Made by a program: the position numbers and the translations under genes. From positions 6,308-70,307 of the forward strand of contig CALCYT010000040.1 of assembly GCA_937906455.1 (NCBI GenBank): DNA of 64,000 bases, given 5' to 3'. Positions 1-64,000 of the stretch are shown piece after piece. The notes under the pieces are model-generated. The model saw only the letters and a program-made list of their open reading frames with translations, was not told where the DNA came from and did no database searches. Every line of letters begins with the position of its first letter. The first letter of the stretch is position 1. The stretch comes from an uncultured Bacteroidales bacterium (lineage in GTDB: Bacteria; Bacteroidota; Bacteroidia; Bacteroidales; F082).

Positions 1-2627
1 TATTGCGAATCGCGCAAGTCGCGGTTGATGAAGCCGCTCGGAATGTCAGCTTCTTTCATCAGCAGTTTGTCGTGCTTTGTCTTGCTGATAACTTTGTCAT
101 CCAACAACTTGTCAATGCGATTCTTGTAATCGCCATTGGCGAAATCTTCGCCATATTTTGTGGCTACAAAATCGAAAGCCGTAGTGTTCGACTTGTCCAG
201 ATTGGCTTGACGTGCTTCCAAAGTTTTGTTTGAGAATGAGTCGTCGAATAGTTTTGCCTGCGGAATGATATGTTCAATATCGAACTCTTTGCTGAAGAGT
301 TTTTCGCGTGGTATGTAAGTGTCGGTATAGAGTGTGTGGTAACCGTTATTCTTCAGCTCCTCATATAATTTGTAGCGAATAATGTCGTTGCGACTCACAT
401 GCGACAGACCAAATTCATTTTGCAGTTTCTTGACCAATTCCTCATGCAGACGAGTTGTTTCGTTGATAGACTTCGTGAGTTCCTCGCGCTCCTTGGCCGA
501 CTTCTTCAGTTCGCGAGCCAACTCGATACGGATTTCATCGGGTTTGCCGTATTCCTCTATGATGCCATTGACAACATTGACCATTTGGTTCAAAATCTTC
601 TCAACAACGGGGTTGCGCAGACTGTTGCGCGGAAGAAGTTCCAACTTGTCTTTCAGCACCTTGTTTTCAATCTCCTCCTTGGTGAGCGACTGCTTTGAAT
701 GGCGATAACCTGCATATTCGCAAGCCACGCTGTAGTCGTTCCCGTCTTTCAAATGCGGCAATATCTTACGTATAGCTTTGGTGCTCAGACTACTATAATC
801 GCCAGCCTCCTTGAAAACAACATTGGCAAGAACCGTTGCGTATTCCTTTTCAAAGCCAAACGTACCGTGCAACTTTTCAATCAATTTTTCATTGCCAATG
901 GATGAATTGTCACCCTCAAACGAGTACAATAGATGCCACAGTCGGAACATTGGTTGCTGCTCAAAATCTTTTCCTTCAAGGTCGGAATTGAAGGTCAGAA
1001 TGCGAGTGTCAATACCTATCGTATCGAAAATCTCAGAAATGCTTTGCTGCATTTCTTTTGCTGATTTTTTCTGTAAATCTCCCACATCGTGTCCGCTCAT
1101 TTCGGCAATGGCTTGATATGCCTTGAACAACTCGGCTTGCGTGCGGTTGCCGTCCAACTCCTTGAAGTTCATGTCAACTTCTTTCTGATGAGGGAAGAGC
1201 ATTTTCAGTGCTTCAGCCTTCGACAATTTCTCTTTGTAGTTCAACTCGGCAAAAAGAAGCTCTTTTTCTTCAGGCAACAACCAGCGCTTGCCATAATTAT
1301 AGTCTTTGGAGTATCCAAATAGGTCCTGTTGCTGATTAGGTATTATCATTCCCGACACTTCAACGTCATTCAGCCGCTGCCAAATCTTGAACTCTTGGAA
1401 CAACGGCGATGACTTTGGGCAGACACGCAATCCGATGGTTTTCTGTCTCTTCTTGCCATCGACTTCCACTTCTATTTGCCGGCTCTCGAACTCGCAGAAC
1501 GAAATCAATCCCTTTTGCGACTTGAGCGGACGCTGGTAGAAAATCACCACATCGCGAATCTCTTTCTTGAGTTCGGCGGTCAACTCCTTATGAAATCTAG
1601 CCTGCGTTTCCCAGATGGTCTCAAACTCGTTGAGGTAGTCCTGCCGATAGAAGACCTGATTCTTCAGGCTGTAGTTCGGATTCTTGTCCAACTGCGCCAT
1701 TTGGTATTGACCGACTGTCTGATGATTGAAATATAGTTCCTTGCTTCGGTCGCTGATGTTGCCGAGATAACCGCTTGCATTGCTGATTTGGCCGTTGATT
1801 TCTTGAAGTACGATAGCCAATTCCTCCAATCCAAGTTGTTCGGAAAGAGCCTTGCAACGCCATTGGAAATTTTCAATCTTCTGCTCAAAGCCTTTTGTAG
1901 TGCGTTTGATGCCGACAATGCCGAATGGTTTGGCGCAAATCGCCCATGTCTGGCTTTTGTTCTTTCCTTGCAATTCGTCTTTCAGTCCGTCAGTGAGCTG
2001 GTCGGGATAAAAATGCTTCTGTATGTTCCAAACCTTGTCGAACTCAGCCTGCAAATCGGAACGGTAGAAATCGGGAAGATACTTTTTGCCACCTTTAAGC
2101 AACTCCAGCGACAACTGACCGGGCATCAAATTCTCGTTGTAAAGGCGTTTGGCAACCTCCATGCCGTCAATCAGTTGCCCCTCCTCGGTCGATTTCGCCT
2201 TTCGGCTGCTCTTGTAGCCACGTTTCTTGTTGATTTGCAAAAGCACACGCGCAAATTCCTCCAACGAAATCTCGTCAGTGGCAGCCTTTGCACGCAATCG
2301 GTATGTCTCAAAGGTTGTGCGATTGCCATTTTCCGATAAAATGGTGTCGTTAGAGATAAAACCACTGGATTTCAGAATCTTAATTAAGTTTTCACGACGC
2401 AGCTTATAGCGTTGCAAATTGCGACGCATACTGCGTTTGAGAGTGCGGTCGGCATTAGTTGTAATGCTTTTGCCTTTTTCAAAATTAGTCAGTTCGTCAA
2501 CAGTGAGCGGATTTACCCTAACTCCCAGTTTTACGATAGACGATTGTTCGTCAGCATTTTCAGCTTCATTCACCACCGCCCAGCCGATGCTGTTGGTGCC
2601 GAGGTCTAATCCCAGAATTTTTTTCAT
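1..2627 (-). CDS. cas9: CRISPR-associated endonuclease Cas9, type II-C-like. The 5' end is complete; the 3' end is truncated by the window edge.
   Basis: I translated the minus strand by hand from the ATG at 2627. This frame is absent from the ORF track because no stop lies inside the window. It gives 875 stop-free codons: MKKILGLDLGTNSIGWAVV (RuvC-I), ADRTLKRSMRRNLQRYKLRREN (Arg-rich bridge helix), INKKRGYKSSRK, VIFYQRPLKSQKGLISFCEFE, FRLWHLLYSFEGD, SLSTKAIRKILPHLKDG, LRNPVVEKILNQM, DEIRIELARELKK (RuvC-II), EFDIEHIIPQAKLFDDSFSNKTLE..ANLDKSN (HNH). The last residues, FINRDLRDSQ, mark the start of RuvC-III. Confidence 0.93.
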   Translation of the reverse strand, partial: MKKILGLDLGTNSIGWAVVNEAENADEQSSIVKLGVRVNPLTVDELTNFEKGKSITTNADRTLKRSMRRNLQRYKLRRENLIKILKSSGFISNDTILSENGNRTTFETYRLRAKAATDEISLEEFARVLLQINKKRGYKSSRKAKSTEEGQLIDGMEVAKRLYNENLMPGQLSLELLKGGKKYLPDFYRSDLQAEFDKVWNIQKHFYPDQLTDGLKDELQGKNKSQTWAICAKPFGIVGIKRTTKGFEQKIENFQWRCKALSEQLGLEELAIVLQEINGQISNASGYLGNISDRSKELYFNHQTVGQYQMAQLDKNPNYSLKNQVFYRQDYLNEFETIWETQARFHKELTAELKKEIRDVVIFYQRPLKSQKGLISFCEFESRQIEVEVDGKKRQKTIGLRVCPKSSPLFQEFKIWQRLNDVEVSGMIIPNQQQDLFGYSKDYNYGKRWLLPEEKELLFAELNYKEKLSKAEALKMLFPHQKEVDMNFKELDGNRTQAELFKAYQAIAEMSGHDVGDLQKKSAKEMQQSISEIFDTIGIDTRILTFNSDLEGKDFEQQPMFRLWHLLYSFEGDNSSIGNEKLIEKLHGTFGFEKEYATVLANVVFKEAGDYSSLSTKAIRKILPHLKDGNDYSVACEYAGYRHSKQSLTKEEIENKVLKDKLELLPRNSLRNPVVEKILNQMVNVVNGIIEEYGKPDEIRIELARELKKSAKEREELTKSINETTRLHEELVKKLQNEFGLSHVSRNDIIRYKLYEELKNNGYHTLYTDTYIPREKLFSKEFDIEHIIPQAKLFDDSFSNKTLEARQANLDKSNTTAFDFVATKYGEDFANGDYKNRIDKLLDDKVISKTKHDKLLMKEADIPSGFINRDLRDSQ

Positions 2628-2653
2628 GTGCTTTAGTGTATGATTTCAAAGCA

Positions 2654-2661
2654 CAAAAATA
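2654..2661 (-). promoter_or_regulatory. Bacteroidota -7 box (TATTTTTG) for cas9
   Basis: The minus strand reads TATTTTTG, matching TAnnTTTG, about 26 nt upstream of the cas9 ATG. Confidence 0.5.
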
Positions 2662-2669
2662 AAAAAAAG

Positions 2670-2692
2670 TTATATATTTTCAAAATATATAA
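2670..2692. repeat. Perfect 11-bp AT-only inverted repeat between the divergent cas9 and tracrRNA promoters
   Basis: ttatatatttt-c-aaaatatataa. The arms at 2670-2680 and 2682-2692 are exact reverse complements. Confidence 0.8.
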
Positions 2693-2703
2693 AAAAAATA
2701 TTG

Positions 2704-2711
2704 TATTTTTG
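2704..2711 (+). promoter_or_regulatory. Bacteroidota -7 box (TATTTTTG) for the candidate tracrRNA
   Basis: gTATTTTTGcagaac matches TAnnTTTG. The same extended context (tatttttgcagaac) precedes glmM on the minus strand near 54230. Confidence 0.55.
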
Positions 2712-2716
2712 CAGAA

Positions 2717-2798
2717 CAAATTTTGAAGCAATTCACAATAAGGATTATTCCGTTGTGAAAACATTAAGGCCGCCCTCGTCCTCAACGGGGGCTCTTTT
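2717..2798 (+). ncRNA. Candidate tracrRNA (~80 nt), divergent from cas9
   Basis: The expected TSS lies a few nt after the -7 box. Putative anti-repeat: 2715-2738 aacaaattttgaagcaattcacaa. Nexus-like element: AAGGATTATTCCGTT at 2740-2754, compared from memory with S. pyogenes AAGGCUAGUCCGUU. A 7-bp GC hairpin plus TCTTTT ends it at 2772-2798. No + strand CDS exists here that would need this promoter or terminator. Confidence 0.6.
2772..2798 (+). terminator. Intrinsic terminator (3' end of the candidate tracrRNA)
   Basis: The stem gccctcg (2772-2778) pairs with cgggggc (2786-2792), including one G-U pair. The loop is the 7-nt tcctcaa, followed by tctttt. Confidence 0.6.
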
Positions 2799-2800
2799 AC

Positions 2801-2821
2801 TCTAAGGTCTAAAGTCTAAAG
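2801..2821 (+). repeat. Heptamer tandem repeat (TCTAAAG)x3 overlapping the nnr stop codon
   Basis: tctaagg tctaaag tctaaag. On the minus strand it encodes the last residues ALDFRP and the TAG stop of nnr. Confidence 0.85.
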
Positions 2822-4295
2822 CCTTCACAATATCCCTCGCAATCACACTCTCCATTCCCCTCATTTCCGCTGCCTTGTCGCCTGCCCTGCCGTGCATGAA
2901 AACGCCGATAACTGCTGCCTCTTCGGGTGTATAACGTTGCGCTAAAAGCGACAAAATGATGCCCGTCAAGACATCGCCGCTGCCTGCCGTCGCCATGCCG
3001 GGATTGCCGGTAGAGTTGAAGAAACATGCCCCGTTGGGGAATGTTATTGAGGTGTTGGCTCCTTTCAAAACGATTATAATGTTGTATCTTTGCGACATTT
3101 CTCGTTGAAGCTCAATACGTTGCATAGAGTTATCGGTCTTCCCGAACAAACGCTCGAACTCCTTCGGATGCGGCGTTATAATCGTGCGCTCAGGCAAAAA
3201 CGCAAGCCACGTCTTGTTTTCAGAGATGATATTCAATGCGTCAGCATCAAGCACTAACGGTACTTTTACATCTTGAATCAGACGTTTCAAGGCCTTGGCT
3301 GTCTCATCGGCTTTCCCAAGACCCGGACCAGCTCCTATCGCGTTAAATGACTGTAAATCTGGCACTTGCGAGAAACAGTTTTCCGATTCATCAAGGCTTG
3401 TCATGGCTTCCGGAAGATAAATCTGCAATGGCAGCGTCGCCGCTTTCGGCAGATGTGTCGTCAACAGCCCGACACCCGACCGCATACATGCTTCGGAGGC
3501 GAGAAGCGCGGCACCTGTCTTGCCGGTGGAGCCGGCAATCAACAAGGCGTGTCCGTAAGTGCCTTTGTGTGAATGCTTTCCGCGTTTATGCAGCAATGGC
3601 ATTACGACATCTGCCGTGGTGTAAAAATTTTGCGTCTCCACTTTCTCAATGAAATCAGGATGGATTTTTATGTCGAGGACTTCCCATTTACCCACAAAAG
3701 GCTCGTTCTCGGGATAAAAAAACGCCATCTTCGGAAACTGCATCGACAGGGTGTAATCGGGTTTGAAAATGACGCTGCCCGCATTGACAGCATCGCCGTT
3801 TAACCCTGACGCTATGTCAATTGCGATTCTAATAGCTTGATTATCATTAATATGACTAATCATATCAGCCGCCAAACCTTCTAATGGCCGCGACAGTCCG
3901 GAGCCGAACAAAGCGTCGATCACAATGTCATTATCCGAGATTTTCGGAAAATCGTCTTTAGAGAAGATGCCAAACATCGGGACCTCGGGAATCTCTTTCA
4001 GACGTTCGTAATTAGCCTCGCAATCGTCACTGAAACGCTCACTAACATGGGCGATAAACACTTGAGCGTAAATGTCTTGCGTGGCGAGAAGCCGCGCCAA
4101 GGCAAGCCCGTCGCCACCATTGTTGCCCATGCCGCAGAAAATTTTTATCGACACTTCCTTTGATTTTATTTTCCTCATCAGCCAGAAATAAATCTGTGTG
4201 GCGGCGCGTTCCATCAAATCGACAGACGAAACAGGCTCAGTATCAATGGTATAGGCATCGGCCTCACGCGCGGATTTAATGTTCGGAATCTTCAT
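2802..4295 (-). CDS. nnr: Bifunctional NAD(P)H-hydrate repair enzyme (epimerase / ADP-dependent dehydratase)
   Basis: 497 aa. YjeF-N motif GMGNNGGDGLALARLL. Carbohydrate-kinase half with HKGTYGHALLIAGS and GSGDVLTGII. Confidence 0.9.
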   Translation of the reverse strand: MKIPNIKSAREADAYTIDTEPVSSVDLMERAATQIYFWLMRKIKSKEVSIKIFCGMGNNGGDGLALARLLATQDIYAQVFIAHVSERFSDDCEANYERLKEIPEVPMFGIFSKDDFPKISDNDIVIDALFGSGLSRPLEGLAADMISHINDNQAIRIAIDIASGLNGDAVNAGSVIFKPDYTLSMQFPKMAFFYPENEPFVGKWEVLDIKIHPDFIEKVETQNFYTTADVVMPLLHKRGKHSHKGTYGHALLIAGSTGKTGAALLASEACMRSGVGLLTTHLPKAATLPLQIYLPEAMTSLDESENCFSQVPDLQSFNAIGAGPGLGKADETAKALKRLIQDVKVPLVLDADALNIISENKTWLAFLPERTIITPHPKEFERLFGKTDNSMQRIELQREMSQRYNIIIVLKGANTSITFPNGACFFNSTGNPGMATAGSGDVLTGIILSLLAQRYTPEEAAVIGVFMHGRAGDKAAEMRGMESVIARDIVKALDFRP

Positions 4296-4348
4296 GGTGA
4301 CAATTTTTTCGCAAATTTACAAAAAAGTTTTATGTCATTATCAAAAAA

Positions 4349-4379
4349 TCTAAAGTCTGACCTCTAAACTCTAAAGTCT
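4349..4379 (+). repeat. Degenerate heptamer tandem repeat (TCTAAAG-like x4) in the nnr/rlmD divergent promoter region
   Basis: tctaaag tctgacc tctaaac tctaaag tct. Confidence 0.8.
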
Positions 4380-4385
4380 TTTTCG

Positions 4386-4393
4386 TATTTTTG
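4386..4393 (+). promoter_or_regulatory. -7 box (TATTTTTG) for rlmD
   Basis: cgTATTTTTGcggcATG. Only 4 nt separate the box from the ATG, so the mRNA may be leaderless or nearly so. Confidence 0.45.
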
Positions 4394-4397
4394 CGGC

Positions 4398-5825
4398 ATG
4401 AAAAAAAATAGGCAACCTCTATATATCGAAGATGTAGAAATCATCGACGCCGGCTCCGAGGGCATGAGTATCGCCAAGCCTGACGAGAAAGTGGTGTTCA
4501 TCCCTTTCGGCACACCTGGTGATGTCGTTGACATTCAAGTATTTAAGAAGAAATCCAATTGTTTCGACGGAAAGATTCTCAATATCAAAAAAGAATCCGA
4601 CAAACGTGTGAGACCCGTCTGCCAACACTTCGGACTCTGCGGCGGCTGTAAATGGCAACACCTTGACTATCAATGGCAACTGTATTACAAACAGAAACAG
4701 ATAAAAGACAACTTCGACCGCATCGGGAAGATTGAATACCCTGAGATGATGCCTATTTTGGGCTGCGAGAAACAGTTTTTCTATCGCAACAAGTTAGAAT
4801 ACAGCTTCTCAAATCGTAAATGGCTCACCGACGGCGCCCCTGCCGGCACCTATGGTGAGGAAGACTGCAAAGGTTTCGGCTACCATCTGCCCGGCCTCTT
4901 CGACCGTGTCATCGACATCGAGAAATGCTACCTCCAAGCCGACCCATCGAATGATATTCGATTGTTTATCAAGGACTTCACAATGAGACACAAGCTTTCA
5001 TACCATAATGTGAAGGCTCACGTCGGCACCATGCGCAACGTCATCATTCGCTGCAACGGCAAAGGCGAGTTTATGGTCATCATGGTGATAAATGAGGAAA
5101 ACGAGGTCGTGAGAAATGAACTCATGCCCGCCCTATCGGAGAAGTTCCCGCAAATCATCTCGCTGATGCTCGTCATCAACAGCAAGTTCAACGACACAAT
5201 ATCCGATTTGCCGTTCGAGTGCCTCAAAGGTGAGCCGTATCTGGTTGAGACTATGCAGTCGCCGCTTCCGGGATTCGACGACCTGAAGTTCCGTGTGGGA
5301 CCGGTGTCGTTCTTCCAAACCAATGTGTATCAGGCTGAAAGGCTTTACAAAGCGGCTTTCGACCTCGCCGACGTGCAGGGCGACGAGCTGATGTATGACC
5401 TCTACACTGGCACCGGCACCATAGCCTTGTATTTCTCCCGTTTCGTGAAACGGGTGGTGGGCATTGAATATGTTGAGGAGGCTATCGAGGACGCAAAAGT
5501 CAATGGGCAGTTCAATAATATAACGAACACGAGTTTCTTTGCCGGCGACATGGCGAAGGTGCTCACCGACGAGTTCATCACTGAGCACGGCAAGCCCGAT
5601 TTCATCGTGACGGATCCTCCGCGCGCTGGCATGGCGGACAAAGTCATCGAACAGCTCAAGAAGATTAAAGCCAAAAAAATTGTATATGTGAGCTGTAACC
5701 CTGCCACGCAAGCCCGTGACTTACAACTACTTGACGAGTTCTACGCTGTCAAAGCCGTGCAACCGGTGGATATGTTCCCGCACACTCAACATGTCGAAAA
5801 TGTGGTGCTGTTAGAGCTGCGATAA
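4398..5825 (+). CDS. rlmD: 23S rRNA (uracil-5-)-methyltransferase, RumA/RlmD family
   Basis: 475 aa. N-terminal TRAM-like region, Fe-S Cys cluster CQHFGLCGGCKWQH, SAM-MTase motifs DLYTGTGTI and DPPRAG. Confidence 0.88.
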   Translation: MKKNRQPLYIEDVEIIDAGSEGMSIAKPDEKVVFIPFGTPGDVVDIQVFKKKSNCFDGKILNIKKESDKRVRPVCQHFGLCGGCKWQHLDYQWQLYYKQKQIKDNFDRIGKIEYPEMMPILGCEKQFFYRNKLEYSFSNRKWLTDGAPAGTYGEEDCKGFGYHLPGLFDRVIDIEKCYLQADPSNDIRLFIKDFTMRHKLSYHNVKAHVGTMRNVIIRCNGKGEFMVIMVINEENEVVRNELMPALSEKFPQIISLMLVINSKFNDTISDLPFECLKGEPYLVETMQSPLPGFDDLKFRVGPVSFFQTNVYQAERLYKAAFDLADVQGDELMYDLYTGTGTIALYFSRFVKRVVGIEYVEEAIEDAKVNGQFNNITNTSFFAGDMAKVLTDEFITEHGKPDFIVTDPPRAGMADKVIEQLKKIKAKKIVYVSCNPATQARDLQLLDEFYAVKAVQPVDMFPHTQHVENVVLLELR

Positions 5826-6323
5826 ATAATTGATTATCTCGTCGATATTCAAATTCTCGCCTTTAACGGTAAAATCAGCCTGCTCATAATATGGCAGTCG
5901 TGAATTGTAATGATTTTCAACATATTGGCACAATTCTTCCTCCGATTTTCCATACACCAACGGGCGTTTGCGTTTCGCATTCAGGATACGATGGAACGCT
6001 GTCAGCGGGCTCACTTTCACGAATATCGTCGTGCCGTTGTCTTTCATCCACTGCATGTTATCAAAAAAACAAGGCGTGCCGCCACCAGTGGAAATCACCA
6101 CATGGTGCATCTCACCTGTATTTTTCAATATCTCGGATTCAAATTTGCGAAAATAGTCTTCACCATATTTATCGAAGAAATCCTGCACGGAGATATGATA
6201 TTTCTCCTCGAACAAATCATCGGTGTCGTATGGTTCATAACCTAATCGCGTCGCCAGCTTCCGTGAAATCGACGACTTCCCGGAACACATATACCCGATG
6301 ATGTATATTCTATCTGATAACAC
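5811..6323 (-). CDS. aroK: Shikimate kinase
   Basis: 170 aa. P-loop IGYMCSGKSS. The start is GTG and overlaps the yidC stop by 1 nt. The 3' end converges on and overlaps rlmD by 15 bp. Confidence 0.88.
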   Translation of the reverse strand: MLSDRIYIIGYMCSGKSSISRKLATRLGYEPYDTDDLFEEKYHISVQDFFDKYGEDYFRKFESEILKNTGEMHHVVISTGGGTPCFFDNMQWMKDNGTTIFVKVSPLTAFHRILNAKRKRPLVYGKSEEELCQYVENHYNSRLPYYEQADFTVKGENLNIDEIINYLSQL

Positions 6324-8257
6324 TAACGTTTGCGTTGCATTTGTTGTTGCTGTTTCTGCATTTCTTCGAGTCGCTTCTGGAATGCCGATTTCTTCACCGG
6401 TTTCTGTTTCGCCATCTCGATTTTCTTGCGAAGCTTCTCCTCATTTGTAAACACTCTGAAGAGGTACATCTGCAGGAAAGTGATGATATTCACCAACATA
6501 TAATAATAGCTCAAGCCTGCCGAATAACTGTTGAACAAGCCGAGGAACATTATCGGCATGATGTACATCATAACCTTCATTCCCTTCATGCCCTGCTGGT
6601 TGGTCGATGCCATCTGCTTGTTGTTGATATAGGTGTACAGTATCGTCGTGACTGTCATCAGCAAGGTGAACAAGCTCACATGGTCGCCGTAGAACGGGAT
6701 GGTAAATCCGAGGTCGAGGATGCTGTCGTATGTCGAGAGGTCGTCGGCCCAGAGGAACGGCTGCTGACGGAGCTCTATACTCGCTGGGAAGAAACGGAAC
6801 ACAGCCCACAATATTGGCAACTGCAGCAACATCGGCAAGCAACCCGATGTCGGACTGGCACCTGCTTTCTTGTAGAGGTCCATCACCGCCTGCTGTTTCT
6901 TCATCGCGTCTTCTTCTTTCGGATATTTCTCGTTGATGGCATCGATTTCAGGCTTCAACACACGCATCTTAGCCGACGACTGGTACGATTTGTATGCAAA
7001 CGGCATCAGACACAGCTTTATGATGATGGTCAGCACCAGAATCACGATACCGTAGTTCCAGCCATAGCTGCCGAGCCAGTTGAACACATTGACGACGAGG
7101 TATCTGTTAATCCATCCGACGAGCTTACCGCCGAGAGGTATCTGCTTGTCAAGACCGATGCCGTATTTGTCCATGATTTTCAAGCTGTTAGGACCAAAAT
7201 AGAACTGCATCGGCATCTCATTGGTCTCGCTGAAACCGTCAAACGGGACATCTACGGTTGCATACATTGTCTTGAGATAACGTGGATTTTTTGTTCTCAC
7301 ATCAGTCTTCATGCCCACCACTGCCGAGCTTAAATTGTCCTTGGCTATCAATGCATAGCTGAAGAAACGCTGCTTGAACGACAGCCACTTCAGGTTGGAG
7401 CGAATGTCTTTCTCGCCGTCTTTCTCCCCTCCTCTGTCACCGCTCAACGACTCGACATCGCCATTGGAATATCTGTAGTAAACATTGGAACCGTTGTAAC
7501 GGTCAACGGCCTTCTCTTGTTTCAAAAGGTCAACATACCAGTCGATGGTGACGAAATTGGTGTTCGAGGCGATGATATTTCTCATATTCACCGTCTTGAC
7601 ATCAAAATCGACCATATATTCGTCCTTCGTGACGGTATATGTAAACTCAATGTATTGATTCGGATTCAGCTCATCTGACAGATTGTCAGTGAAGGCTTTG
7701 AAGCTGATAATCAACGGGTTGTCCATCACCACTATGTCGCCGTCACCGTAATATTTCAAGCCGTTGATATACGGCTCAAAGTACAAGTCGAGGGTGTTGA
7801 TGTTTCTGTTTGAGGCAAAAAACGAAAGATTGAACTTTGTGGTGTTCTCGTCAAAACTTATGAGCGGCAGCGAGTCCCACGTCTTGTAGTCTTTCAGCTC
7901 CACTTTCTTGACGAATGCGCCTTTCGAGGTAAGTGTCATCTTCAAGACGTCGTTTTCGATGGTGAGAATCTTCTCCTCGCCTTTTGTCGCTGAGGTGAAA
8001 ACCCCATATTTGTCGCGCAGGACGGCATCCGTCATCTCAACATTCTCGTTTTGTGCCACCGTCTGTTGCTCGACGGCCTTTTGAGCTTCCGCAAAACGTA
8101 TCGAATCTTGAATGTAACGCGCTCTATTTGCTTGATATATAGAGTCTTGGACATGTTTCTGTCTTTCTATCTCTTCCTTCGACGGTGTCATCCAGACAAA
8201 CCATCCGATAAAAATTCCAATAATAAGGATAATTCCAATAACCGAGTTTTTATTCAT
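6323..8257 (-). CDS. yidC: Membrane protein insertase YidC (long Bacteroidota form)
   Basis: 644 aa. N-terminal TM segment, a large periplasmic domain, and a C-terminal 60-kDa insertase core (GCLPMLLQLPILWAVFRFF) with a basic tail. Confidence 0.9.
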   Translation of the reverse strand: MNKNSVIGIILIIGIFIGWFVWMTPSKEEIERQKHVQDSIYQANRARYIQDSIRFAEAQKAVEQQTVAQNENVEMTDAVLRDKYGVFTSATKGEEKILTIENDVLKMTLTSKGAFVKKVELKDYKTWDSLPLISFDENTTKFNLSFFASNRNINTLDLYFEPYINGLKYYGDGDIVVMDNPLIISFKAFTDNLSDELNPNQYIEFTYTVTKDEYMVDFDVKTVNMRNIIASNTNFVTIDWYVDLLKQEKAVDRYNGSNVYYRYSNGDVESLSGDRGGEKDGEKDIRSNLKWLSFKQRFFSYALIAKDNLSSAVVGMKTDVRTKNPRYLKTMYATVDVPFDGFSETNEMPMQFYFGPNSLKIMDKYGIGLDKQIPLGGKLVGWINRYLVVNVFNWLGSYGWNYGIVILVLTIIIKLCLMPFAYKSYQSSAKMRVLKPEIDAINEKYPKEEDAMKKQQAVMDLYKKAGASPTSGCLPMLLQLPILWAVFRFFPASIELRQQPFLWADDLSTYDSILDLGFTIPFYGDHVSLFTLLMTVTTILYTYINNKQMASTNQQGMKGMKVMMYIMPIMFLGLFNSYSAGLSYYYMLVNIITFLQMYLFRVFTNEEKLRKKIEMAKQKPVKKSAFQKRLEEMQKQQQQMQRKR

Positions 8258-8298
8258 AGTGAAATATTTTCGATAATAAGGCGCAAAAATACGAATTT

Positions 8299-9174
8299 TT
8301 AGTCATCGTTTAGCACATTCTGCAAACTTTTTTTAGAACGGGACCTCAGTTTCTTGAGAGCCTTGTCTTTTACCTGCCGCACGCGTTCACGTGTCATGTC
8401 CAACATATAGCCGATTTCCTCCAAGGTGTATGGATGCTCGTTTGAATCGAGACCGAAATAATAAATTATCACGTTTCTTTCTTTTTCAGAAAGTATTGAT
8501 AATGAGCGTTTTATCTCATCTGACTCCATTTGGGAAATCAGCTGTTTGTCGGTATCGTAGTTGTCTTCAGGCACCAAGGTGTCGATGAATGTCAGGTCGT
8601 CGTCATCGCTGACGGGGGCGTCCATTGACACTTCTTTGGAGCTTATTTTCAGTATGGCCTCGATTTTCTCTTCAGTCATGTCAAGTTCGTCGGCTATTTC
8701 CTTAATGGTCGGTTTACGCTGGTAAAGCTGTTCAAGATATGACACGGTTTTTTTCACGCGACCAATGAAACCCACTTGATTCAGTGGCAGACGCACCATT
8801 CTTGACTGCTCGGCTACTGCCTGCAAAATGGCCTGACGAATCCACCAGACAGCGTATGATATGAATTTGAAGCCTTTCGTCTCATCGAAACGTTGAGCCG
8901 CCTTGATAAGCCCCACGTTGCCTTCATTAATCAAATCGGCGAGGCTAAGTCCTTGGTTTTGATATTGTTTTGCGACAGATACAACAAAACGCAGATTAGC
9001 TCTGACCAATTTGTCAAGAGCTATCTGGTCTCCCATTTTTATCTTTTGGGCGAGTTCGACCTCCTCCTCCGGGGTTATCATCGGCTCTTTGGCGATGTCG
9101 GCAAGGTATTTGTCAAGCGCACCCTGTTCCCGATTAGTTATTGATTTTGAAATCTTTAGCTGTCTCATAACCAT
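8299..9174 (-). CDS. rpoD: RNA polymerase primary sigma factor (sigma-70 family, short Bacteroidota RpoD)
   Basis: 291 aa. MRQLKISKSITNRE, region 2 NLRFVVSVAKQY..DLINEGNVGLIKAAQRFD, region 4 TLEEIGYMLDMTRERVRQVKDKAL. The start could instead be the third codon (9168). Confidence 0.92.
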   Translation of the reverse strand: MVMRQLKISKSITNREQGALDKYLADIAKEPMITPEEEVELAQKIKMGDQIALDKLVRANLRFVVSVAKQYQNQGLSLADLINEGNVGLIKAAQRFDETKGFKFISYAVWWIRQAILQAVAEQSRMVRLPLNQVGFIGRVKKTVSYLEQLYQRKPTIKEIADELDMTEEKIEAILKISSKEVSMDAPVSDDDDLTFIDTLVPEDNYDTDKQLISQMESDEIKRSLSILSEKERNVIIYYFGLDSNEHPYTLEEIGYMLDMTRERVRQVKDKALKKLRSRSKKSLQNVLNDD

Positions 9175-9183
9175 TGTTTTTTA

Positions 9184-10251
9184 TCATTGCAGATAACTCG
9201 TCAGAGTAACCTTAATAACCTTTTCTTTTTCTCCGCGTTTTATTTTAACATCCACGACGTCGCCCGGACGATATTGCCCCAGAGTGCCCATCAGCTGTGC
9301 GCGTGTATCTATGGTCAACCCATTGATACTCAAGATAATGTCATCTCTTTTGATGCCTGCTTTCTGTGCCGCGCCACCGTCGAAGACCTCAGCCACGTAA
9401 ACACCTGACAAATAGTCAAGACCCTTGTAATCGCCCAACTCTTCGGTTATCTCCATCATTGAGATGCCGAGATAGGCGCGTTGCAAAGAGCCGTATATCA
9501 AGAAATCCTCGACCACCTTCTTTGCGATATTTGATGGTATCGCGAAAGAATATCCTTCATAACTGCCTGTGCGTGAGGCTATTGCGGCGTTGATTCCAAT
9601 CAAGTCGCCTTTAGTGTTCACCAATGCGCCGCCACTGTTTCCAGGATTTACGGCAGCGTCGGTTTGGATGAACGACTCTATGGTTCCTTCACCTAAAATG
9701 TTGATATTCCGTGCTTTGGCACTCACAATGCCGGCCGTGACAGTGGATGTCAGGTTGAAAGGGTTACCGACGGCAAGCACCCACTCGCCAATTCTCACCT
9801 TGTCGGAATCGCCGAAAGAGAGATATTCAAGATTGTCGGCCTCCACCTTGATAAGCGCGATGTCGGTGGTCGGGTCGGAGCCTATTATCGTCGCCTCCCT
9901 CTTGTGCTTGTCGTTAAACGTGACCTCTATTTTTCTTGCGTTTTCCACCACGTGGTTGTTTGTGACTATGTATCCGTCTGGAGAAATAACCACGCCGGAA
10001 CCGAAACCAACTGACACATTGTCAGGCACTTGTATCCTTCCGCCATATATTTGCTCGAGCAATGGCCCGAAAAAATCATAGTAGCTGTTGCCTCTTGTCA
10101 CGATTTCCGCGCGAATGTGAACCACCGTATTTATAGATTTCTCCGCAGCTTCCGTAAAATCAACCTGAGCCCTCAAAGTGAGAGCCATACACATTATTCC
10201 GATTATCAAAAAAAACCTTTTCATTTTACTGAGTTTTAGTGTTATTTTCAT
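9184..10251 (-). CDS. S1C (HtrA/DegP-like) serine protease with one PDZ domain
   Basis: 355 aa. Signal peptide; catalytic triad contexts VTNNHVV, DIALIKV and GNSGGAL; C-terminal PDZ. Alternative start at 10224 (MKRFFLIIG). Confidence 0.88.
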   Translation of the reverse strand: MKITLKLSKMKRFFLIIGIMCMALTLRAQVDFTEAAEKSINTVVHIRAEIVTRGNSYYDFFGPLLEQIYGGRIQVPDNVSVGFGSGVVISPDGYIVTNNHVVENARKIEVTFNDKHKREATIIGSDPTTDIALIKVEADNLEYLSFGDSDKVRIGEWVLAVGNPFNLTSTVTAGIVSAKARNINILGEGTIESFIQTDAAVNPGNSGGALVNTKGDLIGINAAIASRTGSYEGYSFAIPSNIAKKVVEDFLIYGSLQRAYLGISMMEITEELGDYKGLDYLSGVYVAEVFDGGAAQKAGIKRDDIILSINGLTIDTRAQLMGTLGQYRPGDVVDVKIKRGEKEKVIKVTLTSYLQ

Positions 10252-10361
10252 TTTAACGCTAAATTTTTAAGATTCTTGTATCGTTTCTCAAAAATTTATA
10301 CTATTTTTACAACAAAATTCTTGCCAAACTTCAGTCATTGGCGAATTATTTGGTAAATATT

Positions 10362-11168
10362 ATGCAAAATACTGATTATCAAGGAATTAAATTTAGCAAA
10401 TATCATGGCGCGGGCAACGATTTTGTCATGATAAACGCTGTGGAAAAGCCTGTCATTTTGTCGGATGATGAGGTGAAGGCGATTTGTGACCGACGAACCG
10501 GCGTGGGTGCCGACGGATTAATCATGGTTTTGCCGTCCGAAAAACATGATTTCAGGATGAAATATTACAACTGCGACGGGCACGAGAGTACTTTCTGCGG
10601 CAATGGTGGCCGATGTGTGGCAGCTTTCGCCGTCGAAGAAGGATTGGCATCGCAAAATATTGAATATGAGGCTGTTGATGGCTTGCATAAAGCTCTTGTG
10701 ACTAAAAATTCAGACAAAGAATACATGGTGTCCGTCACGATGCGCGACATCGGGAACTATGATTTGAGCGATGAACGGCTCATAATCGACACAGGCTCAC
10801 CGCATTATGTCACCAGAGTCGGGAATCTGAAAAACTATGATGTTAGAAAATATGGTGCCGCAATCAGAAACGACAAGACCATCTCCGCAGACGGTCTCAA
10901 TGTCGATTTTATGGAAGTGATTGACAATCAATATTATATAAGAACTTTTGAGCGTGGCGTAGAAGATGAGACTTTGGCATGCGGCACCGGTGTGACAGCC
11001 TCTGCGATAGCGGCGGCATTGTGGTACGGCGGCAACAATATTGACATCAAAACGACTATAGCAACCCTTAATGTGAGGCTTGAATTGTTTGGTAAATCAA
11101 TAAAAAACATAATATTATCAGGTCCGGCGACTCATGTTTTCGACGGATTTTGTATCTTTGCAAAATGA
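10362..11168 (+). CDS. dapF: Diaminopimelate epimerase
   Basis: FSKYHGAGNDFVMI and two catalytic Cys contexts (FCGNGGRC, ACGTGVTA). I prefer the ATG at 10362 over the TTG at 10338 listed in the track. Confidence 0.9.
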   Translation: MQNTDYQGIKFSKYHGAGNDFVMINAVEKPVILSDDEVKAICDRRTGVGADGLIMVLPSEKHDFRMKYYNCDGHESTFCGNGGRCVAAFAVEEGLASQNIEYEAVDGLHKALVTKNSDKEYMVSVTMRDIGNYDLSDERLIIDTGSPHYVTRVGNLKNYDVRKYGAAIRNDKTISADGLNVDFMEVIDNQYYIRTFERGVEDETLACGTGVTASAIAAALWYGGNNIDIKTTIATLNVRLELFGKSIKNIILSGPATHVFDGFCIFAK

Positions 11169-11689
11169 TGTTTATAAACAATGACATGGTATCTTTGCGC
11201 ATGGCGGAACCCGATGATGCCGACAAAATATGCAATTGGGAAAACGACATGCAGGTGTGGCGCGACAGCGAGACACGCGTCCCCTTCTCGTTGCATCAAA
11301 TCAAGGCGTTTTTATTGAATAACAATGACTTGATGAGTGAGCGACAACTCCGTTTCATTGTTGAAGACGCAAAAACCAACGACTCTGTAGGTTGCATCGA
11401 CATCTATGACTACGACGAGTTCAACTCACGCGCCGGTTTCGGTATTTTGATAGACAAGAAATATCGGGGCAAAGGATATGCTAAAAACGCAATAACATTA
11501 CTTTTGGATTATTGTTTTAACACATTGTTACTCAATCAGATATATGTCTTGACTTTGGCAACGAATGTGGAAAGCAACATCTTGTTCGAGTCGCTGGGAT
11601 TCGAGCGGTGCGGACTTAAAAGACAATGGTATAAAACATCACAGGGATTTATCGATCAGGTTGAATATCAATATATTAACAAAAAATGA
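11165..11689 (+). CDS. GNAT family N-acetyltransferase (RimJ/RimL-like)
   Basis: The ATG at 11165 overlaps the dapF stop (ATGA). Acetyl-CoA motif region KKYRGKGYAKNAITLLLDY. Confidence 0.8.
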   Translation: MMFINNDMVSLRMAEPDDADKICNWENDMQVWRDSETRVPFSLHQIKAFLLNNNDLMSERQLRFIVEDAKTNDSVGCIDIYDYDEFNSRAGFGILIDKKYRGKGYAKNAITLLLDYCFNTLLLNQIYVLTLATNVESNILFESLGFERCGLKRQWYKTSQGFIDQVEYQYINKK

Positions 11690-12735
11690 GAGGCTATAAA
11701 ACATATCGCGACCGAAAGAGAAAAAATGGCAAGCTGCGCATTGTCATAATGATAGTTTTGGTGATAGCCTGTGCCGTATGTGCTTTTTATGCAAGAAATT
11801 ATCTTTATATCTCAAGACCTATCATACAAACGGCAGAAGGAAAAGATGTGTCGCTTTATATCCCGACAGGCTCTGATTATCAATATGTTATAAATGAGTT
11901 ATCGTCGCTTGAAGTACTTAAAAACAAAAATGCCTTCGAGTGGCTCGCAAAAAAATCACATTATAGTGAGAATGTGCATCCAGGCAGATATGTCTTGACT
12001 GACGGGATGAGTAACCAACAGCTAATCAACATGTTACGAATGGGATACCAAACGCCTGTGAAAGTCAGGTTTCACAATATTCGCACCGTTGAGCAGCTTG
12101 CGGGACGCATAGGCGAGCAGATAGAGGCCGACTCATTATCAATTATCACGGCTATCAATAACAATGCTGATGTTGATGCAACTACTTTTATACCAAACAC
12201 TTACGAGTTTTATTGGAATACAGATGCCGATGATTTCATCGAAAAAATGGTGGCAGAACATAATCGTTTTTGGAACGAGAAACGACTGACGAAAGCCAAC
12301 GACATCAAACTGACGCCTCGGCAAGTCAGCATCTTAGCGTCAATCATTGACAAAGAGACGACCAAGGTCTCGGAAATGCCCACAATAGCAGGCGTATATC
12401 TCAACCGTCTGCGAAAACGCTGGCCGTTACAAGCCGATCCGACACTCATTTACGCCTTGGGCGACTACAGCATCAGGCGCGTCCTTGACGTGCACAAAAA
12501 GATTGATTCGCCATACAACACCTACAAATACGCAGGTTTGCCGCCGGGACCTATATGCATACCCTCGATAGCGGCAATCGACGCCGTCCTGAACGCGGAG
12601 AAACATAATTATTTCTATTTCTGCGCCAAAGACGATCTCTCGGGATACCATGTGTTTGCGAAAAACATCACCGAACACAACAAAAACGCCGAGAAATACA
12701 GAAGAGCATTAAACAAAAACAAAATATACAAATGA
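11686..12735 (+). CDS. mltG: Endolytic murein transglycosylase MltG (YceG-like)
   Basis: 349 aa. N-terminal TM segment. ILASIIDKET, VYLNRL, LQADPT and YNTYKYAGLPPGPICIPS are typical of YceG. Confidence 0.88.
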   Translation: MRGYKTYRDRKRKNGKLRIVIMIVLVIACAVCAFYARNYLYISRPIIQTAEGKDVSLYIPTGSDYQYVINELSSLEVLKNKNAFEWLAKKSHYSENVHPGRYVLTDGMSNQQLINMLRMGYQTPVKVRFHNIRTVEQLAGRIGEQIEADSLSIITAINNNADVDATTFIPNTYEFYWNTDADDFIEKMVAEHNRFWNEKRLTKANDIKLTPRQVSILASIIDKETTKVSEMPTIAGVYLNRLRKRWPLQADPTLIYALGDYSIRRVLDVHKKIDSPYNTYKYAGLPPGPICIPSIAAIDAVLNAEKHNYFYFCAKDDLSGYHVFAKNITEHNKNAEKYRRALNKNKIYK

Positions 12736-14081
12736 AAGCATTCAAGGCATACGACATCAGAGGTGTCTGGGGTACCGACCTCAACGAGGAGATAGCATAC
12801 AGAATAGGTTATTTTCTTCCGGAAGTGTTGCCCGCCAAGACTTTTTTGGTGGGCAGAGACATGCGGCTGTCGTCAGACTCAGCCTTCGCTCAGCTGACTA
12901 AAGGTCTTAACGACCGTGGCGTCAATGTTGACAGCGTGGGACTCTCCACTACCCCGCTAATATATTGGACTACAGCGAGATACGGCTATGATGCCTCGGT
13001 GATGATTACAGCGTCGCATAACCCGTCGAACCATAACGGGTTTAAAATCAGCGCGAGAGATGCTAAACCTGTTGGCTATGACACCGGACTGAACAAACTT
13101 GAGAAACTTGTTGAATCGGACAAAAAAACCGTTGTGGCGGCACAAAGAGGCATTACAAAAGACATCAACGTATATGCACAATATGTTGATTTTCAGACAC
13201 AGTTTCTTGGTGACATCACTAATTTGAAAGTCGCCGTCGATTGCAGCAACGGAGCCGCCAATATATTCATCAAACAATTGCTTGGCGACACACCTAATTA
13301 TATTAATGACACTCTCGACGGCCGCTTCCCCGGGCATGAGCCAAACCCGTTAGAGGCTGAAAATCAAGAACAAATCAAGGAAATGGTGCTGAGACATAAA
13401 TGTGATATCGGTCTCCTTTTCGATGGTGACGCCGACCGCATCACATTCATTGACGAGAAGGGACAGTTCATCTCTCCTGACCTGATTATCGCTTTCTTAG
13501 GTAATTATTTCCTTGGCGAGAAAAAACAGAAAGGCATTGTGCTTCAAGACATTAGGTCGTCAAGAGCCATCCAGGAATATCTCGGGAGGCTCTATGGTGC
13601 CAAGGTCGAGACATGGCGTGTGGGACGCGCCTATGCAGCCCTGAAACTCCGTGAGCTCGACGGATGCTTTGGAGGCGAGCTGGCCGGACATTATTACTTC
13701 CGCGACTTCTACTACTCTGATTCAGGAATAATGGCAGCCATGTTAGTGCTACGATTGTTGTCGCAATTCAAGGCGAATGGTCAATGTATGTCGCAGATTA
13801 TCAAAGAAATATCACCTTATCACAACTCCGGCGAGATTAATTTCACAATAGAGAGGAAAAAAGAAGCCATGGATGCCGTGCGCGATTATTTCATGAGTGT
13901 CGAGACACCTGAACGTTTCCTCGATTTCGACGGCTATCGTCTTGATTATCATGACTGGTGGCTTAACATCCGTCCCTCGAACACTGAACCATATTTGAGA
14001 TTTTTAGCTGAAGCAAAGTCGGAGGAGAAGTTGAATGAAATTGTGAAAACGGTGAGGGGATTGTTAGCCATTAGCCATTAG
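12732..14081 (+). CDS. Phosphomannomutase/phosphoglucomutase (alpha-D-phosphohexomutase family)
   Basis: 449 aa. Active-site loop TASHNPSNHNGFK and Mg loop FDGDADR. The C-terminal AISH and its stop are encoded by the TTAGCCA repeat. Confidence 0.88.
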   Translation: MKAFKAYDIRGVWGTDLNEEIAYRIGYFLPEVLPAKTFLVGRDMRLSSDSAFAQLTKGLNDRGVNVDSVGLSTTPLIYWTTARYGYDASVMITASHNPSNHNGFKISARDAKPVGYDTGLNKLEKLVESDKKTVVAAQRGITKDINVYAQYVDFQTQFLGDITNLKVAVDCSNGAANIFIKQLLGDTPNYINDTLDGRFPGHEPNPLEAENQEQIKEMVLRHKCDIGLLFDGDADRITFIDEKGQFISPDLIIAFLGNYFLGEKKQKGIVLQDIRSSRAIQEYLGRLYGAKVETWRVGRAYAALKLRELDGCFGGELAGHYYFRDFYYSDSGIMAAMLVLRLLSQFKANGQCMSQIIKEISPYHNSGEINFTIERKKEAMDAVRDYFMSVETPERFLDFDGYRLDYHDWWLNIRPSNTEPYLRFLAEAKSEEKLNEIVKTVRGLLAISH

Positions 14082-14102
14082 CCATTAGCCATTAGCGATT
14101 AG
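14064..14102 (+). repeat. Heptamer tandem repeat (TTAGCCA)x4, then TTAGCGA and TTAG
   Basis: ttagcca ttagcca ttagcca ttagcca ttagcga ttag. It spans the stop codon of the phosphohexomutase gene. Confidence 0.9.
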
Positions 14103-14121
14103 TTGGGGATTATAAGAAGAA

Positions 14122-15027
14122 ATGAAAAAAATCACTGTTATATTATTGATTTTCAGTACATTATATGTATCGGCACAAGATACTCTGAGAGACGACGCGC
14201 GCGTGAGGAGGAATGTGAGCATTGTGCTTGGCACAGAGGCGGCATTGTATGCCGCGTCCATGACAGGGCTTTATTTCGCATGGTATGCCGACTATCCTCA
14301 ATCAAAATTCCATTTCTACAACGACAATGGCGAGTGGCTGCAGATGGATAAAATCGGACATGGGACGACATCGTATCTCGTTGGTTTATATGGCTATGAG
14401 CTGCTTCGTCATGCAGGTCTCGATGAGCGACGTTCCATATGGTTTGGAGGTACTTTGGGCTTGATTTTCCTCACAAGTGTGGAGGTTTTCGACGGTTTTT
14501 CCGACGGATGGGGCTTCTCTTGGGGCGACATGGCTGCCAACACCTTAGGCTCGGCCATGTTCATCGGTCAACAGTTGCTCTGGCATGAACAACGTGTCAC
14601 CTTGAAATACTCATTCCATACTACAGAGTTTCCGGATTATCGTCCGGATTTGTTAGGGTCAAATTTGATTCAACAAACGATAAAAGACTATAACGGACAG
14701 ACTTATTGGGCTTCATTTAATATCAAGTCGTTGTTTCTCAATAAGGAAAGCAAATTCCCTGCGTGGCTGAACATCGCCGTGGGCTATGGTGCCACCGGCA
14801 TGACAGGTGCTTTCGACAACACGTTGGAACACAATGGAGAACCTATCCCACACTATGACAGAGTCCGACAGCTCTATCTCTCTCCCGACATCGATTTCAC
14901 GAGAATCCCGACAAACAATAAATTTTTAAAATATACGTTTAAAGTATTGAATATCTTCAAGATGCCGCTTCCTGCGATAGAATATAACTCGAAAGGAGAT
15001 TTTGCGTGGCATTGGATTTATTTTTAG
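14122..15027 (+). CDS. Signal-peptide protein, possibly DUF2279-like
   Basis: 301 aa. The N-terminal signal peptide is MKKITVILLIFSTLYVSAQ. The family name is recalled from the motif context MDKIGHG and is only tentative. Confidence 0.6.
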   Translation: MKKITVILLIFSTLYVSAQDTLRDDARVRRNVSIVLGTEAALYAASMTGLYFAWYADYPQSKFHFYNDNGEWLQMDKIGHGTTSYLVGLYGYELLRHAGLDERRSIWFGGTLGLIFLTSVEVFDGFSDGWGFSWGDMAANTLGSAMFIGQQLLWHEQRVTLKYSFHTTEFPDYRPDLLGSNLIQQTIKDYNGQTYWASFNIKSLFLNKESKFPAWLNIAVGYGATGMTGAFDNTLEHNGEPIPHYDRVRQLYLSPDIDFTRIPTNNKFLKYTFKVLNIFKMPLPAIEYNSKGDFAWHWIYF

Positions 15028-15056
15028 GTATGCTTTTGATTTAAAAGGTAGATATT

Positions 15057-15476
15057 ATGAAAAAGACATTGTTTTTTACAAGTTTGACGGCATTGTTTCT
15101 GATGCTCAGTTGCGGTCCCAATCCGGAAAAATCGAGGCTTTATCTTGACAAAGGCATTGATTATCTTTTTGCTTCGCAGTTTGACGAGGCCATAGGGTTT
15201 TTCGACAAGGCCATCGAGTGTGATGAGACCAACTTTGAGGCTTATTATTATCGCGGATGCGCTTACAGCAACAATTTCAGGAACGATATGGCATTGAAGG
15301 ACTGGAACAAGGCAATCGAGCTAAAACCCGACTACCCCAATCCATATTTCAACATCGGATTGATTTACAAAATGCACAACGACAACTCTATGGCGTGTTA
15401 TTATTTCAAATTAGCCGAAAAATATGGTCGTGAGAATATGACAGATTACGTGAAATTTTGCGATTATTACGAGTGA
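15057..15476 (+). CDS. TPR-repeat lipoprotein
   Basis: 139 aa. Lipobox LMLSC. TPR-like AYYYRGCAY / NKAIELKPDY. Confidence 0.75.
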   Translation: MKKTLFFTSLTALFLMLSCGPNPEKSRLYLDKGIDYLFASQFDEAIGFFDKAIECDETNFEAYYYRGCAYSNNFRNDMALKDWNKAIELKPDYPNPYFNIGLIYKMHNDNSMACYYFKLAEKYGRENMTDYVKFCDYYE

Positions 15477-15477
15477 C

Positions 15478-16086
15478 ATGGCTGAATATTCTTCCATTTT
15501 GTTAGAAAAGGCCGTTGATGAGCTTGCCAAATTACCCGGGATAGGACGAAAGACATCCTTGAGGCTCGCCTTGCATCTCCTTGGCGAGGAGAAAGTGGTC
15601 ACTGATGCGCTTTCAAAATCGTTGCTCGACATGCGCAACAATATCGTTTTGTGCAAGAAATGCTATAACATAAGTGATAGTGAGTACTGTTCGATATGTT
15701 CTAATCCTAAGAGAGACAATGGTTTACTGTGCGTTGTTGCCGACATGCGCGATGTGATGGCCATCGAGCGCACAGGCTCTTACAATGGAGTCTATCATGT
15801 GCTCGGAGGTGTCATCGACCCGATAAACGGCATCTCACCCAATGATTTGAGAATCAAGGAGTTGGTTGACAGAAGCTTTAATGAGAGTTTTCGGGAGATA
15901 ATCTTGGCGTTGCCCGCCACCATCGAAGGCGACACTACTAACTACTACATTTCCAAGATGTTAACACATTTTGAGGGACAGGTCACCGCGATAGCTAAAG
16001 GCATCGCCGTAGGCGATGCCTTGGAATATGCCGATGAGGTAACTTTGGGACGTTCGATAACAAACCGGATGCCGTTCAATCGCTAA
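15478..16086 (+). CDS. recR: Recombination protein RecR
   Basis: 202 aa. HhH LPGIGRKTSLRLALHLL, zinc finger CKKC..CSIC, and a Toprim region. Confidence 0.92.
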   Translation: MAEYSSILLEKAVDELAKLPGIGRKTSLRLALHLLGEEKVVTDALSKSLLDMRNNIVLCKKCYNISDSEYCSICSNPKRDNGLLCVVADMRDVMAIERTGSYNGVYHVLGGVIDPINGISPNDLRIKELVDRSFNESFREIILALPATIEGDTTNYYISKMLTHFEGQVTAIAKGIAVGDALEYADEVTLGRSITNRMPFNR

Positions 16087-16131
16087 GGATGTCTTACATT
16101 TGACGTAAGATGCGGCAAATATTTTCGATTT

Positions 16132-16899
16132 CTATTTTATCACCTTGTAAATCAGCTCCTCTCCGGGACGGGCGAGTCGCATGCGTCGCCGTTGCTCATC
16201 AGAGAGTTCGTAATAAATCCTGTCGGCATCGACGGTGAAGCCGGCTTTTTCCAGCACTTGCGCATAGTCACGGCCGAACTGCCTGACATGGTCGTATTGC
16301 CCGAAACAGCGTTTGCGTTCTTCAGGGTCAGTGATCGTAAGGTCTTCCCAGGTGTCAACATCAGGATTTATCGGGACCATCAGTATCGCCCAGCCGCCGG
16401 GTTTCATGACGCGTTTTATCTCAGAAAAAGCCTTGTTGACATCATCGACATGCTCCAGCACATGGTTGCAAATCACCACATCATATTGATTATCAGGCAA
16501 ATTGATATGTGTCACATCGAGATGAAGGTCTGCTATTGGCGAATCGAGGTCGGCGGTGGTGTAATCGAGGTTTTTCAGGGTTTTAAAGCGTTTAATGAAG
16601 GGCTGTTCAGGCGCGAAATGCAACACCTTCAGATTATCGGTGAAAAATCCTGTTTTCTCGTGAAGATACAGCCAAAGCAGACGATGACGCTCAAGCGACA
16701 GACATCGCGGACACATACGGTTTGCCATCGCCACTCCGTAACCGTAAGGCAAAAACTTCCGGAAATGTCCGCCACACACCGGACATTCCACCTTGTCACC
16801 GATGTAAAACGGACGTATCAGGAAACTGAACAGCCCGCTGAGGCGAATCAGCGTCTGACGCGGGAAAATCCTTGTAAATAAAGCGATTAACTTTTTCAT
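16132..16899 (-). CDS. Class I SAM-dependent methyltransferase with an N-terminal Cys4 motif
   Basis: I prefer the start MKKLIALF at 16899, which overlaps the upstream stop (ATGA). CPVCGG..CPRC, then VLHFAPE and DVVICNHVLEHV. Confidence 0.78.
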   Translation of the reverse strand: MKKLIALFTRIFPRQTLIRLSGLFSFLIRPFYIGDKVECPVCGGHFRKFLPYGYGVAMANRMCPRCLSLERHRLLWLYLHEKTGFFTDNLKVLHFAPEQPFIKRFKTLKNLDYTTADLDSPIADLHLDVTHINLPDNQYDVVICNHVLEHVDDVNKAFSEIKRVMKPGGWAILMVPINPDVDTWEDLTITDPEERKRCFGQYDHVRQFGRDYAQVLEKAGFTVDADRIYYELSDEQRRRMRLARPGEELIYKVIK

Positions 16900-18020
16900 A
16901 GTAATTCTCTTAAGGCAGCGGTCATACTTGACCATGTATATTTCTTTTTTTCGTCACGAACACCTTCCGCAAAGACATCGTATCTGACGTTTTCATAAAA
17001 ATCAACGAGAGCGTCGGCTATCGCAATGGGCTGAGGCTCAACAACATATCCTACTTTGCCGTTGGGGATGATTTCCTTCAGTCCGCCGACATCAGTCACA
17101 AGAACCGGTCTCTCGAAATGATAAGCCACCTGTGTCACACCACTTTGCGTTGACGATTTATAAGGCTGCACGATAATATCAGCAGCATTAAAGTAATACT
17201 TTACATCAATATCGCTAATATATTTATTTTCAATTATAACCAATTCATTCAGCCCATGTTGTCCAATCTGTTGGAGATAAGGCTTAGGGTCATCGTAAAA
17301 CTCACCGGCGACAATCAGTTTCACCTTGTGTTTGCGAAGCCGCTCGTCAGCAAAAGCGTCGATGAGAAGGTCAAGGCCTTTGTATGCGCGCACGAGACCG
17401 AAAAACAGCATATAACTATAACTTTCGTCGAGATTAAGATGTCTTATCGCCACCGTTCTGTCCATCGTCTCTCCATAGTGGTCGTACAACGGATGTGGTA
17501 CGAAACACTTAGGTTTATCTTGATTGTCAAGCGATTTCACATCATCAAGAACCGACTGTGACAGTGCCACGAAGCCATCCATTGACTTCACAAAATATGG
17601 AGGCAGAATCTTGTCGAGAATCGATTTCTCATGTGGTATCATATTGTGTATCAATCCAATACACTTCGTATGACGGTTCTTCTTTATCAATCGCGCTATC
17701 TTGCCGAAACATGGAGCGAAGAACGACATCCAATAGGTGAAAACCACGATATCGGGATTCTTCTTGCGTAACTCCTTCCCCACTTTTATCCAGTTCAACG
17801 GATTGACACTGTTCACTTTACGTGAAATCTCAAAGCCTTGCGGAGCTTTGGCGTCAGAATATTGCGTCTTACCCGGAAAAAGGAATGAAGGATACTGAAG
17901 CTTAAACGTAACCACTTCAATATCAACACCTTCCCTGACAAACTCCGTAGCAAGTCTGTCGGTGAAAGCCGCAATCCCTCCACGATAAGGATACGAAGAA
18001 CCCACAATGACAATCTTCAT
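16896..18020 (-). CDS. Glycosyltransferase family 4 (GT-B fold)
   Basis: 374 aa. C-terminal E-x7-E-like region (QPYKSSTQSGVTQVAYHFERPVLVTDVGGLKE). Confidence 0.8.
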   Translation of the reverse strand: MKIVIVGSSYPYRGGIAAFTDRLATEFVREGVDIEVVTFKLQYPSFLFPGKTQYSDAKAPQGFEISRKVNSVNPLNWIKVGKELRKKNPDIVVFTYWMSFFAPCFGKIARLIKKNRHTKCIGLIHNMIPHEKSILDKILPPYFVKSMDGFVALSQSVLDDVKSLDNQDKPKCFVPHPLYDHYGETMDRTVAIRHLNLDESYSYMLFFGLVRAYKGLDLLIDAFADERLRKHKVKLIVAGEFYDDPKPYLQQIGQHGLNELVIIENKYISDIDVKYYFNAADIIVQPYKSSTQSGVTQVAYHFERPVLVTDVGGLKEIIPNGKVGYVVEPQPIAIADALVDFYENVRYDVFAEGVRDEKKKYTWSSMTAALRELL

Positions 18021-18040
18021 CTATTTTGTTTTTAAAATCT

Positions 18041-18096
18041 TTACTCCTTACTCTCAACTTTCAACTCTCCACTCTCAGCACTCTTCTCCACAACTT
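18041..18096 (+). repeat. Period-7 repeat (YNACTCT x ~8) containing the reverse complement of the core TGAGAGTGGAGAG
   Basis: ttactcc ttactct caacttt caactct ccactct cagcact cttctcc acaactt. It encodes the C-terminal tail VEKSAESGELKVESKE and the stop of the HMA protein on the minus strand. Confidence 0.8.
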
Positions 18097-18364
18097 TCGC
18101 CTTATACCCTATTTTCTCAAATGCCTTTTGAAGCTTTTCGATGTCTGTCTTCTCGCTATCATATTGAATTGTAACGAGTTTTGTCTTCAAATCAGGGTTG
18201 ATAGCCTTAACACCTTTTTCAAAACGGATGTTGTTTTTGATGCGGTTCACGCAGCTTTCGCAGTGCATCTCAGGCTCTGTTGAGAACACCACTTCTTTCT
18301 TTGTCTGAGCGTTTGCCAAGACAGCCATAAACATCGCGAACACTAATAAAACTAATTTTTTCAT
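18041..18364 (-). CDS. Secreted heavy-metal-associated (HMA) domain protein
   Basis: 107 aa. Signal peptide MKKLVLLVFAMFMAVLANAQ and metal-binding MHCESC (MxCxxC). Confidence 0.82.
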   Translation of the reverse strand: MKKLVLLVFAMFMAVLANAQTKKEVVFSTEPEMHCESCVNRIKNNIRFEKGVKAINPDLKTKLVTIQYDSEKTDIEKLQKAFEKIGYKAKVVEKSAESGELKVESKE

Positions 18365-18371
18365 ATTGTTG

Positions 18372-20522
18372 TCATTTTGTCATTTTCCATTTTACTCCCG
18401 CATACACCATGATGCCGTCAATCGGACCCCAGATCATCGTGGCGTCGAAGTTGTCGCCCCAAGGGTCATGACAGCCAACGATAGGGTTTTTCTGTTTGAA
18501 ACTTGTGAGATTCTCCCCACCCACATAGATGTTACCCCAGCGGAACCATTTGGTTATCTGTGCGTTAAGAATCTGATAAGGTTTAAAATCGCCGTATGGC
18601 TCCGGCATTCTGCCTCCGCCGTTTAACTGCAATGTGACGTCGAACTGCCATATCTCAAGCGGGGTTTTGTACGAAGCCGTCAGCAAGCCTTTGTAACGAC
18701 TTGTCAAAGGCTTCTCCCGAAGCATCCCGTTGATAGTTGTACGCACATCGTTGAGTCTGAAAGCTACCAAGAGTGAGAAGCCCTCGAAAAACGGGTATTT
18801 CGCATCGATTTGCAGCGTATGCGAGAACGATTTTCCGTCAAGGTTGTAAAAACGCACCTCGTGAGCATCACTGTCGAGGTCGGTGACGACCTGATTCATG
18901 AAATCGGTGTAAAAATATTCCACGTTGATATTCAAATCCTTATGAAAGATTTCAAAGTCAAGAGACACACTTGCGCCATAGTTCCACGCCTCCTCCTGTT
19001 TCAGATTGTCGTCAACAATTATTTGACGGCTACTTGCCAAAAGGTTGTGGTTCTCGAGCATAGGGCGTGACGTACGATAGCCTTTACCTGCCGAAAGACG
19101 CAGTTTCAGGTGCTCATCGACAGTCCATTTTGCATGGGTGCGAGGTGTGAAAAATGCACCATAAATATCGCTGTAATCACCACGAAAACCTGCCATAAGC
19201 ACAAGTTTCTCGTCGAGGTTGAAAGTGTATTGCGCATAGGCACCGCCCACGTTTTCGTCATTCAGGATGTCAAACCCATCATGATTGAACGACAATCCTG
19301 CCGAGAGGTTGTGCCGCGGCGTGAAATCGGTCTCGAAAAGCAGCTGCGCGTATGCGTTGTTCTCTTCAACGTCGTATCGCCTCAAACCATACAACGCATT
19401 CATATTATGATACGAACCCGACAAAATCAGAGCTACATTAGTGTTGTGCGCGTCGTCGATTATGAAGGCGTTTTTCAAAAATCCTTCATAGCGTTCCGTC
19501 CCGATATCTATCCTATACAATTGATTGTCAATGAGTAAGGTTTTAGAATGATTATGTGCGTCCTCCATCTGACCGCCTGTCCTGTCTTCTTTCAAGGCTT
19601 TCACGGCGGCTTGCATTATATAATGGGGTGTACGGTACATCCAACGGTTCATCACGTCAAACTGCTGTACTTTCGGCATATCCATGAAGCCGTCGCCGTT
19701 GCCGTCATGCTCAAGGAAGGCATTCTCGTAATGCGCTAATAATCCGCTACTTAGCTTGTCATTAAGATGCAGGTTCCCTTCAATATTCGACTCAAGTTTC
19801 AGCCGGCTGTCGAGATAAAGATTCACATCGAGTGTCTCTTCCGACTGAGGCTTAAGGTATTCCACATTGATTTGTCCTGTCACCGACTCATAGCCGTTTT
19901 TCACTGTGGCGGCGCCTTTCGACACCTGTATCGACTGCATCCAGGGTCCCGGTATATAGCCGAGCGCAAATGGTGCTGCGGCGCCTCTGAATGCCGGCAC
20001 ATTCTCCGTCATCATCTGCACGTAAGTGCCTGACAATCCGAGGAGTCTTATCTGTTTGGCACCGGTGGCGGCATCGGTGTAGTTCACGTCAACAGATGGG
20101 TTGGTGGTGAAGCTCTCGCCGAGGTTGCAGCAGGCGGCGCGCACCAACTCGGTGTTGGAAATTATCTCGATATTCTGGGCTCCTTTTGCTTTCATAATGC
20201 CCGGTCGCGAGGCTTTCACAACAACATCGTCCAAGTCAACGCCGGCAATCATCGTAATCTCCACAAAGTCGGCGCCGTTCCATAGGGTGGTGTCGTTTTT
20301 ATAGCCTACATACGTCGTAACTATCTCGTTTACATCAGGTTGTGATTCTAAAATGAATTTACCGTCACCATCGGTCATCACGCCGATATTAGTGCCTTTC
20401 CACACAACATTGGCCGCCACAAGTGCGTTGCCTTGGGTGTCTTTGACGACTCCCATGACCTGCGCCACCGACGAAAACGCGCTCAACAAGGCGAAAACCG
20501 ATGTCAACACTGACTTTTTCAT
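18372..20522 (-). CDS. TonB-dependent receptor with an N-terminal carboxypeptidase-regulatory-like domain
   Basis: 716 aa. Signal peptide, GVVKD..G..L..ANVV CarbopepD-reg-like start, plug region, and a beta-barrel ending in an aromatic-rich C-terminus. Confidence 0.85.
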   Translation of the reverse strand: MKKSVLTSVFALLSAFSSVAQVMGVVKDTQGNALVAANVVWKGTNIGVMTDGDGKFILESQPDVNEIVTTYVGYKNDTTLWNGADFVEITMIAGVDLDDVVVKASRPGIMKAKGAQNIEIISNTELVRAACCNLGESFTTNPSVDVNYTDAATGAKQIRLLGLSGTYVQMMTENVPAFRGAAAPFALGYIPGPWMQSIQVSKGAATVKNGYESVTGQINVEYLKPQSEETLDVNLYLDSRLKLESNIEGNLHLNDKLSSGLLAHYENAFLEHDGNGDGFMDMPKVQQFDVMNRWMYRTPHYIMQAAVKALKEDRTGGQMEDAHNHSKTLLIDNQLYRIDIGTERYEGFLKNAFIIDDAHNTNVALILSGSYHNMNALYGLRRYDVEENNAYAQLLFETDFTPRHNLSAGLSFNHDGFDILNDENVGGAYAQYTFNLDEKLVLMAGFRGDYSDIYGAFFTPRTHAKWTVDEHLKLRLSAGKGYRTSRPMLENHNLLASSRQIIVDDNLKQEEAWNYGASVSLDFEIFHKDLNINVEYFYTDFMNQVVTDLDSDAHEVRFYNLDGKSFSHTLQIDAKYPFFEGFSLLVAFRLNDVRTTINGMLREKPLTSRYKGLLTASYKTPLEIWQFDVTLQLNGGGRMPEPYGDFKPYQILNAQITKWFRWGNIYVGGENLTSFKQKNPIVGCHDPWGDNFDATMIWGPIDGIMVYAGVKWKMTK

Positions 20523-20539
20523 TTCAATTAATCAGCAAA

Positions 20540-22066
20540 TCATTTGTTTCTTTTCAAACCTATTAACTTTTCAATTATCTCATTAACCTCTTTGGAAATT
20601 TTTGATAAGTATATGATTGTCAATCCTATGACCAATAATATTACGGTTCTCAAGACTGCCTCCACAATCTCGCCAATCATTCCGTCTCCAAGAAGGCTGA
20701 TTATATAGCCTGCGACATATCTCGTTGATAACCAATTTAATACAAACATAACAATCATCATGCCGATTACGACCAACTCCTTCCATGAAAATGGCGATAT
20801 TTTTGTTTTCCAAATTATCATCGACAGCAGAAGCAGGTAATAAATTGAGAATGAAATGATTGACGACCAGGCCGCACCGGTCATTCCTAAAATCGGTATC
20901 AGCTTGTTGTTCAATATGATAGCTATTGTTGTCAGAATAGCAGTGAACACCAGTTGAAGGTAATACCATCTTGAATAACTTAGAACGGTGACGCCGATAT
21001 TTAGCGATGAATTGACCAATTTCGCAAGTCCCAACAGGAAAAACACCCATTTTCCGTCAACATATTTGTCGCCATTCGGTAGCAGTTCGAAAAACAAGTC
21101 GATGTTTATCCATATGATGAAAAACACTAATGCCCCGGCAATAAGCTGGTGCAGTGAGACGCTCTTGCACATCATGGAAGCACGTTGAGTATCATTGTCT
21201 TTCATCGACTGCGAGATTATCGGGCGAGAAATGGCCGACAAAGAGCGGTAAGGCATCTCCACCAGATTAGCCATATACGCCGCTATGGTGTAAATTCCGG
21301 TGATGGCAAGTCCCATTTTGGCTGAGATGAAGAAAGTGTTAAGGCTCGGGATGATGTTGCCTACGACGGCCGCCACCGTGAGAAACAGAGTGTAAAACAG
21401 GAAATCCTTGCGCAGCCATTTCGACACATAGCCTTTCTCAATCTTAAAGGAAATTCGAGATAAACTCAGTAAATATATGATATTCAAAAGTGTAGCGACA
21501 AGATAAACCAAACATAGCCCTATCACCATACCGTCCAAGCTGATGACGCCTGTGATGTATAAGATATAGTCGCCGAGGGTGAGCAGCCTCACTCCCACTT
21601 CGCGGACAAATTTCGGCACCACGATGCGCATCAACAGGTTGGCGTTGGTCTCAAACACCGTCATGTACATCATGAAAAACGCCATGGGGATGACGAGGTA
21701 CATGTAATCGACAAACAGTGGTGATTCATTGCTGAACTTGTTGATTATGAAGTCTTTAAAGACAAAAAACAGTGTTGTGAAAACAACAAAGCCGATTGCA
21801 GGCACGATGATTGTCCATCCGAAGAAGCCATGGTCGCGGCTGTCACTGTCCTTGAAATACGGATAATAGCGCATCGCCGAGGTGTTGGTGCCTAAAGCGG
21901 CGAGTCCCGACAAGAGCAATGCCGCGTCTGCCATGACACGGGTGAGACCTATCTCCTCCTGCGTGAGATATTTTGTCATCACGAAGAAGGTGGTGATAAA
22001 CCCCACGGCGACGCCGATGTAGTTCATCAACGTGCCTTTGATGCTCTGTCGTACTACTATGCCCAT
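20540..22066 (-). CDS. Oligosaccharide/polysaccharide flippase (MOP superfamily, Wzx-like)
   Basis: 508 aa and very hydrophobic, with roughly 12-14 predicted TM segments. Confidence 0.75.
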   Translation of the reverse strand: MGIVVRQSIKGTLMNYIGVAVGFITTFFVMTKYLTQEEIGLTRVMADAALLLSGLAALGTNTSAMRYYPYFKDSDSRDHGFFGWTIIVPAIGFVVFTTLFFVFKDFIINKFSNESPLFVDYMYLVIPMAFFMMYMTVFETNANLLMRIVVPKFVREVGVRLLTLGDYILYITGVISLDGMVIGLCLVYLVATLLNIIYLLSLSRISFKIEKGYVSKWLRKDFLFYTLFLTVAAVVGNIIPSLNTFFISAKMGLAITGIYTIAAYMANLVEMPYRSLSAISRPIISQSMKDNDTQRASMMCKSVSLHQLIAGALVFFIIWINIDLFFELLPNGDKYVDGKWVFFLLGLAKLVNSSLNIGVTVLSYSRWYYLQLVFTAILTTIAIILNNKLIPILGMTGAAWSSIISFSIYYLLLLSMIIWKTKISPFSWKELVVIGMMIVMFVLNWLSTRYVAGYIISLLGDGMIGEIVEAVLRTVILLVIGLTIIYLSKISKEVNEIIEKLIGLKRNK

Positions 22067-23040
22067 CTGTTTCTCAAGATATTTTTGATGAAGTTGCGTG
22101 TCGGATAATTCTCGTCATTGAGGACGTGATATAACTCCCTCATCAACGGGAAACATTCTATATCCAATTGGTTGTCAAGGATTTTATTATAGAAGACATC
22201 CACTGCTATCCTGCCTTCGAGAACCACGTCCTGACCTATGCTCGCGTTGAAGAATCCTTTGCCGATAAGCAGTCCGAGTGTGCGGTTGCGGCTCATGTCG
22301 TTGAGTGCGGTTAGTGAGAAATCGCCGAAGCCACAGTATTTGTACATGGTGCGTTCCTCGCCTCCGAAAAATGTCATCAGCTGACGCATCTCATTGAGTG
22401 CCATGGTGATAAAGATGGAACGCAGGTTCGCCGAGTCGAAGTTGGCATCGACGATGCCGATGACTATGGCGTAGATGTTTTTCAAGATGGAGGCGTATTC
22501 AACGCCGGTGACGTCAGTGGTGAAATCGGTGCGGATGACGGTACCTTCAAATATGTCGGTGATTATCCGGTACAGCTCCTCGTCTTTTGACGCCGCCGTC
22601 AGACCGGTGTCCTGGCGGTTGATTATCTCGCGAGCGAAAGAAGGACCTTTCAGTGTCACAAAAGGATTGAAAATGAATGATTTGATGCTCTCCGGAATGA
22701 TGTCATCGCCGTTGCCGAAGCCTTTTGCCAGATTTATCATAAGAGCCTTCGGATTGATGTAATCCTTGTTTTCCTTCAGGTAGCCCACCACGGCCGTCGA
22801 GGGAATGGCAAGAAAAATTACATCGGCTTCATGCAGGACGCTCTTGTCACCGGTGGCGCGCAGGTTTTCATTAAGCCTGCATTTCGGGAAATAAGAGGTG
22901 TTGACGTGCATGGTGTTGACCATCTCAATCACCTCATCCTCAATGGATAACAGAAATATCTCATCTTTATTTCTCGCTGCGAGAACATCGCCTATCGCCG
23001 TCGCTATGGCACCGCTTCCGATAAATACAATCTTTCGCAT
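22057..23040 (-). CDS. gpsA: NAD(P)H-dependent glycerol-3-phosphate dehydrogenase
   Basis: Rossmann motif MRKIVFIGSGAIATAIG. I prefer the ATG at 23040, because the TTG at 23058 listed in the track lies inside the TACTTTTG -7 box. Confidence 0.82.
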   Translation of the reverse strand: MRKIVFIGSGAIATAIGDVLAARNKDEIFLLSIEDEVIEMVNTMHVNTSYFPKCRLNENLRATGDKSVLHEADVIFLAIPSTAVVGYLKENKDYINPKALMINLAKGFGNGDDIIPESIKSFIFNPFVTLKGPSFAREIINRQDTGLTAASKDEELYRIITDIFEGTVIRTDFTTDVTGVEYASILKNIYAIVIGIVDANFDSANLRSIFITMALNEMRQLMTFFGGEERTMYKYCGFGDFSLTALNDMSRNRTLGLLIGKGFFNASIGQDVVLEGRIAVDVFYNKILDNQLDIECFPLMRELYHVLNDENYPTRNFIKNILRNRWA

Positions 23041-23083
23041 TATACAAAATTTTTGCAAAAGTACGAAAAAAAAGTTTAATAGC

Positions 23084-24046
23084 TTAATAGTTTAACGGTT
23101 TATTTGTTTTTTCCGCCAACAACTTATTTTCAGCCAAGAATATCGACGCGTCAAGCTCATAGCCAATCATCACTATGATACAGTTTATGTAAATCCACAT
23201 CATGAAGATGATGATACCGCCGATGGAGCCGTAGAGTGCGTTGTATCTTGAGAAATTGACGATGTAATAATTAAATCCGACGGTTCCCACGATGAAAAGC
23301 AGGGTAAACATTATCGTTCCAGGTGTAAACAAGCGGAATTTCCAGTTTTTATTGGGGTTTCCATAATAATAAAGCACCGAAATGGCCACAAGCAACGCAA
23401 ACACTATCAGAAGCCATCTGAATATGTTTATCAGAGTGATAATGAATGTATTATAAAAGTGTATCTTATTGAAAAACCAAGGCAGCACGTCGTTTCCGAT
23501 GATTATCAGCACCACTGACAGTATCAGAAGCAGTCCGATGAGCAGTGTGACGAGCAAGGCTCTGGTCTGCATTTGGATGAACGACATCTTTCCCAAATGG
23601 TTGATGCCCATGTCGAATCCGCGAAAGAAGGCGCGGACGGCTCCCGAGCTGAAGTAAAACGCCATGATGATACCTATCGACATCAGGGTGTTATGCTGTC
23701 GCGACATTATCTCGTCGATGGCATACACCACCCTTCCGGCGATATTAGTGGGTACAAACTCCTGGATCATGCCGACTATCATGTCGCGGACACCTTCGAG
23801 AGGGAGATATGGTATGAAGGTGAAAAGCACCATGACGGCGGGAAACACGGCCAAAATCACGTTGAATGCCACCGCTGCGGCGCGGTCGGTGAGGTAGCCC
23901 TTCGAGAAACCGTTGATGAAATACCACAGCACGTCGTAAATAGGCTTGCCATGAAACCCGGGCAGCGTGATGGATTTCAGCCATCGCACAGCCTTAACCT
24001 CCAAATATTTGGCTTTGCGCCTGTATTTTCCAATGTTGATTTTCAT
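23084..24046 (-). CDS. YihY/BrkB family membrane protein
   Basis: 320 aa. DRAAAVAFNVILAVFPAVMVLF followed by multiple TM segments. Confidence 0.8.
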   Translation of the reverse strand: MKINIGKYRRKAKYLEVKAVRWLKSITLPGFHGKPIYDVLWYFINGFSKGYLTDRAAAVAFNVILAVFPAVMVLFTFIPYLPLEGVRDMIVGMIQEFVPTNIAGRVVYAIDEIMSRQHNTLMSIGIIMAFYFSSGAVRAFFRGFDMGINHLGKMSFIQMQTRALLVTLLIGLLLILSVVLIIIGNDVLPWFFNKIHFYNTFIITLINIFRWLLIVFALLVAISVLYYYGNPNKNWKFRLFTPGTIMFTLLFIVGTVGFNYYIVNFSRYNALYGSIGGIIIFMMWIYINCIIVMIGYELDASIFLAENKLLAEKTNKPLNY

Positions 24047-24084
24047 TGCCGATATTTAAAAACGCAAAATTATAAAATTTTTAC

Positions 24085-24092
24085 TATCTTTG
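24085..24092 (+). promoter_or_regulatory. -7 box (TATCTTTG) for the rseC-like gene
   Basis: ttacTATCTTTGcagaaaaa, 18 nt upstream of the ATG at 24110. Confidence 0.5.
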
Positions 24093-24109
24093 CAGAAAAA
24101 TTTTTTGAT

Positions 24110-24517
24110 ATGGAGAAGCTCGTCTCACATCCCGGTGTAGTGGTTGGAATCAACGACAAAGACCTTGAAATAGAGATACTTAGCGCAAGCTCATGTGGCT
24201 CGTGCGGCATAAAGTCGGCATGCGGCATGTCGGAGATGCAGGAGAAACGTGTGACGGCGCCCAAGCCCTCAGACAAGGAATTCGTTGTGGGTCAGCCTGT
24301 CAGCATCGTCATGAGCACTAAGATGGGCAACAAAGCGGCTTTGATAGCATATTTCATCCCCTCTTTGATAATCATCATGGTGACGGTTATCTTATGCGGC
24401 TACCTCAAAGACTGGCTCGCAGCTCTTATCGGCATAGGGTCTTTCGCAGTTTACTACCTGATTGTTTATCTGTTCAGAGACAAGCTTTGGAAGGAGTTCC
24501 ATTACGAGATACGATGA
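24110..24517 (+). CDS. rseC: RseC/MucC-family (SoxR-reducing-system) membrane protein
   Basis: 135 aa. Cys cluster SCGSCGIKSACG followed by two TM helices. This is only the last 135 codons of the 23573..24517 ORF in the track. Confidence 0.75.
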   Translation: MEKLVSHPGVVVGINDKDLEIEILSASSCGSCGIKSACGMSEMQEKRVTAPKPSDKEFVVGQPVSIVMSTKMGNKAALIAYFIPSLIIIMVTVILCGYLKDWLAALIGIGSFAVYYLIVYLFRDKLWKEFHYEIR

Positions 24518-24722
24518 GGATTTCATAAAAATGAATCGTGCTGTTTTTTCAAATTTACGCAATAACGCAGGCTCAAATATCGGCGTCGTAAACGAACGAT
24601 GAGGACTGCGAGACATTTCGCCATTTTTGACCATATTTCATATAAAACGCCCGCTTTGTCTTTCTTTATTAACGACTTGCATTTTTTGTAAAATTTTCCT
24701 TGTATAATTAATATAAATTCAG

Positions 24723-24730
24723 TAATTTTG
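24723..24730 (+). promoter_or_regulatory. -7 box (TAATTTTG) for rnfB
   Basis: cagTAATTTTGcatcgctaaaaatATG. Confidence 0.5.
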
Positions 24731-24743
24731 CATCGCTAAAAAT

Positions 24744-25655
24744 ATGTTTTGTTTTATGAGTAACATTTTACTATGGTCCCTTGTGATTCTGGGAATTTTA
24801 GGAGGAGTGGCGGCGGTGATATTGTTCTTCGTCGCGAAGAAGTTCAAGGTTGAGGAGAACCCTCTCATCGACGAGGTGGAGTCGGCATTGGCCGGAGCCA
24901 ACTGTGGTGGCTGCGGTTTCGCAGGATGCCGCAACTTCGCCGAGGCATGTGTGAAAGCCGCTGCCGAGAAAAGGAGTCTCTCCGGCTTGAACTGTCCCAG
25001 CTCCGACATGTCGAAGGTAGCCGGATTGCTTGGGCTTACCGTCACCGTTGCCGAGCCTATGATTGCTGTGGTTCGTTGCAACGGCACTTGTGAGAACGCA
25101 CCGTCGAAGGTGCATTATGAAGGTGCCGACATCTGCGGCTTTGCCAACACCTTGTATGCCGGCGAGAACGGATGTCCTAACGGATGCTTAGGCTTGGGCG
25201 ACTGCGTGAAGAAATGCCAGTTCGACGCCCTTCACATCAATGCCGAGACGGGTCTTCCCGAGGTTGACGAGGACAAATGTGTGGGCTGCGGCGCCTGCGC
25301 CAAGACATGTCCTCGCGGCGTCATCGAGATTCGCGCCAAAGGCAAGAACAACCGCAGGGTTTATGTGGCGTGCAACAACATCGAGAAAGGTGCCATCGCC
25401 ATGAAGAACTGCAAGGTGAGCTGCATAGGCTGCCAGAAGTGCTTCAAGACATGCCCGTTTGAGGCCATCGAGATGCGTGGCAGCCTCGCCTATATCGACT
25501 TCACCAAATGCAAACAGTGCCGCAAGTGCGTCGAGGCATGCCCTCGCGGAAGCATCCATGAGGTGAATTTCCCGCCAAGGAAACCGAAGGTGGAGACACC
25601 TGCGGAAGAGAAAACAGCAGAAAAAATTGTACAACCAAACGAAAGTAAAGAATAA
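24744..25655 (+). CDS. rnfB: Rnf electron transport complex subunit B
   Basis: 303 aa. N-terminal TM, CGGCGFAGC motif, and several 4Fe-4S motifs (CVGCGACAKTCP, CIGCQKCFKTCP, CKQCRKCVEACP). Confidence 0.9.
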   Translation: MFCFMSNILLWSLVILGILGGVAAVILFFVAKKFKVEENPLIDEVESALAGANCGGCGFAGCRNFAEACVKAAAEKRSLSGLNCPSSDMSKVAGLLGLTVTVAEPMIAVVRCNGTCENAPSKVHYEGADICGFANTLYAGENGCPNGCLGLGDCVKKCQFDALHINAETGLPEVDEDKCVGCGACAKTCPRGVIEIRAKGKNNRRVYVACNNIEKGAIAMKNCKVSCIGCQKCFKTCPFEAIEMRGSLAYIDFTKCKQCRKCVEACPRGSIHEVNFPPRKPKVETPAEEKTAEKIVQPNESKE

Positions 25656-25658
25656 CGT

Positions 25659-27008
25659 ATGAATCCGATTAAGACATTTCCCAAAGGTGGCGTTCATCCG
25701 GAAGAGAACAAGCTTTCGTCGGACCAGCCCATCATAACATTTGAGATACCCAAACAGGTCATCATCCCGCTCGGACAATGCCTTGGCGCGCCGGCAGAGC
25801 CTATCGTGGCGAAAGGCGACAAGGTGAAGGTGGGACAGCTCATCGCCACGGCGAAAGGCTTCATCAGCGCCAACGTACACTCGTCAGTGAGCGGCACTGT
25901 CAACAAGATCGACGAGGTGATGGACCACACCGGCTATCGCAAGCCCGCCATCTTCATCGACGTGGACGGCGACGAGTGGCTCGAAGGCATCGACACCAGC
26001 GACACCTTAATAAAAGATATCACACTCTCAAGCGAAGAGATTATAGAACGCATCAAACAACACGGCATAGTGGGTCTCGGCGGCGCCACATTCCCCACAT
26101 ATGTCAAGTTGATGATACCGAAAGACAAGAAGGCCGAGTACGTCATCATCAACGCGGCGGAATGCGAGCCTTACCTCACCTGCGACAACCGTCTGCTGCT
26201 CGAGAAGCCATACGAGTTCCTCGTGGGTGTGAAAGTTATCATGAAGGCTGTCAACGCACCAAAAGGCGTGGTCGGCATCGAGGTCAACAAGATTGAAGCC
26301 GCAAAGAAACTCGACGAGATCGTCAAGAACGACAGCTACTTCGAGGGTATTGAGATTCAGCCGTTGAAGACGAAATACCCACAGGGCGGCGAGAAACAAC
26401 TCATCAAATCGGTCACGGGACGCGAGGTGCCGTCAGGCAAGCTGCCTATCGAGACAGGCTGCGTGGTGGTCAACGTGGCTTCCACATTCGCCATCTACGA
26501 GGCGGTGCAGAAGAACAAACCATTAGTATATCGTGTCGTCACCGTGACGGGAAAATCGGTAAAGAAGCCGTCGAACTTCCTCACGAGGATAGGGACACCT
26601 GCCAATCTGCTCATCGAGGCGGCCGGCGGACTCCCGGAAGACACCGCCAACCTCATCAACGGCGGCCCAATGATGGGTAAGTCGGTGAGCGTCACCACCT
26701 TCCCTACCATCAAAGGCACATCAGGCATCTTGATGCTCAACGTGAGAGACGCACAGCCCCGCAAGGTGAGCAACTGCATACGCTGCGGCAAGTGCATGAG
26801 TGCCTGCCCGATGGGGCTTGAGCCATATCTGCTTAACCGTCTGGCACGACAGAACAACTTCGAGGAGACGGAGAAACACAATATCATGGACTGCATAGAA
26901 TGCGGCTCATGCGAGTTCACGTGTCCTGCCAACATCCCGCTCGCCGACTATATCCGTTACGGCAAGACGAAGACAGGACAATTAATACGTTCACGTAATC
27001 AGAAATAG
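25659..27008 (+). CDS. rnfC: Rnf complex subunit C
   Basis: 449 aa. GIVGLGGATFPT, IINAAECEPYLTCD, and two 4Fe-4S motifs CIRCGKCMSACP and CIECGSCEFTCP. Confidence 0.92.
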   Translation: MNPIKTFPKGGVHPEENKLSSDQPIITFEIPKQVIIPLGQCLGAPAEPIVAKGDKVKVGQLIATAKGFISANVHSSVSGTVNKIDEVMDHTGYRKPAIFIDVDGDEWLEGIDTSDTLIKDITLSSEEIIERIKQHGIVGLGGATFPTYVKLMIPKDKKAEYVIINAAECEPYLTCDNRLLLEKPYEFLVGVKVIMKAVNAPKGVVGIEVNKIEAAKKLDEIVKNDSYFEGIEIQPLKTKYPQGGEKQLIKSVTGREVPSGKLPIETGCVVVNVASTFAIYEAVQKNKPLVYRVVTVTGKSVKKPSNFLTRIGTPANLLIEAAGGLPEDTANLINGGPMMGKSVSVTTFPTIKGTSGILMLNVRDAQPRKVSNCIRCGKCMSACPMGLEPYLLNRLARQNNFEETEKHNIMDCIECGSCEFTCPANIPLADYIRYGKTKTGQLIRSRNQK

Positions 27009-27010
27009 CT

Positions 27011-27970
27011 ATGAATCAGTTGACAATATCAGGTTCTCCTCATGTTCACGGAGAGCTAAGCGTTAAAAAAATAATGTACATGGTGATTCTCGCCCTCATG
27101 CCGGCGTTTGCTGTCTCAGTGTACTTCTTCGGATTTAACGCAATCCGAGTGACTTTGATTTCAGTGGCGACATGTGTGCTCACTGAGTTCTTAATCCAGA
27201 AATATCTCATGAAGGGCGAGTGCACCATCAGCGACGGCTCCGCCATCCTGACAGGTATCTTGTTGGCTTTCAACGTGCCGAGCAACATCCCGTGGTGGAT
27301 GGTCGTGGTCGGCGGCATCGTCGCCATAGGCATCGCCAAGATGTCGTTCGGCGGCTTGGGCAAGAACCCGTTCAACCCGGCATTGGTAGGCCGTGTGTTC
27401 ATGCTCATCTCCTTCCCTGTCGCGATGACGACATGGCCGGTGCCGAGACAAAACTTCTGGTCGGTTGATGTGATTACCGGTCCTACCACTTTGGGTCTTC
27501 TCAAAGAAGGCGGCGCGGAGGCAGTGAGCAACATCAACTACTGGGACATGCTCATCGGCAACACCGGCGGCTCTTTCGGTGAGATGTGTGCCATCGCCTT
27601 GATAATCGGAGGACTGTTCCTCATCATCATGAAGATAATCGACTGGCAGACGCCTGTCATCATCATCGCCACGGTGGCGTTGGTGTCGTGCATCTGCTGG
27701 CTCATCGACCCTGGCACATACGTCAACCCGTTGTACCACATCCTCAGCGGCGGCTTGATGCTCGGAGCCTTCTTCATGGCCACCGACATGGTGACATCAC
27801 CGATGACGATAGCGGGCAAGTGCATCTTCGCCTTGGGCGTGGGTCTGCTCACCATCATAATTCGTCTGTGGGGTCAGTATCCTGAAGGGATGTCGTTTGC
27901 GATTCTTATCATGAACGCAGTGGTGCCGCTCATCAACAAAGGTTTCAAACCAAAACGTTTTGGAGTGTAG
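27011..27970 (+). CDS. rnfD: Rnf complex subunit D
   Basis: 319 aa polytopic protein. NqrB/RnfD family with the FMN-attachment context FFMATDMVTSP. Confidence 0.9.
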   Translation: MNQLTISGSPHVHGELSVKKIMYMVILALMPAFAVSVYFFGFNAIRVTLISVATCVLTEFLIQKYLMKGECTISDGSAILTGILLAFNVPSNIPWWMVVVGGIVAIGIAKMSFGGLGKNPFNPALVGRVFMLISFPVAMTTWPVPRQNFWSVDVITGPTTLGLLKEGGAEAVSNINYWDMLIGNTGGSFGEMCAIALIIGGLFLIIMKIIDWQTPVIIIATVALVSCICWLIDPGTYVNPLYHILSGGLMLGAFFMATDMVTSPMTIAGKCIFALGVGLLTIIIRLWGQYPEGMSFAILIMNAVVPLINKGFKPKRFGV

Positions 27971-27996
27971 TTGTTGAATCTTAAAATTTTGAAATT

Positions 27997-28584
27997 ATGG
28001 CAAAGAAAGAATCAACATTAAAGAACATGCTCATCGCCCTGATGGTCATCACCATAGTGTCGGGCGGAGTGCTCGGATATATCTACGGCCTTACGAAGCC
28101 TGCCATCGACCAGGTTGAGGCCAATAAGAACATCAAAGCCATCAACGAGGTTTTGAAGACAGATGTCGCAATAGCGAAGACAGAGACCATAGTCATTGAC
28201 GACTTGACGTACAACCTGGCGTTTGATGCCGACGAACAATTCATCGGAGCGGCTGTCAAGACTTATTCCAAGAACGGTTTTGGCGGCAGAATCGAGCTGA
28301 TGGTCGGCATGCTCGCCAACGGTAATATTAATAAGGTGTCGGTTTTGTCGCAGACCGAGACACCCGGTTTGGGTGCCAACATGGTCAACGACAAGTTCAA
28401 AGGACAGTTCGACGGCAAGAACCCCGCCACTTTCAGGCTGAAGGTGAAGAAAGACGGCGGTGATGTCGATGCCATAACAGCCGCGACAATAAGTTCAAGA
28501 GCCTTCTCTGAGGCCGTGGACCTGGCCGTGAGAGGCTTTGAGTCAAACAAAGACCAATTCATGAAAGGAGGAAACAATGAGTAA
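27997..28584 (+). CDS. rnfG: Rnf complex subunit G
   Basis: 195 aa. N-terminal TM and FMN-binding motif [10 protein letters not shown]. Confidence 0.88.
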
Positions 28585-29167
28585 CTGGAAAACTTTCACC
28601 AAAGGATTTATCAAGGAGAACCCTATCCTTGTCCTTTTGTTAGGATGCTGCCCTACCCTCGCCACCACGACGAGTGCCATCAACGGAATGTCAATGGGAC
28701 TTGCGACAACATTCGTTCTGATAATGTCGAATTTGGTAATCTCATTACTGAAGAACTTCATCCCCGACAAGGTGCGCATCCCATGTTTCATCGTGGTCAT
28801 AGCCTCGTTTGTGACGGTGGTGCAGTTAGTCATGCAGGCTTATGTGCCTGATATCTATGAGACGTTAGGTCTGTTCATCCCGCTCATCGTGGTGAACTGC
28901 ATAGTGCTTGGACGCGCCGAGGCCTTTGCCTCGAAGAACCCAGTGTGGCCGTCCATCCTTGACGGTGCCGGCATGGGCTTGGGCTTCACCTTCGCCTTGA
29001 CGGTACTCGGCTCAATCCGCGAAATCCTCGGAAGCGGCAGCATCTTCAACTGGAGATTCCTGCCTGAAGACGCGCAGACGATCCTCATCTTCGTACTCGC
29101 CCCGGGAGCCTTCATCGCCTTGGGTTATCTCATCGCAATAGTCAACAGATTAAAGAAAACTAAATAA
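28577..29167 (+). CDS. rnfE: Rnf complex subunit E
   Basis: 196 aa. LLGCCPTLA and [18 protein letters not shown] (RnfE/NqrD family). Confidence 0.9.
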
Positions 29168-29176
29168 CAAAGTGCC

Positions 29177-29761
29177 ATGAAAATCATAATAATACTTATT
29201 TCGACAATATTTGTCAACAACGTCATTTTGGCGCAGTTTCTCGGAATATGCCCGTTTTTAGGCACTTCCAAGAAGACATCCACCGCCGTGGGCATGGGTG
29301 CCGCCGTCATCTTCGTACTCGTCCTTGCCACCTTAGTGACGTATCTGTTAAACAAATACCTCTTGGTGCCACACGGACTGGAGTTTTTGCAGACCATAGC
29401 GTTCATCTTGGTCATCGCCGCCTTGGTGCAGATGGTTGAGATTATCTTGAAGAAGATAAGCCCGTCGCTATACACCGCCTTAGGTGTGTTTTTACCTTTG
29501 ATTACCACCAACTGCTGCGTACTCGGCGTCTCTTTGAAAGTCGTCGGCGAAGGCTTCATCTACGGCAACAACGTGGGAGAGGCTGTCATTTACGCGGCAG
29601 GTATAGCCATCGGCTTCGCCTTAGCGTTGATAATATTCTCCGGCATACGCGAGCACATCGACTTGATGGAAGCCCCGGAAGGCACCAAAGGCACGCCTAT
29701 CGCATTGATAACAGCAGGCATCTTAGCCATGGCGTTCATGGGATTCGGAGGGCTGGTTTAG
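29177..29761 (+). CDS. rnfA: Rnf complex subunit A
   Basis: 194 aa. FLGICPFLG and LPLITTNCCVLG (RnfA/NqrE family). Confidence 0.9.
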   Translation: MKIIIILISTIFVNNVILAQFLGICPFLGTSKKTSTAVGMGAAVIFVLVLATLVTYLLNKYLLVPHGLEFLQTIAFILVIAALVQMVEIILKKISPSLYTALGVFLPLITTNCCVLGVSLKVVGEGFIYGNNVGEAVIYAAGIAIGFALALIIFSGIREHIDLMEAPEGTKGTPIALITAGILAMAFMGFGGLV

Positions 29762-29821
29762 TTACCGGTTATAAATTAGAAACTAAAAAATGTTGAAGTA
29801 ATAACCATTAAAATTAAATAA

Positions 29822-32800
29822 ATGAAAAAAAGCAACTTTCTAAGATTAGTCATTTTGGCATTTTTGATGCCGGGCTTTACATTCACAATCATGGCTCAGG
29901 AGGTACGCACGTTCAGTTTCAACCATGAAGGCAAGAACGGCATCGAGCTTAGAGGACAGACAAGAGGTAATGTGGCACTCACGTACAACATTGATGAGAT
30001 GAGTCTCACATCCTTCTTTTACAACGGAGAAGAGATGCAGTCGGTGGGCATTGCCGACATCAGCCTGCCCAACGAGAAAGGCCTGCCCAATGTGCCGAGC
30101 TACAGCCGCACCATCGCCATCCCGCAAGGAGCACAAGCTGTACTCAACGTGAAGAGCTATGAACAGCAGGTTATCAAAAATGTCAATATTGAGCCGTCGT
30201 TGGGCATCCAAGATGAAAATTCGGAGCCTGACATGAACTTCACAAAAGACATGAAGGTGTATTCTGAAGACGCCTTCTACCCTGCCGACTTTGCGTCAAT
30301 AAGCGCGCCATCGTCAATACGTGGGGTGGATGTCGTCAACGTGAGCATCAGCCCTGTGAGATTCAACCCCGTCACGAAAGAAGCCGTCGTTTATCATAAC
30401 ATCGAGTTTGAAGTAGAATTCATTGGCGGCAACGGACATTTCGGTGACGACAGCTTCCGCTCGCCATATTTCGACCCTATCCTGGCACAAAACATCCTGA
30501 ATTACAACTCATTGCCGGTCATCGACTATGAGGCGAGGATGCAACAGTGGTTGCGAGACGGTGCTGACGGTGCGGAATACCTCATCATCACGCCTAACAA
30601 CGACGGATGGGCAGAGCCGGCACAGAGACTGAAAGAATATCGTATGAAACAAGGCATCATCACCGAGGTGTATCGTCTTGACGAGATACCGGCCACGACA
30701 ACCACCATGATGAAGACATGGTTCCACAATGCCTATAACACCTGGACAATCAAGCCGGTGGCGGTGCTTCTGTTTGGCGACCACAACACTAACATGAGTC
30801 AGGGCATTCCTGCAGAGGAGGTTTATCACTCACCAAGTTACGGAAACTGCATCACCGACAACCAGTATTCTGATGTCACAGGCGACTATCTTCCTGAGAT
30901 GATTTTCTCACGTCTGGTCGCCGCTGACGCCACGGAAGCCGCTATGCTCGCCGATAAGCAGATAGAGTACGAATATACCAATCCCAATATGGATGCCAGC
31001 ACATACAATGTGCCGATAACGGCTCTCGGATGGCAGACAGAGCGCTGGTTCCAGCTCTGTTCAGAGGTGGTGGGCGGCTATTTCCGCGCACACGGCAAGA
31101 ACCCTTACCGCGTCAACTGCATCTATCAAGGCACGCCGGGTTCTATATGGTCGTCAGCACAAAACACAACAGATGTGGTGTCGTATTTCGGACCGTCTGG
31201 CACCAACTACATCCCGCAGACGCCCGACCAGCTTGGTGGTTTCAACGGTGGCACACCTGAGCAGATTGTCCAGGCCATCAACGCGGGCACCATGCTCGTG
31301 CAGCATCGTGACCACGGTTTAGAGACAGGCTGGGGCGAGCCGGCTTTCCGTAACACACACGTGGCACAGCTTACCAACGTGGGTAAAATGACATTCGTGT
31401 TCTCCATCAACTGCGAGACAGGTATGTTTAACCTCTCTTCGGGACCTTGTTTCGCCGAGGCTTTCATACGCCGCACTTACAACGGACAAAACGCCGGTGC
31501 CGTGGGTCTCATCTGCCCGACGCATGTGTCGTACTCTTTTGTCAACGACGCCCTTGTGTGGGGTATCTATGACCATTTCCAGCCGGAGTTTATGCCCACT
31601 TTCGGGCCTTACGCTCCTAACGAAGGCAACTGGCTGCCGGCTTTCGGCCTCGTGGCAGGAAAACACTTCCTATCAACGACATCATGGCCATATAATACCG
31701 ACAACAAATATATCACATATCAGATGTTCACCGCACACTGCGACGCTTTCCTCCGTCTCTACAGCGAGGTGCCGCAGACTATGACGGTACAGCATCAAAA
31801 CGTGCAACTCGCAGGCCTGCAGACATTCCAAATCACTGCGCCGGAAGGAGCCACGATAGCTCTTACAAAAGGTGAAGGCGAGAATCTTGAGATAGTGGCC
31901 GTGGCAGAAGCTACCGGTAGCATCCAAAGCATAGAAATAGCCTCACAAGTGCCTCCAACAGTACTAAAACTCACCGTGACGGGTCAAAATTACCTGCGCT
32001 ATGAAGCTGATATTGACGTCATCCCCGCTGACGGACCATATATCATAATCAACGACTATGCCCTCAGCAACGAGGCGACACAACTCAACTTCGGTGACAA
32101 CTCGGGACTTAGCATCCAGCTTAAGAACGTGGGTAACGCCCAAGCACCGGCCGGCTCGATGACACTCACATCAGAATCAGAATATGTGACAATAACAAAC
32201 GGCTCTGTCGAGTTCAATGCCATAGGCTCTGAAAACACCATCGATTTGTCAGACGCCTTCAGCTTCACCGTATCTGATCAGGTGCCTAACAAGACAAATA
32301 TCGAGTTTGTGGTGACAATTACCAGTGGCTCAGACACTTACGAAAATCATATCATTTTGAAGGCCTACGCTCCCGTCTTCGAGATAGGTAATGTTACAGT
32401 CATAGAGCTTACCGGCAATGGCAACGGACGCCTCGACCCTGGCGAGATGGCAAGACTCAGGTTCCCTGTAATGAACAAAGGCAACGCAGCCTCATGGGAG
32501 ACCTACGTGTCATTGGAAATCAACAACCCGTTCATGGAGATTACCAGCGAGCCAACGCTTACCATCAACAGCATCGGAGTCAATTCGTCGGCGAGTATCG
32601 AGTATGATATATATGTTGGCGGAGCGCCATCAGGATTTCTGGCCGAATATGCTTTATACGCAGAATCAGGCGTTTACACGGCCTCAAGAGATTACACATC
32701 TAAAATCGGCCTCAATGTCGAAGACTTCGAGTTGGGCGTGTTGGACGCCTCGATGTGGACCAACGACATGAATTATCCTTGGACGTTTGTGACTGACGAC

Positions 32801-33907
32801 CCATACGAAGGCAACTATTGCATCAAGTCGGGACAAATAAACCACAACCAGGAGACATCAGTCACCATGTCATACGAAGCCGGCGCGGCCGACTCTATAG
32901 CATTCTATTACAAGGTGTCGTCAGAATCTAATTACGACAAATTGTATTTCTATATCGACGGTCAGGAAAAGAACAACTGGTCGGGAAACATTGGGTGGAC
33001 AAGAGCACAATACGCTGTGACAGCCGGCACTCATACCTTCATGTGGAAATATAAGAAAGACACCAGCGTATCAAGCGGCAGCGACTGCGCATGGATTGAC
33101 TTTGTGATACTTCCTGTTGACATGAACCTCAGCGTCAGCGCGGGTGTTGATATCAATATATGCGCCGATGAAAACGCACAACTCAACGGTTTCGCCGCTA
33201 ACCAGACATCTATGGAATGGTCAACCGACGGAGACGGCACTTTCGACGATGTTACCATCATCAACGCGGTCTATACACCTGGCAGTCAAGACATTGCAAA
33301 CGGTGCGGTGACTCTCACCCTGACAGCTTATCAAGACACCGAGATGTTGTCAGACAATATGGTGGTCACCTTCATCGAAGAGCCTGTCGTTGCAGGCGAG
33401 ACCGAATATCTGCAGTTTGATGTCGAGGCATTTGAAATCGGACTTGAGATTGACAACTTGGGTAGATTCATCGGCTGGAGTACCTCGGGAACAGGCTCAT
33501 TCAGCAATAGTCACAATCTGACGACGATGTATCATCCGACAGACGACGATTTTGAGGCTGTTGACATCGTTCTCACAGCCACCTATACAGGATGCGGTTA
33601 CAAGACATACGAGCAAAATGTCGATGTGCACTTCTCACATCTCGATGTCAACACTCCTGATGCCACTACCGTCAGCATTCATCCTAATCCGACAAAAGAC
33701 ATCATCAATGTTGTTGTCAACAATATCTCATCAGATGCCTATATGACGATTTATAACGCTGTGGGTCAGGTGGTTTACACTTCACAAGAGAGCTGTGACA
33801 ACGGTTTGAATATCACAATCGACCTCAACGGACTTTCAACGGGAACCTACATCCTTCAAGTGAGATGTGATGAGGGTTTATGGACTAAAAAGATTGTTAA
33901 GAGATAA
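29822..33907 (+). CDS. Peptidase C25 (gingipain-like) family protein with a T9SS C-terminal sorting domain
   Basis: 1361 aa. Signal peptide, C25 propeptide-like N-terminus, catalytic contexts VQHRDHGLETGWGEP (His) and FVFSINCETGMF (Cys), Ig-like and jelly-roll modules. The CTD runs HPNPTKDIINVVV...GTYILQVRCDEGLWTKKIVKR. Confidence 0.85.
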   Translation: MKKSNFLRLVILAFLMPGFTFTIMAQEVRTFSFNHEGKNGIELRGQTRGNVALTYNIDEMSLTSFFYNGEEMQSVGIADISLPNEKGLPNVPSYSRTIAIPQGAQAVLNVKSYEQQVIKNVNIEPSLGIQDENSEPDMNFTKDMKVYSEDAFYPADFASISAPSSIRGVDVVNVSISPVRFNPVTKEAVVYHNIEFEVEFIGGNGHFGDDSFRSPYFDPILAQNILNYNSLPVIDYEARMQQWLRDGADGAEYLIITPNNDGWAEPAQRLKEYRMKQGIITEVYRLDEIPATTTTMMKTWFHNAYNTWTIKPVAVLLFGDHNTNMSQGIPAEEVYHSPSYGNCITDNQYSDVTGDYLPEMIFSRLVAADATEAAMLADKQIEYEYTNPNMDASTYNVPITALGWQTERWFQLCSEVVGGYFRAHGKNPYRVNCIYQGTPGSIWSSAQNTTDVVSYFGPSGTNYIPQTPDQLGGFNGGTPEQIVQAINAGTMLVQHRDHGLETGWGEPAFRNTHVAQLTNVGKMTFVFSINCETGMFNLSSGPCFAEAFIRRTYNGQNAGAVGLICPTHVSYSFVNDALVWGIYDHFQPEFMPTFGPYAPNEGNWLPAFGLVAGKHFLSTTSWPYNTDNKYITYQMFTAHCDAFLRLYSEVPQTMTVQHQNVQLAGLQTFQITAPEGATIALTKGEGENLEIVAVAEATGSIQSIEIASQVPPTVLKLTVTGQNYLRYEADIDVIPADGPYIIINDYALSNEATQLNFGDNSGLSIQLKNVGNAQAPAGSMTLTSESEYVTITNGSVEFNAIGSENTIDLSDAFSFTVSDQVPNKTNIEFVVTITSGSDTYENHIILKAYAPVFEIGNVTVIELTGNGNGRLDPGEMARLRFPVMNKGNAASWETYVSLEINNPFMEITSEPTLTINSIGVNSSASIEYDIYVGGAPSGFLAEYALYAESGVYTASRDYTSKIGLNVEDFELGVLDASMWTNDMNYPWTFVTDDPYEGNYCIKSGQINHNQETSVTMSYEAGAADSIAFYYKVSSESNYDKLYFYIDGQEKNNWSGNIGWTRAQYAVTAGTHTFMWKYKKDTSVSSGSDCAWIDFVILPVDMNLSVSAGVDINICADENAQLNGFAANQTSMEWSTDGDGTFDDVTIINAVYTPGSQDIANGAVTLTLTAYQDTEMLSDNMVVTFIEEPVVAGETEYLQFDVEAFEIGLEIDNLGRFIGWSTSGTGSFSNSHNLTTMYHPTDDDFEAVDIVLTATYTGCGYKTYEQNVDVHFSHLDVNTPDATTVSIHPNPTKDIINVVVNNISSDAYMTIYNAVGQVVYTSQESCDNGLNITIDLNGLSTGTYILQVRCDEGLWTKKIVKR

Positions 33908-33913
33908 CATTTT

Positions 33914-36157
33914 TTGACAATGGAAGGAATACCGGCATTATTCTCCGACTTGGCGCTGATACTCATCACGGCGGGTGTCACCACGGTGATATTCAAGTGG
34001 TTGAAGCAGCCATTGGTATTAGGATATATCGTGGCCGGATTCCTCATCGGACCTCATTTCACGTATTTCCCGGTCATCAACGACACTAACAGCGTTGAGA
34101 CGTGGAGCGAAATAGGAATGGTGTTCCTTCTGTTTGCCATAGGCTTGGAGTTTTCCTTCAAGAAACTGAAAAAGGTGGGCGGCCCTGGCGCTATCATGGT
34201 GCTGACAGAGCTTATCATAATGTTCACCACAGGCTTTTTTGTGGGAAAACTCTTCGGATGGCAAAAGATGAACTGCATCTTCCTCGGATGTATGCTGTCC
34301 ATCTCCTCCACCAGCATCATCGTCAAGGCTTTTGACGACTTGAAGCTGAAAAATGAGAAATTCACCACTCATGTCATCGGGGCTTTAGTGGTGGAAGACC
34401 TCGTGGCCGTCATACTTATGGTAATATTGTCCACATTGTCGGTTGGCAATACCTTTGACGGTGGAGAGTTAGTTCTGAGCATGGTTAAACTGATGTTTTT
34501 CCTGATCATATGGTTCGTCTTCGGCATCTATCTCATCCCGTCGTTCCTCCGTCTGATACGAAAATTCATGACTGAAGAGACGCTTGTCATCATAGCGATA
34601 GGCTTGTGTTTCATGATGGTGATGCTCGCCAACTATGCCGGATTCTCCTCGGCTCTCGGCGCCTTCGTGATGGGCTCCATCCTTGCCGAGACGCTGGAAG
34701 CCGACATCATCCACAAACTTATCACCCCGATAAAAAACCTCTTCGCCGCCATATTCTTCGTCTCCGTCGGAATGATGGTTGACCCGAAAATCCTTTTAGA
34801 ATATACATGGCCGGTTGTCATCATCGCACTTACCGTGATGGTTTTCAAGACGTTAAGTGCCACGGCGGGAATGCTTATCTCAGGAAGGGACATCCATACC
34901 TCGCTGAAGGCAGGCTTCTGCTTCTGTCAGATAGGCGAGTTCTCATTCATCATCGCATCGCTTGGATTGAGTTTCAAAGTCATTGACGAATACCTCTACC
35001 CTATCATCGTCACCGTCTCGATAATCACAACGTTTTTCACACCTTATATAATACGTCTCGCCGACCCCTTATATAACTGGCTCAACCCACGCATCCCTGA
35101 GAAATGGAAGCAGGCCATGACAAATTATTCCGAAGGGTTTAAGGTCAACGATAACACCACCTTGACATTCAGGACTTTTGTCATCAACCAGTTTAAGAAC
35201 ATGCTCATCTACGGCTGCATCATCTTAGCTCTTGCCCTGATATGCTTCTCGGCGATAGGTCCGTTCATTGTCAATCACATACATGGCATCTGGGGCGGAC
35301 TGATATCCATCGCGGTGACGTTGGCGGTGTTGTCGCCTTTCATCTGGGCGATGGCGTTCAAATACAAAATCTCACTGACAAATTCCCGCCTGATAACGAA
35401 AAATATCTTTGAACGTCATGTGATTGCCATCATTTTTGTTTTGAGATATATCATCGCAATCACCATAATAACCTACGTAATCAGGCATTTTTTAAGTCTC
35501 AGTTTCTTTGCCGCCCTCGGAATAGCCGTCGGCGTATCCATAATTCTCGCCTTGTCGAACGGCATCATGAAGTTTTATGAGAAATTGGAGAAAGACTTCA
35601 TGGAGAATCTCAACAAACGTCAGAAACAGGCGTCGTTTATCGTTCCGGAAGTGCTTCAGCAGAACTTCCATCTTGAAAAAGTCGTGGTCAGTCCCTTAAG
35701 CCATATCGTCGGCAAACAGCTGAAAGACACCGCTTTCCGTCGAGATTATAAGGTGAGCGTGGTGTGTATCGAGCGTGGAAAGAACATCTATGATCTGCCC
35801 GATAAAGACATGGCGTTTTATCCCTACGACATCGTGACACTGGTTGGAGACGACGAAAACATCAACAAACTACGGCCGATAATCGAAGTGGAAGACTCCG
35901 AGTTGATAAGAGAACGACAAGAACACGACATGAGTCTGCATTCGGTCAAGTTGTCAGAACAAAGCTCGATATGCCATGTCTCGCTGCTCAACTCGATGTT
36001 CAAAGAGAAATACAACGCAATGGTCATTGCCATACAAAGAGACAATGATTATATCCTAAGTCCTTCGGCATCAACGATTTTCAACTGCAATGATGTCGTT
36101 TGGTTCGTCAGCTCTGCTGAAGCCGCTAAAATGATTATTCAAAAAGAAGGTATATAA
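33914..36157 (+). CDS. Cation:proton antiporter (CPA2/Kef-type) with C-terminal RCK_C (TrkA-C) domains
   Basis: 747 aa. LKQPLVLGYIVAGFLIGPH, about 12 TM segments, then soluble repeats (VVSPLSHIVGKQLKD.. and SVKLSEQSSICHVSL..). Confidence 0.82.
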   Translation: MTMEGIPALFSDLALILITAGVTTVIFKWLKQPLVLGYIVAGFLIGPHFTYFPVINDTNSVETWSEIGMVFLLFAIGLEFSFKKLKKVGGPGAIMVLTELIIMFTTGFFVGKLFGWQKMNCIFLGCMLSISSTSIIVKAFDDLKLKNEKFTTHVIGALVVEDLVAVILMVILSTLSVGNTFDGGELVLSMVKLMFFLIIWFVFGIYLIPSFLRLIRKFMTEETLVIIAIGLCFMMVMLANYAGFSSALGAFVMGSILAETLEADIIHKLITPIKNLFAAIFFVSVGMMVDPKILLEYTWPVVIIALTVMVFKTLSATAGMLISGRDIHTSLKAGFCFCQIGEFSFIIASLGLSFKVIDEYLYPIIVTVSIITTFFTPYIIRLADPLYNWLNPRIPEKWKQAMTNYSEGFKVNDNTTLTFRTFVINQFKNMLIYGCIILALALICFSAIGPFIVNHIHGIWGGLISIAVTLAVLSPFIWAMAFKYKISLTNSRLITKNIFERHVIAIIFVLRYIIAITIITYVIRHFLSLSFFAALGIAVGVSIILALSNGIMKFYEKLEKDFMENLNKRQKQASFIVPEVLQQNFHLEKVVVSPLSHIVGKQLKDTAFRRDYKVSVVCIERGKNIYDLPDKDMAFYPYDIVTLVGDDENINKLRPIIEVEDSELIRERQEHDMSLHSVKLSEQSSICHVSLLNSMFKEKYNAMVIAIQRDNDYILSPSASTIFNCNDVVWFVSSAEAAKMIIQKEGI

Positions 36158-36172
36158 AAAACAATTGATGCA

Positions 36173-39100
36173 ATGAAAAAATCACAGACATTCCTCAAAA
36201 TAATGATGTCATTGGTCATGATGATGTCGGCATTAACGGCATTTTGCCAGACGTTGGAAGTCGTCAACAGCACGAAATCTAACCTTGAGTTAAGTCTTCG
36301 CATCGACAAATACAGTCTTGAGGACAGTTATCAGGACGGTGTTGAGGGACAATCCATTGTGTTAAGCGGCATTTTCCTTCCCAACGTCGCCGGAACGCCT
36401 GATTTACCTGTCGTTTCGCGTTATGTGGCGATACCACGAGGTGCCAATGTGTCGGTGAACGTCATAAACAAAGTCACAGAGACGCTCTATGACATCGACC
36501 TCATGCCGGCTCCCGCGCTGCCGTTGGACAACAACGACACCCCTATGCAATATATCCGCGATGAGCAGATTTATTCAACTGACGCCTTCTATCCTGCAGA
36601 GCCTATAATCACCTCTAAGCCATTGAAAATCAGAGATGTTGATGTCGTCATCATCAGCGTGACGCCATTCCAATACAATCCGGTCAGCAAAGAGCTTGTC
36701 GTCACGAAAGAGCTTGACCTCGAAGTCGAGTTTGAGGGAGGCAACGGTGTTTTCGGTGGTGATCCACGTTATCGCAGTGCTGCATGGGACCACATCATCC
36801 GTGATATGGTCATCAACGAGAGCATCTTGCCTGATGCTGATTATCAAAGCATTATAAAAGATGCGGCACAACATCGTGATACAGGATGCGAATATCTCAT
36901 CATCACGCCCGACAACCCTGAGTTCATCCAGCTCGCCGACAGCATCAAGCTGTTCAGAAACCAACAAGGCATACTCACTGATGTGGTGACGGTGTCGGAA
37001 TGCGGCGGCAACGACCAGACAGCCATCCGCAGCTATATTCAGAATGCCTACAACAACTGGGACATCCCTGTCTCGGCGGTGCTTTTGCTTGGCGACCATA
37101 ACACCGACGGCACGCTGGGCATAGTCTCATATACGATGAACAACCATCCTGGCGGCGAAGGCTATAACCCTTATATCTCCGACAACAGATACGCTGACGT
37201 CAATGGAGATCATCTTCCGGAAGTAATCATGGGACGCATCACCGGACGCAATTACGAGGAGATGTATCACATGATTAACAAGGACTTACAGTTTGAGCGT
37301 CATCCTTCCACCAATGCGCGTTTCTATAACAGGCCTATAACAGCGATGGGATTCCAGCTCGAAAGATGGTTCCAGCTATGCTCTGAGGTGGTTAACGGTT
37401 TCTGGGAATATGGGTTGGGAAAACAACCTGTGCGAGTCAACGCCATTTATCAAGGAACGCCGGGCAGCAGCTGGTCGTCGGCACAAAAAACCAACACTAT
37501 CGTCAACTACTTCGGCCCCAACGGTTTAGGCTATATACCTCAGACGATGTCGCATCTCACCGAATGGAATGGCACCGGCAATCAAATCAATGAGGCGATA
37601 AATGCAGGCGCATTCATATTGCAGCACCGCGACCATGGTGCCGAGGAGCTGTGGGGCGAGCCGTCATACAGCATCGGCTATATCAACCGCCTCGTCAACC
37701 CCGACCTCACTTTTGTGATGTCGAACAACTGCCTGACCGGTCGATTCAACTACGGCGGTGTCAACGGCGCATGCTTCGCCGAGGCGTTCCATCGTCATCA
37801 GTACGGCGCGTTGGGCATCATAGCAGCCACACAGGTGTCTTATTCTTTCGTCAACGACGTGTATGTCTGGGGTGCTTACGACAATATGTGGCCTGATTTC
37901 ATGCCTAACTTCGGCACCCAACACCCGACGGATTTCATACTGCCGGCCTATGCCAACGCCTCGGGAAAATTTTTCCTGCAACAGTCAAACTGGACTGACG
38001 ACTATTGTAAAGAGATAACATATTACCTCTTCCACCATCATGGTGACGTATATATGAATCTTTATACCGAAATGCCGCAAGACCTTGATGTTACTCTTAT
38101 TCCAGTCATCGTGGAAGGGTCAGCGCAATTCGAGATAACAGCCACGGCTGATGCCACTATATGCCTCTCAAACGGCAATGAGATAATAGGTCTTGCCACG
38201 GCGACAGGTCTGCCGCAAATAATGGAGATAACACCACAAAGCCTTGGAAATGGGGTGCTTCTGACGGTGACAAAACAAAATTATTATAGATATACACGCA
38301 ATATCGCCGTAATACCTGATGAAGGTCCTTACCTCATTTTCAGTAACTGTGAGTTAAATGACCAAAATAATAACAACCAGCTCGATTTCAACGAAGAGGC
38401 TACTTTGAATGTCGCGATTCATAACGTTGGCTTTGAAAGCATCGAAAATGTTGATGTCGAATTGACATCAGAATCGCCATACGTTATAATCAATTCAAAT
38501 ACAACGACATACGACTTACTCGAAGCCAATCAGATTGTAAATAAAGAGAACGCTTTCTCCATAAAATTGACTGATGATGTCCCGGACCAGACAAAAATAA
38601 GGTTCCATCTTTCGATGAACAGCGAAAATCGTTCATATTCCGACGATTTCGTCCTTATTGCCAATGCCCCTGATTTTTGTGTCACTAATCTCTGCATAAA
38701 AGACGCTGACAACAACATAACAAACAGGTTATATAAGGGCGAGTCGGGTTATTTGACTTATACTATTAAAAATCAAGGACATAGCCTGAGTAATAGCATC
38801 AACAACAACCTTAATATAGAGGCTCCTGTCATAACGTATCAGGAACAAGACATCACCATCGATGGCCTGGCTGCCAACGACAGCACATATGTCACTTTTG
38901 TGGTAACGGTGCTTGACAACTCGCCGTCAGGTGCCATCCTCGATGGAATCATGACAACAAGCTCTAACGGCTATCAAAACGTTTATCAATCGGAGATTAT
39001 GCTCGGAAATTGCACAGAAGACTTTGAGGATGAAGACTTTAACTCTGATTTTACTTGGAATTTATCAAGTCCGGTGCAATGGTTTAGAGACGACAACGAC

Positions 39101-39670
39101 CCATACGAGGGCAATTATTGTTTCACCGGACTTTCGTCATCTACAGGAAGTACCTCCAAATTCGCGTTCTCAGCTGTTACTGAGATTAACGACATGGTTT
39201 CTTTCTATTACAAAGGTTCCGCCAATGACTCCGATGAATTCAAGTTCACATTGGACACTGAGTCCTTTATGCTGAACGGCGACGAATGGCAATATTTTGA
39301 AATGCCGTTAAATGCAGGCACTCATCTCTTTAAATGGTCATTCGTAAGAAAGAGTCATGCTGATGAAGGATCGGCATCAATCGACTTCATAAATATGCCG
39401 CCGACACACATCGAGTTCCTTGATGTTTCTGAAGTATCTGATGACATCCGAAATGTCACGGTGTATCCGAATCCAGGTAAAAACGAGTTGAATGTCGTCG
39501 TTTCAGATTATAATTTCGCAAAATTGCAAATATTTGATTTTCAAGGCAGAATGATTATTGAAAAGGAAATCAACGATATTATCACCACGATAAATACTGA
39601 GAATCTCGCAACAGGATTGTATTTCTGGAAAGTGGGCAACGAAACGGGGAAATGGATAAAATCAAAATAA
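36173..39670 (+). CDS. Peptidase C25 family protein, paralog 2, with a T9SS C-terminal sorting domain
   Basis: 1165 aa. ILQHRDHGAEELWGEP (His) and FVMSNNCLTGRF (Cys). The CTD runs VYPNPGKNELNVVV...GLYFWKVGNETGKWIKSK. Long collinear identity blocks with 29822..33907, for example ERWFQLCSEVV and IYQGTPGS.WSSAQ. Confidence 0.85.
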   Translation: MKKSQTFLKIMMSLVMMMSALTAFCQTLEVVNSTKSNLELSLRIDKYSLEDSYQDGVEGQSIVLSGIFLPNVAGTPDLPVVSRYVAIPRGANVSVNVINKVTETLYDIDLMPAPALPLDNNDTPMQYIRDEQIYSTDAFYPAEPIITSKPLKIRDVDVVIISVTPFQYNPVSKELVVTKELDLEVEFEGGNGVFGGDPRYRSAAWDHIIRDMVINESILPDADYQSIIKDAAQHRDTGCEYLIITPDNPEFIQLADSIKLFRNQQGILTDVVTVSECGGNDQTAIRSYIQNAYNNWDIPVSAVLLLGDHNTDGTLGIVSYTMNNHPGGEGYNPYISDNRYADVNGDHLPEVIMGRITGRNYEEMYHMINKDLQFERHPSTNARFYNRPITAMGFQLERWFQLCSEVVNGFWEYGLGKQPVRVNAIYQGTPGSSWSSAQKTNTIVNYFGPNGLGYIPQTMSHLTEWNGTGNQINEAINAGAFILQHRDHGAEELWGEPSYSIGYINRLVNPDLTFVMSNNCLTGRFNYGGVNGACFAEAFHRHQYGALGIIAATQVSYSFVNDVYVWGAYDNMWPDFMPNFGTQHPTDFILPAYANASGKFFLQQSNWTDDYCKEITYYLFHHHGDVYMNLYTEMPQDLDVTLIPVIVEGSAQFEITATADATICLSNGNEIIGLATATGLPQIMEITPQSLGNGVLLTVTKQNYYRYTRNIAVIPDEGPYLIFSNCELNDQNNNNQLDFNEEATLNVAIHNVGFESIENVDVELTSESPYVIINSNTTTYDLLEANQIVNKENAFSIKLTDDVPDQTKIRFHLSMNSENRSYSDDFVLIANAPDFCVTNLCIKDADNNITNRLYKGESGYLTYTIKNQGHSLSNSINNNLNIEAPVITYQEQDITIDGLAANDSTYVTFVVTVLDNSPSGAILDGIMTTSSNGYQNVYQSEIMLGNCTEDFEDEDFNSDFTWNLSSPVQWFRDDNDPYEGNYCFTGLSSSTGSTSKFAFSAVTEINDMVSFYYKGSANDSDEFKFTLDTESFMLNGDEWQYFEMPLNAGTHLFKWSFVRKSHADEGSASIDFINMPPTHIEFLDVSEVSDDIRNVTVYPNPGKNELNVVVSDYNFAKLQIFDFQGRMIIEKEINDIITTINTENLATGLYFWKVGNETGKWIKSK

Positions 39671-40947
39671 AAAAAGGTCTGGATATACATCTTGAGGGCA
39701 CTCCATCAAATGAAATGGAATGTTTTGAGCCGACTTTATGTGCCATCAAACCTCTTGATTTTATTGGTATCTCACCCAAAATGCACGTCATCGAGGGTGA
39801 TGAGGTGCAAATAGGTTCGGCCCTGTTTCACGATAAAAACAATGAGAGAATTTTATTCACTTCTCCTGTCTCCGGCAAGGTGAAAGCCATAGTGAGAGGT
39901 GAAAAACGCGCCATTTTACGTGTCGTCATCGAAAATGATTTCAAGAACGAATCCATCGATTTCGGGGCGGCAAATCCCAATACATTGTCTCGTAATGAAC
40001 TGATTGACAAAATGTTACGTAGCGGTGTATGGCCAATGCTTCGACAACGTCCTTTTGCCACTATAGCCAATCCCAATGATGCTCCCAAACATATCTTTGT
40101 CTCTATGTTCGACACAGCACCTTTGGCAATAGATAATGATTATATCATTGAAAATCAATTTGATGCGATAAAGACAGGCTTGCAGGTGTTGTCAAGGTTT
40201 ACTGATGGTAAAGTTTATATGGGTATCAGGCATAATTCATTGATATGCAAAGAGTTATCTAATCAGGTCGGGAATGATGATATAATAGCGGTCGAATTTG
40301 ACGGCAAGCATCCGGCAGGTAATATCGGCACACAGATAAATGCCATATCACCAATAAACAAAGGTGAAGTCGTGTGGTATTGCTATCCCTGCGATGTCAT
40401 GACAATCGGCAAATTGTTCCTCACAGGAAAATACGACAGCACCCGCATCATCGCCACATCAGGCTCGGCGATAAGAAACCCGCATTATTATACGACTAAA
40501 ATCGGAGCCGACATATCTCCTATATTGAATGTTGACGAAAACAGCCGTATTATAAGCGGTAACGTGTTGACAGGCAGCAACATAACTGATGACAGATTCC
40601 TTGGTTACCATGATTCTCAAGTCACTGTGATACCGGAAGGCGACAAATACAAACTTTTCGGATGGATTCGACCGGTTTTCAAGCGTTTCACCGACACCAA
40701 CACTCATGGCGACACACGTCCTTACATTATGACAGGAAAATTCGAGAAGGTCTTTCCGTTCGACATCTACCCTATGCAGCTCATCAAGGCTTGCCTCATC
40801 AAAGACATCGATCAGATGGAAGAACTCGGCATCTATGAGATTGACGCTGAAGACTTTGCGCTTTGTGAAGTCATCGACCCGTCAAAAACGCCTATTCAGC
40901 AAATCATCCGTGAAGGACTTGAATTTATTAGAAAGGAGACGAACTGA
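39652..40947 (+). CDS. nqrA: Na+-translocating NADH:quinone oxidoreductase subunit A
   Basis: 431 aa. MDKIKIKKGLDIHLEGT is a typical NqrA N-terminus. The start overlaps the upstream C25 gene by 19 nt. Confidence 0.9.
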   Translation: MDKIKIKKGLDIHLEGTPSNEMECFEPTLCAIKPLDFIGISPKMHVIEGDEVQIGSALFHDKNNERILFTSPVSGKVKAIVRGEKRAILRVVIENDFKNESIDFGAANPNTLSRNELIDKMLRSGVWPMLRQRPFATIANPNDAPKHIFVSMFDTAPLAIDNDYIIENQFDAIKTGLQVLSRFTDGKVYMGIRHNSLICKELSNQVGNDDIIAVEFDGKHPAGNIGTQINAISPINKGEVVWYCYPCDVMTIGKLFLTGKYDSTRIIATSGSAIRNPHYYTTKIGADISPILNVDENSRIISGNVLTGSNITDDRFLGYHDSQVTVIPEGDKYKLFGWIRPVFKRFTDTNTHGDTRPYIMTGKFEKVFPFDIYPMQLIKACLIKDIDQMEELGIYEIDAEDFALCEVIDPSKTPIQQIIREGLEFIRKETN

Positions 40948-42074
40948 TGGGATTAAGGAACTATATTGATAAAATCAAGCCAAACTTCGAGACGGGCGGG
41001 AAATATGCCAGGTTTCACTCGACTTTCGAGGCTTTTGAGACGTTTTTATACACCCCTGACAAGGTCACGACGAGCGGCTCGCATATCCGTGACACCGTGG
41101 ATATGAAACGCAACCTGATTACTGTCGTGATAGCACTGATTCCTTGCTTCCTATTCGGGACATGGAACATTGGATACCAGCATTTTCTGTCTTATGGTGA
41201 AAGCGTAACATTTTGGCACACATTTGGTTACGGACTTTTAAAAATCATCCCGCTCTACTTGGTGAGTTACATCGTAGGACTGACAATTGAATTCGTCTTT
41301 GCGGAAATTCGTCATGAAGATGTAAATGAGGGCTATTTCGTCACCGGATTTCTAATCCCGCTCATCATGCCTGTCGAAGTGCCGCTCTGGATGCTCGCCC
41401 TCGCCGTGGCTTTCGCGGTAATCATAGGGAAAGAGGTCTTCGGTGGCAGCGGCATGAATGTGGTGAATCCCGCACTCTTGGCGAGGGCGTTTCTGTTCTT
41501 CTCCTACCCCTCCAAAATGACAGGCGACAGCGTGTGGATAGCTGATAAAGCTGACGCTTACACAGGCGCGACACCTCTCGGAACAATACTCAACGGTGGC
41601 GGAGTCAACGAGCTTCCCTCATTGACGGATATGTTTGTGGGCACCATCCCCGGAAGCATTGGCGAGACATCTAAAATAGCTATCTTGATAGGTGGTATTA
41701 TACTGATAATCAATGGATTGGCAAGTTGTAGGATAGTCGTTTCAACATTCTTGGGCGCGATCTCCATGGCATTGGTTTTCAATGTCCCGATATGCCAACA
41801 TCTGTTGATGGGCGGTTTCATGTTTGGCACTTTCTTTATGGCGACTGACCCCGTGACTGCAGCTCAGACTAACCCCGGAAAATGGATTTACGGCTTCCTC
41901 ATCGGAGCAATAGTGATGCTCATTCGTGTGGCAAATCCCGGCTATCCAGAAGGAATGATGCTCTCAATACTGTTGATGAATATTTTCGCGCCTCTCATCG
42001 ACTGGTGCGTGGTGGCTCTCAATATCCGCAGACGCAAAAAACGCTGGGCTGCGGCGGAAAGGAGGTCGAAATGA
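40947..42074 (+). CDS. nqrB: Nqr subunit B
   Basis: 375 aa polytopic protein with the FMN site context FFMATDPVTAA. Confidence 0.9.
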   Translation: MGLRNYIDKIKPNFETGGKYARFHSTFEAFETFLYTPDKVTTSGSHIRDTVDMKRNLITVVIALIPCFLFGTWNIGYQHFLSYGESVTFWHTFGYGLLKIIPLYLVSYIVGLTIEFVFAEIRHEDVNEGYFVTGFLIPLIMPVEVPLWMLALAVAFAVIIGKEVFGGSGMNVVNPALLARAFLFFSYPSKMTGDSVWIADKADAYTGATPLGTILNGGGVNELPSLTDMFVGTIPGSIGETSKIAILIGGIILIINGLASCRIVVSTFLGAISMALVFNVPICQHLLMGGFMFGTFFMATDPVTAAQTNPGKWIYGFLIGAIVMLIRVANPGYPEGMMLSILLMNIFAPLIDWCVVALNIRRRKKRWAAAERRSK

Positions 42075-42628
42075 GCGACAGATATATCTTCCGTTATATC
42101 ACAATCCTTGTCGTGATAGTGTCGGTGTTGCTGTCCGCTGCCGCGATGTGGCTCCAACCTTACCAGAAACGCAACGAGCTTAACGAAAAACGTGTCAATA
42201 TCCTGAAAGCGGCCGGAATTACTGATGTTAACGACAATAATGCGGAAATTCTTTTTCAAAAACATTGCACCGCCAAGCATGATGGCAACCTTCCTTATTA
42301 CGTCATTGATGACACAATCACCGTCATACCAATGCGCGGCAACGGCCTGTGGGGACCAATATGGGGTTACATAGGCTTGTCTGATGATTTTGAGACAGTC
42401 GTGGGTGCCGTCTTCGACCATAAATCAGAGACACCTGGCCTGGGTGCCGAGATAACCACCGACGGTTTCCAACGACAGTTCTCAGGAAAAGAACTTCAAA
42501 AGAATGGCAACGATTATTTCGTTGAAGTCGATGCCATTGCAGGCGCGACACGCACTTCTGACGGAGTGAAGTTGATGATAAAGAACACTTTAGAAGAATA
42601 TAAGACAATTTTTGAATGCAATGAGTAA
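42071..42628 (+). CDS. nqrC: Nqr subunit C
   Basis: The start MSDRYIF at 42071 overlaps the nqrB stop (ATGA). One TM and the FMN-binding motif [13 protein letters not shown]. The longer ORF in the track (41882) lies inside nqrB. Confidence 0.88.
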
Positions 42629-43226
42629 GAATTGGAATCTGATAACGGCTCCTTTGCGCAAAGCCAACCCGGTCACAGTGCTGATATTGGGCATCTGCTC
42701 GTCGCTGGCAGTCACGGCGAAACTTAAGCCCGCCATAGTAATGGCATTGTCAGTGACGGTGGTGACAGCCTTGTCTAACCTCGTCATCTCATTGCTGCGC
42801 AAAGGCATACCATCAAAAATTCGTATCATCGTACAACTCATTGTCGTAGCCGCCTTGGTGATTTTAGTGGACCAGTTTCTGAAAGCCTTCATGTATGATG
42901 TGAGTAAGCAACTGTCTGTTTTTGTGGGTCTTATCATCACGAATTGCATTGTGATGGGGCGTTTGGAGGCGTTTGCGATGTCGCATAACCCTTGGGAGTC
43001 GCTCCTCGACGGCGTAGGCAACGGCTTGGGCTATGGCTCGATTCTCGTCATAGTGGCGTTTTTCAGGGAGATTCTCGGCTCCGGGACGCTGTTAGGTGTT
43101 CAAGTCATACCTCAAGGACTGTATGATTTCGGATATATCAATAACGGCTTGATGATATTACCTCCTATGGCATTGATAATCATAGGGATAATAATCTGGC
43201 TACAAAAGTCGGAGGAGGAGAGATGA
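42612..43226 (+). CDS. nqrD: Nqr subunit D
   Basis: 204 aa. [10 protein letters not shown] and [17 protein letters not shown]. Confidence 0.9.
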
Positions 43227-43840
43227 TGGATACATTAGGCATTTTCTTCCGCTCGATTTTCATCGACAACATGGTCTTCGCATACTTTCTCGGCATGTGC
43301 TCTTTCCTCGCCGTCTCAAAGAACGTGAAGACATCATTCGGGCTTGGTGTGGCCGTAACCGTAGTGCTGGTTATCACTGTGCCGGTGAATTATCTCCTCG
43401 ACAAATATATCCTCTCAGAAGGCGCGTTGTCGTGGATAAGTCCGGCATTTGCAGATGTGTCGCTCGACTTTCTCAGTTTCATCATTTTCATCGCCATAAT
43501 AGCAGCTATAGTACAGATTCTGGAGATGGTAATTGAGAAATACAGCCCTACTTTATATAACGCCTTAGGGATTTTCCTCCCCTTGATAGCCGTCAACTGT
43601 GCCATTTTGGGAGCCAGCCTCTTTATGCAGGAAAAACATTATGTCACTGTAGGTCAATCACTTGCATATGGACTTGGCTCAGGGATAGGTTGGCTTGTGG
43701 CAATTGTCGGCATGGCGGCCATAAGAGAGAGAATAAGATACTCGAAGATACCGAAACGTATGCAAGGCACCGGTATCGCATTCATTATCACAGGTTTAAT
43801 GGGAATAGCTTTCATGGCTTTCCTCGGAATAAATATCTAA
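43223..43840 (+). CDS. nqrE: Nqr subunit E
   Basis: 205 aa. [11 protein letters not shown] and [12 protein letters not shown]. Confidence 0.9.
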
Positions 43841-43841
43841 A

Positions 43842-45086
43842 ATGAGCACATCATCAATCATATTAACAGGCGTCATTGTGTTTCTCATAGCGGTGCTGAT
43901 TCCGGTGGCGATACTTATTTTCGTGAAAAAACGTCTCAGCCCCAAAGGTGATGTCAGGATTAGTGTCAACGATGAGCGGGAACTTGATGTCACGCCGGGC
44001 GGCACTTTGCTTCAGACTCTTGCCGAACAACAGATTTTTCTGCCATCGGCTTGCGGCGGCAAAGGCAACTGTGGCATGTGCAAATGCCGAGTTTTGCAAG
44101 GTGGCGGCTCCATTCTGCCAACAGAGAAAGGTTTTTTCAGCCGTAAAGAGCAACTCGACAACTGGAGGTTGGGATGCCAAGTTAAGGTGCGCGAAGACCT
44201 TAAAATATTCATAAACCCTCAGATATTCGGCATCAAAAAATGGGAATGCACTGTCGTGAGTAACCGTAACATCGCCACATTTATCAAGGAATTTGTGGTG
44301 CAATTGCCTGAGGGCGAACGTCTTACATTCCAGTCCGGGAGCTATATCCAGATTGACGTGCCAAAATGTGTTGTCAATTACAATGACATTGCAGTGGACG
44401 AAGAATACCGTCAGGACTGGGAGAGATATCACATGTTCGACCTGATCATGCGCAACAACGAGCCGCAATTCAGGGCATATTCCATGGCAAGTTATCCTGC
44501 CGAAGACAACATCATCAAGCTCAACGTGCGCATCGCCACACCTCCATTCGACAGGAAAAACGGCGGTTTCATGAAAGTCAACCCCGGCGTTTGCTCATCA
44601 TACATATATTCGCTTAAGCCCGGCGACAAAGTCACAATAAGCGGTCCTTACGGTGAGTTTCATATCAAAGACACTGAACGTGAGATTATCTTCATCGGCG
44701 GCGGCGCGGGAATGGCCCCAATGCGCTCGCATATCTTGGATTTGTTCCTTACCAAGCACACCAAGAGAAAAATATCGTATTGGTATGGAGGACGCTCCTT
44801 GCGTGAGCTTTTCTACACCGACGATTTCAAAAAAATCGAGGATGAAAATACAAACTTCAAGTTCAATATCGCCTTGTCATCACCTCTTCCTGAAGATAAT
44901 TGGAGCGGATATGTCGGCAACATCCATGAGGTGTTGTTCGAGAATTACCTAAAAAACCATCCCGAGCCTGAAGAAATCGAGTATTATCTGTGCGGCCCGC
45001 CGATGATGACTAACGCTGTGCTTGCCATGCTCGACAATCTCGGTGTACCGAAAGAAAATATCCTTTTTGATGATTTTGGTGCCTAA
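43842..45086 (+). CDS. nqrF: Nqr subunit F
   Basis: 414 aa. N-terminal TM, 2Fe-2S ferredoxin motif CGGKGNCGMCKC, FAD site RAYSMAS, and NAD site IFIGGGAGMAP. Confidence 0.92.
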   Translation: MSTSSIILTGVIVFLIAVLIPVAILIFVKKRLSPKGDVRISVNDERELDVTPGGTLLQTLAEQQIFLPSACGGKGNCGMCKCRVLQGGGSILPTEKGFFSRKEQLDNWRLGCQVKVREDLKIFINPQIFGIKKWECTVVSNRNIATFIKEFVVQLPEGERLTFQSGSYIQIDVPKCVVNYNDIAVDEEYRQDWERYHMFDLIMRNNEPQFRAYSMASYPAEDNIIKLNVRIATPPFDRKNGGFMKVNPGVCSSYIYSLKPGDKVTISGPYGEFHIKDTEREIIFIGGGAGMAPMRSHILDLFLTKHTKRKISYWYGGRSLRELFYTDDFKKIEDENTNFKFNIALSSPLPEDNWSGYVGNIHEVLFENYLKNHPEPEEIEYYLCGPPMMTNAVLAMLDNLGVPKENILFDDFGA

Positions 45087-45087
45087 A

Positions 45088-45231
45088 TTTCACCCCAAGA
45101 AGAATTTTTTTCACCCCTAAAATGGATATTTCACCCCATTTTATGTATTATTTTTAATTCATTCACCCCTAAAATCGGCATATTCATCCCTAAATAGGCG
45201 TTTTTATCCCATTTTTCACCCCATTCATCCC
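45088..45231 (+). repeat. G-poor array of eight TCAYCCC-core direct repeats, mostly ~20-21 nt apart
   Basis: Cores lie at 45090, 45111, 45131, 45163, 45184, 45204 (ttatccc), 45216 and 45225. The three longest units are ttcacccctaaaatgg, ttcacccctaaaatcgg and ttcatccctaaatagg. Confidence 0.85.
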
Positions 45232-45286
45232 TTTATTTTTTGTGGGTTAAAAATATATTTAATTTTGTGGCGATTTAAAAGCTAAA

Positions 45287-47062
45287 ATGATGGAAGAGAA
45301 ACGCATTTTTGACATTCTTACGACCTATTTGAAAAAGTATCCGAAACAAGACATCGCTCTTGCTAAGAAAGACAATGGCATTTGGAGAAAATACAGCATA
45401 CAAGAATACGTCGAAACCACAAATATCATCAGCTATGCCTTGATAAAATTGGGAATCCAGAAAGATGACAAGGTCGCGATAATAAGCAGCAACAGTCCCG
45501 AGTGGAATATTTTGGACATGGCCATTCAGCAAGTCGGTGCCGTCACAGTACCTATCTACCCTACTATCAGCAAAGAAGACTACCGCGTGGTGATCAACAA
45601 CAGTGAGGCTAAGTTTGTGATGGTTGAAGGATTATGCGTTTTGAATAAGATTGAGGACATCATCAACGATATACCTTCTTTGAAGATGATTTACACTTTC
45701 GTAAAACGTGGCGACCACCCTATTTGGGACGATTTGCTCGCATTAGGAAGGGAAAATCCGAATCCTGAAGAGTTAGAGCGACGGAAAGAGTCGGTGGGGA
45801 GCGACGATTGCGCCACCATCATATACACTTCGGGAACAACAGGTACACCCAAGGGCGTCATGCTGTCGCACGCCAATATTCTCGGACAAATCGAGAATCT
45901 GCGCCAGACACCATCACCCACCTCAAAGCGCGCGTTGAGTTTCCTCCCGATATGCCACGCCTACGAGAGGATGTTAGTCTATCTGTATCAATATCTTGGG
46001 ATGTCAGTTTATTATGCTGAGAGTGTCGCCACCATCGCCAATGACATGAAAGAGATACATCCCACCATGATGTCATGCGTGCCTCGTCTGCTGGAGAAGA
46101 TATATATCAAGGTGAAACAATCCGGACAAAAGCAAAAAGGACTTTCAAAGGCGATATTCTATTGGGCGATGAACATCGCCGACAGTTATACCGTTGACGG
46201 ACGCAGTTTGTTCTACAATCTCAAACGTTGGATTGCCGACAAGCTCGTTTACCGCAAGATTCGCAAGACTTTAGGTGCGGAATGTTTCGACATCGTCGTT
46301 TCCGGGGCGGCCAGCATACAAAAGAATATCAGCGCGTTCTTCTCCGCCATCAGGATGCCTGTCTTTGAAGGCTATGGCATGACGGAATGCTCTCCCGTGA
46401 TTTGCGTAAGCTCGCGACTGCTTCATGCGAGGGAAGCGGGGTTTGTGGGGCCAGCATTGCCGGGAGTGGAGGTGAAAATAACGGAAAACGGTGAGATTAT
46501 TTGCCGCGGACACAATGTGATGATGGGTTACTACAAACAACCTGCGCTGACAGCAGAAGTCATCGACCAAGACGGGTGGTTCCATACAGGCGACCTCGGG
46601 GAATTCAACAAATACGGCAGTCTGCGCATCACAGGACGCATGAAGAACCTTTTCAAGACATCGTTGGGCAAATATATCAACCCCGACATTATAGAGAATA
46701 AGTTCACAGAATCAGGTTTCTTCGAAAACGTGGTGGTGTTCGGCGAAAACGAGAAATTCGCCGCCGCACTCATCGTGCCCGACTTCTCTTTTGTGAAGGA
46801 CTGGTGCGCGAAACACGACATTAAATTCACTACCAATGAGTCAGTCATCAATCTTAAGGAGGTGAAAGACCGTCTTGTGAAAGAGGTGCAGAAAATCAAC
46901 AGTTTCTTCGGCGACACCGAGAAAATCAAGCGGTTCAAGTTCATCTCCGACGAATGGAGCACCGCCAACGGCATCCTCACCCCCACTCTGAAAGTGAAAC
47001 GCTCAGTGATTCTTCAGAAATATCAAGATGTGATTAATAGGATGTACCAAGGAGGAGACTGA
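45287..47062 (+). CDS. Long-chain acyl-CoA synthetase (AMP-forming ligase family)
   Basis: 591 aa. AMP-binding motif IIYTSGTTGTPKGVMLSH. Also GYGMTEC and TGDLG..GSLRITGRMKN. Confidence 0.88.
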   Translation: MMEEKRIFDILTTYLKKYPKQDIALAKKDNGIWRKYSIQEYVETTNIISYALIKLGIQKDDKVAIISSNSPEWNILDMAIQQVGAVTVPIYPTISKEDYRVVINNSEAKFVMVEGLCVLNKIEDIINDIPSLKMIYTFVKRGDHPIWDDLLALGRENPNPEELERRKESVGSDDCATIIYTSGTTGTPKGVMLSHANILGQIENLRQTPSPTSKRALSFLPICHAYERMLVYLYQYLGMSVYYAESVATIANDMKEIHPTMMSCVPRLLEKIYIKVKQSGQKQKGLSKAIFYWAMNIADSYTVDGRSLFYNLKRWIADKLVYRKIRKTLGAECFDIVVSGAASIQKNISAFFSAIRMPVFEGYGMTECSPVICVSSRLLHAREAGFVGPALPGVEVKITENGEIICRGHNVMMGYYKQPALTAEVIDQDGWFHTGDLGEFNKYGSLRITGRMKNLFKTSLGKYINPDIIENKFTESGFFENVVVFGENEKFAAALIVPDFSFVKDWCAKHDIKFTTNESVINLKEVKDRLVKEVQKINSFFGDTEKIKRFKFISDEWSTANGILTPTLKVKRSVILQKYQDVINRMYQGGD

Positions 47063-48233
47063 CTTCCACCCTTCTGTTTTTAGCCTTGTCAGACTCGTTG
47101 TCGTTTGGCGCGACAGGATGTTCGGCGCCATAGCCGGCGACGCTAATCCTCGAATCGGCGACACCTCGGCTCACAAGAGCGTTTTTCACCGACTCGGCAC
47201 GCGCCACCGAGAGCTTGAGGTTATGCTCATCAGTGCCACTGTCATCAGTGAAGCCGGAGATGTGAATGTTCACAAACATATTGTCTTTCAGATAATTAGC
47301 AAGAGAATCAATTGAAAGATACGACGATTCCATAAGTGTGGAACTGTCGAACTCAAAGTGTATGTCTCGCATCACGAAAGGAGTTGTGTCAATAGTTGTC
47401 GGTACGTCAACTTCTTGAAAATCAAAGATATATATGTCAAAACCGCCAATGCCGCCCTCACGGTCAGATGAGACATAGCATTTTCTGCCGTCGGCACTCA
47501 CTCTGAAACTAATCTCGTTTTTGCTTGAATTTATCGGCTCGCCGAGGTTCTCAGGTTCGCCCCATGAGCCATCAGACAATCTCCTGCACATGAAAATATC
47601 ATATCCCCCCATCCCATCATGACCTTCAGAGGCAAAATATAAAATGGTGCCTTTGCTGTTGACAAAAGGACTCATCTCTCCAAACCTTGTGTTCGTCACG
47701 CCAATGGCTGTTGGGACGCTCCATTCCCCCTGTGAGTACCTGCTAAAATAAAGGTTGCTCTTATATTGCCGAGTGTCGCGGACAAAGTAAAGCTCCTTGC
47801 CGTCGGCACTGAGATATGGCTGTGACTCCATAGTGACAGAGTTGATTGGTTTTCCAATGTTGACAGGGGTAACCCATTGGTTATCAATATAATCGGAATA
47901 ATAAATATCACCTCTGCCTAATCCATCGGGATAATCGATGCCAACAAAATACATTCTTTGCAAATCGGATGTAAAACATGCGGCTCCGATACCACGGTCG
48001 TATAAACAATTGATATTCAATGGTTTTGCAGGCATGAAATTGTCATCGACTATCTCCGATGTATATACGAACTCCGTGATATTTCTTCGTGTGAAAACAA
48101 TGCCTTTGCTTTCAGGAAGTATGTAGTTGATGTATTCGTCGCCTTCAGTGTTAATATTGCCTCCAAGATTTTGAGCATTACCCGACAAAGACGAAAACGA
48201 AACTATTGTCAGTCCTAATACACTGACAATCAA
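47034..48233 (-). CDS. OmpA-family protein with TolB-like (PD40) beta-propeller repeats
   Basis: 399 aa. Repeated E..P..S.DG..LYF motifs and a C-terminal OmpA domain (GFTDDSGTDEHNLKLSVARAESV..NRRVEV). The only available start is TTG, so the N-terminus is uncertain. Confidence 0.8.
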   Translation of the reverse strand: MIVSVLGLTIVSFSSLSGNAQNLGGNINTEGDEYINYILPESKGIVFTRRNITEFVYTSEIVDDNFMPAKPLNINCLYDRGIGAACFTSDLQRMYFVGIDYPDGLGRGDIYYSDYIDNQWVTPVNIGKPINSVTMESQPYLSADGKELYFVRDTRQYKSNLYFSRYSQGEWSVPTAIGVTNTRFGEMSPFVNSKGTILYFASEGHDGMGGYDIFMCRRLSDGSWGEPENLGEPINSSKNEISFRVSADGRKCYVSSDREGGIGGFDIYIFDFQEVDVPTTIDTTPFVMRDIHFEFDSSTLMESSYLSIDSLANYLKDNMFVNIHISGFTDDSGTDEHNLKLSVARAESVKNALVSRGVADSRISVAGYGAEHPVAPNDNESDKAKNRRVEVSLLLGTSY

Positions 48234-48262
48234 TATCTTACTATAGTAATTTGTAGTTATGG

Positions 48263-49144
48263 CTATTTTCTTTTTTTCGCTTGCAAAGTATTGTACAGCA
48301 GTTCCACTATTGTCATCGGGCCTACGCCGCCCGGCACCGGAGTGATTTTTGACGCCACTTTCACCACCTCATCGAAATCGACATCACCTTCAATGTGATA
48401 GCCTTTTTCTGTTGTAGGGTCTGCGATGCGATGTATTCCCACGTCGATGACTACGGCACCCGGTTTCACCATGTCGGCTTTGAGGAACAATGGCTTACCG
48501 ATAGCCACCACTATAATGTCGGCCTGACGTGTTATCTCCGCGAGATTTTGGGTCTTGCTGTGGCATATTGTCACGGTAGCGTCGGCACCTTTACGCGAAA
48601 GCATAACGCTTATTGGTGTTCCCACGATATTTGAGCGACCCAGTACCACCACATGTTTCCCGGCTGTCTCGATGCCGCTGCGTTTCAGCAGTTCCACGAT
48701 GCCGGCAGGTGTTGCAGGCAAGAAACAAGGCTCTCCGAGTTGCATCAGACCGATATTGAAAGGAGTGAAACCGTCAACATCCTTTTTCGGATTGATGCTA
48801 TGTATGACCTTGGTCTCGTTGATATGTTTCGGCAACGGCAACTGTATGATATAACCGTCTATTTCTTCGTCATTATTAAGAAAATCAATGAGTTTGAGAA
48901 GCTCTTCCTCTGTGGTGTTAGACGGCAGACGGTAAACAGAGCTTGTCATGCCCACCGACTGGCAGGCTTTCTCTTTTGAGGCGACGTACGTCTTGGAGGC
49001 GCCGTCTTCACCCACTATCACCGCAGCGAGATGCGGTGCATCCATGCCTTTGTCAAGCATTTCGGCCACCTCAGCGGCTATCTCTTTTTTCATGGCATCA
49101 GCTATGGCCTTGCCGTCGATGATTTTGTTTTCTGGTATATTCAT
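48263..49144 (-). CDS. folD: Bifunctional methylenetetrahydrofolate dehydrogenase/cyclohydrolase
   Basis: 293 aa. YVASKEKAC, IIQLPLP, VVVLGRSNIVGTP, PVPGGVGPMT. Confidence 0.92.
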   Translation of the reverse strand: MNIPENKIIDGKAIADAMKKEIAAEVAEMLDKGMDAPHLAAVIVGEDGASKTYVASKEKACQSVGMTSSVYRLPSNTTEEELLKLIDFLNNDEEIDGYIIQLPLPKHINETKVIHSINPKKDVDGFTPFNIGLMQLGEPCFLPATPAGIVELLKRSGIETAGKHVVVLGRSNIVGTPISVMLSRKGADATVTICHSKTQNLAEITRQADIIVVAIGKPLFLKADMVKPGAVVIDVGIHRIADPTTEKGYHIEGDVDFDEVVKVASKITPVPGGVGPMTIVELLYNTLQAKKRK

Positions 49145-49154
49145 AATTTTAAAG

Positions 49155-49194
49155 TTATTCAGTTGTTCAGTTGTTCAGTTGTTCAGTTAAACTG
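49155..49194 (+). repeat. Octamer tandem repeat (TTGTTCAG) x4-5 between ffh and folD
   Basis: ttattcag ttgttcag ttgttcag ttgttcag ttaaactg. Confidence 0.88.
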
Positions 49195-49199
49195 ACTAA

Positions 49200-50534
49200 C
49201 TATCTTCTGCGTTTCGTTTGTTGCATCATCTGCATCATTTTCTTGGCGCCGCCGGTTGAGACCATGCGCATCATCTTTGATGTCTCTTCAAACTGTTTGA
49301 TGAGTCGGTTCACCTCGCTGATGTCGTTGCCAGAGCCGAGTGCTATCCTGCGTTTACGGCTTCCGTTGATAATCTTAGGGTTCTCGCGTTCTTCCGGTGT
49401 CATTGAGCCAATAATAGCCTCTATGCTCTTGAAAGCGTCGTCATCGAGGTCATCGTCTTTGATTTTGTTCATGCCCGGAATCATATTAGCGAGGTCTTTG
49501 ATGCTTCCCATCTTCTTGATTTGTTGTATCTGCTTGAGGAAATCGTTGAAGTTGAACTCGTTTTGCGCAAGTTTCTTCTTGAGTTTGGCAGCTTCCTCAG
49601 CGTCGAATTGCTCCTGTGCCTTCTCCACGAGTGACACGATGTCGCCCATGCCGAGGATGCGGTCGGCCATACGTTGTGGATAGAAGATGTCTAAGGCATC
49701 CATTTTCTCGCCGAGACCCACGAATTTGATAGGTTTCTCCACGACGGTGCGTATCGTGAGAGCCGCGCCACCGCGTGTGTCGCCATCGAGTTTGGTGAGT
49801 ACCACACCATCGAAGTCGAGGCGGTCGTTGAAAGCCTTGGCGGTATTCACCGCATCCTGACCTGTCATGGCATCGACCACAAACAGAGTCTCCTGGGGCT
49901 TCACCGTTGACTTGATCTTTGCTATCTCGTCCATCATCTCCTCATCGACAGCGAGACGACCAGCGGTATCGATGATAACCACGTTTTTGCCGTCTTTTCC
50001 AGCCTTCGCGATGGCGTTCTGGGCAATCTGCACCGGATTTTTGTTGCCGTCCTCATAATACACCTCAACGCCGACCTGTTCGCCAAGCACCTTCAATTGG
50101 TCGATGGCGGCAGGACGATACACGTCGCATGCCACAAGCATCACGGTCTTGCCTTTCTTGTTTTTCAAGAAGTTAGCGAGCTTCGCTGAGAAGGTGGTCT
50201 TACCTGAGCCTTGGAGACCGGCTATAAGCACCACTGCGGGATTACCTTTTATATTAATCTCTGAATGCTCGCCTCCCATAAGCTCAGCAAGCTCATCATG
50301 CACTATTTTCACCATCAGCTGGCTTGGCGACACTGACGTGAGAATCTTCTGGCCGATAGCCTTCTCCTTGATGTCGTTGGTGACATCTTTTGCGATTTTA
50401 TAGCTCACATCGGCGTCAAGCAGAGCCTTGCGCACCTCCTTAACTGTCTCAGCCACATTGATTTCGGTGATATACCCTTGTCCTTTAAGGATTTTAAACG
50501 AACGTTCTAATTTCTCGGTTAAGCCTTCAAACAT
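49200..50534 (-). CDS. ffh: Signal recognition particle protein
   Basis: 444 aa. GTPase motifs GLQGSGKTT, DTAGR and TKLDGD, plus a Met-rich M domain. Confidence 0.95.
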   Translation of the reverse strand: MFEGLTEKLERSFKILKGQGYITEINVAETVKEVRKALLDADVSYKIAKDVTNDIKEKAIGQKILTSVSPSQLMVKIVHDELAELMGGEHSEINIKGNPAVVLIAGLQGSGKTTFSAKLANFLKNKKGKTVMLVACDVYRPAAIDQLKVLGEQVGVEVYYEDGNKNPVQIAQNAIAKAGKDGKNVVIIDTAGRLAVDEEMMDEIAKIKSTVKPQETLFVVDAMTGQDAVNTAKAFNDRLDFDGVVLTKLDGDTRGGAALTIRTVVEKPIKFVGLGEKMDALDIFYPQRMADRILGMGDIVSLVEKAQEQFDAEEAAKLKKKLAQNEFNFNDFLKQIQQIKKMGSIKDLANMIPGMNKIKDDDLDDDAFKSIEAIIGSMTPEERENPKIINGSRKRRIALGSGNDISEVNRLIKQFEETSKMMRMVSTGGAKKMMQMMQQTKRRR

Positions 50535-50580
50535 ATCTATATTTATCTAAATTTTCCGAACCGCAAATTTACAATTTTTT

Positions 50581-52446
50581 TTAATACCTGTTAAACAAAT
50601 CGAAATGATATTGCATATAAGCCTTTCCTTGTCGTGTCAGGCTGTCGGATTGCTCCTCAGGGAATGTGTTTTTCAACACGTTATTGTTGCTCATTACAAA
50701 CTCTCCCTCGTCTGTCTTCCAACCGAGACCATTGTTTAACTCAAAGAACGCGAAAGGCTTATAACAAGTGTTGAATACGTTTTTACTCCAGAAAAACTCA
50801 TCATGACTGACGCCAAGTTGCGATAGAATCGTTGCCGGAATATCGGCGTTGCCGCATATCTTGTCAAATGTTGTCCCACGCAGTGAATCAAGCAGAGGCT
50901 CACCATATATCAATAATGGAATCCTATGATAATCAAATGATTCCATTGGATGGTTCTTGTAAGATGGATGACTGTGGTCGGCCATGAAGAGGAACAAAGT
51001 GTTGCTGTACCAAGGCTGTTGTTTTGCCCTGTCGATGAAGAGTTTTATGGCGATATCGGTGTATTTTGCCGAGTTGACATACACCTTCTCAAGCTGAGGC
51101 CATTCAAGTTCATCAAAAATCTTTGGATAATCGTAAGGCGAGTGCGTGCTCAGGGTGAAGACAGTGGTGAAGAACGGCTCAGGCTGTTTGTTGACCTCCT
51201 TGGCCACCCATGGAAGCATATCGGTGTCCTGAATGCCAAGTTTACCTTTATGAAAACGCTCTGTCACGTCATTGCCTTCAACGACACGGTCGAATTTATT
51301 ATATCTCAAATACGACAGGATATTGCCGTAATTAAGTTCTCCCCCGAAGTAGAAACTTGAGTAATATCCAAGAGTATCAAGCGATTGCACAATCGATGGA
51401 ATGGCATAATACTTCTCTGGATGGTTGGTGATGGTGGTCACGGGAAGACCCGGGAGACCGCCTAATATTGAGGCGATGCCTTGTTGGGAGCGGTTCGCCG
51501 AGGCATAAAAATTGGTGAACAGCAGCCCGTCTTTCTCAAGGTTATGGAAGTTAGGAGCAATGCTTGGATCACCGCCCAGCGACTCGATAAGGTCGGCCGA
51601 CCAGCTCTCAAGAAGCACTATAAAAATGTTAGGACGCTCAGTCTTCAGTATGTTAACCGTTGATTCACAATCAGTTTGATGTGTCTCCTTGGTAATCTCC
51701 TCCGCCTTATGAACATCCATAAAGTTGAAATGGGCCTTATCGCTGACATTGATGTCGTTGGTGATATTTTCCATAAGGTTGTATGCCGGGTTCACCGTCA
51801 TGATATTGACAATCTTATAGTTACTGAAATAACCCGAGCTGGTGGAGATTGGTATTTCATTGAGACCGCCACGCATACCTATGAACATTAGTCCGAATGA
51901 CAGCACGAAAACGACGGCATACATTACCGGATGAGCCTTGTCACGAACATAATCGCCATTGGATGGCTCTATCCATTTCACGTACCACCAGCAGAAAAGC
52001 AGCGTGAAACAAGCCCATAGTGAGATAAGAAGGACGGTTTGCTGCGTTGAGGCTGTGTTTATCACCTCGGAAGGGTTCTCAAGATATGCCAACGCCTTGA
52101 CACTCAGCTTGGTACCCCATTCGCCGTAGATGCCGATCTCACCCATCACGATGAGGATATAAACCGCGATAATGATGTAGAAATACCAGCGTATCCAGCG
52201 ATAGCTGACGTTGCGGTTAAAACATGTCAAGATGAAAATTATCAGAGCCGGCAGCGGTATCATGAAGCAGGCGGTCGAGATGTCGAGAGGCAGAGCCTTG
52301 AAGAATCCGCGAATGATTTCGAGGAAAGGCACTTGGTCAACGGTCACGAGATGCCAGTAGTTCACGATGAACACCACACGCATGGTGGTGAACATCAGCA
52401 GCAAAAACAGCAGTATCTTGACCAAATATATGACAAATCTTTTCAT
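50581..52446 (-). CDS. LTA-synthase/sulfatase-family membrane phosphotransferase
   Basis: 621 aa. Five N-terminal TM segments and an extracytoplasmic alkaline-phosphatase-superfamily domain (IFIVLLESWSAD, MADHSHP). Confidence 0.8.
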   Translation of the reverse strand: MKRFVIYLVKILLFLLLMFTTMRVVFIVNYWHLVTVDQVPFLEIIRGFFKALPLDISTACFMIPLPALIIFILTCFNRNVSYRWIRWYFYIIIAVYILIVMGEIGIYGEWGTKLSVKALAYLENPSEVINTASTQQTVLLISLWACFTLLFCWWYVKWIEPSNGDYVRDKAHPVMYAVVFVLSFGLMFIGMRGGLNEIPISTSSGYFSNYKIVNIMTVNPAYNLMENITNDINVSDKAHFNFMDVHKAEEITKETHQTDCESTVNILKTERPNIFIVLLESWSADLIESLGGDPSIAPNFHNLEKDGLLFTNFYASANRSQQGIASILGGLPGLPVTTITNHPEKYYAIPSIVQSLDTLGYYSSFYFGGELNYGNILSYLRYNKFDRVVEGNDVTERFHKGKLGIQDTDMLPWVAKEVNKQPEPFFTTVFTLSTHSPYDYPKIFDELEWPQLEKVYVNSAKYTDIAIKLFIDRAKQQPWYSNTLFLFMADHSHPSYKNHPMESFDYHRIPLLIYGEPLLDSLRGTTFDKICGNADIPATILSQLGVSHDEFFWSKNVFNTCYKPFAFFELNNGLGWKTDEGEFVMSNNNVLKNTFPEEQSDSLTRQGKAYMQYHFDLFNRY

Positions 52447-52525
52447 AGCTTATTTTTTTGCAAAGATACAATTTTTTTCATCACTCGATGGCGAGAAATG
52501 ACAAATCTCTGTGCAATTTATGATT

Positions 52526-52756
52526 TCAATCAGTATTTTCGTCAAACAAATTCAGTTGATTCTCACAGTGATATAGTTCTGGCGGGACACCATATTCGTA
52601 ATGCGAGATGAATCGCTCAATGTTCTTTTTTATCAGCTTGATTGGCGTCGTTTTACGCGCCTTGCAGTAGTTTTTGAGTGATTTGTACTGCCCTTGCGAC
52701 AACTTGAACGTTATCGCATGATACTTGTAGTTTCTACGGTGATGTTTCTTTTTCAT
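52526..52756 (-). CDS. Small basic hypothetical protein, possibly ribbon-helix-helix-like
   Basis: 76 aa. MKKKHHRRNYKYH, then a strand-like ITFKLS followed by a helix-like QYKSLKNYCKARKTTPIKLIKKNI. I do not recognise a family. Confidence 0.45.
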   Translation of the reverse strand: MKKKHHRRNYKYHAITFKLSQGQYKSLKNYCKARKTTPIKLIKKNIERFISHYEYGVPPELYHCENQLNLFDENTD

Positions 52757-52765
52757 AATATAGTT

Positions 52766-52793
52766 TTGAGAGTGGGGAGTTGAGTGTGGAGAG
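52766..52793 (+). repeat. 14-mer tandem repeat TTGAGAGTGGGGAG / TTGAGTGTGGAGAG
   Basis: Two copies agree at 12/14 positions. They share the 13-nt core TGAGAGTGGAGAG (at most 1 mismatch) with 18065-18077 (minus strand) and 57030-57042. Confidence 0.85.
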
Positions 52794-52815
52794 TAATGTC
52801 ATTATTCCGACCCGA

Positions 52816-52838
52816 CTCTCAACACTTCACTCTTACAC
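52816..52838 (+). repeat. Inverted, degenerate copy of the TGAGAG-type repeat, abutting the glmM stop
   Basis: ctctcaa cacttca ctcttac ac. It is partly complementary to 52780-52793 and can form an imperfect hairpin with it. Confidence 0.7.
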
Positions 52839-54221
52839 TTATAAAAGTTTCTTCGCTTCATCAAGCATCATCTGAGCAAATCTGTCGGCATCGGCTTCCG
52901 TCTTGCCTTCGGAATAAACGCGTATGATAGGCTCGGTGTTCGATTTACGCAGATGCACCCAGCCTTCGGCGAAGTCAATCTTCACGCCGTCGATGGTTGT
53001 AACCTGCTCGTTTTTGAATTTGTCGGCGATTTTCGCCAAGATTCCGTCAACGTCGGTCTGAGGTGTCAGCTGTATCTTGTTTTTCGACATGAAATACAGT
53101 GGGAATTTCTTCTTTAGTTCAGATACGGTACATTGATTTTCAACGAGATATGTCAGAAACAATCCCACACCCACGAGAGCGTCGCGTCCATAGTGAATCT
53201 CAGGATAAATCACTCCACCGTTGCCTTCGCCGCCAATAACAGCATGCACCTCCTTCATCTTTGCCACCACGTTGACCTCGCCCACGGCGGCTGCTGAATA
53301 TTGTCCTCCGGCGGCAGTGGTCACATCGCGTAAAGCACGTGTGGATGAGAGGTTTGACACGGTGTTGCCTTTCTGATGCTCAAGGATGTATGATGCCACT
53401 GTCACGAGGGTGTATTCCTCGCCGTACATCTCACCTTTTTCATTAATAAATGCGAGACGGTCAACGTCAGGGTCCACGACGATGCCGAGGTCGGCACCGC
53501 ATTCCTTCACTTTGGCGCATGTGTCAACCAAGTTGACCGCCAGCGGCTCAGGGTTATGTGCGAATCTTCCTGTCACCTCGCAGTTAAGCTCCACGATATT
53601 CTTTACGCCCAACTTCTTGAGTAACAACGGAATGGCGATGCCTCCGGTAGAGTTTACGCCGTCAACGACGACTTTGAGGCCGGCTTTCTCGATGAGTTCT
53701 TTCTTCACGAGAGGCAGTCGGCACACCATGTCGGCATGACGTTCAATCCAGCCATCCGCCAAGGTGTAAGAGCCTATCTCGTCGATTGGCGAGAACTCGT
53801 ATTCATCTTTTGCTGCTTTTTCGAGAAGCCATTTGCCGTCTGCCGCATCGATAAATTCGCCTTTGTTGTCAAGAAGTTTCAAGGCGTTCCACTCTTTCGG
53901 GTTATGCGATGCGGTAAGGATCACGCCGCCGTCGGCTTTCAGCTCGGTGACAGCTATTTCCGTTGTAGGCGTGGTGCTAAGCCCGATGTCGATGACGTCG
54001 GCACCCATCGCCTGCAAGTTGCCGCATACCAGCCGGTTGACCATCGTCCCGGAGAGCCGTCCGTCGCGACCTACCACTATTCTGGGACGCTTGACGCCGC
54101 CACGCCTGATTAAACAAATAAACGCTGATGTAAGCTTTACAATATCAATCGGAGTAAGTCCGTCGTCCGGCCTGCCGCCTATAGTGCCGCGAAATCCGGA
54201 AATTGATTTTATCAATGGCAT
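52839..54221 (-). CDS. glmM: Phosphoglucosamine mutase
   Basis: 460 aa. MPLIKSISGFRGTIGG, active-site TASHNPKEWNALK, and Mg loop VDPDVDR. Confidence 0.88.
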   Translation of the reverse strand: MPLIKSISGFRGTIGGRPDDGLTPIDIVKLTSAFICLIRRGGVKRPRIVVGRDGRLSGTMVNRLVCGNLQAMGADVIDIGLSTTPTTEIAVTELKADGGVILTASHNPKEWNALKLLDNKGEFIDAADGKWLLEKAAKDEYEFSPIDEIGSYTLADGWIERHADMVCRLPLVKKELIEKAGLKVVVDGVNSTGGIAIPLLLKKLGVKNIVELNCEVTGRFAHNPEPLAVNLVDTCAKVKECGADLGIVVDPDVDRLAFINEKGEMYGEEYTLVTVASYILEHQKGNTVSNLSSTRALRDVTTAAGGQYSAAAVGEVNVVAKMKEVHAVIGGEGNGGVIYPEIHYGRDALVGVGLFLTYLVENQCTVSELKKKFPLYFMSKNKIQLTPQTDVDGILAKIADKFKNEQVTTIDGVKIDFAEGWVHLRKSNTEPIIRVYSEGKTEADADRFAQMMLDEAKKLL

Positions 54222-54374
54222 AATTCAAAATTTAGTTCTGCAAAAATAATAATTTTTTTTAGTCTCGATACATTATCTTCAGTTTTTGGTCATTTTTTTT
54301 GGCAAAGTGTGAAAAATAAAGTCCTGACAATAAAAACTTTTCATTTTTACCACAAGTGATATAACTAATTTTCG

Positions 54375-54382
54375 TATTTTTG
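54375..54382 (+). promoter_or_regulatory. -7 box (TATTTTTG) for the TPR gene
   Basis: ttcgTATTTTTGcaaaaatttaggatATG. Confidence 0.5.
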
Positions 54383-54396
54383 CAAAAATTTAGGAT

Positions 54397-55818
54397 ATGT
54401 TCGACGACGACAATTTTTTGGATGACGACATGGACGTAAAGGAGCTTGTTGACCGTTTTGAGGAGATGGTCAAGGAGCATAGGTCATGCTATTTCGACGC
54501 CGATGAGTTGAACGTCATTTTGGAGCATTATCTGCGTCATAACAACGTAAAGAAAGCCAACATGGCTGCCGACATCGCCGTCAGATACCATCCCAACAAT
54601 CCGCTTGTCAACATCATCAAGGCGAAGCAGTTTTTGGTGAACTCGAAAGCTAACGAGGCTCTCAAGACCTTGAAAAACGCTGACATTGACCGCAACGACG
54701 CCGATTATCTGATAACTTTGGCAGTGTGTTATTCCGACTTGGGTGAGCATCAGAAAGCCATCAACGCCTATATGAAAGCCGCCAAGGAATTTGATTTCAA
54801 AGATTGTGAAGACATTTACAACTATATCGCGGAAGAGTATCAGTGCTTGAGCGACATGGAAAATGCCTTGAAATTCTTGAAGTTGGGGTTGAATGGTGCC
54901 GAAGACATTGAGAATCAATATTTTGAGATAAGAAACTGCTACTCGGTACTGCAAAAGATGGACGAGGCTGTTGATTTTTTCCGTCATGAGATAGACCTTG
55001 ACCCCTACAGCATAGCGGCATGGATGGCACTCGGCAACTGCTACGGGCGCATGGGTATGCTTGACAACGCCATCGAACAATTCGAGTATGCCATCGCCAT
55101 CGACCCGCATTATAAAAAAGCCTATATCGACATCGCCACGGCATATAATGAGCTTGACCGTTTTCAAGACACCATCGACTTGGTTAACGAGGCGTTGAGA
55201 TACAACGCGGAGACGGCATTGCTATTGTGCCTTTATGGTGAGGCTAAAGCCAAACTCGGCGACAAAGAGGAGGCTTTACGGTTTTTCAAAAAAGCCATGG
55301 GAATGGATGACAGTCTTCCTGAGGCGTATGCCGGAATCGGATTTCTGCTCAGCGACGAGGGCGACCCGCTGTCGGCGATAAAATTCCTTCAACATGCGCA
55401 CACCCTGTCACCGTACAACACCGACTATATGTATGTCATCGTTGAGGAATACAACAAGCTTGAGGATTACGACAACGCCATGAAGTATGTCAATGAGATT
55501 CTGGAGTTGAATCCTTACGATGAAAACGTTTACATCGCCATGATGGAGTGCCATGTCCTCAAGGACGACCCCGAAAGGGCGATGGAGGCATTGGAACGCG
55601 GTCTGCTCATCCTTCCCAACAACGCGCCTCTCCTCTATCGCAAGGCATTTCTGTATTTCGCCCAAGAAAAAGACGAGTCGGGACTGCTAACGCTTGAGAT
55701 GGCTCTTGACTCTGATTACAACGGGCATATCGAGTTCTTGAATTTCGATGCGGAGAACCTGACGAGCAACCCGAACATTATGGATTTAATTGAAGAATAC
55801 CGGAAAAAGCAATCATGA
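54397..55818 (+). CDS. Tetratricopeptide-repeat protein
   Basis: 473 aa with multiple TPR units (AWMALGNCYGRMGMLDNAIEQFEYAIAIDPHY and others). Confidence 0.8.
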   Translation: MFDDDNFLDDDMDVKELVDRFEEMVKEHRSCYFDADELNVILEHYLRHNNVKKANMAADIAVRYHPNNPLVNIIKAKQFLVNSKANEALKTLKNADIDRNDADYLITLAVCYSDLGEHQKAINAYMKAAKEFDFKDCEDIYNYIAEEYQCLSDMENALKFLKLGLNGAEDIENQYFEIRNCYSVLQKMDEAVDFFRHEIDLDPYSIAAWMALGNCYGRMGMLDNAIEQFEYAIAIDPHYKKAYIDIATAYNELDRFQDTIDLVNEALRYNAETALLLCLYGEAKAKLGDKEEALRFFKKAMGMDDSLPEAYAGIGFLLSDEGDPLSAIKFLQHAHTLSPYNTDYMYVIVEEYNKLEDYDNAMKYVNEILELNPYDENVYIAMMECHVLKDDPERAMEALERGLLILPNNAPLLYRKAFLYFAQEKDESGLLTLEMALDSDYNGHIEFLNFDAENLTSNPNIMDLIEEYRKKQS

Positions 55819-56303
55819 AAAACTACTTTTACATATTTCTCATCGCCATGGTGCCTCTGATAGAGTTACGTGGTGCTCTTCCCGTAGCCTATGGCATTCA
55901 CGCCGCCAACCCGGACTTTAACCTGCTGTGGAGCTACGTCATCATTGCCATCGGCAACATGCTGCCGGTGCCTTTCATCTACTTGTTCGCCCGCAAGGTG
56001 CTTGAATGGGGCAAGGGCAAAAAGTACATCGGCGGTTTTTTCACATGGTGTCTCCAAAAAGGCGAGAAAGGCGGTAAGAAACTGCAAGCCAAAGCAGGCA
56101 AAGGCCTTTATTGGGCATTGGTTCTTTTCGTTGGAATACCGTTGCCCGGCACAGGAGCGTGGACAGGCACACTCGCAGCGAGTTTCTTAGACATGGGATT
56201 CAAGAAAAGTGTCATAGCCGTCGTGGGAGGCGTGGTGCTGGCAAGCGTCATTGTGGGCGTGGTTTGCACTTTGGGTTTTGGCGCAATATTTGGAATAAAT
56301 TAA
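55815..56303 (+). CDS. Small membrane protein (putative small multidrug-export / COG2426 family)
   Basis: 162 aa. PLIELRGALPVA motif and 4 TM segments. Confidence 0.65.
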   Translation: MKNYFYIFLIAMVPLIELRGALPVAYGIHAANPDFNLLWSYVIIAIGNMLPVPFIYLFARKVLEWGKGKKYIGGFFTWCLQKGEKGGKKLQAKAGKGLYWALVLFVGIPLPGTGAWTGTLAASFLDMGFKKSVIAVVGGVVLASVIVGVVCTLGFGAIFGIN

Positions 56304-56305
56304 AA

Positions 56306-57028
56306 ATGCAATACTACGGACTCATCGGACACCCATTAAGCCATTCATTCTCAAAGGCTTATTTTGAAGACAAATTCAAAAACGAAGACCTCGACTGCTT
56401 TTTTGTGAACTTCGACATCGAGAAGCTCGACAGCATCAATGACATCCTTATCCAATATCCTGATTTACATGGTTTTACGATAACACATCCTTATAAAAAA
56501 GAGATTTTCAGATACCTTTATGACATCGACGATAACGCCCGACAAATCGGGGCAGTCAACGTTGTAAAAGTCGATAATGACGGACATCTCATCGGATATA
56601 ACACCGATTACATTGGTTTCCAAGGTGTCTTAGATGAGGCTGTAGATAGAAAAATCATCACCAAGGCATACGTTTGCGGCACCGGCGGGGCGTCAGAAGC
56701 CGTGAAATTCGTCTTGCAAAGAAAGAATATCAGTTTTGATGTTTTGTCAAGAAAAAACGACTCATATAAGTGCCTCAATGAACACGGTTTCCATGACAAC
56801 GAATTGATTGTCAATGCTACACCGGTTGGTATGTATCCAAAATCTGAAGAGATGCTCAACTTGCCATACGCCACGGCAAACAATAGCGACGTATTCATCG
56901 ATTTGATATATAATCCGGAAGAGACGATGTTTATGAGAGAAGCCAAAAAACATGGTGCAAATGTGTTCAACGGATTGAAAATGTTGAAGTTACAAGCAGA
57001 AGCGGCATGGAAGATCTGGCGTGGTTAG
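56306..57028 (+). CDS. aroE: Shikimate dehydrogenase
   Basis: Start MQYYGLIGHPLSHSFS at 56306. Also GFTITHPYK, GAVN and GTGGAS. The ORF start in the track (56111) overlaps the upstream gene. Confidence 0.88.
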   Translation: MQYYGLIGHPLSHSFSKAYFEDKFKNEDLDCFFVNFDIEKLDSINDILIQYPDLHGFTITHPYKKEIFRYLYDIDDNARQIGAVNVVKVDNDGHLIGYNTDYIGFQGVLDEAVDRKIITKAYVCGTGGASEAVKFVLQRKNISFDVLSRKNDSYKCLNEHGFHDNELIVNATPVGMYPKSEEMLNLPYATANNSDVFIDLIYNPEETMFMREAKKHGANVFNGLKMLKLQAEAAWKIWRG

Positions 57029-57054
57029 TTGAGAGTGGAAAGATGGAGTTAAAG
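57029..57054 (+). repeat. TTGAGAGTGGAAAG plus a degenerate copy, immediately after the aroE stop
   Basis: ttgagagtggaaag atggagttaaag. The first unit matches the 52766 unit at 12/14 positions. Confidence 0.65.
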
Positions 57055-57068
57055 TTTTAGTTTAGATT

Positions 57069-59189
57069 ATGGAGTTTATTAGTAAGATAGTTAAAGAGTT
57101 TGGGGTGACGTCAAGAGTCGCCGGAAATGTGATTATGTTGCTTAGTGAGGGCGCGACGGTACCCTTTATTGCCCGTTATCGCAAGGAGATGACCGACACC
57201 ATGAACGAAGAGACGTTGTTTGAAGTCAAGAAACGCCTCGAACAGCTTGAAGAAATAGAGAAACGCAAGGAGTTTGTGTTGAAATCGATAGCCGAGCAAG
57301 AGAAACTGACGCCTGAGCTTGAGCGACAGATAAACAACGCCGAGACGTTACAGGACGTGGAAGACCTTTACCTCCCCTACAAGCCGAAACGCCGCACTAA
57401 GGCTGAGATAGCACGCCAGAAAGGTTTAGAGCCTTTAGCGAGACTCATCATGTCGCAGAACAACAACGACGTGAACGGCATGGCGAAACGCTTCATCAAC
57501 AAGGAGAAAGACGTGAACAATGAAGACGAGGCCTTGAAAGGTGCCTGCGACATCATGGCAGAGTGGATCTCCGAAAACATCAACGGACGCAACAAGATAC
57601 GTAAGATTTACCATAAGGAGGGTGTCATATCATCCACCTTGGTGAAGGGCAAGGAGACCGAGGCGCAGACCTACAAACAGTATTTCGACTTCAACGAGCC
57701 TATAGCCAAAGCACCTTCACATCGTATCTTGGCGTTGTTTCGCGCTGAGGATGAAGGACTTCTGAAGGTGAAGCTCAGCATCAACGCTGACGATGCCCTC
57801 AACGTGCTTGACAATATCTTCCTGAAGAACGACAATGCCTCCACCGACTTGGTGCAAGACGCCATCGACGACGCATGGAAACGTCTGCTGGAGCCGTCTA
57901 TCGAGACGGAGATACGCGCTATCTACAAAGCAAAAGCCGACGAAGTGGCGGTAAGGGTGTTCGCGGAGAACCTCCGACAGCTGCTCTTGGCGGCACCATT
58001 GGGCAAGAAACGTGTCCTTGCCCTCGACCCAGGCTTCCGTACAGGCTGTAAGGTGGTGATTCTTAATGAATTTGGAGCTTTGATACATAATGAGACAATC
58101 TACCCTCACCCACCACAAAACGAACATGGCAAGGCTGCGGCTAAGATAGCACATCTGGTGCAGGCCTATAAGATTGATGTCATAGCCATCGGCAACGGCA
58201 CCGCCGGACGCGAGACCGAAGACTTCATCAAAAGCATCCGTTTCGACCGTGACATCACCGCCGTGATGGTCAACGAGAGCGGCGCCTCGATATATTCGGC
58301 AAGCAAGGTGGCGCGCGACGAGTTTCCCGACTACGATATCACGGTGCGTGGCGCTGTGAGCATAGGCCGTCGCCTCATGGACCCGCTCGCGGAACTTGTG
58401 AAAATAGACCCTAAGTCGATAGGTGTCGGACAATATCAGCACGATGTCAACCAGAAGATGCTCGGCGACGAGCTTAACACCGTTGTCGAGAGTTGCGTGA
58501 ACGCCGTGGGTGTAGAGCTTAACTCCGCCAGCGAGCAGCTGCTGTCGTATGTGAGCGGCGTGGGACCTCAGCTCGCAAGCTCCATCGTCAAATACAGGAA
58601 CGAAAAAGGAGGCTTCACTAACCGTAAACAGCTGCTTGAAGTGCCGCGTCTCGGCAACAAAGCCTTTGAACAATGTGCGGGATTCCTGAGGATTCATGGG
58701 GCAAAACAGCCTCTCGACGCCAGCGCGGTGCATCCGGAGAGTTATCATATCGTTGAGAAAATGGCGGGAAAACTCGGTGTGAAAGTAGAGGAACTCATTG
58801 GAAATGAAGAACTTATAGCTAAGATAAATCCCAAAGAGTTCATCGAGAAAGACTTCGGAATCGAGACAATAAACGACATCATCGAAGAGCTTAAGAAACC
58901 AGGCCGTGACCCGAGAAAGTCGTTCGAGGTGTTTGAGTTCGACAAAAACATCCGCACTATCAATGACTTGAAGCAAGGCATGCAACTCGTGGGGATCGTC
59001 ACCAACATCACGGCGTTCGGCTGTTTCGTGGATGTCGGGGTGCATCAGGACGGACTCGTACACATCAGCGAGATGTCGAACAGCTTCGTCAACGACCCGA
59101 ATCAGGTGGTAAGACTTAACCAGAAGGTGAAAGTCAGGGTTCTCGACGTTGATATCCCTCGCAAACGCATTAGTTTAAGCATGAAATAA
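57069..59189 (+). CDS. tex: Tex-like transcription accessory protein (YqgF-like, HhH and S1 domains)
   Basis: 706 aa. VPFIARYRKE, LALDPGFRTGCKV, and a C-terminal S1 domain GMQLVGIVTNITAFGCFVDVGVHQDGLVHISE. Confidence 0.9.
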   Translation: MEFISKIVKEFGVTSRVAGNVIMLLSEGATVPFIARYRKEMTDTMNEETLFEVKKRLEQLEEIEKRKEFVLKSIAEQEKLTPELERQINNAETLQDVEDLYLPYKPKRRTKAEIARQKGLEPLARLIMSQNNNDVNGMAKRFINKEKDVNNEDEALKGACDIMAEWISENINGRNKIRKIYHKEGVISSTLVKGKETEAQTYKQYFDFNEPIAKAPSHRILALFRAEDEGLLKVKLSINADDALNVLDNIFLKNDNASTDLVQDAIDDAWKRLLEPSIETEIRAIYKAKADEVAVRVFAENLRQLLLAAPLGKKRVLALDPGFRTGCKVVILNEFGALIHNETIYPHPPQNEHGKAAAKIAHLVQAYKIDVIAIGNGTAGRETEDFIKSIRFDRDITAVMVNESGASIYSASKVARDEFPDYDITVRGAVSIGRRLMDPLAELVKIDPKSIGVGQYQHDVNQKMLGDELNTVVESCVNAVGVELNSASEQLLSYVSGVGPQLASSIVKYRNEKGGFTNRKQLLEVPRLGNKAFEQCAGFLRIHGAKQPLDASAVHPESYHIVEKMAGKLGVKVEELIGNEELIAKINPKEFIEKDFGIETINDIIEELKKPGRDPRKSFEVFEFDKNIRTINDLKQGMQLVGIVTNITAFGCFVDVGVHQDGLVHISEMSNSFVNDPNQVVRLNQKVKVRVLDVDIPRKRISLSMK

Positions 59190-59233
59190 AATAAATTCAT
59201 AACAGCGACGTTATGGATTTAAAATGATACTAC

Positions 59234-60025
59234 ATGAAGAAAAGCTTTATCATCGGCATAGTGCTTGCTTTGACAATGCTGTCGAACATCGCCAAGTCAC
59301 AGATTTTCTTGGGAGAAGCCTTTGTCGGGTACAACATCTGCCAAGTTGACGGCGACCAGATTATGGGCTATTTTCAGCCGGGCATCAACGTTGGAGTAGG
59401 CGTGTTGACGCCTGTTTGGACGAAGAACAATTTCAGCCTCGAACTGTCGATAGAGGTGCTGTACAACCAGAAGGGCGCCAAACAAGGCAGGAAATATTTC
59501 GACCATCAGATAGACCCTGTCACGGGTGTTGAAATCACGGGAGAATACAATCTTAAGATGAGATATGGCGAAGTACCCTTCATGGTTTATTTCACCGATA
59601 AAAAACTCGTCTCCGCCGGTGTCGGCGTCTCTTACGCCCGACTGATGGGACTGTCAGAATATGAACACGGAGTAAAGACTGACGTCACCGCTACAAGTGG
59701 CGAATTTAACCAAAACGAGTTCAATATCTTGGCTGATGTTAAGCTCCGCATCTATAAGAGATGGAAGCTTGGTGTCAGATATTCCTATTCATTAAATTCG
59801 ATAAGGACACGTGAATTTTTCAACACCGAAGGTGAGTCGCAAGGCATTTTTAATCAGTATAACAACCTCTTCACCTTCCGCTTGACGTATGTGTTCAACG
59901 AGAAGCTCGAAACTCTGCAACGAGAAGAGTACCGCTACACGGGCGATAACCCTAAATTCCATGACAAAGCTGTCGCTCGGCAGTTGAAAAAACTTCAACG
60001 CAAACAGGCAAAGGAGAAACAATAA
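59234..60025 (+). CDS. Outer-membrane beta-barrel (PorT-like/OMP_b-brl) protein with a Lys-rich tail
   Basis: 263 aa. Signal peptide, alternating-hydrophobicity strands, and the C-terminal tail ARQLKKLQRKQAKEKQ. Confidence 0.65.
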   Translation: MKKSFIIGIVLALTMLSNIAKSQIFLGEAFVGYNICQVDGDQIMGYFQPGINVGVGVLTPVWTKNNFSLELSIEVLYNQKGAKQGRKYFDHQIDPVTGVEITGEYNLKMRYGEVPFMVYFTDKKLVSAGVGVSYARLMGLSEYEHGVKTDVTATSGEFNQNEFNILADVKLRIYKRWKLGVRYSYSLNSIRTREFFNTEGESQGIFNQYNNLFTFRLTYVFNEKLETLQREEYRYTGDNPKFHDKAVARQLKKLQRKQAKEKQ

Positions 60026-60063
60026 TAGTCTTTAGACTTTAGACGTTAGACTTTAGACGTTAG
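60026..60063 (-). repeat. Heptamer tandem repeat, (TCTAAAG)-family in inverted orientation, x5, between convergent genes
   Basis: tagtc tttagac tttagac gttagac tttagac gttag. Confidence 0.88.
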
Positions 60064-60067
60064 TGGG

Positions 60068-62668
60068 TTATTCGATGACAGTGACGAGGTTACGTAGTTC
60101 TTTCATTGTCTCGATGTGTCCGTTTTTGTCAACATAGCCGAGGCCAGGAAGCAACAGCTCGATGTTTCTGCCGTCATCATAGAACTCCATCAGGGTGTTT
60201 TTGACACAGTATTCGGTTGCTATTCCACTGATAACCAAGTTCTTAGTCGCAACCACCTCATGCAGCTGCCGTCCGTCTGGACCCACTGACTCGAATCCTG
60301 AATACTGTTCTTTGTCAACTTCCTCGCCTTTACGGAAGATGTTTCTCTGCGGGTCAGGGCGGTTTGCCGGGTTGATGATGTCGTTGTAGAACGCCTCGTG
60401 GATAGTTCCACCATGTGTTCCCTGAACGCAATGTACCGGCCAGATGCCGCCGTAATCCTTAAACGAGCTATGGTTAAATGGGTGATAGTCAGTGATGTAA
60501 AACACCTTCTCGTCCGGATGCGCATTGATGTATTTTACGACTTCATGCACTGCATTTTCAGCATTACCGCAGGCCAAGGTGCCGTCGATGAAGTCGTAAA
60601 GCATGTCAACGATGAGATGCGCCGGGGCGTCATGATTTTCCTCCACGAAGCTGTAGTTCTTCCCGTAGTCGAGATGCTGCTGCAAGAAATCGCAAGGATA
60701 ATTGACTTGATAATCAACGACTTTACCGCCTTTCATTACAGGGACAATCTCAGGATTTATGAATCCGCCGTAAGGCTTCAGTCCAAGAGCCTGGTAACGT
60801 GCCTTGACCTCTTTATGAAGTTCCGGATTGATTTTCACGCCATAAGTCTCGACGAGATATTTTCCGCCCTCATAGTCGCCCTCCGACTTAACACGTTGAA
60901 TCTCAGCGAGAAGGTCACCAAACAAGCCACGTAGTTTCTCGTAGTCATTGATGACGAAATACGTCTTGCCGTCGCGTACTTTTTTCTCTATGACATTGTC
61001 TTTCAAGCCTTTTTCATAGCACCACCAGCTGATGAGGGCGCGGTCTTGCATATGAGCCTCTGTTATGTCTTTGCCGAGTTCTATACGCGCGAGCTGACTC
61101 ATGAGACCGTTGCGGATGAAGTCGGCGTACTGTGCCTTATAGCATTCCATATTAGGAAGGATGCCGAGCTCCACCATCTTAGGGTCGGCGCAATAATACA
61201 GGCCGAAGAGGTCGGCGCGTGCTTCTTCGAGAGCCGAGCTGTACTCTTTCAAGGCGTTGGGTTGTGTGGTGGGCAGCAGCTGTCCCGAGCCGTGACCGAG
61301 ACATTCATGCAAGTCGGTGTGCAACACGTCGGCTATGCTGCTGTATTTCTTACAAAGCTCTATTTCTTCCTTAGAATATGCGAACTCAGCCAAGACGCTC
61401 TTCGGCGACTCGTTGGCGGCCTTGTCGTAGGCGTCCATCAAGTTGGTGATTGTCACCGACTTAGAGCCGTGTTCCTTACGAATCCAGTCGGCATTAGGCA
61501 GGTTGATGCCAATAGGAGGTGCCGGGAAGTTGTCGCCTCCCAGGGTGGTGGCGATGATACCCTTTGCGCTCACGCCCTTGCATTCTTTCTTTTTGAAGCG
61601 CGGGTCAACAGGCGAGTTATCCTCAAACCATTGAGCGTTGGCACTGATTATCTCCGAGCGTTTCGTCGCCTCCTCGTCCTTGAAATTGACGATGGCCGCC
61701 CATGTGGCCTTCATGCCCATCGGGTCGTTGTAATCCTCAATAAATCCATTCACGAAGTCGATTCTTGAAAGAGAGTCTTCAACCCATGCGATGTTGTATT
61801 CGTCCCATTTCTCAAGCGAACCCGTTGTGTAATAATCGATTAAAAGATCAGTATATTTGCGTTGAGCGTCGTTTTCAGCCACCTCGTTGGCTTTCTTCAG
61901 CCAGCCGATAATCTGTTCCAAAGCCTTGCCGTAAAGACCGTCAACCTTATACACCTCTTCACGAAGTCTGCCGTTTTCCTTGACGAGCTTGGAATTGAGA
62001 CCGTAAGAGATGGGGTACTCGTCGTCAGGCTTGCGTTGAGCGTCATAAAACGCCTCGACATCACCTTTATTAATATTACCTTCATAGAAATTGACGCATG
62101 AGTTTTGGATTATATCCTCTTCCCCACTGCGGCGCATCTTGTACAAATCCCGGTCGAAAATGACAGGGGTGATGAACGTCAGGAAGTCATCAACAGTCTC
62201 ACCCTCGGCCAATGGCAGCAATTTCGGGTCAGATTTTCTCACAAGCTGTGCGAAATATTCCTCGGAAATCTCAGGAAACATCTTATCCTCGGCATAATGA
62301 TGATGGATACCGTTGCTGAAGAACACGCGTTTCGCATAAACCACAAAGTTCTGATAGTCAGCGCATTTCTTATCACCATTATAAGAATTCAGCACAGCCT
62401 CAAGTGTCTTGCGCACAGTGAGGTTATACTTGAAATTCTGGTCGGCGAGAATATCGCGGCCGCATTTCGCCGCTTCACCGAGATAATAAATATACTCTTT
62501 TTGTTGCAGCGTCAACTCATCCCATCCGGGAATCTGATAACGCATCACTTTCAGGTCGGCAAACTCATCGACCAGATACTTGAACTCTCCGTTTTGAGCC
62601 TTCTTACCGCATGATGCACAGGCAGTTATAAGACCAGCAATACTTAATACCATGACAAATTTTTTCAT
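60068..62668 (-). CDS. Lipoprotein fusing an M49 (dipeptidyl-peptidase III-like) metallopeptidase to a C-terminal nicotinamidase/isochorismatase (PncA-like) domain
   Basis: 866 aa. Lipobox LITAC. M49 zinc motifs HECLGHGSG (HExxGH) and LEEARADL (EExRAD). The C-terminal ~190 aa carry HLIVDMLYDF, DYHPFNHSSF, WPVHCVQGTHGG, RKG and ISGIATEYCV, which are PncA Asp/Lys/Cys triad contexts. Confidence 0.82.
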   Translation of the reverse strand: MKKFVMVLSIAGLITACASCGKKAQNGEFKYLVDEFADLKVMRYQIPGWDELTLQQKEYIYYLGEAAKCGRDILADQNFKYNLTVRKTLEAVLNSYNGDKKCADYQNFVVYAKRVFFSNGIHHHYAEDKMFPEISEEYFAQLVRKSDPKLLPLAEGETVDDFLTFITPVIFDRDLYKMRRSGEEDIIQNSCVNFYEGNINKGDVEAFYDAQRKPDDEYPISYGLNSKLVKENGRLREEVYKVDGLYGKALEQIIGWLKKANEVAENDAQRKYTDLLIDYYTTGSLEKWDEYNIAWVEDSLSRIDFVNGFIEDYNDPMGMKATWAAIVNFKDEEATKRSEIISANAQWFEDNSPVDPRFKKKECKGVSAKGIIATTLGGDNFPAPPIGINLPNADWIRKEHGSKSVTITNLMDAYDKAANESPKSVLAEFAYSKEEIELCKKYSSIADVLHTDLHECLGHGSGQLLPTTQPNALKEYSSALEEARADLFGLYYCADPKMVELGILPNMECYKAQYADFIRNGLMSQLARIELGKDITEAHMQDRALISWWCYEKGLKDNVIEKKVRDGKTYFVINDYEKLRGLFGDLLAEIQRVKSEGDYEGGKYLVETYGVKINPELHKEVKARYQALGLKPYGGFINPEIVPVMKGGKVVDYQVNYPCDFLQQHLDYGKNYSFVEENHDAPAHLIVDMLYDFIDGTLACGNAENAVHEVVKYINAHPDEKVFYITDYHPFNHSSFKDYGGIWPVHCVQGTHGGTIHEAFYNDIINPANRPDPQRNIFRKGEEVDKEQYSGFESVGPDGRQLHEVVATKNLVISGIATEYCVKNTLMEFYDDGRNIELLLPGLGYVDKNGHIETMKELRNLVTVIE

Positions 62669-62726
62669 TATTATAATTTTTGAATTTTTATTTCGTTATG
62701 AATTGCAAAATTATTGAATTTTTTCG

Positions 62727-62734
62727 TATCTTTG
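62727..62734 (+). promoter_or_regulatory. -7 box (TATCTTTG) for the SPFH gene
   Basis: ttcgTATCTTTGcaaaaatt, about 30 nt upstream of the ATG at 62765. Confidence 0.5.
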
Positions 62735-62764
62735 CAAAAATTAACAAATTAAAAATTTTAAGAC

Positions 62765-63625
62765 ATGGAATACACGCAACAATCTAATTATCAACAGAAC
62801 AAGCCATCGAATGGAAAAAAATACGGACCGATTATCCTGATAGGTGCGTTAGTGTTGTTACTCATCATTTTCTGGAGCCGCATCACCGTCACTATTCCTG
62901 CGGGACACGGCGGAGTGCTTTACCGTTTGTTTGGCGGCGGTATTGACACCTCGAAGACCTTTGAGGAAGGCTTCCATTTCATCGCACCATGGAACAGCAT
63001 GACGCTTTACGAGACACGTCAGCAGGTCGCCGACGAGGAGATGAGCGCGCTGTCATCTAACGGATTGGAAATCAAGATAGAATTTTCCACATGGTATCAA
63101 CCGAAATGGCAGGAGTTGGGTTATCTTCATGCCACCATCGGCACACAATATCTGACACGTGCCGTCTATCCAGCCATGCGTTCGGCGGCGAGAAGCGTGC
63201 TTGGCAGATACACTCCGGAGCAGATATACTCCACAAAACGCGATGCCATCCAGGAAGAGATTTTCATTGAGACGAAAAACCTTCTCGAAGGCAAGCACAT
63301 ACAACTCAACCAGGTGCTCATCCGCTCGGTGACGCTTCCTCCAACCATCAAATCAGCAATTGAGAGCAAGCTGAAACAGGAACAAGAGGCTTTGGAATAC
63401 GAGTTCAAGCTTGAGAAAGCATCGCAAGAGGCTGAGCGTCAGCGTGTTGAGGCAGAAGGCAAGGCAAGAGCCAACAACATCGTGAGCGCAAGTATCAACG
63501 ACAAGATTTTGCGCGAGAAAGGTATCGACGCCACACTTAAACTCGCCGAGTCACCAAACACCAAAATAGTGATTGTCGGCAACAGCAAAGATGGCATGCC
63601 GCTGATTTTGGGAGATATAAAATAA
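62765..63625 (+). CDS. SPFH/Band-7 (prohibitin-like) membrane protein
   Basis: 286 aa. N-terminal TM, an SPFH core ([14 protein letters not shown]), and a coiled-coil [27 protein letters not shown]. Confidence 0.85.
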
Positions 63626-64000
63626 TGGCGAATAAAGTTAAACAGGTCAAAATAAGCATAAAAAACAGGCGCGCGTCGTTTGAGTATTTCCTCATCGACA
63701 GATATACAGCAGGCATAGTCCTGACAGGCACGGAAATAAAAAGCATACGCGAAGGCAAGGCGAGTCTCGTGGATTCGTACTGTTCTTTCATAAAAGATGA
63801 GCTTTATGTGATAGGCATGCACATAGCTGAATACGCCTTCGGGACGTACAACAACCATGTGCCGAAACGCGACAGAAAACTCCTGCTCACCAGGAAAGAG
63901 CTGCGCAAACTCAAGGCGAAAAGCGCAGAGAAAGGCTTCACCATCGTGCCTGTTGAGATGTTTGTGAATGAGCGCGGACTCGCGAAAATGGAGATAGCAT
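63625..64000 (+). CDS. smpB: SsrA-binding protein SmpB. The 3' end is truncated by the window edge and the gene is not in the ORF track.
   Basis: Manual translation from the ATG at 63625, which overlaps the upstream stop (TAATG): [52 protein letters not shown]...[16 protein letters not shown]...[22 protein letters not shown]. Confidence 0.9.

Follow-up and report, generated by a model that had tools for sequence, protein, structure and literature searches.

A probable tracrRNA gene divergent from cas9 in a type II-C CRISPR-Cas locus of a rumen-type Bacteroidales bacterium

Type II CRISPR-Cas loci with unusually long repeats have been described in Bacteroidota in several surveys. Chylinski et al. 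(2013; PMC3737331) reported a Bacteroidetes subcluster of Cas9 with repeats of up to 48 nt, and Gasiunas et al. (2020; PMC7606464) described Cas9 orthologues of clade X with 45- to 50-bp repeats and sgRNA modules resembling those of Streptococcus pyogenes. Among individual members, the 47-nt-repeat II-C locus of Riemerella anatipestifer carries a 16-nt anti-repeat, TGAAAGCAATTCACAA, upstream of cas9 (PMC5006608), Flavobacterium psychrophilum has its tracrRNA upstream of cas9 (PMC10309648), and candidates across Bacteroidetes were obtained with CRISPRtracrRNA (PMC9486595). Promoters encoded within the repeats were reported for F. psychrophilum and F. columnare, and TAnnTTTG is the Bacteroidota -7 consensus (PMC10309648). 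For the Bacteroides fragilis member, early surveys found no anti-repeat (PMC3737331, PMC4911918).

The DNA analyzed here is a stretch of 64,000 nucleotides from an uncultured Bacteroidales bacterium (hereafter the window), for which an initial annotation had proposed a tracrRNA gene on the plus strand between cas9 and nnr. A tracrRNA is a small RNA that base-pairs with the CRISPR repeats and by which Cas9 is loaded with its guides. Our results support this proposal: the unit at 2704-2798 on the plus strand is very probably the tracrRNA gene of a type II-C CRISPR-Cas9 locus of a rumen-type Bacteroidales, as judged from its pairing with the CRISPR repeat of a closely related locus (L081), the recurrence of this unit ahead of cas9 in 152 of 160 related loci, and its co-variation with the repeat. 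The two flanking genes are both on the minus strand, with cas9 starting at 2627 by translation and continuing past the left edge of the window and nnr ending at 2802, so that the spacer covers 2628-2801 and its proposed length of 174 bp was confirmed. The portion of Cas9 encoded in the window carries the RuvC-I motif MKKILGLDLGTNSIGWAV at its beginning and the HNH motif DIEHIIPQAK, while the adjacent nnr is unrelated and runs convergently toward the tracrRNA 3' end. No plus-strand ORF of at least 60 aa starts in the spacer, which agrees with the earlier statement that no plus-strand coding sequence requires the promoter or the terminator, and a small plus-strand ORF was rejected as a candidate for the spacer on the same ground. 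The features are as follows.

1-2627, minus strand: cas9, first 875 codons, open at the left edge of the window (translation).
2654-2661, minus strand: putative cas9 promoter -7 box, TATTTTTG (sequence and motif scan).
2704-2711, plus strand: predicted tracrRNA promoter -7 box of the TAnnTTTG type, TATTTTTG (sequence).
2716-2739, plus strand: anti-repeat, 24 nt (pairing with nt 1-25 of the 47-nt repeat of L081).
2739-2763, plus strand: conserved 25-nt core, TAAGGATTATTCCGTTGTGAAAACA, made up of a nexus-like hairpin and the linker GUUGUGAAAACA.
2772-2798, plus strand: predicted intrinsic terminator with stem 2772-2779/2785-2792, loop CCUCA and UCUUUU (terminator scan).
2802-4295, minus strand: nnr, NAD(P)H-hydrate epimerase/dehydratase (Pfam YjeF_N and Carb_kinase).

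All of the sequence features listed in the initial annotation were found where it had placed them or within 1 nt. The -7 box TATTTTTG is present at 2704-2711, divergent from cas9 and at a distance of 77 nt from its ATG. The 24-nt segment AACAAATTTTGAAGCAATTCACAA is likewise present at 2715-2738, where it had been reported, but the pairing given below moves the anti-repeat itself to 2716-2739. The core TAAGGATTATTCCGTTGTGAAAACA is matched exactly at 2739-2763, directly after the anti-repeat, which ends in ..CACAA, and folding places in it a nexus-like hairpin formed by GGA (2742-2744), a UUAU loop and UCC (2749-2751). With up to three mismatches allowed, the 64 kb contain a single occurrence of the reverse complement of the 24-mer and a single one of the 25-nt core, in comparison to 0.00 expected from shuffled sequences. 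At the 3' end, the GC hairpin followed by UCUUUU at 2772-2798 was recovered as described; its arms, GCCCTCGT and ACGGGGGC, span 2772-2792, TCTTTT follows at 2793-2798, and the terminator scan reports it on the plus strand only.

The segment AATAAGGATTATTCCGTT, located at 2737-2754 (+), had been likened to the S. pyogenes nexus, and this likeness is real but weak. The Rfam tracrRNA model RF02348 was aligned over its whole length (1-92) to 2701-2799 (+) and places its AAUAAGG..UCCGU nexus on the core, with a score of 17.5 bits (E 1.7) against a gathering threshold of 70. Because this model was built from Streptococcus-type sequences, the element would work like the RF02348 RNAs without being a member of that family. 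At gathering thresholds no Rfam match was obtained anywhere in the 64-kb window, and matches to ES205, Phe_leader and snoRNAs were rejected as weak, all having E values near or above 1.

A second TATTTTTG octamer was found on the minus strand (2661-2654), ending 26 nt ahead of the cas9 ATG. Among 124 distinct related intergenic regions, 69 have TAnnTTTG on the cas9 strand, for the most part 20 to 50 nt before the ATG, and it is plausible that the minus-strand octamer is the promoter box of cas9. The two boxes, one facing cas9 and the other facing the tracrRNA, are 42 bp apart and form a back-to-back promoter pair.

No CRISPR array was detected within the 64-kb window by Tandem Repeats Finder, and the repeat-like 24-mer is single there; as cas9 is cut by the left edge, the array is expected to lie outside the window. 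We therefore used the metagenome contig L081, whose Cas9 is 95% rather than 100% identical to that of the window, as a stand-in for the array. The 95% identity refers to the Cas9 N-terminus. Across the whole element the two cas9-nnr spacers show 100% identity, and cas9 has nnr as its neighbour in both, from which L081 can be regarded as the same locus in a close relative. The gene order in L081 is cas9 (1450 aa, with Pfam HNH_4 and RuvC_III in the full-length protein), a 289-aa Bro-N gene, cas1, cas2 and an array of 42 repeats of 47 nt (16547-19750, period 77 nt), without csn2 or cas4.

The L081 repeat in crRNA sense, i.e., on the candidate RNA strand, is GTTGTGAATTGCTTTCAAAATTTGTGTAAATTTGCATCGGAAACAAT, and its nt 1-25 are GUUGUGAAUUGCUUUCAAAAUUUGU. 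Repeat nt 1-12 pair with 2739-2728, U13 is bulged, and nt 14-25 pair with 2727-2716, giving 24 bp (12 + 12 bp, of which G1:U2739 is a wobble) around a one-U bulge with a duplex energy of -30.4 kcal/mol. The initial annotation had called for at least about 20 nt of complementarity to the repeat of the locus, and the 24 bp found with the anti-repeat at 2716-2739 exceed this; the earlier impression that the reverse complement of the segment looks like the 5' part of GTTGTG-type repeats is borne out by the same pairing with repeat nt 1-25. Folding of the duplex together with the 3' tail had also been proposed as a check. An sgRNA-like chimera consisting of repeat nt 1-25, GAAA and 2716-2798 folds as exactly the duplex, the nexus and the terminator, at -46.5 kcal/mol and a z score of -8.0 relative to shuffled sequences.

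To compare the unit across related loci, we collected 160 loci by a search for Cas9 relatives, 80 from species-representative genomes and 80 from metagenomes. The results showed that the core TAAGGATTATTCCGTTGTGAAAACA, with up to four mismatches, is found upstream of cas9 in 152 of the 160, where the median distance to the start of cas9 is 113 nt; in 147 loci it is divergent from cas9, and five of nine loci without the core have too little upstream sequence. An identical core is shared by 132 of 151 homologues, even though Cas9 identity drops to about 60%. Of 131 distinct homologues, 121 have TAnnTTTG located 30 to 40 nt ahead of the T in TAAGG, the window's own offset being -35. The repeats are 46-48 nt long in 101 of 107 arrays of the related loci, and 100 of the 107 have a CACAAC end on the cas9 strand. 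Some variation in placement was also observed: the unit lies upstream on the same strand as cas9 in five loci (L013, L019, L025, L068, and L093), and it is 4.0 kb and 2.9 kb upstream of cas9 in L106 and L126, respectively, which suggests insertions between tracrRNA and cas9 in these two.

The segment that precedes the core varies along with the repeat of its own locus. For 85 distinct pairs, the mean duplex energy was -28.4 kcal/mol with the cognate repeat in comparison to -19.8 kcal/mol with non-cognate repeats, and the cognate repeat was ranked first for 54% of the pairs and among the top two for 75%. Pairing was then analyzed position by position for 83 repeat/anti-repeat pairs. Compensatory pair types were observed at repeat nt 8 (A-U/U-A), at nt 10 (U-A/C-G/A-U) and at several positions within nt 15-23, and pairing fades past nt 24. 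At the 12 distal positions an average of 9.7 were paired, compared with 7.2 +/- 0.16 for shuffled partners, and a one-nucleotide bulge at repeat nt 13 was the best fit in 60 of the 83 pairs.

For the 3' end, 120 of 128 distinct homologues have a hairpin that ends at most 2 nt from a run of at least four T; its mean energy is -13 kcal/mol. An alignment of 75 whole tracrRNAs (MAFFT and RNAalifold) recovered the invariant core helices only, with no covariation in the 3' hairpin, because the variable terminators were mis-aligned. The tails fall into two types, and the covariation analysis was redone on the 32 tails of the window's type. In these, the 7-bp terminator stem is 96.4% paired, in comparison to at most 57% for slid controls, with compensatory changes at four of the seven pairs; the covariation score was 0.428 versus 0.124 in shuffles, none of 500 of which reached 0.428. 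The nexus stem shows one compensatory change, A-U to G-C, in L018 (GGG..CCC), and since most of the core is invariant, covariation allows no test of the nexus beyond this one event.

These comparisons bear directly on other explanations of the segment. In sequence the anti-repeat is similar to the repeat as read on the cas9-sense strand, and tracrRNA anti-repeats are thought to be derived from repeats, so that the segment might be a dead remnant, namely a single degenerate CRISPR repeat left next to cas9, with no transcript and no use. A remnant, however, would not hold a promoter box at the constant distance seen in 121 of the 131 homologues, would not retain an identical 25-nt core in 132 of 151 loci over such a range of Cas9 identity, and would neither preserve a co-varying terminator nor follow the repeat by compensatory changes, which makes this explanation extremely unlikely. 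We consider it just as improbable that the hairpin at 2772-2792 is merely the terminator of nnr on the minus strand and that the remainder of the unit is a chance likeness, a possibility that the initial annotation itself had raised. The nnr stop at 2802 is only 10 nt from the hairpin, and hairpins can work bidirectionally; on the minus strand, however, the hairpin is followed by GGCCTTAATGTTTTC, which has no T run, and the scan reports the plus strand only. Moreover, while the hairpin and T run follow the core in 120 of 128 homologues, nnr adjoins the element in only 1 of 122 related loci with enough flank. This last count assigns the terminator hairpin to the RNA unit rather than to nnr, and a function as nnr terminator only was rejected; stopping read-through from nnr might be an additional, secondary role.

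It could further be argued that the element is mainly a regulator of cas9, in cis or antisense, acting either as a divergent promoter or through an RNA that represses the cas9 promoter, rather than a guide scaffold. The two TATTTTTG boxes do face apart across the 42 bp, and the long form of the S. pyogenes tracrRNA represses Pcas9. The RNA predicted here, however, is directed away from cas9 and does not overlap it, and the co-variation with the repeat is what would be expected of a guide partner and not of a promoter regulator. We thus regard a mainly regulatory element as very unlikely, and a regulatory effect on cas9 could exist in addition to the tracrRNA role, not instead of it.

For the tracrRNA gene, the mechanism that we propose is as follows. 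A Bacteroidota sigma-A-type promoter with the -7 box TATTTTTG would start the RNA at about 2715-2718, a position taken from the usual spacing of the -7 box, and the RNA would stop after UCUUUU at 2798, so that it would be about 81-84 nt long and begin directly with the anti-repeat. The first 24 nt of the RNA (2716-2739) would pair with the 5' 25 nt of each crRNA repeat (GUUGUGAAUUGCUUUCAAAAUUUGU), with a single U bulged out. By analogy with solved Cas9-guide complexes, the scaffold bound by Cas9 would then comprise the bulged duplex, the nexus GGAUUAUUCC, the invariant linker GUUGUGAAAACA and the 3' hairpin, and the crRNA:tracrRNA pair would guide Cas9 to DNA. Transcription of the tracrRNA, its exact ends, its processing and its binding by Cas9 are what we infer from the features described above.

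The pairing also indicates which strand of the CRISPR array would be read as crRNA. From the orientation of the tracrRNA, the crRNA strand would be antisense to cas9, the same as that of the tracrRNA, and metatranscriptome data for the B. fragilis array agree, the crRNA being read antisense to cas9 (PMC4911918). On this strand TAnnTTTG was found in 75 of 85 distinct repeats of 46-48 nt, within nt 23-34 and starting at nt 23-27, while only one of the 85 carries it on the opposite strand. Based on this occurrence, each repeat probably drives its own crRNA, and crRNAs would probably start at the TAnnTTTG promoter within each repeat. Such an in-repeat promoter may account for the extra length of these repeats, which exceed the usual by about 11 nt.

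Two additional structures were also considered. The octamer GUUGUGAA at 2752-2759 (+) is invariant and identical to the first 8 nt of the repeat, and when the free RNA is folded, the octamer is predicted to form a helix with the proximal anti-repeat UUCACAAU (2732-2739) that encloses the nexus hairpin. All positions of this helix are invariant, which places it beyond a covariation test. If formed, it would hide the crRNA docking site until it is displaced by Cas9 or by the crRNA, and such masking would amount to a built-in conformational switch. The other structure would be a compact H-type pseudoknot between AGG (2767-2769), located before the terminator, and CCU (2780-2782) in its loop. Both trinucleotides are conserved in tails of the window's type, and of the 32 aligned tails the two with AAG (L042 and L069) are exactly the two with a CUU loop, which represents one covarying pair in two sequences, possibly of shared ancestry. 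It is unlikely that the tracrRNA carries these two features, a helix hiding the docking site and an AGG/CCU pseudoknot, neither of which has been described for this family.

Apart from the tracrRNA, an accessory gene was observed in L081 between cas9 and cas1. It is a 289-aa ORF at 14331-15200 (+) with a Bro-N domain (Pfam PF02498, E 1.8e-12), and it shares 23 nt with the end of cas9 and 8 nt with the beginning of cas1. Homologues with 69-91% identity are located just after cas9 in 11 fetched loci (L001, L003, L004, L006, L007, L013, L015, L018, L019, L027, and L085), L086 has a homologue further downstream of cas9, and weaker or partial matches to the gene were found in about 13 further loci. 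The Bro-N gene is a recurrent accessory gene of the long-repeat II-C clade. In B. fragilis, unnamed ORFs also lie between cas1 and cas9 (PMC5704556), and these, together with PcrIIC1 of CbCas9 (PMC13153721), may be compared with it.

Some short tandem repeats were also noted in the window. The heptamer TTTAGAC occurs in tandem copies at 2800-2820 (-), 4362-4375 (-) and 60031-60058 (+), with six overlapping 14-mer matches in the window in comparison to 0.19 expected. Two of these sites lie on either side of nnr. One runs into the final codons and the stop of the gene and is 2 nt away from the predicted tracrRNA 3' end, and the other is in the spacer upstream of nnr. In addition, there are short arrays of TTAGCCA (5.6 copies, 14064-14102) and of AGTTGTTC (4.5 copies, 49153-49188).

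In terms of application, the initial annotation had stated that the reading, if right, fixes the guide scaffold of this Cas9 orthologue, and this follows through: repeat nt 1-25 of L081 and the tracrRNA at 2716-2798 together would define the predicted scaffold. An sgRNA can thus be written directly as spacer, repeat nt 1-25, loop and 2716-2798. The tracrRNA, taken together with cas1, cas2 and the 42-repeat array of L081, suggests that the locus is complete and probably active. The 25-nt signature TAAGGATTATTCCGTTGTGAAAACA, derived from the 160 loci, finds the tracrRNA across the Bacteroidota long-repeat II-C clade, for which Rfam has no detecting model. It also covers the Bacteroides-type loci that were reported without an anti-repeat in the early surveys (PMC3737331, PMC4911918), and the same element is plainly seen in the Bacteroides loci L037 and L044. 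A full-text search found the exact core sequence printed in no paper, the B. fragilis repeat only being printed. The value of these results is practical and not conceptual, and the understanding of type II systems is unchanged.

Compared with the S. pyogenes tracrRNA, the tracrRNA of the window is similar in its 5' anti-repeat, the bulge in the duplex, the AAUAAGG..UCCGUU nexus and the terminator hairpin, while it differs in having one 3' hairpin instead of two, in belonging to type II-C instead of II-A, and in its Bacteroidota promoter; because the RNA probably starts at the anti-repeat, it would have no need of 5' trimming. The II-C system of Neisseria meningitidis (Zhang 2013, summarised in PMC5006608 and PMC10309648) shares the minimal cas9-cas1-cas2 set and, for most repeats here, a probable promoter in each repeat. 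The differences are that the promoter here is TAnnTTTG and not a sigma-70 -10 box, that the repeat has 47 and not 36 nt, that the place and sequence of the tracrRNA differ, and that the Cas9 here is much larger. The closest solved Cas9 structure is that of CbCas9 (PDB 8iyq, E 3.5e-60; 1442 versus 1450 aa), which is also a type II-C protein with an accessory gene in its locus and which partners with PcrIIC1 (Zhang 2024, cited in PMC13153721). CbCas9 is nevertheless a distant relative, matched over three stretches, and the accessory gene of L081 encodes a Bro-N and not a PIN domain.

The tracrRNA of the window belongs to the already described family of Bacteroidota type II-C systems with long repeats. 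Like other members of that clade, the locus, as represented by L081, has a Cas9 of roughly 1450 aa accompanied by cas1 and cas2 but not by csn2 or cas4, repeats of 46-48 nt (47 nt here) that start with GTTGTGA in crRNA sense, a tracrRNA upstream of cas9 with the modules duplex, nexus and 3' hairpin as in S. pyogenes, and an array that would be read antisense to cas9 from probable promoters inside the repeats. The likeness to Riemerella extends to the sequence itself, one extra A being the sole difference between its anti-repeat TGAAAGCAATTCACAA and window 2724-2738 (TGAAGCAATTCACAA). While the clade X orthologues typically have fully complementary duplexes (PMC7606464), the duplex here has the bulge at nt 13 that is the best fit in most pairs of the related loci. 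Relative to the long-repeat clade in general, this system is distinguished by a new host, an uncultured rumen Bacteroidales, by the locus-specific distal half of its anti-repeat, and by the single 3' hairpin of its tracrRNA, which represents one of the two tail types.
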